From NCBI RefSeq assembly GCF_035084215.1, contig NC_090341.1:15624001-15688000 (forward strand): a stretch of 64,000 nt of DNA. The letters are read 5' to 3'. This stretch comes from Heptranchias perlo (lineage: Eukaryota). Below the pieces are notes generated by a model. It was not told the origin of the DNA, made no database searches, and worked only from the letters and a program-made list of their open reading frames with translations. The translations under genes and the position numbers were made by a program. Shown one piece after another: positions 1-64,000 of this stretch (position 1 is the stretch's first letter; the number at the start of each line of letters is the position of its first letter).

Positions 1-11660: not shown

Positions 11661-14600
11661 CCCTTTGCAACAAAGGCTCTTTCGCTATTACTGTAAACCC
11701 AGCAGCTCTGGGCCGAATAGGCTCACCATACAGAAACACTGAGACTGAGCTCCGATCAAAATCAGGCGCTGCAAAAAAAACTCATCTCAATCCTCCATCC
11801 CGGTCTGACTCTCAATTCCCAATCTCAGTCTGAGTCTCAATTCCCAATCCTGGTCTGACTCTCAATTCCCAATCCCGGTCTGACTCTCAATTCCCAATCC
11901 CGGTCTGACTCTCAATTCCCAATCCCGGTCTGAGTCTCAATTCCCAATCCCAGTCTGAGTCTCAATTCCCAATCCCGGTCTGACTCTCAATTCCCAATCC
12001 CGGTCTGAGTCTCAATTCCCAATCCCAGTCTGAGTCTCAATTCCCAATCCTGGTCTGACTCTCAATTCCCAATCCCGGTCTGACTCTCAATTCCCAATCT
12101 CAGTCTGAGTCTCAATTCCCAATCCTGGTCTGACTCTCAATTCCCAATCCCGGTCTGACTCTCAATTCCCAATCTCGGTCTGAGTCTCAATTCCCAATCT
12201 CAGTCTGAGTCTCAATTCCCAATCCCAGTCTGAGTCTCAATTCCCAATCCCGGTCTGACTCTCAATCCTCCATCCCGGTCTGAGTCTCAATCCTCCATCC
12301 CGGTCTGAGTCTCAATTCCCAATCCCAGTCTGAGTCTCAATTCCCAATCCCAGTCTGAGTCTCAATTCCCAATCCTGGTCTGACTCTCAATTCCCAATCC
12401 CGGTCTGAGTCTCAATTCCCAATCCCGGTCTGACTCTCAATTCCCAATCCCAGTCTGAGTCTCAATTCCCAATCCTGGTCTGACTCTCAATTCCCAATCC
12501 CGGTCTGACTCTCAATTCCCAATCCCGGCCTGACTCAATTCCCAATCCCAGCCTGACTCAATTCCCAATCCCAATCTGACTCCATTCCCAAACTCAGTCT
12601 GACACTGTCCTCAATCCCAGTCTGACTCTCAATCCCCAATCCCAGTCTGATTCTCAATCCTAGTCTGATTCTCAGTCCCCAATCCCAGTCTGACTCTCAA
12701 TCCCCAATCCCAGTCTGACTCTCAGTCCCCAATCCCAGTCTGACTCTCAATTCCCAATCCTAGTCTGACTCAGTTCCCAATCCCAGTAAGACTTTCAATC
12801 CTCAATACCAGTCTGACTCTCAATTCCAAATCCCTGTGTCTGCTCTAACCTCATTCTGTCAACCCCAACCCAGTCTCAATTCTAACCCAAATACTAATTT
12901 TATGGGGCAGCTATGCTGCACATTTTGCATTGTGCAAACTGATTATTGTGTTACCTAACAGGACGGACAGTGTAACTAACTGTTGTCTAACTTCACTGAA
13001 ATAATTTAGCCAGTAATTATATCGTGCACAGAAAGTCTTGGAGTGCACAATGTTGTATAGCCTGGAGTGGCTATGCAACTTAGATTTCTTGAATTTTCCA
13101 GAAATTCCAACAGCCATTCTACACCCCAGGATATGATCATAATATGAACAGCTGAAGGTGAAAACCTAAAAGAGAGTTTTGATAAATGTACAGGGCTATA
13201 TATACAAAAGAAGGCAGCAATTTCTTTATACTTTGTTACTGAGTTGCAGTGTTGAGTATTTATCTTACATAATGCTGTAAACTGAATTGTGATTTGCCAA
13301 GCCACATGAGGCTAACTAGAGGAGATAATCTCACACCACTTCGACTTTGCCCTGGTTGATGACGTTTAAAAGTTGTCATAAGATCCACTAACCTGACTGT
13401 AATACAAAGCTTTTGAAGTTAGGAAAACAGGATAGTCAGCACTTAATTTAATTTAGTGCAGAATCAACAAAACTTGATCACCTATCTAGAAAGTAATACA
13501 AACAAAGTGGAAATCACTGTCCCAATCCTGGTTATTTTTCAGTATCAGATCCAGTTCTGGTATATCTATCCCAGTATTAATCCCAAAACTTGATCCGAGT
13601 CTCAGCATCAATTACAGTTTCCCGTTATAAAATACCCTTTTCAGCTGTAAAGAGGGATAAACTGAAAAATAAAAACTGGAAACAACATTTTATATAGACA
13701 CTTTCCTTTGACAAGGTAAATATTTGCTAAAATAAACCTAAATTTAGGGATTTCACTAAGCTTTCTAATTTGGTAGTAATTTACATTCTCAGAGGGGCCA
13801 CTGGGATGGCAGGTGTGAGAAATTGGAGAAAAAAAATCAAACAGGGATAGAATAGAGTGAGCATTACTCTGCACTTGGTTTTGCTGTGCCTGTTTGATAC
13901 TGAAACTTGGTGCTTAAAATGGGAGAGTGTTCCATTCCTCAGCATTGACATCCTTCACCTTGATCAGCACAAAAAAATTATCACAAACTAAGAAAGTGTG
14001 ACATTTTGATGTTGAGGTTTTTGAAACCTACCTAAAGTGTCTTTGCTTACACCTAAGAATTTATGTGAACTATAATCTGGTTGCTCACCTCTACTAAAGA
14101 AACAAAGACTTGCTTTTATGTAGAGCCTTTCACGATCACAGGATGTTCCAAAGTGCTTTATAGCCAATGAAGTACATTTGAAGAGTAGTCACTGTTGTAA
14201 TTTAGAAAATGCAGCAGCCAATTTGTGCACAGCAAGCTCCCACAATGAGATAAATGATGAGATCATCTGCTTTAGGTGTTGGTTGAAGGCTAAATGTTGG
14301 CCAGGACACCGGGAGAACTCCCCTGTTCTTCGAATAGTGCCGTGGGATCTTTTTACATCCACCTGAGAGGACAGATGGGGCTTCGGTGTAGCGTCTCACC
14401 TGAAAGACGGCACCACCGACAATGTTGCACTCTCTCAGTACTGCAAAGAAGTGCCAGCCTAGGTTATGTGCTCAAGTCTCTGGAGTGGGGCTTGAACCCA
14501 CAATCTTCTGACTTAGAGACGAGAGTGCTACCCACTGAAAGAAAGAAAGAAAGACTTGCATTGATACACTCAGAGTACTGTGCACAGTTCTGGTCTCCAT

Positions 14601-17600
14601 ATTATAAAAATGATATGGAGGCACTGGAATTGACAGGTTATACCTAACAGGAAAGATTGAACAGGCTGGGGCTTTTTTCTCTGGAAAAGAGAAGGCCGAG
14701 GGGTGACCTGATAGAGATCTCTAAAATTATGAAGGGGTTTGATAGGGTAGATGTAGAGAAGATGTTTCCACTTGTAGGAGAGACCAAAACTAGGGGCCAT
14801 AAATATAAGATAGTCACTAATAAATCTAAAAGGGAATTCTGGAGAAACTTCTTTATCCAGAGAGTGGTTAGAATGTGGAACTCACTACCACAAGGAGTAG
14901 TTGAGGCAAATAGTGTAGATGCATTTAAGGGGAAGTTAGATAAACACATAAGGGAGAAAGGAATAGAAGGTTATGCTGATAGGGTTAGATGAAGAAAGGT
15001 GAGAGGAGGCTCGTGTGGAGCATAAACTCCAGCACGGACTGGTTGGGCCGAATGGCCTATTTCTGTCCTGTACATTCTTTTCAATTCTATGATACAGCGC
15101 CTTTCATGACGTCACAAAGCGCTTTACAGCCAATGAAGTACTTTTGAAATGTAGTCACTGTTGAAATGCAGGAAACCTGGCAGCCAATGTATGCACAGTA
15201 AGGTCCCACAAACAGCAATGTGATAATGATCAGACAACTGTTTTTCTAGTGATGTTGGTTGAGAGATAAATATTGGCCAAGACACCAGGCAGAACACCCT
15301 GCTCTTCTTCGTTATACTGCCATGGGATCTTTTATCGCACCTGAGAGGGCAGACGGGGCCTCGGTTTAATGTCTCATGCGAAAGATGACATCTCCGACAG
15401 TACTGCACAGAAGTGCCAACCTAGATTACATGCTCAAGTTTCTGGAGCGTGATTTGAAGCCACAACCATCTGACTCGGGCAAGAGTGCTACCACTGAGCC
15501 ACGGCCTAAATTTCCCACTGTTACTAGGCATCCATTTTCACCTATATGAAAATGTCTAGGACTTTTTCTATATTAAAGGCACTATACAATTTCAATTTGA
15601 AAAATATTTACACTGTTTAAATGGACTCAGTGGGGGTAATTTTAACCCCCAAGAACAGGTGGGTTGGTGTTAATTGTGTCCATGTAATTTATATCAATTA
15701 GTGTTAATTGTATTCAGGTGTTGTGTATCAATTGGGGCGTTCTTGTATCCATATATAAGAGAGCTTATCTAGGGTGTGGTGGGTGTGATGTGGAGCTCTG
15801 TGAATAAAGGCTTGGAAGCAACTGAAGATGTGGCTCTGGTATTCTATCCTTCACCACCTGGCTATCCAACTTATAACAGTTGAGGGTCAGTGCAAGGTTA
15901 AAATAACAGCTTTTTGGAGTGGGACTGCACCCCAGCTCCAACTCGCCCATGTCTGGGTTTAACCCAGGCAGGTATGTATGCATGTGCACAACAGACAATA
16001 GGCAGTCCCGCCCCACTTAAAGCCAGCAGGCCGATACCTAAAGGGGCAATGTACCTCGTTGAAATACTTGAGGTACTTAATTCTTTGTGTATTGGAAAAC
16101 TTAAATGAATTTAAACTTCGCTGTTTGGGTTTCCCATCGCTTCCGATTCACGTCAAGTGAAAGCAGGCGGGAAGGGCCGGATCCATGAAGTGAGTGCCTT
16201 TATTGCACTGCTTCTAGGTCCAGAGGAGCAGAAGTGCTTCATCCAGGCCCGACAAGCTCATTTGGCCGACTGAACCCCTGCGATCGCCCCCCACCCCCAC
16301 CCCCAACCCCAAATGGTGCCCCCCCACCTACCTCCGACTCTTCACCTGACCTTCAGTGATCACCGATCTCCAAGTCCTGACCCTCTGATGTCCTCCTTTG
16401 CCCAGCGATTTCCTCACAAGCCTATTATCGCTCCCACCTATCCCTCCGTCCAATCCCCTGCTCCACCTCCTACCGCAGGCCTTCCTGCCTGACAACCAGC
16501 CAGCCTGTCAATCAGACTGGCTGCTGGGCGCGAAGCCCCAAAGTGAAAGTTGTTTATGTCGTTAGGAGATTGCGACCCGCCAACTTACCTACCTGATTTT
16601 GCACCCGGAAATCTTACCCCGCCACCCTCCCGGCTTGAGGTCAAAATTCTGCCCAGTGTCTTCGCCACAATGTGTCTTCCAAGGTGTTGAATTGTTTGAA
16701 TTGTATTTGCGGACAGTAGATTATATTTTTTCCATCAATGTATCTTTGCACACTGAGTACAGTAACATTAACTTTACAGTCAATGTCTCTTCAAGTGTGC
16801 ATTAAACTGCTTATGTGGGCATAGTTGAAGTTGGATATAGGAAATGTCCTATAGGTGTAAAGCCTTGCTCCATGTCCAGGGTAATATGATATCAGGGTTA
16901 GTCAATATGGAAGGTAACGAGACCTTCTGTCAAGATTTCTGCTGAATGTAAACATACCGTGAGTGCTGTACATTGATTTGTATACAAACACATCTGAATA
17001 ATGCAGAGTTCATTTCAGTTGTTTCCTTTGATGCTTGTAGTTGTGTAAACACTTCACTATTCCAGTGTCTTTGCACAGACAGTAGAGGTGGTTTTATGGC
17101 AACTTCAAGTAGCCAGACTGTGCTGTAAAGATATTCGTTGTAAAGTAGAGCGGACATTGCTGCTGCCTGTAAGCACACTGAGTGACTGCTATTCATATAG
17201 TATCTGTGAGTACAGTACTCAATTGTCAAGTGTCTTTTTATCTGCTTTAGCCATCATTGACAAACAACATGACTAAATAAATCAAAGCTGGATCGTTCCA
17301 TAATGAAGGAGAAAGCTTGTGTAGATTGTTGTTTTATCAAACCAGTGATTATTTTCTTGCATGAAACGGAGCCAAGCGTTAAAAGAGACAGTGTCACAGT
17401 TTTAAAAAAATACCCATACCATTAAATCAGATTGAAAAATCAAGATCAAGCAGTTTTACTTATTTTTATTTGATTCCATTTCAGTGCAGATATAAAAGAG
17501 TATCCAAGCCCAGAATTATTTACATCAGTGTTGAATAGACTATTTTAAAAAGAGCAGGGCAGATAACACAGTTAAAAATTCCAATGCACTGTCAGTAAAT

Positions 17601-20600
17601 GTTTTTTAATATACTATTAGCAAATCCCAGATTGGTTAGTACCAATCTTTATCCACACTCCTGCACTATTAGAGGATTTTTATCTGCAATTGTGCATAAG
17701 GCAATGATTCCCCTTGTGTCCCACTGCTGCTGATGTAATTCCACTGAATAGAGTGGATGGGCTCACGTCAGTGGTGTATAATTGCCAAATCTATCTCTAT
17801 ACATATGATAAAAGTCTTGCCTTTGTCATACAAAAGTGTGTAGCACACTTTCATCTGATTGACTCAAATGTCATAACAGCAACAAGTTGCACTCTCCAGG
17901 TAGGGAATTTACCAACAAATAAGTAGTATCTTAAGAAATTAGTTTCTTTTAACAGACAGACCTTTTAAAACTACGTGCGGAGCAGTAGAACAGGTCAGAT
18001 ATCAGATTTCTACCATGGTCCAGTTAGACTTAGAGATAGACCAAGTTAAACACAGCTCCACCTCAACGGCAGACAGTTTACTTAAAGACAGTTCATCCAT
18101 CCCAATTAGGAATGGGTTATTGAAATGTAAACGCTCCTCTTGTTATTATATAATACATTGTACATTAGATGATATAACATTCTGTTATTATAAAACAGCA
18201 GATCCTCCAATTTGCTGCAAAAGAGCCACTTGTAATTTTAAAAATCCATAGCTATTTTTTGTTGTTTGTTCTTGTATTCTAAAGTAAGATTTTACAGTAG
18301 TAATGAAACACAACATACAGTAAAATTAATTTGTGTTCAGAAGCATTGGATTGGTAGATATTTACTTAATATTGTATTTGTTATTTGTGGTAGTTCTTAT
18401 TAAATATAGTTTGGGGTAAAATGTGACCCCACATACTAGCATGAAAGCATTGTAAACATACTGAGTATAACAGGTAACTGAAAACCTCCTTTCATTATAA
18501 TTTACCTAATGGCATTAAAGAAATTTTATGTAAAGCCCAGTAAGTACCAGAATGCAGTGGCGTTGATCTCAAAATAAATTAGAATCAAGGAAGTGATTTA
18601 TCTTCCATTTCATTCATAAGTTACTAGTTAATCACCCATTACCCATTGCTTTACTCAGGCGAATCAGAGGTAGCGATTTATAAGTAATGTGATGAGAGGC
18701 AATGAAGTAAGTCAGTAATGGGATAGTGTTTTTGATTGGGTCAAATTTGCCATGAATAATTAAAAAACGCTGTCCACCTATACTGATTGGAGAGGAGGAA
18801 TGGGAATAGATGAGGGAGAGGAAGAGGTCAGGAGGGAAAGGAAGGAAGAGGAGGAGGCAGCCAAATGGAGGGGGGGGTAACAGAAAAGTGATGGCTGAAG
18901 AGAGGAAGGGGTAGAGGGAAAGGAGGGGGAAGTGAAAAACTCCTCAGTGTGGGAGAGCATGGGTTTCAGTTATTGAAAAGCTGCTCTGTGAGGGGGCTTG
19001 CCAGGTATCCGTATGTCCTGTAAGGGGGAGCATTTATTACAAACCTGTTCAGTGAGAGGAGTTGCCAGTTATTGAAAAGCAGCTTGGGATACGAGGGATT
19101 GTTGGCCTAATTTCAGAAAGCTGCTCAGTCGAAGAGGGAAGTTTTGAAAAGCTGCCGAATGAGGGGGTGTTCCAGTGATTGAGAAGGGTACTCAATGGGG
19201 TGGGTGGGTCTATTGTCCAAATGCTGCTGACTGGGGATGGGTGTTCAAGACACTGCTCAGTGGCGGGGGGCAATTCTGTTACTTAAGTGTGTCTAGGGGC
19301 GGGGGGAGTTAGGGTGGGTGGTTGATTGTCTTAATTGATCTTGCACCCTGATATCTGCAAGGCAATGTTCTATGGACAACACTTCCTGGTGGTTTTGTTC
19401 AATTCTAGCGGTAGCCCATAAAGGGCCAGAGGTACACTCTGATCAAGCCTGGGAGGAAACTGGGGCCTGGCAAGTTTTGCGGGGGCAGGTGGAGACACAC
19501 AATCGACCCACGGATAGAGCATCAGTGGCTGTGAAGATTGAGCTGCTGAAGTTCTACACGGTGAGAGGGGAATTACAGTGGCTGGCTGGGCATGGAACAG
19601 TAGCAGTAAGGCCGCTGAGGGGTAATCATTGAGGATGGAGAGAAGCTAGGCGGCAACAGGCAATTCCTGCACTGACTGCTGGATTCCAGCTATAGCGGGT
19701 AGTATAATAATGGTGGAGGAGGGGCTAAAGATGGGGGAGATGTTTTGGGCTTGGAAGAAGGAGCTGTCCAGACTAATGATCAGCTGGGGTCAGCAAGGGA
19801 TGCCATGGAGACCCAGCGACATGGCCCGACAGCTGAAACTTTAGGATTTTTAAAAGAAAATAAAGGTTTCTATTAAATCCCTGAATCTAGAAATGCACCT
19901 CTGAGCCACCAAGTGGTGATTTTTAGTTGCGGCCATTTCTTTAGGCATAATGGGCTTGCATTCGGTTGACTGATGGTCACATAACATTAAGCTCACACTG
20001 CCACCTACAGGCGCAATCCCATTAGACAGTTGTGATCACATATCATTTTTTTATATATATGCAATGGACAGTAGCAACTGTCAGCTGCTGTTGATGAAGG
20101 GTATGCTGGTATGCGGAGATTGAATTTGTGGAGGCTGTTTGCGGAACAACAGACATCCACCAGCTCAGAAAAGTTCTGGCTTTTTTGCAGTTTCACGTGG
20201 CTGCCAGATCAGATCTTCAGCCATATTAAAAAGGTGGTTCCAGCTTGGTACAATTGATGTAGAAGATGTCTATTTTGATTATAATATAGAGGTACTATAA
20301 GGGATTTTTAACAAGAGAAGTACTGGCCAAGGACTCTGTAAACAAACAGTAGCCATGGAGACCTGTCAATTCTGAGGCGTGTTAGTTTCTGCTGGTTCCA
20401 ATGACTGAAAGTTTATTGTAGCATAATAATGCCTCTGTTTTTTGTTTCCCTTGCTATGATATAACTGACCTAAAGAAGGGATATCCAGCCTGTCAAAACC
20501 ATTGAGTTGGCTGCATTATTTTGCTGAATTGCAAGCCCTGATGCATATTCACCCCTGTACACAAAAATTCAGAGACCCAACATACAAAAAAGCAATATCC

Positions 20601-23600
20601 CAAACACACACAAAGTCACCACTCCCTCCCTCAGCAAGATCCCTGTACACAAAAATTCCAAGCCCCCAAATACAACAACAATCATCTGATCTGCTGTCTT
20701 CCCACTGTCCACACCACTAACCTTCCCCTCCCCTCAAGCTTGAGAGCTGGGAAGATTTAGCGCAGCTCTTTAAACTTCTTGGGTTGGAAGAATGATTGCT
20801 GCAAAAAAGACTCCTCCATGATTGGTCTCCATCCAGCAATCAGGAAGTAGTCTCTTCTTGTCTTCTAGGCCTGGAAAATTCAATGGGCTGTAACTCTTAA
20901 TATTAAGCACACAATGCCAATTTCAACTGTATTAGTTTCAGCTCCCAAAGAAACTAACCAGAGTTGAAATTTGGTTTTGTATGCATTTAATATGAGAAGA
21001 AGCAAGGGTTTGATGAAAGGAGCCCGTAGACTCGATTTGGCCTGTAGGCTGTTTATTGAACACTGTCGATCTCCAACACAAATAAAACATTTTTTAAACC
21101 CACTTTAAAAGGAGGGAGAATGTTGTGTGGATTTCTCTCTCATTTGCTACCGTTGTCACTTAGTGATCAATCACTCAACAGAAAGAGGAAGACAGACCAA
21201 AGCTCTCTCGAAGGTGAGACCCTCCAGCATTTCTATCTGAAAGCATCCACTTTACAGCCTGGCTGGAGCTGGTGGAATTCTTCCTGCACACCCCCAACAC
21301 CAATTGCATAGAAAGCCAGCTCTAATTACTCTGCTACCATGCTGCAATGAATAGTACTTGAATTATTTGACAATATCAGTAACATTAAGGGCAACATTTT
21401 AAACCAGTTTAACCTCTTATTGTTTCATTATCTCATTTTCACCATGGAGACTAAATCAAGCAAAAGCCCTAACAGTGGTTGCCCGTGTCCATGTATTTAC
21501 TGGGAGGATGTTTATCAGTACTGCTGGAGGAAGTCTGTTCAAAGAATTTTGCTGCTGGTTATCCTAACTTTGCACTTGTTACATTGTATATGTATTGCAT
21601 TTACATAATATCCTATATAAAATGTGATTTATTATACAGAAATTCAAGGCGATCCAACATTGCATAGGGGAAGGGTGTGCAAGCCTTTTGTCTTCATAAA
21701 TCGCATAGGTCCATATCATGGATTCTCAGGGTCGGCATAGAAAGTTTAAATTAAAATTACATTCATTTGCATATATATCAAGTTGTTGATACAGATCTTA
21801 GTGTGTAAATTTAGGATTTATTCACCAATGGGGAACAGGTGCCAAGAATAACCTTTTCCAAACCTCCAGGCCCACAAAATTCAAACAGGATAAACCAGTG
21901 AATGTGAAATAATTGCAAGTAAGACTGTGAGCTTCGAGAGCTGGATAGGCTCATGGGCTGCAGTTTGGACAACTCGGGCACAGAGAATTTCTGCCCGAAG
22001 GTGGCCATTTTGTTCAACTTCTTAAAGACAGCCATAGCATTTCTACCAAAATCAGAAATTTAACTCTTTAGCAATTTGTTCGTTTTTTCATAGTATAACA
22101 CAAATTAAGAATTGCTTTGTAATGATTGCTTACATTTCTATAATTGTACTATCACAGCTCCCAGCCAGATTTGCTTTAAAACTCTTTGATTCCACTGCAG
22201 TGCACCAGGAAAAACCCACAAGTAGTGTAATTTGAGCATTAGTAAAGCATCTAATGGCATATATTCAGAAAGTTTTAAAATTGTTATGGATTTAACTTGG
22301 TGACCCCCTCCACTGATATATCTGTTGATCTATCTAGGAAAAATTCAGTTGGAGGCCCCTTTTAGCGATCTGATTGGTCTGTGGGAATCATGATCCACGC
22401 TCTGTTGCTATTGTAGTTATTTGGTTTGTGTGAACCATGTGGCTCTTAGGGGTGGGGACATGCTGGATTCTTTTTCAGTCAGTAGTAGCAATTGTTCGTG
22501 TCTTGCTACTTCAAGCCCTGCTCCTGCCTCGACTTCATCAACCTCCAGCCGCAGTTGTCCCCTTTGAGGGCCACTAAGTTCCAGCAAGAGCTACAAAAGG
22601 ACAGGAACTTGACTTGCCTTTGCTTTCCATTCTGTGCCTGGCCTCCTGTTCATTCCCTCTCTCCCAGAACAAATCAAGAACGAACTTCACTCTCCCCATC
22701 AGGAAAGGCCACTTCTGGTGCAACAGTTCTGGTTCCAGGCCAGGCAGGTCCAACTCTCAGATGCTCTGGGGACTGTGTGGGCTCAAGGCCAGAACAGGAG
22801 TCAAGTGAACCTAAGGCCTTGTGACCAATGCTGCAGAAGATCCACAAGTAGATATAAGTATGATGGCTCAGCCTTCTCCCATACCCATTTCAACTTTGAT
22901 GGTGCTATGTGCTCCTTATAGACCTTTGCTCTTCATTTAGATTTCTCAAATAAAAAAACTGTTGCAAATAAATATGTAATGCCCTCCAAGGACCTAGCAA
23001 AGTGTTTCTAATTAAATAATGCTCCCGCTTATGGTTGAATTTTATTTAATTTTCAGTATGTTGTAAAGAAGCTGAACCTAAGAAGTGCTTCCAGCCGCGA
23101 GCGCAAGGCAGCAGAACAAGAAGCCCAGCTTCTATCCCAACTTCGACATCCCAACATTGTTACCTACAGAGAGTCATGGGAAGGGGATGATCGACTTTTA
23201 TACATTGTGATGGGTTACTGTGAAGGTGGGGATTTGTATCACAAACTGAAGGAACAGAAGGGCAAATTGCTTCCAGAAAGTCAAGTCGTGGAGTGGTTTG
23301 TCCAGATTGCAATGGCTTTACAGGTACAATTCTATAAATGAACAAAGAAATAAGAAAAGTTTAAAAAGAGTAAAATGTAATACTTCATTGCAGTTATCAT
23401 GTTTACTGTTACTTCAATATGAGTTTTCCATTTTTAATATTGTCATTCTTGGCCAAGACATAACCCATGTAAAGACCCGAATGATGAAATATACATTCAC
23501 CAACCGTTCCTTGGAATTTTTTTCCACTGGTATTTTCCCCTAATTTTACATTAGAAGGCTATGTAGCTTCTTTGAGGCAACATTTATTGAGTTTGTTGTA

Positions 23601-26600
23601 AAGTACGTCTACAGATGTGAAAATCTATCATTTAATAACTTATAATCGTAACAAATGGAACTTCCAGTTTACTAGTGTTAAGTTAGATACAGGTATTCAC
23701 CCACCAGTTTAGGATTGTTCTGCATGTTTTTTCAAATGGAGCATTACAAATTTTGTGTTGCTCGCAGTCCTTCTGTAAATTCTCTGTCTGACTTGAATTC
23801 TTAATTGTACAACTGGGATTTTGTACAGCACATTTCACTCGGGTAAATCATAAAAGGGGAAGGTACAGATGTTTGTGGCTTGAATGTAATAAGTGGTTAT
23901 GTGATGCTTTGAGTATCATAGTTGGAATGGAAACTATTTTGTTGTGAGATGAATGTATGTTTAATGAGATCTATGTATGTTTTGTTACAGTATTTACATG
24001 AAAAACACATCCTGCACAGGGATCTTAAGACTCAAAACATCTTCCTGACAAAAACAAACATTATTAAAGTTGGAGACCTGGGGATAGCCAGAGTGTTGGA
24101 AAACCAGCATGATATGGCCAGTACTCTGATTGGAACACCATATTACATGAGTCCTGAACTCTTCTGTAATAAACCTTACAACTATAAGGTAGAGTGCTAC
24201 TGTAAAACTTTATTGTGCTTTTAGTTAGATCAGCTTTGCATGTTATCATCATTGGTTAAGTATACATTTCTCCTGTTTCTACAGATCTTTATTACACATG
24301 GTCTGTGTTTTCTTTCCTCCTTAAATGTTCCCTTTAACTTGGGCAGCAGCTGTTCTGTAATACCTCATCTACGTAACCATTTTCATGCGTGAACCTGAAC
24401 AGTGAGTATGAGGAGACTACTCGACTGTGGGGAACTCACAGCAATGCCAACTCTGCCCTTACCGAGCATCCACACACATGCACTTCCAGTTGGAATTGCT
24501 GGATAGAGATCAGGAACCCCGAACTTTTATTTTTCCTGCTTTCCATACCCAAGAGGATGCCAAGACTAATTGTCGTTCAACTCCATGCAGTTCAACTCCT
24601 ATCAGTCTAAGGTCAGCTACCATGGCATCAATTAGGGATTGAACTTGGAATTTTCTTGCTGCGAAGTGACTCAATATCTTAGCACGGCTTGCAGCTGCAA
24701 ATGTGGCCACGGTGATTGGGATCTTGTAGATATCAATGGAGATAGTCAGCCAGAAGGTCGTGATCCCATCTCAACCTCCTGGGAAGGGTCTAAAAATTTA
24801 ACTCAAGGCCTACCTGAAATTCTTCAGCCTGACCCCAGTTGGCAGATTTTCAGGGGCTTGAACATTTTTGCACATGAAAATGTGAAAAGTTGTTGCTGAA
24901 AAATACTGCAAGTGTGAGTAGGCTATTTGACTGTGGGGACATCACAGTGACTCCAACCTAGTCCTTACCTAGCATCCACACACATGCATTTCCCGTTCGA
25001 ATTGCTAGATAGCAATCACGACCTGCAACCTTTTTATTTTGCCCACTTTCCATACTTTGGGAATGCCAAGACCAATGCTAACTCCCTGTGAACACTCTGG
25101 GCAGTGTGTCATAAAGTGAAGCTTTAAAGAATTATGGATAACATTAGAACAGATCTTTGCAGTGAAGCCCTAAAAAGAATAAAAATTGTAGTAACAGTAT
25201 TGTCTCTCTTGTAAGCCTTTCTTCATTTTTCTGTATAGTCTGACGTTTGGGCCCTCGGTTGTTGTGCATTTGAAATGGCAACGTTGAAACATGCCTTTAA
25301 CGCCAAGGATATGAACTCCTTGGTTTTCAAGATTATTGAAGGAAAGGTAATGTACATTCCATGACGTTTTGCTTTTCTCTATTAACCTAATCAAGTACTG
25401 CACTCATTTTACCAGTATGCAGCGGTTCAAGAAGGCCCACCACCACCTTCTCAAGGGCAACTAGGGATGGACAATAAATCCGGGCCTTGCCAGCGGCTCC
25501 CACATCCTGAGAATGAATAAAAAGAATATTAAAGGAAGAATTCGCTCGTATGTTGGTCACTGACAAAAGTCTCTAATATGGATAAGCTTTGAGAAATAAA
25601 TGAAAAGTCCTGAATTTCTAACTTTTTAAGCAATGCAAGATTAGAATGAGGTTATTTATAATTAGTATCTTTGTCTAATAGAATATCTGCAGTTTGTGTT
25701 CATGAGTGACTTATATTCCAGTAATTTCAGCCTAGTTGGCTGTAGCTAGAACATACAGAACAATAATGCTCATGATTCATGTATAGATTTATATGTTTGT
25801 GTTTTGAGAGGCACAGGATTGGGGTGGGAGATGAAAGTGTCTTACTAGTGCAGTGTAAGTTTTTTTTTACAGCACTATGCAGTCTTCCTTTGAAGTATGT
25901 TGGTGAGAAATAATGATGAGTGTTAATGTAAAGAAAAGTAAAGTTTTTCTTTCAATTTTACTGGGAGCTTTCTAACTTAAAATATTACAAGCAGTATGGT
26001 AAAGCAAAGAATTACATAAAGTCTGCCAAACCAAAGATTGTACCAAAGCAGCGCCTATACAGTTCAACATACTTTTAGTGATACCAACATGGAAAAAGTA
26101 ATTCACATGTAAATAGCCATAGGTCAGTCATGCCTCTGTATTGCAGTCAGAACCCTTTTCAGGAACAAATGAAAGGCCTTGGTTTCTCTTTTTTAAAAAT
26201 CTTTTTTAAGTCCTCATGCATCCTTTTGCAGTTAATTGAGCTGCTAGGAGGCATGTAGAGGCAGCCATTGACTCACCTATCTCAGTTTGCTTCTTTGTGG
26301 AAGCACCTGGCCTCTAATGACATTTAGGCAAATCAGAAAAAAGAAGTAAACCTGTGTCCTCACGCTAGGTACAATAGTATGTTGGTGCACGGTGAGCCCA
26401 CCTCATTAATATTTTTAAATGCATGGTTTCCACTGATGCACAGAAAAGTGATCTCTGAAGAAAACGAGTGTATGATAAAAGTGAGAATACTCGCTTCAAA
26501 GAACAATAGAACTTGGAACATGCATGTGACTGTGTATATTTAGAATAAAAGTGATAGGGAGACTGAAGGCATGATATTGTTTTCTTCAACAACATCCATA

Positions 26601-29600
26601 TCCCTTAATGTGCAGCTGCCACCTATACCGAAGGAATACAGTGAACAGCTGGGAGTGCTGATAAGTAGCATGTTGAGCAGAAGGCCTGAGGAACGACCAG
26701 ATGTGAAAGCTGTTCTCAGGAAATCATACATCAAGAGTCATATTGCCTTGTTCTTGGAAGCCACAAAAGCGTATGTATATTTGATAACAAATGTAAAAAT
26801 AAAAATTGGCAAATTAAATCTTTGATCAAATTAATTATTTTTTCTCTACATTGAAGTAATATGAGCCGGCACAGGCACGATGGGCCAAATGGCCTCCTCT
26901 TGTGCTGTACCTACCATGATACTGTGTTTGGGGCAAAGATACCCATGGCAATCTTTATTTTCAAACAGAAGCAAACTGCCTACCAGTCTTAGTAAACTCG
27001 ACGCTAAACATGTTCAACCAATGCGGAGCAGCAGTTAACAAAGCCAATGAACCGTTGAACTACATTGTCAAAACAGTAGAATATCCATCTGGGGAAGTCG
27101 TGATCAAGCTGTACAACGCTCTGTTTAGACTGCACCTTGAATACTGTGTCCAGTTCTAGTTGTCGAAACACAAGGGGGGGCATTCAAGTGCTGGAGGCAG
27201 TCTATGAGACTGAACCCTAGTATCAATGGTCTGAGCTATGAGGAAAGAGTCGAGAAACTTGAGCTATTTAGTCTGTAAAGGTGTGAGGTGATCTCACAGA
27301 AGTATATGATAGCTAAGGGAATGGGAAAGGTAAGTCCTGAATATTACTTTAAATAAATTGCAAAAGTAGGGGAAGTGGCAAAGGTTCAAACTGGTAAAAG
27401 GTAAATTTGACAGAGTGATCAACAAATGGAATAAGGTTTCAGAGAGTAGAGGAGGTGAAACCCCTGGAAGCAGTTAAGAAACAATTGGATGCTGAAATGG
27501 GGTGATTTTAGGTTCTTTCTGGATGGATGAATTCATCCAGGACAAATGGCTATCTTCATCCATAACTATCGTGATGTTGTGATTGTTCATGGTGCATAGT
27601 TGTTGACATTATTTTAAAATACTATTTTTTATATATTATAGGAAAGCTATAAAGACACGAAAGAAAAGCTCTTTAGAATTTAGACCCATTATTTCCTCCA
27701 TGGTGACATTAAGGCGTGAATCAGATCGTGAATCTGGGGTTCCTTTGCAGGATTTGGATCCCGCTAGCAAATATATAAAGGTCAGAATTCTAAGCAAGTA
27801 CTGAGTAGTGCCCTGGTAAAAATTGATGGTATTTTTTCAATTTAATATTTTAATCATTGGCCTAATTATTTTGTGCACCAGTATGTTACCTGCAGAAGCT
27901 TCTGATATTTTACATTCATAAGCATCTGTTGCTTTGTCTGTATTTGCCTATCCTTTCCTTTTTTTATTCATTATTTATTTCTTCTCTGAGGGTATGATAC
28001 AATGTCTTATTTTCTCTCTGGTGCTCTCACTGGCGTCTCCCATGTCATGCACCCTCTGGAGTCCAAGGACAGTGCTGACAGCCAGCTCCCAGGCCATTGG
28101 CGATGCTACTCTGGGCCAGCCAGCAGAGGGCAAGGAAGAACAACTCAATGGGAAAACCTTGTTTTAATTCCTTTAACCCCATCCCCAAACCAGGCACATG
28201 GCGAGAGCTTGTGACAGAGATAGAATAGAACTGAACAGAATGGGGGTTGAGTCTGTGTCCCATCAATCCATGACATCCCATGTTGATGTGCGTATGAGTT
28301 TGCATTATTATAGTACATGACGTGTGCTATGAAAGAAGCATCTCCCAAACCTGTGAGCTCTACCACCTAGAAGGACAAGGGCAGCAGGTGCATTGGAACA
28401 TCATCACCTCCAAGTCATACACCATCCTGACTTGGACATATATCGCCATTCCTTCATTATCACTGGGTCAAAATCCTGGAACTCCCTGCCTAACAGCACT
28501 GTGGGAACACCTTCACCACATGGACTGCAATGGTTCAAGAAGAAGGCCCACCACCACTTCTCAAGGGCAACAAAAAGCTGGCCTTGCCAGTGACACCCGC
28601 GTCCCAAGAATGAAAAAAAAAGAAGTTTAATTAGTGAGCTTTATCTGACATTATGGACTTATTTAAAAGTTTTATAAAGTATCCAGGAATCAAAATTTGA
28701 GGTTATGTAATTTTGAAGAAATATATTTATCTTCATGTTCTAGAAGAAAGAAAAAGCATCCCAGAGAAGCAAGCCAAATGATGTGGCCTGTAGTAATCAG
28801 CCAGAAGAAAACGCTTCAGATGTTTCCCACCAAGCTTTGAACAGCACTAGAGACTCTCTGGCTACAATAAGCAAGGTGGACATTGATATTATGCATAGAG
28901 CTGAAAGAAGGAATTCTAATTCTGGCAGTATGATGTGCGATGAACCTGTACCGGACTTAAAAGGCTGTCTTAATGCAGAATCCAAAATACCTGCTCAGGT
29001 TGACAATACTGGACTACACAATGGTGTAAAACTAGAAGGAAAAGCTGAAAACTCCAATAACCAGATCATAGCTGAACTCTCTGATGGAAAGGATGACACC
29101 TTTAAACTGCTTCAGCCCATCTTTAAGGAAGTGCAGTCACCTGAGGTGCAGGTAGGAAGTTTTTACATTTCAGAAAGCTCACTGCAGTTTACTTTGTTGA
29201 TAAAATTGTGTGCGTGCGTGCATGTGCGCATAACATTATCAACAAGCATTACTCTAGTATTCTGGTTTTATTCTTGTATCTCTACAAATTGCAGTATCTT
29301 TGGGTTAAGTGTAAGGCACCAAAATTTATTAATTATGAGGATTAAAATCCCAGATAAAGCAGCAAATGTTTTCAAAAAACAATGGATCTGAATAAGTGCT
29401 ACAAGTAAAGAGTTTGGATCAATTTTGGCTGCTGAATGGTATGCTAGACACAATGGACAGGTATATTTGACTTTTGATTTTTAAGGGGAATGTAACTTCT
29501 ATTAATAAATAAAAAAGATTACTGTGCTCAGTGGGGAAACAAAATCTTAATATCAGTGCTGTAATGCTTGACTAGGCTCATTTTGAAGTAATCTTTCTGA

Positions 29601-32600
29601 TAAATGCATCAGTCGCAAGTAAATATTCTTACAGCAATCTCGGTATAGTTTCAAATGGATCCTATGGAACAGTCTGCATTCTACGAGATCATTGAGTGAA
29701 GTGAACAGTGTGTAATAGTAATATGGGGACATTTAAGAGGCTGAGGCTGTAATGGACATCAAGGTAAAGTAGGAGAGATTTAATTGGTATTTTTGTTCTG
29801 TACAGGTGAGTTTTGACTCTACAGAAAAACTTCTGCAGCCATTTGTTCCAGTTAGAATAATGGTAAGTATACTGTAATACTTGTTTCTGGTAAAAATTAG
29901 ATTTCAAGCATACAATTTTGCTATCTGCCTGTTAAATTATACATTTGGGTAAAGGATATTACATAGAATGTACAGCACAGAAACAGGCCACTTGGCCCAA
30001 CTGTTCCATGCCAATGTTTATGCTCCACACGAGCTTCCTCCCCCTCTCACCCCTCTTCATTTAACCCTATCGGCATTGAGATTGTAACAGTTTGATTTGT
30101 GTTCTCTTTTTCAACTAATCAAATGTTCCGCAGTAGTTATGAAGCAGGCTTATTTCACCTGTAGACGGGTAACAGCCACCTTGATCTATCTGAACGAATG
30201 GGTGCAGGTTGAGAAGTTTTTGAATCTTAAGTCACACTGTGAAAGACCAGACAGTGGCTGAGGTGCTGGAATCCCATTGTAACATGAGCACTAACAAATG
30301 AAAATTACTCTGATGGCAGACTTACAAAACTTACAAAAATCCACCCAGATTTATTTTAGTCAGGAGTAGAGCTAGTAGAGAAATGGTGAAAATTATTTGC
30401 ATAAACTCCTAAATATCTGCACATTGCCCCTGATTTTCTTTACAACTTCTAAAATCAAGTGTATGTGCATTTTTCTATCACTTAATTGAATTTTACAACC
30501 TGTACATTTCTTTGTCATAACGAGATAGCTATATCTTTGTATTCTCCAGAATGATTTGGCAACCTAGTTAAATATGCTATTTTTAAAGTATTAATAAGAA
30601 TTAAACATATGAAAAAAATATTTTCTATGCATTTTGAATGCTGAAAGTAGAACTCAGGAAACCTACACAGCCATGGAATATATATTTACATGATAACACT
30701 TGTGTGGACATTGACATGTTGGAATTGGCATTCCATGGGAGTGATGTCATCCAGTGGTTTACTCCATCTTCTTAGGCTTGAAATAAACAGTGAAATATTT
30801 GTAAACCTGTTCATCCCAAGCATGCTACACTTACCATATGTCATGTCTCAAATTACTCATATACTGTATCCCAAAATATTATTTTCTGTAAGAAATCTAT
30901 CTAATTTGCAGTTGAGATGTACATGAAGAGAACAAAGCTTGCAGATATTATGATTTTGATGTATGCAAGTGATGTCCAAAATAAGAATATTCAACACAGA
31001 ATGATTCTAATTCTTCCTTTGCAATTGTAAATGTATTATACTGTAGCAGACTAGTCACAGGAACTGAAAACCCATCAGCATTTGAAAAGATAGGTTAGCA
31101 TTTCAGGTGAGGGCACTTCAACAGAAACTGTGGTTTATAGCTCTGAATGTCGGCCTATGCAGGGCTCCATTGCGCAATTTTGTACACTTCTGAGCATAAG
31201 TGATTTGATTGTAACAGTTTGTAATAACAGCTATATTTGTAATTGTATTGCAGTACTGAACTATACTACTCAGCATTACATCTAGTGCATAATTTTGTTT
31301 TCAATTTAGGAAGACCCTTCAGAGAATGTCACTAAACAACCTGAAGAAAAAGATCCTATGCCTTACCCGCCACATTGTTCTACGTCCGAGCCCTCAATCT
31401 CACGGCAATGCAGACAGAAGAACGGTGACTTCCCGAGGAAGACTCAGAAGGTAAGTAGATCAATACAAATAAATTTGTCAATAACATCTAGTTTGTTTAC
31501 CTCAAAACAGATATCTGTGCTGGGTCTTGTCCATTATATTGCAGTTTTTATTTTTTTAAAGCGCACAAAAATAGGTGTTACATATTGTATGGAAAATCAG
31601 GTATTCTCTAACTGGAAACAAGGTTACAAAAAGTATTGACAAATAGCCAACATTATACAGTATTGTTTTCTTATGCCTAAAATCAGTATATTATTTTGAA
31701 TAGGCTTAGAAGCCTATTATAAGCTTTTACACAATTTTAAACAAGGTTTTTACTTTTTCAGGTAAAAGCATCAGCTCCTAGACAATTGCCTTCTCCACCA
31801 CATAATGTCTGTAAAGTTCACATACAGAAGCTGCACAGTAATCCCGATAAAGTTGTCAGTGGAATCTCCATATCAATGGCTAACTCCAAGGATAGTGAGA
31901 TTGGAGCCTCACAGGTTTGTATGTTGATTATCCTGCTCCTGTATCACACTAGAAGGTTTTTCAGCATCTCCCTCAATTTCCTGCTACTAGCATGCAGCAA
32001 CTACCAGATCTCACTCAATCTGAGGCCTGTTCATGGATCCATGCCATCAAAATTAACTTTTAGAGCAGGATTGCAGAAAGTCAGGAGTTTAGGGAAATTC
32101 TTGAGTAGTATGGTGTGCACTTAAGCTTCCATTGTTTTCAATGGGAAAAGAAACTAAGTAACTGACACAAGTCTTCTCTAGTGAAGCTTAATCCTTACAA
32201 AGTGATTCTGGTAATTTATTGCATACTGTATGTTAATTTTATGTAACAAATAGCGTACATAATAATGTTTTTGGATTTTTACTCTAAATATTTTTCTTGG
32301 GTTCAGCATCTTAGACCACACCTATAGGCGAACCTTTGCTCACTATGATTTGGAGCATGCCTCTATATGTCTGATATCTAGGTAATTTGTAACGAGCCCA
32401 GACTTCGAACACAAAACCCTTGTTACTGTACTTTTGCATAATACTTATATTACATGCTGTCACATGAACTTTCTTGACTTCAGAAAGCAACATAATAAAT
32501 GCTTCACTAGACCATGGCTTAGACTTTAAATTGCCAAACAGATTCATTAAACAGTAAATGGATAAACATACAGAAGCTATGTCATTGTGGATTTACAGTC

Positions 32601-35600
32601 GTTACAGGCTTAACTATCTCTCCCCAGAAGATAGGAAATAACAAGCAGTAGCATCCACTCCGGTAAATTGCAATGTAAATTGGACTGGGCATAAGGTCCC
32701 TAAATAGTAACCTTTATGTGGCGGTTTATTGCTGATGGTCTGGTCCTTCTGTCTCTGTTAGCTTCAGACAGGCTAACAGACCTGAAGGAAAAAAAATTAA
32801 CCAGTACAAAGCAAGTTTAAATATATGTCTGTTAAACTAAAAAAAGAGCTGCCAATCAAATACATATCCAAACAAAACCGTAAGATGCTTGTATTTGAAT
32901 TGAATAGCTTGCCCGTCCCTTAGATGTCTGATGCAGTACAGTATCTCCGTTCTGGGTTTTGTGTATCAGAGCAAGTTGGGCCATTTTCTGTGAGTGAACC
33001 AGGCTTTTCACCCCTTATGACAGAAAGAAAAGAACCATCATGGGCAAAAATGCTTAATTTCTGTCACAATAATGATAGAAATAATAGGATGGATTACTAA
33101 AAAAAAACGTTACCAGGAGCAGAATAGTACCTTGGCTTGGCACTGTGTGTATGCATACATTCACCTACTTGCAAGGGCTGTCAGGTCATTAACATGTAAT
33201 TCAAATCTGCCTTTCTCCTTCAGCAGTAGCCAAAATCAAAAACAAATATTCCACTTAGGCTCAAATTGGGGTTGTTTACATTTAACTGAGTCCCACCACT
33301 TCATATTTGCAACTCTGGAAAAGAGGAAGGGGAAAATGGAAATTTTAATCTTCAAGACAGTGGCAGAAATAAATCCACATGTTGATAAAATAAATCATTT
33401 TTAATGGACCATGTCCGCCCCATTTCCCACACTTCTGCCCTCACCCCTCCCCCACCCTCCCAGAACCACAATATGGTCCCCCTTGACTTCACATTCCACC
33501 CCACCAGCCTTCACATTCAAGGGATCATCCTTTGCCATATCCGCCAATTCTAGCGCGATGCCGTTACCAAACACATCTTCCCCTCCCCTCCCCTTTCAGC
33601 ATTCCAAAGGGACTGTTCCCTCCGTGACACCCTGGTCCATTCTTCCATCACTTCCAACACTCACTGCCCTTCCCATGGCAACCTCCCTTACGAGCGCAGG
33701 AGATGCTACACCAGCCCTTTCACCTCCTCTCTTCCCACCGTCCAGGGCCCCAAACACTCCTTCCAGGTGAAACAGCGATTTACTTGTACCTCTTTCAATT
33801 TAATATACCGTATTCTCTGCTCATGATGCGGACTCCTCCACGTTGGGGGGACCAATTCAGATTGGGTGATCGCTTTGCTGAACACCTCTGTTCAGTCCTC
33901 AAGTGTGATCCTGAGTTTTCGGTTGTTTGCCATTTTAATTCTCCGTCCCACTCCCACTCTGACCTCTTGTCCTTGGCCTCCTAAACTGTCCCACTGAAGC
34001 TCAATGGAACAGCACCTCAACTTTCGATTAGGCACTTCACAACCTTCCGGACTGGAAATTAATTTCCATAACTTCAGATCATAACCACTGTTCCCATTTT
34101 TTCTGACAGCAGGTGCTGGTAATGGTTCTGCTGTTGCCATTTACAGCTCCTCTAGACCCATCTTTTGTTTCTTTACTTGTCCCATTACCACCTTCCTTGC
34201 CTTGCACCATCATCCCTTTTGTCATTTAATGAGTCCTGCCCTCCACCCTATCACAGACCTTCCCTTTTGTTCTCCCCCCTCCCCCCACACTTTCCCTGGT
34301 TCTATACTTGCCTAAAACTGTTAAATCTCAAACTTCTTCCAGTCCTGATGAAAAGTCATCAACCTGAAATGTTAACTCTGTTTCTCTCTCCACAGATGCT
34401 GCCTGACCTGCTGATTATTTCCAGCATTTTCTGTTTTCACATCATTTTTAATATTTGAATGCTTAGAGGATTTTTTTGATAATACCCATATAAGTGAATA
34501 GAAGAAGCAATGACTTGTTGTAGATTTAAAGTAATTATTTAGATCTTCAGCCAGAAGTGCTGAGTGGATGAACCATCTCGGCCTCCTCCCGATATCTCCA
34601 CCATCACAGAAGCCAGTCTTCAGCCAATTTGATTCACTCCACGTGATATCAAGAAATGGCTGAGTGCACTGGATACAGCAAAGGCTATGGGCCACGACAA
34701 CATTCCGGCTGTAGTGCTGAAGACTTGTGCTCCAGAACTAGCCGCGCCTGTAGCCAAACTTTTCCATTACTGCTACAGCACTGGCATCTACCCGACAATG
34801 TGGAAAATTGCCCAGGTATGTCCTGTCCACAAAAAGCTGGACAAATCCAATCCGGCCAATTACCGCCCCATCAGTCTACTGTCAATCATCAGCAAAGTGA
34901 TGGAAGGTGTCGTCGACAGTGCTATCAAGCAGCATTTACTCACCAATAAGCTGCTCACCGATGCTCAGTTTGGTTTCCGCCAGGACCACTCTGCTCCAGA
35001 CCTCATTACAGCCTTGGTCCAAACATGGACAAAAGAGCTGAATTCCAGAGGTGAGGTGAGAGTGACTGCCCTTGACATCAAGGCAGCATTTCACCAAGTG
35101 TGGCACCAAGGAGCCCTAGTAAAATTGAAGTCAATGGGAATTAGGGGGAAAACGCTCCAGTGGCTGGAGTCAGACCTGGCACAAAGGAAGATGTTAGTGG
35201 TTGTTGGAGGCCAATCATCTCAGCCCCAGGACATTGCTGCAGGAGTTCCTCAGGGCATTGTCCGAGGCCCAACCATTTTCAGCTGCTTCATCAATGACCT
35301 TCCCTCCATCATAAGGTCAGAAATGGGGATGTTCGCTGATGATTGCACAGTATTCAGTTCCATTCGCAACCCCTCAGATAATGAAGCTGTCCGTGCCCTC
35401 ATGCAGAAAGACCTGGACAACATCCAGGCTTGGGCTGATAAGTGGCAAGTAACGTTCGCGCCAGACAAGTGCCAGGCAATGACCATCTCCAACAAGAGAG
35501 AGTCTAACCACCTCCCCTTGACATTCAACGGCATTACCATCGCCGAATCCCCCACCATCAACATCCTGGGGGTCACCATTGACCAGAAACTTAACTGGAC

Positions 35601-38600
35601 CAGCCATATAAAATACTGTGGCTACAAGAGCAGGTCAGAGGCTGGGTATTCTGTGGGGAGTGACTCACCTCCTGACTCCCCAAAGCCTTTCCACCATCTA
35701 CAAGGCACAAGTCAGTAGTGTGATGGAATACTCTCCACTTGCCTGCATGAGTGCAGCTCCAACAACACTCAAGAAGCTCGACACCATCCAGGACAAAGCA
35801 GCCCGCTTGATTGGCACCCCATCCACCTCCCTAAACATTCACTCCCTTCACCACCGGCGCATAGTGGCTGCAGTGTGTACCATCCACAAGATGCACTGCA
35901 GCAACTCGCCAAGGCTTCTTCGACAGCACCTCCCAAAGCCACAACCTCTATCTCCTAGAAGGACAAGGGCAGCAGGCACATGGGAACAACACACCTGCAC
36001 ATTCCCCTCCAAGTCACACATCATCCCGACTTGGAACTATATCGCTGTTCCTTCATCGTCGCTGGGTCAAAATCCTGGAACTCCCTACCTAACAGCAATG
36101 TGGGAGAACCTTCACCACATCAACTGCAGCGGTTCAAGAAGGCGGCTCACCACCACCTTCTCAAGGGCAATTAGGGATGGGCAATAATTGCTGGCCTTGC
36201 CAGCAACGCCCACATCCCATGAACGAATAAAAAAAAATTACATTTTGAGAATTCCATTTTAAAATCTTGTTTGTTGTACCTTAGGACCGTCCATTATCTG
36301 CCAGAGAACGAAGGAGACTAAAACAATCTCAAGAGGAGTTTCCTTATTCAGGTATTCGCTGGAGTTTCTTTTCTCTTAGCATTTTCTTCTTTTCCCCTCT
36401 TGAGATGTTGACCCCCTGCCGAGGTACAGTTCTACAGGTGTCGGAAGCCTTCTGGTATTTGCTCACATGGCCACTACTCATTTGTAAGACTTGAGAAGGA
36501 TTGTTAGCAGGCTATTTGATGGGGGCTGTTGCAGCCAAGCCCAATCATGATTTTAGTTGAGGTCATACACACACTTCGAGCAGGACTTGCTGCACAGTGC
36601 TGGAGAATCGGAATCCTTGCTGATTTTGCTCTCCATGGCCAAGGAGTGCAGAGGCCAACTGCAGTGCCCCTGCCACTACCATGGGCTGAAATCATAAAGA
36701 CATGCACAGACTGGGGATTGAATCCCAGATGTTCCCAGTCTGCATAGCTGAGCTGCTCATAGCAAACATTTCCTGAGCCATCAAGGCGAGCTATTCACTG
36801 GAGTTTAATCCCAAGTACCTGAAGTTTAAGTTAGAAAGCATACAGGAAGGTTCTTTCAGTGTAAAGCATTCCTTCCTCCCTCCACTCTAGCAATGTAATA
36901 TGAAAAACTGGGGTAAAAATCTCCCACCTGGATTGATATCATTATTGGACTTCCCCTCCTCCTCCCCCCACCACCCACAGAGATCCCACATCTCAAGTCT
37001 TACCTTGCACCGGGAAGCTGCTTTGGCAAAGTCACCTCATTGGTGCATTGCAAATCTGAATAATCAGCTTCTGGCACAGGTTTGGATGTCAATCAGGAGT
37101 TATCTAAGTCAGGAAATGACAACAGCTGTGTAATATTTTGCTCAGTCCGTACAGCTTACCCATGGTAATCGTTTCTCAATCCAGTCTGGTTTGTAGTTCC
37201 AAGAATTTTTAAGAGGTAGAGTTATCTTCCTACCCCCCCCCCCTCCTTTCTAAACTACATACAGAGTAACATTGTATTAATTCTGATTTATAAAGTTACA
37301 CTGATACTAATTGTGTGAGTTTCCTCGCCAGTTTCCACTTCAAGAAGGAGCTCACATTGTGTAGCTTTAGAAGCAAACTCATACGAAGAGAATCAAAATG
37401 TCAAAGTCAGCCGATCCTTATCAGATATTGCTATCCATCATGGAAAGGTAATGCTATGCTTCTTAAAATTTATTGTAGCGTGTTCTGTGCCACTTAGATT
37501 ACTATTAGTCGCACAAACCAAAACCTCATGCACACTAGTGCATAAGGAATTTGTCTTCCCTTAAGTATAAATGTATTTGAGCTCCCATTGCTTTCAGTGG
37601 GAAAAGAAACTTAACAGACTCAAGTCTTCTCTACTGCTGCTTAAACCTTAAAATAAAATTATTCTGATTATTTTATAATTGTTCATAAAACTAATGGTAC
37701 AATTAATTTTTTTTTAAATAACAGGAAGTGTTAAAAACATTACTGCAGTAGGCAGTGTTTTGGGATTTCATTCAAATCATTGAAGGTCTATGCACGACAA
37801 TCTACTTTTAATTCAAAGTTACTTCATTACAATTATCCATTAATTCAGTTTAATTTTAGCACTAAAAAGGTAAGTGCTGTTTTAATTAAGTTGCTTAATT
37901 TGAACTTCTGGATAATTATTTTTGTGCAAAAAATACATAAAGGAAAAAAATATATATAGTTATTTTAAAGGCCACTCATTTACAGTTTTTACAGAAAATG
38001 AGCAGTTTGGAATTCAATCCCCCAAACACTGATCAAAAATACTAGAATACTGTGTAATAAAAACAGAATTTCAGTTCTTCAGTTCTTGTAAATCAGTAGC
38101 TCTGATGACACATTTTGTGTTACATGGTGTAACTGAATAACCTCCAACTCACTTTGAGCACCACCACGGGAAATCTAATATATATGAAGGTCTTCCATCT
38201 TCTGTGCGTTTATCACTTTCATGTTACACTTGCCAAGTTTGGTTGTGCCAAATAACATTCATAAATCAAGAAACCATAACTGAATAGTTATGGAACTACC
38301 AGTGAACAGGCTGGGAGTGAAAACTACTAATAAAGAAGTACCAAGAGCTATAATATCAACCAATCAAAAATGAACAGTCAGCAAGAAGCTGCAATAAATT
38401 AACTAGCAAAAAAGAGAAGGGGGAAACCAATGAAACAATTAAGAATATTTTCAGGAAGCCTGTTACGGCATTGAGTAAAGAAGCTCAATCAAAAAGTAGA
38501 GTCTCTCAATGCTTCAGTATCAATGTGTCTGTCACTGCTATAGACTGCAATCCCAGAGTGCGCTTAAGGCTGCCTCATTCTCTCAGTTTAATATCGTAAT

Positions 38601-41600
38601 GTGGGCTTACAGACAGGAAGTCATGGCTAGCTCTATGAATGAGCAGTATTCCAGTTAATCATAACAAAACAATTCTGGTGCTTTAAAGACAAATCCCAAA
38701 TTCAGAACTCTGATTGGACAAACCAAACATGTTCTCCCATGTAGCCTTCTGATTAGAAAACAGATGGAAGGAAAACAAATTCTCAGAACAGCTGCCACCA
38801 TAGTTTGACCTGTTCCTAGCCCTGTTCTGTCGCGACACTACAGACTTCCTACAAAAACTCAGTACCCACGGACCAGTTGAACCAGGAACACTTCTCACCA
38901 CGATGGACGTCTCGGCACTTTACACCAGTATCCCCCACGATGACGGCATCGCTGCGACAGCATCAATACTCAACACCAACAACAGCCAATCTCCGGAAGC
39001 CATCCTACAACTCATCCGCTTCATCCTGGATCACAATGTCTTCACCTTTGATAACCAGTTCTTTACCCAAACACACGGAACAGCCATGGGGACCAAATTC
39101 GCACCCCAATACGCCAACATTTTCATGCACAAGTTCGAGCAGGACTTCTTCACTGCACAAGACCTCCAACCAACACTATACACCAGATACATCGACGACA
39201 TTTTCTTTCTATGGACCCACGGCAAGGAATCACTAAAGAGACTACACGATAACATCAACAAGTTCCATCCCACCATCAAGCTCACCATGGACTACTCCTC
39301 AGAATCAGTTTCTTTCTTGGACACACGAATCTCCATCAAAGACGGGCACCTCAGCACCTCACTCTACCGCAAGCCCACGGACAACCTCACGATGCTCCAC
39401 TTTTCCAGCTTCCACCCTAACCACGTCAAAGAGGCCATCCCCTATGGACAGGCCCTGCGAATACACAGGGTCTGCTCAGACGAGGAGGAACGCGATGGAC
39501 ACCTACAGACGCTGAAAGACGCCCTAGTAAGAACGGGATATGACGCTCGACTCATCGATCGACAGTTCCGACGGGCCACAGCAAAAAATCGCATAGACCT
39601 CCTCAGGAGACCAACACGGGACGCAACCAACAGAGTACCCTTTGTCGTCCAGTACTTCCCCGGAGCGGAGAAACTACGCCATGTTCTCCGCAGCCTTCAA
39701 CATGTCATCAATGAGGACAAACACCTCGCTATGGCCATCCCCACACCTCCACTACTCGCCTTTAAACAGCCACCCAACCTCAAACAGACCATCGTTCGCA
39801 GCAAATTACCTAGCTTTCAAGAGAACAGCGTCCACGACACCACACAACCTTGCCACGGTAACTTCTGCAAGACATGCCAGATCATCGACACAGATACCAC
39901 CATCACACGAGAGGACACCACCCACCAGGTGCATGGTTCATACTCCTGTGACTCGGCCAACGTTGTCTACCTCATACGTTGCAGGAAAGGATGCCCCAGA
40001 GCATGGTACATTGGCGAGACCATGCAGACGCTGCGACAACGGATGAACGGACACCGCGCAACAATCGCCAAACAGGAGGGTTCCCTCCCAGTCGGGGAAC
40101 ACTTCAGCAGTCATGGACATTCATCCACCGACCTTCGGGTAAGCGTACTCCAAGGCGGCCTTCGAGACACACGACAACGCAAAATCGTCGAGCAGAAATT
40201 GATAGCCAAGTTCCGCACCCATGAGGACGGCCTCAACCGGGATCTTGGGTTCATGTCACGCTACACGTTACCCCACCAGCGAACAAATGTTATCTGTTTT
40301 TAATATAATGGGTCATTTGCTGGCTTTCTCTGCCTTCCGGATGTCTCTGCCTCTCTCTGTTTTTTTTTTCCTGTTTGTTTTTTTGTTGAATGTGTATTCG
40401 GGGGTTCTGCAGGTGACACCTCTCTGTCTGAACACGGTGATTGCCTTGGCAACGGGCAGTTGCAGGGGCAGTCTGTAAACACCATGTATTGTTCTATATG
40501 TATAAATGCGTAGGCTTCAAGGAGCTCCTGAACATTTACCTGACGAAGGAGGAAGCCTCCGAAAGCTTGTGAATTTAAAATAAAATTGCTGGACTATAAC
40601 TTGGTGTTGTAAAATTGTTTACAATTAGCTCTATAAGGTAGGCCCCTAATTCTTTCAAGGTCCAATAGTTTTGATTTTAAAATTCTGTACCCTGCATATC
40701 TCCGCTGTGCTCTACTTCCCCTGCTGTACTCTACTTTCCTCTCTCTCCCTGCTCTTCCAATGTGCTCTATTCCTTGCCTGCCTCCACTACCCATTGTGCT
40801 GTAACTTCCCAGCTGTCAACCGTGCATCATTCTCTGGCTCAGAATGAGACCATGCTAAATATCACTTGCTGCCAGATCTCAGATTAGCCATAAGGAATGC
40901 CTCAATCAGCTAGTATAAAATTTAAAAGACTACAACTAAATATTGCTTTGCTATAATATTTCACCTTATGATAATTTACTTAATGACACATTAACACATC
41001 AGGCACTGTGGTGCACAAGATAAGGTGAGAGCTGAGTTGATATTTGCTTTTCCTTGTATTTAAAAGGCATGGTACGATGTACTTTAATATTTCCTTTAAG
41101 TCACAAGCAGAAATGTGGATGATTGTAACAAAGTATTATTTGGTGCTTTTTCATTTTATATAAATCATTTTAAGGATGTATTGAAGAAGAACTCTATATA
41201 ACTGCACGGAAATTATAATCGAAAGAACAAAATTCACTCTGGAGTATACAGTACTTTCTACATAGCAATCACCATACAAACTCAAGTTTTTAAAAATGAC
41301 ATCTGTTCTCAAAACAACTGATTGACTGACTGGAGGAAGAATGTACTATGAGCTATATTTTGTTTCATTTTGAATTATTGTATTATTTCATCCAAATTTT
41401 GCCAGGATGTAAATGAGTCATCCCATCGCCTTTCAGATGATGATGAGTATAGCTCTTCAACCAGCTCAACTGACAAATCAGAGGGGGACTGCAAAGAAGT
41501 GTGAGTACTTAAAGCTTTTGTCTTTTTTGTTTTATGTTGGTATTTCTAGTTAGTGAATCAGTTAACAAGGAAACTATTTCTGCCTCAAAGATGGACCTGG

Positions 41601-44600
41601 ATGAACATTCTATTTGAGTCTCCTTTACTGGTGATACAGATGCTGGTTGATCCACTGAAAAATAATGAAATGCCACCTCTGCATCAGTATATGGGTTGGA
41701 GAAGCAATTTTCACTAATAATGCTTTGCTGCTTCCCAAATGCACTGTTCATTTAGTATCGTGGAATCATCAAAGTGACACAAAATCTTGAAACTTCTATG
41801 TAATCATGGTGTGTGATGCAAAATGTCTGCATACTAAAGGTCAGTTAGTGTGACATCAATGGTGGAAACCACCTCAGCAGCTTCAACAGTCTCAATTTGA
41901 GGAAAGACTGGAGAATCTGGCATTTTTCAATCTTGAAAGGAGTGACTGAGAGATGACCGTACATGGGTGTATGGATAGAAAAAGGTACATCTAGAACGCT
42001 TCAAATTAAACCATGATAGTAGGGAAAGAGGATGCAGGTTCAAACTGATAAAAGACAAATTTAGAACTGATAGTCAGGAAAATCTTCTTTACACATAGAC
42101 TTCCAAGGTAGTACAGACTCTTAAAATCATTTAAACAGTTGGATGCTGTGATCAACATCCTCACCCCAACCCTGGGTTTTATTTTGATTAGGTGAGCAAA
42201 GATGGACCAAATGACTTTCCTCATTTGTATGAATCTTGTGATCACCAGACTCCCACAGCAACAGAGAGGCTGATGAAATGTACTTCAGTCTACAACTCAG
42301 ACCAACTTTGTTCCATAGGTGGAGTTATATATAACTGTAAAGGGGTGCAGACGGAATCGACCTTCAACTTTACTTAGGCCTCACCTGTATTACTAGAAAT
42401 GCATATTGGATTAGTGATTTCGAGCTAAACCAGCAGGAATTCTCATTTTTGCTTGTACAAAACATTGGGAAACTTTTAAGAAAATGGAAGCCTTGTCATT
42501 GAAAGTGCTCCTTGATGAACTAAATAAAGGCTAACCAGGAAATTCTTGATGTGGAGATGCCGGTGATGGACTGGGGTTGACAAATGTAAGGAATCTTACA
42601 ACACCAGGTTATAGTCCAACTGTTTTATTTGAAAATCACAAGCTTTCGGAGGCTTTCTCCTTCGTCAGGTGAGCGAGTGTGGGATTCCATGGAAGGTTAC
42701 CGCATTTATAGTCAGAGAACAATACCTGGTGATTACAGATAATCTTTCCAACTGCCTGTTGTCAAGGCAATCAAAGTGTTCAGACAGAGTGATGTTACCT
42801 ACAGGACCACCGAATACACAAACGGCCAGAACACAAAACAGAGAGAGGGAGAGAAACATCCGAAAGGAGGAGAAAGACAGAGAATGACCCGTTGTGTTAT
42901 AAACAGATAACTTTTTTTCGCTGGTGGGGTTACGTGTAGCGTGACATAAACCCAAGATCCCGATTGAGGCCGTCCTCATGGGTGCGGAACTTGGCTATCA
43001 ATTTCTGTTCGACGATTTTGCGTTGTCGTGTGTCTCGAAGGCCGCCTTGGAGAACGTTTACCCGAAGATCGGTGGCTGAATCGGGTAAGCGTTCTCCAAG
43101 GCGGCCTTCGAGACACACGACAACGCAAAATCGTCGAACAGAAATTGATAGCCAAGTTCCGCACCCATGAGGACGGCCTCAACCAGGATCTTGGGTTCAT
43201 GTCACGCTACACATAACCCCACCAGCGAAAAAAAGTTATCTGTTTTTAACACAACGGGTCATTCTCTGTCTTTCTCTTCCTTTCGGATGTTTCTCTCCCT
43301 CTCTCTGTTTTGTGTTCTGGCCATTTGTGTATTTGGTGGTCCTGTAGGTAACATCACTCTGTCTGAACACTTTGATTGCCTTGACAACGGGCAGTTGGAA
43401 AGATTATCTGTAATCACCAGGTATTGTTCTCTGACTATAAATGCGGTAACCTTCCATGGAATCCCACACTCGCTCACCTGACGAAGGAGAAAGCCTCCGA
43501 AAGCTTGTGATTTTCAAATAAAACAGTTGGACTATAACCTGGTGTTGTAAGATTCCTTACAGGAAATTCTTGACTATAGAAGTGCTTAAATATTACATTT
43601 TACTCAGTTGTTTCCTCCCGTATGACACAAGTGGCAGTACGAATGTGGCTTAGTCAACATTTGAGCTACGAGGAATATTCACGTGCCCCATCCTTTCCCC
43701 CTCCCCCATATTTAATTAACTGATTTTGAAAGATCTCAATGATTTACATGATCTTGAACAACCCAAATTCTCTAGTGCTGCTGCTATCTACACATTTCCT
43801 GTTTATCTTCTAGCAAACGTGATTCCAATGAAATGCATGATCTGGTAAAACTGATGACTCAGACATTGAGCATGGATTCAAAAGATTCCTATAGAGAAAA
43901 TCTAATGCCTGCTCCAGTACCAGAATTCAAACTACGGCGAAAGTATAGAGACACCCTGATTCTTCATGGGAAAGCTAAGGAAGATCCAGAGGATTTCTAT
44001 TTCAACGATTTTCCAACTGGTCTGTAGCAACTAGGAATACTTAATGCATATCTGAAATATTCTTTGTTCCATAAGTGAATTGAATGATTGGTTAATTAAA
44101 AATTATAGGTTTTTCTAATTTGAAGCACTTTTTAATTTTAGTACCTTTTTTGAGATTGAGGTGTAAATAAAATTATAAGTTGTGACCTCAGTTCCCCATT
44201 GCTGCACTATAGTTCAGCTTACTGTATTATTAAACCATTTCCTGTTTACTATTGTTTTGTTTAGAGGTTTTGTCTGTGCCAGAGAAGATCAAAAGAACAA
44301 TTCAAGCTCTACGAACAGATGTTGTAAAAGGATTAGGAGTAAAACTTTTAGAAAAAGTTTACAACATTATGGAAGATGATGATGAAGTCAAGAGGGAGGT
44401 AGGTTCCTCAGCTATTGCATTCATTGCATTTTTTAAGGAATTGTTCATTTGTCTTAGAGATCAATAGCTAATTATTTAAAATTAGTCTGATTTATGTAAC
44501 TATTTTAGGAATGCCTGCAGGAACACATGGGTGAAGAATTGTACAAGAATTACAGTATGAAGGTCCGACAGCTAAAGTTCTTTGAAGATAATTCAAATTT

Positions 44601-44604
44601 TTGA
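11509..44604 (+). CDS. NEK4: Serine/threonine-protein kinase Nek4, whole gene (16 coding exons, 808 aa)
   Basis: Exons join in frame to 2427 nt. N-terminal NIMA kinase domain ([26 protein letters not shown]). NEK4-type C-terminal motifs [29 protein letters not shown] and QLKFFE. Convergent with SPCS1, as in human. Confidence 0.95.
11780..12885. repeat. 25-bp minisatellite (~44 units) in NEK4 intron 1
   Basis: Unit AATCC(C/T)(G/A)GTCTGA(C/G)TCTCAATTCCC. Homogeneous in the centre and degenerate at the 3' end. Confidence 0.95.
14105..14540 (-). mobile_element. Deu-domain SINE (SacSINE1-like), near full length
   Basis: Reverse complement reads ...gtgggtagcactctc...gggttcaagccccactcc...gtgccgtctttcaggtgagacgcta...aaagatcccacggcactatt...gtgtcctggccaac... 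Confidence 0.8.
14569..15089 (+). mobile_element. 5'-truncated CR1 LINE 3' end inserted into the tail of a SINE
   Basis: [12 protein letters not shown]...[18 protein letters not shown]...[15 protein letters not shown] plus CR1 3' UTR. Flanked by TGATACA at 14562-14568 and 15090-15096. Confidence 0.85.
15090..15505 (-). mobile_element. Deu-domain SINE whose tail (14541-14568) is displaced by the CR1 insertion
   Basis: Same family as 14105-14540. Confidence 0.8.
15632..16654. mobile_element. MITE-like element, same family as 6028-6741 in opposite orientation, interrupted by a solo LTR
   Basis: Ends are GGGGGTAATTTTAACCCC and GAGGTCAAAATTCTGCCC. Shares internal blocks with the 6-kb copy. Flanks are AGT/AGT. 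Confidence 0.6.
15668..15878 (+). mobile_element. Solo LTR (211 bp)
   Basis: TGTTA...TAACA termini, internal TATATAA then AATAAA, near-TSD GTTGG/GTTGA. The host element resumes on both sides. Confidence 0.65.
23057..23323 (+). CDS. NEK4: NEK4 exon 2
   Basis: [43 protein letters not shown]...[10 protein letters not shown]; 267 nt; AG/GT boundaries. Confidence 0.95.
23991..24188 (+). CDS. NEK4: NEK4 exon 3
   Basis: [66 protein letters not shown]; 198 nt. Confidence 0.95.
25239..25346 (+). CDS. NEK4: NEK4 exon 4
   Basis: [36 protein letters not shown]; 108 nt. Confidence 0.95.
26616..26770 (+). CDS. NEK4: NEK4 exon 5
   Basis: [52 protein letters not shown]; 155 nt. Confidence 0.93.
27020..27580 (+). 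mobile_element. Old CR1-type LINE 3' fragment
   Basis: Decayed [17 protein letters not shown]...[15 protein letters not shown] motifs. Confidence 0.65.
27642..27780 (+). CDS. NEK4: NEK4 exon 6
   Basis: Open, phase-compatible exon ([21 protein letters not shown]...ASKYIK); ag|...|gtcaga. Confidence 0.8.
28343..28620 (+). mobile_element. 3' fragment of the same LINE family as 34543-36237
   Basis: Matches 35930-36237 (ctagaaggacaagggcagcagg...gggtcaaaatcctggaactccct...). A smaller 3' piece lies at about 25418-25525. Confidence 0.8.
28744..29151 (+). CDS. NEK4: NEK4 exon 7
   Basis: 408-nt open exon containing [13 protein letters not shown] and DDTFKLLQP; followed by gtagga. Confidence 0.88.
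29806..29862 (+). CDS. NEK4: NEK4 exon 8 (57-nt cassette-sized exon)
   Basis: [19 protein letters not shown]; pyrimidine tract plus cag acceptor, gtaagt donor, phase 0/0. Confidence 0.75.
31310..31450 (+). CDS. NEK4: NEK4 exon 9
   Basis: EDPSENV...[16 protein letters not shown]...TQK, followed by gtaagt; resembles the SEPSLSRQRRQK motif of NEK4. Confidence 0.88.
31762..31914 (+). CDS. NEK4: NEK4 exon 10
   Basis: [18 protein letters not shown]...[10 protein letters not shown], followed by gtttgt; 153 nt. Confidence 0.83.
33400..34440 (+). mobile_element. Older degenerate Penelope-like element 3' part (GIY-YIG remnant and terminal hammerhead motif)
   Basis: Broken frames resemble ...[16 protein letters not shown]......V.CHFNS. 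A CTGATGA...GAAA motif lies at 34345-34369. Confidence 0.7.
34543..36237 (+). mobile_element. 5'-truncated CR1/L2-group LINE with RT domain and one frameshift
   Basis: ORF 34687-35718: [30 protein letters not shown]. Continues in ORF 35618-36187 and ends in an A-rich tail. Confidence 0.92.
36285..36351 (+). CDS. NEK4: NEK4 exon 11
   Basis: [22 protein letters not shown]; 67 nt. Confidence 0.93.
37332..37447 (+). CDS. NEK4: NEK4 exon 12
   Basis: Phase-1 exon [39 protein letters not shown], followed by gtaatg; restores the frame between exons 11 and 13. Confidence 0.78.
38825..40625 (+). mobile_element. Young 5'-truncated Penelope-like retroelement (Neptune type) with uninterrupted RT + GIY-YIG ORF
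   Basis: ORF 38903-40303, open from about 38825: [20 protein letters not shown], Cys linker [12 protein letters not shown]...WYIGET...LRQRMNGH. Terminal hammerhead motif. Confidence 0.95.
40534..40574 (+). ncRNA. Minimal type-I hammerhead ribozyme (Penelope-associated)
   Basis: AUUUAC-CUGACGA-A-GGAGG-AAG-CCUCC-GAAA-GC-UU-GUGAAU: conserved core, helix I, helix II and palindromic AGCU helix III. Confidence 0.8.
41406..41500 (+). CDS. NEK4: NEK4 exon 13
   Basis: [31 protein letters not shown], followed by gtgagt; 95 nt. Confidence 0.92.
42636..42672 (-). ncRNA. Minimal hammerhead ribozyme motif (left arm of the palindrome)
   Basis: Reverse complement reads UCAC-CUGACGA-A-GGAG-AAAGC-CUCC-GAAA-GCUU-GUGA. 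Confidence 0.75.
43474..43510 (+). ncRNA. Minimal hammerhead ribozyme motif (right arm of the palindrome)
   Basis: UCAC-CUGACGA-A-GGAG-AAAGC-CUCC-GAAA-GCUU-GUGA. Confidence 0.75.
43814..44019 (+). CDS. NEK4: NEK4 exon 14
   Basis: [23 protein letters not shown]...[17 protein letters not shown]...DFPT; 206 nt. Confidence 0.93.
44265..44398 (+). CDS. NEK4: NEK4 exon 15
   Basis: [45 protein letters not shown], followed by gtaggt. Confidence 0.93.
44509..44604 (+). CDS. NEK4: NEK4 exon 16 (last coding exon)
   Basis: [31 protein letters not shown]. Confidence 0.93.
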   Translation, partial: ECLQEHMGEELYKNYSMKVRQLKFFEDNSNF

Positions 44605-47109
44605 CTGGTACCTAAAACAATTTTAACGGGTTAGTTCAATTTAAGAAGTGCCTTTTCACAGACACTGATCAGTTAAAATGTGTCAATCACAGCTGGAAAA
44701 CCCAATTGTCCGAATACCTACTGGCAAATCTTGGATTTTTTAAAAAACTTTGCACCATGCAATTGATGTCAAAGGAACTGTACAAAGGATTATGAAGCAG
44801 TGGACACTGTGTGTGCCTAGCCAGGACGTCCTACAGTTTGTGAATTAAAATGACTATTGCATCATATCTTTTCAATATCAACTCATGGTTTTTGGTGAAA
44901 TATTAGATGAACAGTTAAATATGTATCACATAGTATCGTTGATATGCAGTTGTTAATATTTTGTGTCACAAGATACCTACTTTACATATAGACAAGCAGT
45001 GTCTATCATGGAATTTACTTCACTTTTGGCTTTGATATCTTATATTAATGTGATTTAAGGATCCAAATATGTTGTATATTAAAGTGCTAAGTTTATTCAT
45101 AGGTCAGTTGAAATGATTGTTGTTCATCAGTTTATGTCTGTGGATAACTACACATTCTTTGTTTCTAGAAATTGCCCACAGACCACTGCACATTTTAGTA
45201 TGTGCTTTAAGAGAACTTTTTTCAAGCAACTCTGAAAATCCTTGACCCCCCCCCCCCCCCCCGCCCACTTTTTCTTTTTTTCTTTACTGTTCCATTTTCC
45301 TTTAAATTTTCTCACCTTCTCTCCTAAATTTCTGCTGGGGTACAGTTTCAGCCCTATTACTTCATACTAGTGGCTGAACTTGGTGAGCCTAGACAATGAG
45401 CAGCAGAAAGGTCCTCGCCTGAAATGCAAACAAGCAGTTTGTATTGTGGATGATTTTCCCTTTCTGACCCAGAGGGCTGAGGTCACTTTTAGTGCTTTTG
45501 ACACCACCCAACTGAGATGAGTTAACTCGGCACAGACCAGATTCAATCTTGGACATTCCTAATCTGTATGGTTCAGTACCATACCAAGCAGTGTATCCAC
45601 ACACACAGCCATGGGGGAAGCAAATTTCACTAGAACTCCTGTAACAATCTAGAAGTCTGCCTTCTAATGAGATTTCTACAATTTTCAAGATTTATGTGCT
45701 CAAACAAAAACAGAATACACTGCATATCTCAAAATTTTGACTTTGCAAGCTCATATGAATCAACGCGATCTGTACACTACATATTTAAGAATACAGAAAT
45801 ATAGGGGGAAGGGAGAAGGGGGATATAAATATGCCTATTAGCTGACATGTTAACCAAACCACAGACATATTGGTCCTTGTCATATGAGAGGAAACAAGTG
45901 AATAAAACTTCATATTCAAACACTTTCTATACACAGGAACTACCTGGATCAAGCATTTGCTTAGATCTTTCTAGCCACTGGCTTGTGCTTGAAATAGGAA
46001 ATAATTTCCCACAATAATAGTTTCACCTCCAACCAGACCAATATTATACCGAGAAAGATGATATGGTCTGTGTGCAATTTGTATTGTATTACTTAACAGA
46101 TAAACAGTAAATGAGCTTTAAGACACAATTGCAAATCATATCTAAATTCTTAATTAGGATTGTTGTATTGTTTCTTTAACTGAACTTTGTCTAGATATGT
46201 TCACAATAGTAAACATGGGATTCGTAAACTTGCAGTTATATTGCAACATTTGCTAGAAAAATAAAAATAATGTACAGTTTCCAAAGAAAATTGAATATAG
46301 TTTCATTTGGATTTTCTACAGGCTGTAACATTCCACACCTCTGAAGTCTTATCACTGTATCCAATTATGATTTATCTTACGGTCATAGTCTTATGATTTT
46401 AAAACAGAATAACTTAACTATAGAGCACTGGACTCCCAACCAGAAAAGATTGAGTTCAAGTCTCAGTCTTGACCAACCTTGCCGTCTCCTAAAAGGTAAA
46501 TTTGCCTGTCTCAGCCAAATAATAGGAGATGGAAACTGTTGAAATGCACTTGAAGGCAAGTTGACTAAGAAGTGCTGTTAGTATGTGTAGTTGTGTCCTA
46601 CCAATTTCATGTTTCAACAAGGTAAGATAGACTCATTAATTCCATTTTGAAATCTTTTTGAAGTTATATAAAGCAAATTTATCATTGCAGACTTGTGTAA
46701 TCTTTGCTGTGCTTAAGAACACTGATAAATTGTCACTTTTTATATGGTAATAATTCTTATGGCTCCCGCAGATTGCATTTTTTTGAGTGTCTACTGTTTG
46801 GATTAACTTACCTGTAATTAAGCTAGATTGAATCCAAAGACCTAGGTAATACTAAGTAGTTTTGTACAAATGAATTTTCTTTACTGTTTATAAAATTTAT
46901 ATCTTGTACTTCAAGTCTGGAGCCTACAAAGGTAAACGTTTGGCAGCTTAAGAAAACAGCTATATTTAATAAGGGCAATAGGACAATTAATGCATTTTTA
47001 AAAAAGTTATTGCTTTTTGCCACGGTCTGTCAGAATGTAAGAATGAAAAAGTACATGGAAGAGCATTTTTTTAAACTAGTCAGTCAAGTAGTGTGTAGTT
47101 CTTTCTTGA

Positions 47110-50100
47110 ATTTTTTTTTATTCGTTCATGGGATGTGGGCGTCGCTGGCAAGGCCAGCATTTATTGCCCATCCCTAATTGCCCTTGGTTGTGGAATCGCT
47201 TAGATCTGTCCATAGCATGTTGCTTCTGTTGTATAGCATGTACGTAGTCCTGTGTTGTAGCTTCATTAGGTTGGCACCTCATTTTTAGGTACACCTAGTG
47301 CTGCTCCTGGCATGCTCTTCTATACTCCTCATTGAACCAGGGTTGATCCCCTGGCTTGTTGGTAATGGTAGAGTGTGGAATATAGAATCATAGGAAATAG
47401 GAGCAAGAGTAGGCCATTCCACCCTTCGGGCCTGCTGCGCCATTCAAAATGATCATGGCTGATCGTCTAACTCAGCACCCTGTTCCCGCTTTTTCCCCAT
47501 ATCCATTGATCCCTTTCACATTAAGAAATATATCTACTTCTTGAATATGTTTAATGACTTGGCCTCCACTGCCTTCTGTGGTAGAGAATTCCACAGGTTC
47601 ACCACCCTCTGAGTGAAGAAATTTCTCCTCATCTCAGTTCTAAATGGCATACCCCATATCCTGAGACCGTGACCCTTGGTTATGGATTCCCCATCCATCA
47701 GGAACATCCTCCCTGCATCTAGTCTGTCTAGTCCTGTTAGAGCTTTATATGTTTCGATGAGATCACCTCTCATTCTTCTAAACTCTAGTGAATATAGGCC
47801 TAGTTGTCCCAATCTCTCATACCTCAGTCTTGCCATCCCAGGAATCAGTCTGGTAAACCTTCGTTGCACTCCCTCCATGGCAAGGACATCCTTCCTCAGA
47901 TAAGGAGATCAAAACTGCACACAATACTCCAGATGTGGTCTCAAGGCCCTGTACAACTGCAGTAAGACATCCCTGTTCCTGTACTCAAATCCTCTTGCAG
48001 TGAACGCCAACATACCATTTGCCTTCCTAACTGCTTGCTGCACCTGAATGCTCGCTTTCAGCGACTGGTGTACAAGGACACCCAGGTCTCGTTGCACCTC
48101 CCTTTTTCCCAATCTATCACCATTCAGATAATAATCTGTCTTTCTGTTTTTACAACCAAAGTGGATAACCTCACATTTATCCACATTATACTGCATCTGC
48201 CATGTTCTTGCCTACTCACCCAACTTGTCTAAATCTCGTTGGAGTCTCTGCATCCTCCTCACAGCTCACATTCCACCCCAGCTTTGTGTCATCTGCAAAC
48301 TTGGAAATGTCACATTCAGTTCCCTCATCCAAATCATTGATATATATTGTGAATAACTGGGGCCCAAGCACTGATCCCTGCGGTACCCCACTAGTCACTG
48401 CCTGCCACCCGGAAAAAGACTTGTTTATTCCTACTCTCTGTTTCCTATCTGTCAACCAATTCTCAATCCATGCCAGTATATTCCCCCCAATCCCATGTGC
48501 TTTAATTTTGCACACTAACCTCTTGTGTGGGACCTTATCAAAAGCCTTCTGAAAATCCAAGTACACCACATCCACTGGTTCTCCCCTATCTATTCTACTA
48601 GTTACCTCCTCAAAAAACTCCAGTAGATTTGTTAAGCATGATTTCCCTTTCATAAACCCATGCTGACTTTGTCCAATCCCGTTAATGCCTTCCAAGTGTT
48701 CTGTTATCACATCCTTTGTAATAGACTCTAGCATTTTCCCCACGACTGATGTTAGGCTAACTGGCCTGTAATTCCCTGTTTTTTTTTTCTCTCCCTCCTC
48801 TTTTAAATAGTGGGATTACATTTGCCACCCTCCAATCTGTAGGAACTGTTCCAGAGTCTATAGAATTTTGGAAGATGACCACCAATGCATCCATTATTTC
48901 CAGGGCCACTTCCTTTAGTACTTTGGGATGAAGATTATCAGGCCCTGGGGATTTGTCACCCTTTAGCCCCATTAATTTCCCTATCACTTTTTTTTTACTA
49001 ATACTGATTTCCTTCAGTTCCTCCCTCTCACTAGACCTTTGGTTCCCTAACATTTCCGAGAGGTTATTAGTGTCCTCCTTTGTGAAGACAGAACCAAAGT
49101 ATGTGTTTAATTGTTCTGCCATTTCTTTGTTCCCCATTGTAATTTCCCCCATTTCTGACTGTAAGGGACCTACATTTGTCTTCACTAATCTTTTTTCTCT
49201 TGACATATTTATAGAAGCTTTTACAGTCAGTTTTTATGTTCTCTGCTAGTTTACTCTCGTACTCTATTTTTCCCCTCTTAATCAATCTCTTTGTTCTCCT
49301 TTGCTGAATTCTAAACTGCTCCCAATCCTCAGGCTTGCCTTTTTTTCTGGCAATTATATATGTCTCCTCTTAAGATCTAATACTATCCCTAATTTCTTTT
49401 GTAAGCCACAGTTGAGCCACCTTTCCTGTTTTATTTTTGCGCCAGACAGGAATGAATAATTGTTGTAATTCCTGCACATGTTCTTTAAATATTAGCCATT
49501 GCCTATCTACCGTGGCCGGGCCATGAGGATACAGATTGTGCTGGAATACAATTCTGCTGCTGCTGATGGCCCACAGTGCCTCATGGATGCCCAGTTTTGA
49601 GCTGCTAAATCTGTTCTAAATCTATCCCATTTAGCACGGTGATAGTGCCACACAACACATTGGATGGTGTCCTCAGTGTGAAGACGGGACTCGTCTCCAC
49701 AAGGACAGTGCGGTGGTCACTCCTACCAATACTGTCATCGACAGATGCATCTGTGATAGGTCAAGTAGGATTTTCCCTCGTGTTGGTTCGCTCACCACCT
49801 GCCGCAGGCCCAGTCTGGCAACTATGTCCTTCAGGACTCGGCCAGCTTGGTCAGTAGTGGTGCTACCGAGCCACTCTTGGTGATGGACATTGAAGTCCCC
49901 CACCCAGAGTACATTCTGTGCCCTTGCTACCCTCAGTGCTTCCTCCAAGTGGTGTTCAACATGGAGGAGGACTGATTCATCAGCTGAGGGAGGGCGATAG
50001 GTGGTAATCAGCAGAAGGTTTCCTTGCCCATGTTTGACTTGATGCCATGAGATTTCATGGGGTCCGGAGTCAATGTTGAGGACTCCCAGGGCCACTCCCT

Positions 50101-50205
50101 CCTGACCTATATACCACTGTACCGCCATCTCTGGTAGGTCTGTCCTGACGGTGAGACAGGATATATGCAGGGATGGTGATGGAAGAGTCTGAGATGTTGG
50201 CTGAA
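47110..50205 (-). mobile_element. Internally deleted CR1/L2-group LINE (family of 34543-36237), split by a CR1 insertion; pieces at 47110-47383 and 49515-50205
   Basis: The 3' tail (47110-47186) is joined directly to the endonuclease-proximal region. ORF 49673-50128 has AP-endonuclease motifs ([16 protein letters not shown]). Confidence 0.85.
47384..49514 (-). mobile_element. CR1 LINE, 5'-truncated and frameshifted
   Basis: KSPGPDNLHP, QHGFMKGKSCLTNLLEFFE, YLDFQKAFDKVPH, GVPQGSVLGP, KFADDTK, RRNFFTQRVVNLWNSLP. Confidence 0.93.
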
Positions 50206-50574
50206 ATCATTGTTAACTGATGCAATTGAACAGTCGAATAGATTTTAGGCTTGATATACTATGCAGTTTACAATATCTATCAACTCTTTAAACCAAACTG
50301 CTAATTAAATGCTAAATTAGTTTTTAATTATTTTGGTGGTATTTATCAAATCATACCTGTCAACACTGATTCTCTATGAAATGAGGTTATGATCATCACT
50401 TATAGACACCCTTATAGATATCAATAATGGAATAACAGAACAGCATTCAGTAGAATCTAAAAGTTACATGATTTCTGAAGATAAGAAAATGTTCAGTAAG
50501 AAAGAAGTCATTGTTATAGTGCCTTACCACAAGATGTCCTAAAGTGCTTATTTTTGAAGCAGTCTATTGTATAA

Positions 50575-51012
50575 AAGATTTGCATTTATACAGCGCCTTT
50601 CACGTCCTCAGAACGTCCGAAAGCACTTTACACACCAATTAAGTACATTATTTTAAGTGTAACGTCATAATGTCAGAAATGGGGCAGTCAATTTTCAGAC
50701 AAGGTCCCACAAACAGCAATGTGATAATGACCAGATAATCTATTTTAGTGATTGAGGGATAAATATTGACCAGGACATCGGGGAAGAACTACCCTGCTCT
50801 TCAAAGTGGTGCCGTGGTGTTTTATTAACGTCCACCCGAGGGCAGATGGCCTCAATTTAACGTCTCATTGAAAGTCGTGCCGTCTCTGACAATGCAGCAC
50901 TCCCTCAGTGCTGGAGTGTCAGCCTAACTTTTGTGCTCAGGTCTCAGGAGTAAGACTTGAACCCACAACCTTCTGCCTCAGGTGAGAATGCTACAACTGA
51001 GCCACAGCTGAC
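50575..51012 (-). mobile_element. Deu-domain SINE
   Basis: Same family as the 14.1 and 15.1 kb copies (aagatttgcatttatacagcgcctttcac...ttgaacccacaaccttctg). Confidence 0.8.
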
Positions 51013-51021
51013 ACCTACATA

Positions 51022-51257
51022 TGATGTGGAGATGCCGGTGATGGACTGGGGTGGACAAATGTAAGGAATCTTACAACACCAGGTTATAGTCCAACAAATT
51101 TATTTTAAAATCACAAGCTTTCGGAGATTATCTCCTTCGTCAGATGATTGAATGAAAAGGTTCTCAAATCGCATATCTTATACGATGTTGGGACAGCATC
51201 ACACCAATCAAAAGGTGTCGTTGTTATTCAAACAGGCCAGTCACGGAGAACAGCACG
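51022..51257 (-). mobile_element. Short Penelope terminal (pLTR) fragment with hammerhead motif at 51109-51149
   Basis: The first ~75 nt nearly match 42548-42620. Possible TSD TACATA at 51016-51021 and 51258-51263. Confidence 0.8.
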
Positions 51258-53609
51258 TACATAGCAGCCAATTTGATTACAGCAAGGCTTCATAAATAGC
51301 CAAAGAACGAATGACTAGATAATCTGTTTCTGGTAATGTTGATTGAGGGAGGATTCTTTGTTGCTCAAGTATGCCATGGAAATAGGGTGGATAGTTTTGA
51401 TTAGGACTATTTATTCGCATAGTACGTAAACACTAACAAACTAGTTAGACCAAATGGTCTGTTTCCAGAGTGTAGCTTCTATATATTCATCTGAGCAGGA
51501 GGACAATGGTTTAAATGTCTCATCTGAAAGCTAGCACTCAGTTCCCTGGTGGAACTTGAATCTACCACCTTCTGCCTCAGAGGCAAGAATACTACCAACT
51601 GAGCTACACTGACAGGAGACAACTGAGTTTTTTTTGTTAAAGTAGTTCTGGGAATATTGCCCAGTATTTGATTTCTGGATGACAATTTGTAACCAATTTA
51701 GAGGAACTCCAGGAAAGTACAGCCCTTGTAAAAGATCAAGTGAGATATAGAAAGGTAAATTAAAAGCAAAAAAGTGAGTATATAATAGCCAAGTAGAAGA
51801 AACTGAACAAGTTATAAAACTGGGAAATGTAAGTGTGAAAGAAATTACACAATAATACTTCCAAATGCAACCAAAACTAAACTAGAAAAAGATGGCATTA
51901 ACAAAGCAATGAACCATGTAAATTTTTGAACAAGATTCTTTGCCACTGAAACAAACATGTCACTTTTTTTTCCCCAAATTTAAGACAAAAATTCAACAGA
52001 TTTGGTTTTAAGTTTTATTTTGCCCTTCTAGTTTTTTTGACACAAAGGGTCTTTAATTTCTCAGTTACGTTGCTTTTTATTGCAATAGCTCCCTATGACT
52101 TGCCTGGTTTGAAATGTAATTTTCCATTTACATTAGTTATGAATTACTATAAAACCCTGTGACTTGCCTCTAATTAAAACAGATGTGAAATTATATTAAG
52201 ATGTTTCCACCATAACACAAACTATTCTCATCATTCAATACACAGTTCATGCATTATGTAGATAAAGTTTAAATTCAGCTATTTAAGTTAAGCAAATTGC
52301 AATTTTCTTCAGTACAAATTAAAATATCTAAGCATTCAATAGAAATGTATAATTTCTCACTGAATTGTACAGAAGACAAAGGAAAACATTGTTCCTTTCA
52401 GTTGGGCAGGTGCAGAATGAGAGTCTCCCAATTACTGTAATTTTTTTTTTAAAAAGGTAAATAATCTGGACAACATGCTGCTGCTGCCTCAAGTCCTAAT
52501 GCTCCAGACAGTGCAGGTTCTGATCACATCTGTGCCATAAGAGTTGTCCAGGCCAATCTAAGTGGGAGACACCTACCCAATGGCAAAACTGACAGCTTGA
52601 AAGGTTATTGCAGAATCGATTTACTACAAACGACATTAAAAATTTAACAGCAGCCAAGACTTGACAGGTCAGCTGTTCAGCCCTCTCATATCACAGGAGG
52701 ACAAAGCATTGCATTTGGCTGTAGTCCATTAACAAGCCAAAAATATGGGTAATACACTAACACATCTTTATAAAATCAAGGAATTCTGAACTAGCAGAAA
52801 TGTCAACAATTTTTGCCAAATATTTTGGTGGTAAGGGTAAAATGTCAGATGTTCACAACTCTGCATCCTATTCTGAAATAATGAATCCTCCCTTCTCTTA
52901 AGAGGGTACTAGTGTAGGAATTTTATTTTCTCCCATCCCTCCTGGAGCCTCTGAGCAGTAGCTGCCCACTGGTATCTCACCCAAATTCACATTGGCTTTG
53001 ACAGTGATTGCTGGTAGGCTAACTGGACAGCATCACACCCAAGCCTGATAGTGTTCTCACCCAGCATCAACATGCACGTCTGTGGCCAATTTTCCATTTC
53101 TTAACTGGGGTACTGTAGCCCTAGCCGAGATCAACTAGTATACTGGAAATTAAATCTGGGATGTTCTTGAATTTATGGTGCAAAGATGGACCCTTTGTCT
53201 ATGTGCCATCAGAGACCATTACTTTGAATGGTGTTCCAAGGATAAGAAAAGGCTGTAGGGTTACACTTCACTTTGCAGAAGTGGAATTCAAATTCAGTCC
53301 CCACCCCCACTGTTGAGTTTCAGCAGGAAGAGAAAAAAAAAGCCTGCACTAGGCTAGCTAAGAATAGCATCAGTAATGGACTGGAGGAGGGAGACGGGAA
53401 GGATAACAAACTAAAAACCAAAATACATACAATATTTAATGTGAAATTCTGTTTTCACTTGGCTTGGCATTGGGAACCTAGTTATGCTCTAAACCATTAC
53501 TGCATGAACTAACTTACTGAACACAATAATACATTCTGATCCAGCAACCTTTATTAAGTCAGGAAATAATAACCAGGATGTGTGACTGTATACAGAATAA
53601 TTTATGACA

Positions 53610-53726
53610 TTATTTATGCTTTTTTGGTTTCTTGACACACTCCGTTTGCTTTTTCTCCTCAGTCTCTAGCTCTGGCTGCCAATTCAGTGGGTGGTTACGG
53701 TACATAGGCCATGGAGGGAGGGTTAG
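53610..53726 (-). CDS. SPCS1: SPCS1 exon 4
   Basis: [38 protein letters not shown]; tttttcag acceptor. Confidence 0.93.
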   Translation of the reverse strand, partial: LTLPPWPMYRNHPLNWQPELETEEKKQTECVKKPKKHK

Positions 53727-56700
53727 CTGAAAAATTTAAAAGTTATTTTAGATTACTCAGTTATCTGAAAAACAAGCTATACTTTGGAATGAATTATCAA
53801 AATATTCAACCAGGACTGATAACAGTAACTTAAAATGGCAAGTACACAAAAGTTAAACTTCCATAAATATCATTTTAAATTGGTTCTAAATGGTCTGGCC
53901 AATGGCAGACAAAAAAAGTGGCTAGTACATAAGCTAAAACTTTACCAAGTGTCCCAACCTGGATGAATGTTTTAAAGAAAAAAAACATGGATTATTATAG
54001 TAGTCATTATACACATTTGCAAATCTTTAAAAATCAGATAGTATCTACTCACTCCACATGGTTAGAAGTTAAAGTAGAAAAAATGTTAAGTTAATTATTT
54101 CAGCTTCAGTTACATTTTTCTGAAATAATTTGCTGCATTTAAAAACAGGCAATCAGTAAACAAAACTACAATTGTATAGAATATATTCGCTGTAAGTTTA
54201 AGTAACTGAATTATTTTAATGAAATTAAGAATTCACTTCAATTTTTGCCAATATGCACACTATATAAAAAACACAACTTTCAATAAAGGAACTATGTTTT
54301 TAAAAAAAAATACCTAAGTTTTAATACCATCTAAGATTCTGGGTTTTTATTTAACCCCTCCCCAACAGGAAGGAAGCTAATATACTAGCAAGACAGATGA
54401 ATGGGGAAGTGAAGAGTCACAGAAGCTAGGAAGGCAGCAGGGAAATAAAAGCAATCAAAAGGGAAAGTAGAAACAGATTAGGGTTATGTACAAATAACAG
54501 GAATTTAGAAAAAATGTTTTAAAAAAATTCATTCATGGGATGTGGGCATCACCGGCATTTATTGCCCATCCCTAATTGCCCTCGAGGTGGTGGTGGGGAG
54601 CCGGCTTCTTGAACCGCAGTCCGTGTGGTGAAGGTTCTCCCACAGTGCTGTTAGGTAGGGAGTTCCAGGATTTTGACCCAGCGACGAAGGAACGGCGATA
54701 TATTTCCAAGTCAGGATGGTGTGAGACTTGAGGGGAACATGCAGGTGGTGTTGTTCCCATGTACCTGCTGCCCTTGTCCTTCTAGGTGGTAGAGGTGGTG
54801 GGTTTGGGAGGTGCTGTCGAAGAAGCCTTGGCAAGTTGCTGCAGTGCATCCTGTGGACGGTACACACTGCAGCCACTGTGTGCCAATGGTGGAGGGCATG
54901 AATGTTTAGGGTGTGGATGGGGTGCCAATCAAGTGGGCTGCTTTGTCCTGGATGGTGTCGAGCTTCTTGTGTTGTTGGAGCGGCACTCATCCAGGCAAGT
55001 GAAGAGTATTCCATCACACTCCACTTTTCCAGCTTCCACCCTAACCACGTCAAAGAGGCCATCCCCTATGGACAGGCCCTGCGAATACACAGGGTCTGCT
55101 CAGACGAGGGGGAACGCGATGGACACCTACAGACGCTGAAAGACGCCCTAGTAAGACCGGGATATGACGCTCGACTCATCGATCGACAGTTCCGACGGGC
55201 CACAGCGAAAAATCGCATAGACCTCCTCAGGAGACTAACATGGGACACAACCAACAGAGTACCCTTTGTCGTCCAGTACTTCCCCGGAGCAGAGAAACTA
55301 CGCCATGTTCTCCGCAGCCTTCAACATGTCATCAATGACGAACACCTCGCTATGGCCATTCCCACGCCTCCACTACTCGCTTTTAAACAGCCACCCAACC
55401 TCAAACAGACCATCGTTTGCAGCAAATTACCTAGCTTTCAGGAGAACAGCATCCACGACACCACACAACCCTGCCACGGTAACCTCTGCAAGACATGCCA
55501 GATCATCGACACAGATACCACCATCACACGAGAGGACACCACCCACCAGGTGCACGGTTCATACTCCTGTGACTCGGCCAACGTTGTCTACCTCATACGT
55601 TGCAGGAAAGGATGCCCCAGAGCATGGTACATTGGCGAGACCATGCAGATGCTGTGACAACGGATGAACGGACACCGCGCAACAATCGCCAGACAGGAGG
55701 GTTCCCTCCCAGTCGGGGAACACTTCAGTAGTCAAGGACATTCAGCCACCGACCTTCGGGTAAGCGTACTCCAAGACGGCCTTCGAGACACACGACAACG
55801 CAAAATCGTCGAGCAGAAATTGATAGCCAAGTTCCGCACCCACGAGGACGGCCTCAACCGGGACCTTGGGTTCATGTCACGCTACACGTTACCCCACCAG
55901 CGAACAAATGTTATCTATCTTTAATATAACAGGTCATTTGCTGTCTTTTCCATGTTTCTGCCTCTCTTTTTTTGGTGGTTTGTATATTCGGAGACCTTGT
56001 AGGTAACACCTGTCTGTCTGCACACTGATTGCCTTGGCAACAGGCAGTTGGAAAGAATGAATGTCTGTAATCACCAGGTATTGTTCTGTGATTTATAAAT
56101 GCGAGAGGTTCGAGGATTTCATTTCTACAGCATTCACCTGAGGAAGAAGGAAGCCTCCGAAAGCTTGTGAATTTCAAATAAAATTGCTGGACTATAAGTT
56201 GGTGTTGTAAAATTGTTTACAATTGAGTAACTCCTGCAGCTACATCCTGGGACTCATGTTTGGCCTCCAACAACCACTACTATCTTCCTTTGTGCTAGGT
56301 ATGACTCCAGCCATTGGAGAGTTTTCCCCCTTATTCCCATTGACTTCAATTTTACTAGGACTCCTTGGTGCCACACTTGGTCAAATGCTGCCTTAATGTC
56401 ACTCTCACCTCACCTCTGGAATTCAGCTCTTTTGTCCATGTTTTGACCAAGGCTGTAACGAGGTCTGGAGCAGTGGTCCTGGCGGAAACCAAACTGAGCA
56501 TCAGTGAGCAGGTTATTGGTGAGTAAGTGCCGCTTGATAGCACTGTCGACGATACCTTCCATCACTTTGCTGATGATTGAGAGTAGACTGATGGGGCGGT
56601 AATTGGCCGGATTGGATTTGTCCTGCTTTTTGTGGACAGGACATACCTGGGCAATTTTCCACATTGTCAGATAGATGCCAGTGTTGTAGCTGTACTGGAA

Positions 56701-59700
56701 CAGTTTGGCTCATGGCGCAGCTAGTTCTGGAGCACAAGTCTTCAGCACTACAGCCGGAATGTTGTCTGGGCCCATAGCCTTTGCTGTATCCAGTGCACTC
56801 AGCTGTTTCTTGATATCACGTGGAGTGAATCGAATTGGCTGAAGACTGGCTTCTGTGATGGTGGGGATATCGGGAGGAGGCCAAGGTGGATCATCTACTC
56901 GACACTTCTGGCTGAAGATGGTTGCAAACGCTTCAGCCTTGTCTTTTGCACTCACGTGCTGGACTCCGCCATCATTGAGGATGGGGATGTTTACAGAGCC
57001 TCCTCCTCCTGTTAGTTGTTTAACTGTCCACCACTATTCACAACTGGATGTGGCAGGACTGCAGAGCTTTGATCTGATCTGTTGGTTGTGGGATCGCTTA
57101 GCTGTCTACAGCATGTTGCTTCTGCTGTTTAGCATGCATGTAGTCCTGAGTTGTAACTTCACCAGGTTGGCACCTCATTTTTAGGTACACCTGGTGCTGC
57201 TCCTGGCATGCTCTTCTACACTCCTCATTGAACCAGGGTTGATCCCCTGGCTTGTTGGTCATGGTAGTGAGGAATATGCCAGGCCATGAAGTTACAGATT
57301 ATGCTGGAATACAAATCTGCTGATGGCCCATAGCACCTCACGGATGCCTAGTTTTGAGCTGCTAGATCTGTTCTAAATCTATCTCATTTAGCACGGTGGT
57401 AGTGCCACACATGTTGGATGGTGTCCTCAGTGCAAAGACAGGACTTTGTCCACAAGGACTGTGTGGTGGTCACTCCTACCAATACTGTCATGACAGATGC
57501 ATCTGCGACAGGTAGATTGGTGAGGACAAGGTCAAGTAGGTATTTCCCTCGTGTTGGTTCACTCACCACCTGCCGCAGGCCCAGTCGGGCAGCTATGTCC
57601 TTTAGGACTCTGCCAGCTCGGTCAGTTGTGGTGCTACCGAGCCACTCTTGGTGATGGACATTGAAATCCCCCACCCAGAGTACGTTCTGTACCCTTGCTA
57701 CCCTCAGTGCTTCCTCCAAGTGGTGCTCAACATGGAGGAGGACTGATTCTTCAGCTGAGGGAGGGTGGTAGGTGGCAATCAGCAAGAGGTTTCCTTGCCC
57801 ATGTTTGACCTGATGCCATGAGATTTCATGGGGTCCAGAGTCAATGTTGAGGACGCCCAGGACCACTCCCTCCTAACTGTATTTCACTGGTCCGCCACCT
57901 CTGGTGGGTCTGTCCTGCCAGTGGGACAAGACATACCCAGGGATGGTGATGGAAGAGTCTGGGACGTTGGCTGAAAGGTATGATTCTGTGAGTATGGCTA
58001 TGTCAGGCTGTTGCTTGACTAGTCTGTGGGACAGCTCTCCCAATTTTGGCACAAGTCCCCAGATGTTAGTGAGGAGGACTTTGCAGGGTCGATTGGGCTT
58101 GGTTTGCCTTTGTCGTGTCCGGTGCCTAGTGGTCCGATGCCAGGTGGTCCATCCGGTTTTATTCTTATGACTTTTCGTAGCGAGATTTTACAACTGAGTG
58201 GCTTGCTAAGTCATTTCAGAGAGCGATTAAGAATCAACCACAATTGCTGTGGGTCTGGAGTCACATATAGGCCAGACCGGGTAAGGACGGCAGGTTTCCT
58301 TCCCTAAAGGACGTTAGTGAACCAGATGTGTTTTTATGACAATCGGTAGTTTCATGGCCACCATTACTGATACTAGTTTTTTTTATTCCAGAATTTTATT
58401 TAATTCATTGAATTTATTAGTCCAGGCCTCTGGATTACTAGTCCAGTAACAACCACTATGCTACTGTACCCTTAAAAAAAACTTGAAGGAATAAAGGGAG
58501 TAGAGGAGGAAAATCAAAGCAACCAGTTGTAAGCAGGGGAAGAGATAAAGGAACAAGGTGTTAGCTTGGACAAAAAAAAACTGGGACAAGGAGTAGGGTT
58601 AAATACAATTTCTAAAAAAGAAATAAAGTGCATCTACTGCAATTCTCAGTCTGGGGAAATTAGAAGCAATTATGTCACAGGAAGATATAGACTTAACAGC
58701 ACTAACAGAAATTTGCTGCAAACTAGGCAGCAGTAGAAAATAAACATACTGGGTTATACTATTTTTAGGCAAAACAGAATAGGTAAGACGGTGTAGCAGC
58801 AATATTGGCGAAGGAGGGAATACATGATATGACAGCACTGATGTACACAAAAAAAGTGGTTCAGACAGAGTCAATGTGGTTAGAAATCAAAGATAAAAGG
58901 GGAGTGACATTTGTGGGGTTGTAATACAGATCCTCCAATTATAGGAGGGAAATGAAAGAGGAAAACTGTAGCAAAATCAGATGAATAGGAGTAACAATTA
59001 TTGTTCTGAGATTTTAATTAATTACCAACTCATTGGTACAGGGAGGGAGTAAATGAAGAAAAGGGAATGTGGACAGGCTTCTTCCAGAAGCGTTCATGTG
59101 CATAAGGGAAGAGGCATAGCTAGATCTAGTTATGAATAATTTGTGTCTGATTACACTCCTGTGAAGCCCATTAAAGGCACTATATAAATGCAAGTTGTTG
59201 TTGGAAAGTGGGGGGGAAATTGCACAGGCTCTAGAAATTATATTTCAGGATTCTATTGAGTGGATGCATACCAGAGGACTGGAATGTGGCCAACATAATA
59301 CCAATTTTTAAAAAGGGAGACAGAGTTAACCCGAATAACTACTGGCCTATTAATTTAACATTTGTAGGAGGGTCAATTTTGTAATCTGAAGATGAAATTA
59401 CTAAATATCTAGATTGAGAAAATAATTAGAGCAGTCAATGCAAATTTCAGAAAAGATCATGCTTGACAAACCTGATACAGTTCCTTTAAGGAGGTGACAA
59501 ATATGATGGATGGGGTAAATATGATGGTGTGGTGTACATGGACTTTTAGAAGGCCTTTGACAAGGTACTACACAGAAGGCTACTGGAGAACATGTATGGA
59601 ATTAGGGGAAGGGTGGCAAACTGGATTAAAAATTGATTGGAATGAAGGAAACAAGGTAGGAGCTAAAGGCCGTTTCTCAGAGTGGTTGGAAGTGGTCAGC

Positions 59701-62700
59701 AGTGTCCTGCAGGGTTCTAGTCTGGGACTGCTTGTCTTCACTGTGTACATCAATGATTTGGATATAGGGCTAGAGGGAGTGGTGTCCATATTTACAGATA
59801 ACAGTAAAATAGGAGGCATACTAAATAATTGAGGATAAAAAGGAAGCTGCAATGAGATATTGATAAGATGGTGGAATTCAATGTCAGTGTGAGGTGGTAC
59901 ATTTTGGTAAAAGAAATAAAAGTAGTCATTGAACTTTGGGGCAAGACTAGGTGATGTGGAAGAGCAGAGGGATTTGGTTCACAATACCTTAAAAACAGCC
60001 CTGCAAGTGGATACAGGCATTGAATAAGCTGAAGGGATATTATATTTTGTGGCAAAAGGTACAGAGTATAAAAGTCAAAATGTAATGGTGAATTTATATA
60101 AAACCTTAGGAAGATCCCAGTTGGAGTACAGTGTTTAGTTTTGGGCTCCACACTATAGAAAGGATGTTGAGGCAGTGGAGGGTACAGTGCATATTCACTA
60201 GGATGTTGCCTGGTATGAGGAAATACATACGTGAAAAAAAAATGGGAAAATTGGGGCTGTTTTTTAGAACAAATGAGATTATGGAGTGATCTGATAGAGG
60301 GGTTTAAAATTATGAAAAGGATAGGACAGAGTAGATAACAGACTGTTAGTGCTTGACCAGTTGTGAGGCTGTGAAATGCACTGAAGTTAATGATTGAAGT
60401 AGAGACCATGTCAACATTTAAGAATAGGTTAGACAGGTAAATGAAGGAGAGAGGAATAAAAGGATATAGGAACAAGAAGGGCAAATGGGTCTGCTTGTGT
60501 GGAGGATAAACACCAACCTGAACTGGTTGATCCAAATGGCCTATGTGTTGAGACTTCTACATAATGCTATGTAACTTTCTTCCTTGCTTTCCTGAAGCTG
60601 GGGTATGATTCAGTAACACACCACAATGAGTTAACTCCCTCCTGCCATCGCAGCTGAGCTCAGCTAACTCTGCGTTGAACAGGAATCAAATCTGGGACCA
60701 TCTGGTCTATATGGATGTACATGTTGCTTTTACTAATAGCCATCAGGCAGCTTTAAATGATTTCTAAAAGTTCTTGAATTTTTGTCTGGAAACAGAGTTG
60801 CCAGTTTGAACAAAATATTATTAACTTTGTGACTATAGACTAAACAGGATGTTATAAAGTTTTCTCTCATCATCTCACCAGTACACAAATCAAAAATATT
60901 TAGAAAATTATATAAAAAAGTTTAAAAAACTTAAACTAAACAGCAAGACCAGATACATTAAATTAACATTTTTGTTGGGTATATTGGACTGAAAGCCATC
61001 GATATTTGGATTTTTGCTTTCCCTGAAGCAAACTGAGTTGATCATTTGTGAATTAAACTTTAAAAAGTTGTCAATTTACAATAAGCATTGTAATTACATT
61101 AAATTGAAGATAGTTTCTATAACTTACCAAGCACGAAATGGCAAAACCAGCCAGAACAATATAAACAGTCCATCCAAATTGCTCAATCATGTAACCATAA
61201 ATGAAGCCAATAATCTATTAAAGAAAATAAATACTGTAATTTCAAATCAAAGATCACTATTGTCTTCACCAATTCAAAAGCACATACTTACAGCAGATGC
61301 AACAATTACTCGTTGAAAAGTCTGCTCTGCTAATTGTTGTCCCTTGTAGTCCTGCAAACAAAGAAGTGAGGAATTATATAGGTTGAGCAATTTAACAAGC
61401 TGCAATACACACTTTCATATAGATGTAATAGGAGAGATGCTAAAATTTTGGAATCAAGTCAGTAACCACATCTACTCTTGTATAAACTGCACAAAAGAAT
61501 TCAAATCAATTTCAATTATAACCTCCTCCCTAACCACATTCTATCCTTGACTGCCTATTAGACCCCTTCCTGGTTTGTTACAATATTGCTTCAAAGACTG
61601 ACATGGTCAATCTATGACAAATCTTTGGACTTGTACCTTGCGAGCTGGTTTTCAGCAAAAAGATTAATTTTTTTTTTTAAAAAGTTGCTCCAACACAAAG
61701 GGAAGGCAAAGGAAGAGAAGAACATAGCTTTTAATGATTTATACTAAAAAAAAAAGGGCCAGTATAATTGGGTAGATTAGGTAGGCAAAAATAGAACATT
61801 CAGAATAGGAGTAAAAGGTAAGCAGACATTTGCTGTTTTTATTTTGTGACCAGTTAGCTGCTCTCGACAGCCAGGGTGATACAATTGGCTTCAGCACCCC
61901 AGGCTGGGGAGGGGGGAAACGCACAGAGTTCCTGATTGCTGTGCAGTGACTCCTGGAGGGTAATGCATTCAGACAGGATTGGGTTTCAATGTGATGCCCT
62001 GAAAGCACAAACAGGCTGCCAACATTCAATTTACAGACAGAAACAGCCACTTGGTCAATGTACTGGAGAGCAGTTAGTGCTTGTGGAACTACACCCCAGC
62101 TAGAGTCAGCTCCTTCAGGAGTAGAGAGGATAAAATTATATTGTGTATTCTTGTAGTATAGGATTATTACAGTTATGAAGCTACAGCTGGCATGATTGCT
62201 ATAAATTTGATTCTGCACTGAGGGATCTGGAGGTGCAGATAGACAAAAATCACAGAGTAGCAACACAGGCCATTAAAAAAGCAAACCAAGCACTGGGGTT
62301 TATTTTTAGAGGGATCAAATTGAAAAGCAGAGAAGTTTGTTAAACTTGTATGGAATCTTGGTTAAATCACACTTGGAGTACTGCAAACAGTTCTGGTCTC
62401 CATATTATAAAAAGGATATAGAGGCACTGGAGAAGGTGCAAAAAAGATTTATTAAGATGATACCAGAATTTAGAGGTTATACCTATCAGGAAAGATTGAA
62501 CAGGCTGGGGCTGTTTTCTCTAGAAAAAAGACTGAGGGGTGACCTGATACAGCTCTTTAAGGTAATGAAAGGGTTTGATGTGGAAACATCTTTATATCTA
62601 CCCTTTGCAGGGGAGACCAGAACTAAGGGCCATAAATAAAAGATAAATAAATAGTCACTAATAAATCAAATAGGTAATTCAGGAGAAACTTCTTTACCCA

Positions 62701-63445
62701 GTAGTTAGAATGTGGAACCTGCTACCACAAGGAGTAGTACAGGAGACTAGCATAGATGCATTTAAAGGGAAGCAAGATAAACACGAGGGAGGAGAAGAAG
62801 AAGGAATAGAAAAATATGCTGATAGGGTTAGATGAAGTAAGGAGGGAGCAAACACAGTCATGGACCCGTTGGGCCAAATGGCCTGTTTCTGTGCTGTACG
62901 TTCTATGTAATTACAAACTAAAAAACTAACAAGACCAGTTGGCCCAGGGAGATTCATTCCCCTGGGGCTGTCAGGAGTCTAACAGTTAAAGTTTATATAG
63001 CAGGATCAGAAAGGGAATACTAATATTAGCTGTCTATATATATATATATGTACTGTATGTGTATGACATTTGAGTATTGCTGAGGGAGCAAGATAAAGCC
63101 AAGCAGCGAACACTAATCTTCTAAAAACAAATGCCACAATACATTGTATATTTTCTATCTGACCAACTGAAAAATTACAGTAGGGGAAGCTAGATAATTT
63201 ATCATAAGGTTTAAACCTTCATTGCCGTCTACCACCGGCGGAACCAGCTCTTAAATCGCCATGGTGCTTGGAACGAGCTGCACATCTGAGCTCCCATCAA
63301 AAATGTCTTCTCTTCCGAGATGGAACTAGAGCAGAAGTTTAGCATCCAAGGCCCATCTGCTGGGCGAGGAGCCGCACCCCGGGCCTAAAGTGCGTTTACT
63401 CCTCCTTACCATATGGGTAGGAAACGACTTCAGGTAGGAAAGCAT
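53610..63445 (-). CDS. SPCS1: Signal peptidase complex subunit 1, whole gene (4 exons, 99 aa)
   Basis: [80 protein letters not shown]...KKHK*, closely matching vertebrate SPC12/SPCS1. Confidence 0.95.
54528..58470 (-). mobile_element. Long, decayed CR1/L2-group LINE (family of 34543-36237), interrupted by a Penelope element
   Basis: Endonuclease ORF 57384-57866, RT pieces at 56225-56955 and 3' part at 54528-55022. The 5' boundary is approximate. Confidence 0.88.
55019..56224 (+). mobile_element. 5'-truncated Penelope (Neptune-type) element nested in a LINE, with hammerhead motif at 56132-56172
   Basis: Nearly identical to 39394-40300. Has an in-frame stop at 55655-55657 (CGA>TGA) in the GIY-YIG domain. 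Confidence 0.93.
58600..60575 (+). mobile_element. Old degenerate CR1 LINE
   Basis: Decayed motifs [50 protein letters not shown], plus a CR1-like 3' UTR. Confidence 0.8.
61128..61214 (-). CDS. SPCS1: SPCS1 exon 3
   Basis: [29 protein letters not shown], followed by gtaagt; 87 nt. Confidence 0.95.
61292..61351 (-). CDS. SPCS1: SPCS1 exon 2
   Basis: [20 protein letters not shown], followed by gtaagt; 60 nt. Confidence 0.93.
62215..62910 (+). mobile_element. CR1 LINE 3' fragment
   Basis: [27 protein letters not shown]...RLGLFSLEK; closely similar to 14569-15089. Confidence 0.88.
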
Positions 63446-63850
63446 CTTAACCGCTGCTGCTCGCTGCACCCCTTTCCCAGCTTCGTTCCTCTTTCACTTC
63501 GTTATTCGCTTCTCACTCACAACTTGGGATTCCAGGAGCTTCGCCTCTGCCGCCTTAAGGATACGTAATCACTTACCGCAAGCCCCCTCTCCCTAGCAAC
63601 CAACCAGCCTGCCTGAAAAATGCCGGCACAGAATCGCATTGAGAGGGAGAGGGGATGAAAATATAATAATCAGCAATTCCTCGCCTATCATAAATCTGGA
63701 GTGATACTTCGCCGTAATTGGTGTGTTTTTTAGAAGCTATGAACGATTCAGGCAGTGGGCTGGACGTCTAGAATAGGAAAGGACAGCCTGCTCTGTTGTG
63801 TTGAGTTGGCAGTTGTTAACTTAAACTTCGCGGTTATGGGAGTTATATAG
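63220..63850. promoter_or_regulatory. CpG-rich SPCS1 promoter, probably bidirectional
   Basis: Elevated CpG around exon 1 and an RFX-like CCCTAGCAAC at 63591-63600. In human the head-to-head partner is GLT8D1, but no coding exon of it is visible in this window. Confidence 0.55.
63410..63445 (-). CDS. SPCS1: SPCS1 exon 1 (coding part)
   Basis: [12 protein letters not shown], followed by gtaagg; 36 nt; lies in a CpG-rich region. Confidence 0.88.
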
Positions 63851-64000
63851 GTAAAGGTTCTCAGCACTTCCTCTTGTTTAAAGTGTTTGCTATTAGTATT
63901 AGACTTTATTGCCGCTGAGTTTGATTTCTGTCTAATCTCGTTCTTTTGCAGCCACTAATTTTCACCTAGTGGACATTTTCCCACTTTAAATTAAGTGTAA

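What the first reader, a model, noticed from the sequence alone, without database searches (positions are those of the whole stretch)
42536..43573. 1-kb near-perfect palindrome of two Penelope 3' ends inserted in a single event
Seen in sequence: 481-bp arms, a 15-nt spacer and about 9 mismatches by eye (mostly transitions), all bracketed by a 12-14-bp direct repeat (CAGGAAATTCTTGA). The left arm has 35 nt more of the element terminus. Both free ends are element 3' ends. Inverted pLTR arrangements are known for Penelope elements. Inference: both target strands were primed, or the cDNA folded back, so this is a clean record of the integration mechanism. It lies in NEK4 intron 13, about 250 nt before exon 14, so the pre-mRNA should form a ~480-bp hairpin (ADAR/Dicer substrate, possible endo-siRNA source against this family) and the DNA could extrude a cruciform.
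Basis: partly seen in the sequence, partly recalled or inferred. Interest (0 to 1): 0.75.

Follow-up and report, generated by a model that had tools for sequence, protein, structure and literature searches.

The report
Mirror-image Penelope insertion in shark intron
This one-kilobase palindrome in an intron of a shark's NEK4 gene is a single old insertion of a Penelope-type jumping gene that landed as two back-to-back stubs, which is a well-described habit of these elements rather than something new.

Summary
The arms are 481 nt with 10 mismatches (9 transitions), there are 15 nt between them, a 14-bp target duplication flanks them, one arm has a 35-nt extension, and the whole lies in NEK4 intron 13, 240 nt before exon 14. 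It is a head-to-head pair of 5'-truncated 3' ends of a Neptune-type Penelope-like element (PLE), each with a minimal hammerhead motif. An inverted truncated copy, a 30-40-bp tail at one end and a TSD are the published typical PLE form (PMC8557442, PMC3846280), and this scan noted the same kind before in other genomes. Added here: the spacer is element sequence; the tail-less end is a recurrent family boundary; both arms share rare alleles, while their differences look private and CpG-biased (one source, later decay); the target is dyad-symmetric with TG/CA microhomology at both junctions. This fits priming from both target strands, shown in vitro for a Poseidon PLE (PMC11167929), but cDNA fold-back is not excluded. 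The empty site, reads across the centre, editing and small RNAs were not shown. Editing is likely but already known for Penelope repeats.

The parts
42536..42549 (+). Left copy of the 14-bp target-site duplication; its first 13 nt are dyad-symmetric (5 of 6 arm positions); its last 3 nt (TGA) also fit the element's tail end
   Evidence: tail end shared with copy C at 51022
42550..42584 (-). 35-nt PLE tail (38 nt with the microhomology), 66% A+C, on the left unit only
   Evidence: tail as described in PMC8557442 and PMC11167929
42585..43081 (-). Left unit: 5'-truncated 3' end of a Neptune-type PLE (endonuclease C-terminus, 3' region, hammerhead), including the 15-nt central spacer
   Evidence: 81-82% identical to window copies A and B
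42930..43079 (-). Last 49 codons of the GIY-YIG endonuclease domain (too short for a Pfam hit; assigned by alignment with copy A's ORF)
42636..42672 (-). Minimal type I hammerhead ribozyme motif, left unit
   Evidence: descriptor scan, 0 hits in 20 shuffles of the window; architecture as in PMC4209133
43066..43081 (.). Centre: 15-nt loop of element sequence plus a 1-nt overlap; lies at a natural 4-bp mini-hairpin and a 5-nt direct micro-repeat
43081..43561 (+). Right unit: inverted 5'-truncated 3' end without the tail; its last 2 nt (CA) also fit the TSD
   Evidence: 187 contig loose ends at 43561 in run X1
43474..43510 (+). Minimal type I hammerhead motif, right unit (sense in the NEK4 pre-mRNA, but inside the predicted long hairpin)
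43560..43573 (+). Right copy of the 14-bp target-site duplication
41406..41500 (+). NEK4 coding exon 13 (upstream host exon)
   Evidence: tblastn, GT donor at 41501, sequence
43814..44019 (+). NEK4 coding exon 14 (downstream host exon), found spliced to exons 15 and 16 in contigs of two runs
38804..40626 (+). Related PLE copy A in intron 12 (not part of the palindrome): RT, CX4CXXC linker and GIY-YIG frame open for 496 codons; used to classify the family
   Evidence: (RVT_1, E 4.4e-10)

Best explanation
One retrotransposition event of a Neptune-type PLE, since decaying neutrally. Shown: two outward-facing 5'-truncated 3' ends, a tail on one, a 14-bp TSD and shared rare alleles. Inferred mechanism: (1) a dimeric RT-endonuclease nicked both strands of a dyad-symmetric AT-rich site, leaving 13-14-nt 3' overhangs that both end in TG; (2) the top-strand 3' end paired with CA at the distal RT start site (tail end) of the element RNA and primed a cDNA of about 530 nt; (3) the bottom-strand 3' end was engaged at the proximal start site 38 nt upstream, which also ends in CA, fixing the tail-less end; (4) the halves were closed at the centre through a 1-nt overlap, either because both cDNAs ran to nearly the same end of one broken template or because the long cDNA snapped back at a natural mini-hairpin and filled in to meet the bottom-strand product; (5) gap fill made the TSD. 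Today it is an intronic passenger whose pre-mRNA hairpin is probably an ADAR substrate (inferred).
For: The structure matches the typical PLE form. In vitro, a Poseidon PLE nicks and extends both strands and starts RT at two sites separated by the tail (PMC11167929). The right arm ends at a recurrent family boundary: window copies A and B end there, and 187 X1 contigs have loose ends at 43561 with only 0.38 agreement. Microhomology is TGA on the left and CA on the right. Target symmetry of this grade occurs at 0.7% of window positions, 1.6% allowing other registers (noticed after the fact). Both arms share alleles held by 3-6% of family depth at 3 sites; 4 of the 10 arm differences are right-arm private (the left-arm letter is in 94-99% of family depth) and the other 6 have no row at the 10% threshold. 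5 of 10 differences lie at CpG sites, which make up 46 of 481 positions (p about 0.001).
Against: The two 5' ends differ by only 16 nt, while window copies reach 126 to at least 1,200 nt; independent truncation would seldom do this, and plain fold-back predicts it. Microhomology at the right junction is expected under fold-back as well. The in vitro work is on a Poseidon element, not Neptune, and the passages read do not report head-to-head products. No contig across the centre and no empty site appeared in the truncated tables. The X1 flank contig reaches only 24 nt into the arm, short of the 31 letters needed to count as bridging.
Confidence: 0.6

Rival explanations
1. Single-strand TPRT followed by pure self-priming: the one cDNA (or an antisense template) folds back at a small palindrome and copies itself, and the endonuclease resolves the intermediate at the tail boundary. 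The second target end is only captured, not used as a primer. This is close to the self-priming and EN-resolution ideas in PMC3846280 and PMC8557442.
For: The 5' ends are only 16 nt apart; the centre sits on a 4-bp mini-hairpin (-2.5 kcal/mol as DNA) with a 5-nt micro-repeat and a 1-nt overlap; the arms share rare alleles; palindromes at inverted junctions are reported for rotifer PLEs.
Against: It needs a separate step to stop exactly at the boundary that in vitro work identifies as an RT start site. A 1-nt overlap is a weak primer. The symmetric target with TG ends on both strands is unexplained.
Confidence: 0.3
2. Two independent insertions, or a later inverted duplication or gene conversion, produced the palindrome.
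For: The family is very abundant (12,778 X1 contigs laid on the 1,635-nt stretch), with 3 more copies in this window. Arm-to-arm conversion could have homogenised the arms.
Against: One 14-bp TSD brackets both units with no host DNA at the centre, the tail asymmetry is the canonical one, and the arms share rare alleles.
Confidence: 0.05
3. Assembly or library fold-back artefact.
For: Palindromes are a known assembly failure mode (general knowledge); no record across the centre was displayed.
Against: The arms differ at 10 sites with a CpG-transition signature and private alleles on both arms; there is a TSD; the host intron and exons are collinear on both sides; a single-copy X1 contig matches 43538-44700 with 0 differences.
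Confidence: 0.02
4. Functional reading: the hairpin is kept as a source of endo-siRNAs against this PLE family, or as a regulator of NEK4 exon 13-14 splicing.
For: Predicted duplex with a 172-bp perfect run and 475 of 481 in-register pairs. It has survived long enough to collect 10 substitutions, although closely spaced inverted repeats are unstable in other systems (PMC6961855 passages).
Against: Exon 14 is found spliced to exons 15 and 16 and starts at the expected acceptor. The arm differences are not compensatory. Such hairpins recur in this family and in other genomes. Intronic dsRNA is nuclear and usually meets ADAR rather than Dicer (general knowledge).
Confidence: 0.05

Closest known systems
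Typical EN+ PLE insertion with an adjacent inverted 5'-truncated copy, tail and TSD (Craig et al. 2021 PMC8557442, text and Fig. 2 legend; Arkhipova et al. 2013 PMC3846280, Pen2a_Av)
   Same: Head-to-head inverted unit at the 5' end, 30-40-bp tail at one end only, TSD around the whole insert (8-10 bp there), hammerhead in the terminal repeat.
   Different: Here both units are truncated to about 0.5 kb, so the whole insert is a near-perfect palindrome with no ORF between the repeats; the TSD is 14 bp; the host is a shark.
Poseidon element of Anolis carolinensis (PAc) in vitro (Frangieh et al. 2024, PMC11167929)
   Same: Two RT start sites separated by the tail, an AC-rich start region, an AT-rich target containing ATT, nicking and extension of both strands, a hammerhead in the pLTR.
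   Different: Different clade (no CX2-5CxxC linker in Penelope/Poseidon). [quoted passage not shown]
Minimal hammerhead motifs of metazoan PLEs (Cervera and de la Pena 2014, PMC4209133)
   Same: Short stem I, an extra nucleotide after the CUGANGA box, palindromic minimal stem III; dual motifs on opposite strands about 100-700 bp apart were noted in Schistosoma.
   Different: Here the two cores are about 810 bp apart; cleavage activity was not tested.
LINE-1 twin priming
   Same: Second target strand used as a primer, inversion inside a TSD, microhomology at the internal junction.
   Different: In L1 the second primer anneals far inside the RNA and the two pieces do not overlap, so no palindrome forms; here both pieces start within 38 nt of each other and overlap almost fully.
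Hyper-edited repeat hairpins: Penelope in lizard, palindromic Harbinger and Penelope in Xenopus (PMC5625713, PMC10636886)
   Same: Self-complementary repeat in a transcript; hyper-editing is also reported in elephant shark brain.
   Different: Editing of this locus was not shown.

Membership tests
EN+ Penelope-like element | Single ORF with RT followed by a C-terminal GIY-YIG endonuclease | tested here: met
   Met in related copy A (496-codon open frame, Pfam RVT_1 E 4.4e-10, YIDD, VVY...YIG, GLN). Pfam gave no GIY-YIG hit, so the nuclease is assigned by motifs. The arms hold only its last ~50 codons.
EN+ Penelope-like element | [quoted passage not shown] | tested here: met
   Copy A reads [18 protein letters not shown], with histidines downstream; definition from PMC8557442.
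EN+ Penelope-like element | Hammerhead motif in the terminal repeat | tested here: met
   4 descriptor hits in the window, all in family copies (both arms, A, C; copy B missed the descriptor); 0 in 20 shuffles. Rfam found no hammerhead family at E<=5 in 39000-44500.
EN+ Penelope-like element | 30-40-bp tail at one end only | tested here: met
   35 nt (38 with microhomology) on the left unit only; the same end in copy C; tail-less ends in copies A and B and in contig loose ends.
EN+ Penelope-like element | Inverted 5'-truncated copy adjacent at the 5' end, TSD around the unit | tested here: met
EN+ Penelope-like element | Empty site with a single copy of the duplicated target | tested here: inconclusive
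   The X1 contig runs unbranched from 43538 to 44700 at low depth; run X14 (another organism) has essentially no depth on the flank.
Neptune clade | CX2-5CxxC linker between RT and EN (Neptune and Nematis have it, Penelope/Poseidon lack it) | tested here: met
   CHGNFCKTC in copy [10 protein letters not shown] in copy B; criterion from PMC8557442.
Neptune clade | RT phylogeny grouping with reference Neptune rather than Nematis elements | not tested
   No reference PLE sequences were fetched; Neptune is preferred because it is reported from fishes.
ADAR or Dicer substrate hairpin | RNA-specific A-to-G changes or 21-22-nt reads from this locus | not testable with these tools
   Only contigs were available; all 6 A>G rows are present in the DNA run of the same sample and reflect family variation.
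microRNA precursor (Rfam mir-3199, mir-431) | Score at or above the family gathering threshold | tested here: not met
   66 and 63 bits against 100; 48 bits against 70; the matches are due to generic hairpin pairing.

The most novel reading that the evidence does not exclude
Shark Neptune palindromes are in vivo products of true double target-primed reverse transcription. A dimer nicks a dyad-symmetric target so that both 3' ends end in TG, each pairs with CA at one of the two internal RT start sites, and the two arms may even come from two different RNA molecules (the left arm has 5 non-CpG and 1 CpG private change, the right arm 0 and 4; Fisher p 0.048, noticed after the fact). With very many copies per genome, this would make sharks a natural dataset for the unresolved late steps of PLE integration.
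Probability: 0.25. Interest if true: 0.55.

Novelty: new member of a known kind. Interest (0 to 1): 0.24.

Why it matters
The locus itself is an ordinary, if unusually tidy, example of the published PLE insertion form. It has value only as one data point for an open question: how PLEs make inverted units and the one-sided tail (called undefined in PMC8557442; late steps unvalidated in PMC11167929). The junction features seen here (symmetric target, TG/CA pairing at both ends, fixed tail-less end, 16-nt offset at the centre) are countable across thousands of shark copies and would separate double priming from fold-back. If such palindromes are common in introns, they are also a large built-in source of dsRNA for ADAR in cartilaginous fishes.

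Tried and rejected
No whole genome is held for this window, so the genome-wide count of TSD-bounded palindromes could not be made. Rfam, window 39000-44500 at E<=5: 3 matches, all miRNA models below gathering score on the hairpin centre; rejected; no hammerhead family hit. Pfam on the 49-aa arm fragment: no hit. Run search: 14 runs listed, no RNA holder listed on record; the 6 rows with share under 0.1 (organisms B-D) are no evidence, and only X14 of them was laid. Reads were laid on the right arm and right flank only (43066-44700), 4 of the 14 runs, all contigs; X1, X5 and X6 are one sample, possibly the one the window was assembled from, so they are not independent support. The centre junction was not among the 11 joints listed, and 511 loose ends and 21,036 pieces were not shown: inconclusive. 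Editing: the 6 A>G rows occur in the DNA run too; rejected as evidence. Empty site in organism D: no cover of the flank. TSDs for window copies A, B, C: nothing longer than 6 bp; none has an inverted partner in the window. Age: K2P 0.021 between arms gives about 15 million generations at the epaulette-shark rate of 7e-10 (8 million without CpG sites; 4-76 million over the rate's interval); the rate is from another species and hairpin DNA may mutate or convert differently, so only 'old' is kept. Paper searches for a shark or vertebrate description of this exact form: (Penelope, shark, genome, inverted, Neptune) 0 papers; (head-to-head, palindrom) 2 papers, one of them PMC3846280; (twin priming) 2 listings, not read; the library lacks most subscription journals, so this does not show absence from print. 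Earlier-finding look-ups by sequence and by place gave nothing.

Full report
Observation. The palindrome is real as described. The arms 42585-43065 and 43081-43561 are 481 nt long and 15 nt apart. They differ at 10 of 481 positions: 9 transitions and 1 transversion. An exact 14-bp direct repeat brackets the insert at 42536-42549 and 43560-43573 and occurs nowhere else in the window. The left unit has 35 more nt at its outer end. The downstream exon matches NEK4 of sharks at 82-91% identity (top 8 of 26 hits). tblastn with the best hit maps 16 coding exons on the + strand, and splice signals place the insert in intron 13 (41501-43813), 240 nt before exon 14.

What it is. Each arm, read outward, encodes the last ~50 residues of a GIY-YIG endonuclease, then a 3' region with a minimal hammerhead motif. 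Three more copies of the family lie in the window. Copy A (38804-40626) has a 496-codon open frame with RVT_1 (E 4.4e-10), a CX4CXXC linker and a GIY-YIG core with two cysteines. By the criteria in PMC8557442 (passages) this is a C-terminal-EN PLE of the Neptune/Nematis type; Neptune is preferred, but no tree was built. The hammerhead descriptor hit 4 places, all in family copies, and none in 20 shuffles; the architecture matches PMC4209133 (parts 1-2 of 4 read).

Anatomy. The 15-nt spacer is the left unit's own 5' continuation, and the units overlap by one base at 43081; there is no host or untemplated DNA at the centre. The centre falls on a natural 4-bp mini-hairpin with a 5-nt micro-repeat. 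The left unit ends where copy C ends (tail end). The right unit ends where copies A and B end (tail-less boundary). In the DNA run X1, 187 contigs leave the alignment at 43561 with only 0.38 agreement in what follows, so many family copies stop at this same base while others go on into the tail. Both junctions share letters with the TSD: TGA on the left and CA on the right. The first 13 nt of the target are dyad-symmetric at 5 of 6 positions, which holds for 0.7% of window positions (1.6% allowing other registers, noticed after the fact). With symmetric nicks both target 3' ends end in TG, and both element ends end in CA.

One source, then decay. Of the 10 arm differences, 4 show the left-arm letter in 94-99% of family depth (right-arm private, all at CpG). 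The other 6 have no row at the 10% threshold, so the left-arm letter is probably rare (a missing row is weaker evidence than a row). At 3 sites both arms share a letter found in only 3-6% of family depth. Five of the 10 differences are at CpG sites, which cover 46 of 481 positions (p about 0.001). This argues against an assembly fold-back and against two unrelated insertions. The divergence (K2P 0.021) implies millions of generations at the epaulette-shark rate (PMC10587355 passages). One oddity: the left arm has 5 non-CpG private changes and the right arm none (p 0.048, post hoc). This may be chance or may mean two slightly different templates.

Mechanism. PMC11167929 (parts 1-2 of 4 and a term search; supplements not read) shows that a Poseidon PLE protein, predicted to be a dimer, nicks and extends both target strands, prefers AT-rich DNA with ATT, and starts reverse transcription at two internal sites separated by the tail. 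This locus fits that well: one arm starts at each site, on opposite target strands. I put 0.6 on both target ends having been engaged at the two start sites, with the centre closed either at a shared template end or by snap-back of the longer cDNA. Against it, the two 5' ends are only 16 nt apart, which pure self-priming predicts directly, and PMC3846280 (passages) proposed self-priming from palindromes at such junctions; I give that 0.3. All mechanistic steps are inferred; a single locus cannot separate them.

RNA consequences. On the NEK4 strand the insert folds with 475 of 481 in-register pairs, about -961 kcal/mol, and a longest perfect run of 172 bp. Nothing here shows editing: the 6 A>G rows are also in the DNA run of the same sample, and contigs cannot show it. 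Contigs in two runs guessed to be RNA show exon 14 starting at 43814 and joined to exons 15 and 16 over GT-AG introns. Editing is nonetheless likely: Penelope is among the most edited repeats in lizard and Xenopus tropicalis, and elephant shark brain has abundant hyper-editing (PMC5625713 and PMC10636886, passages). An endo-siRNA role or cruciform extrusion is untested. Closely spaced inverted repeats are unstable in yeast and depleted in human (PMC6961855 passages), so long persistence is mildly notable.

Not shown. There is no whole genome, so no genome-wide count. No record across the centre was displayed, and the flank contig reaches only 24 nt into the arm. No empty site was seen: the X1 contig is unbranched at low depth and X14 does not cover the flank. 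Two other opposite-strand joints inside the family were listed (one contig each in X1 and X6), a small hint of further inverted copies.

Comparison and verdict. An inverted 5'-truncated copy next to the 5' end, a 30-40-bp tail at one end and a TSD are the stated typical PLE form (PMC8557442; PMC3846280; PMC8969392 passages). Earlier notes of this scan report the same kind in other genomes (unchecked AI notes, not counted as support). My searches found no paper on this exact form in sharks, in a library that lacks most subscription journals. It is a new member of a known kind, interest 0.24. The worthwhile lead is the genome-wide junction survey that could separate double priming from fold-back.

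Noticed in passing
window 43569-43782: In both RNA-guess runs (X5, X6; one sample, one study) the intron-13 contig starts at exactly 43569, 8 nt past the hairpin base, while the DNA contig goes on to 43538. It could reflect a reverse-transcription block, heterogeneous editing or a graph effect; weak and unexplained.
   Followed up: no
window 38804-40626: PLE copy A in NEK4 intron 12 keeps a 496-codon open frame (RT to endonuclease end) and is sense to the gene. Its hammerhead and the right arm's could in principle form a dimer 2.9 kb apart, and it is inverted (82%) relative to the left arm, so the two bracket exon 13.
   Followed up: partly
window 55019-56224 and 51022-51147: Two more family copies downstream of NEK4: B (tail-less, with an in-frame stop, flanked by another repeat also present at about 34543-36200) and C (short, minus strand, with tail; only a 6-bp candidate TSD at 51016/51258).
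   Followed up: partly
run X1 contigs laid on window 43527-43561: Five contigs go back 35 nt from the tail-less boundary (43561 to 43527), i.e. a short head-to-tail duplication of about the tail's length somewhere in the family.
   Followed up: no
window 11660-12790: A 25-bp tandem array of about 30-40 copies starts just after NEK4 coding exon 1 (11509-11595), with a related ~49-bp GC-rich array at 10844-11293 just upstream.
   Followed up: no
window 43580-43627 and 45878-45925: 48-nt inverted pair at 81%, one arm just right of the TSD and the other beyond the last NEK4 coding exon; probably an old repeat.
   Followed up: no
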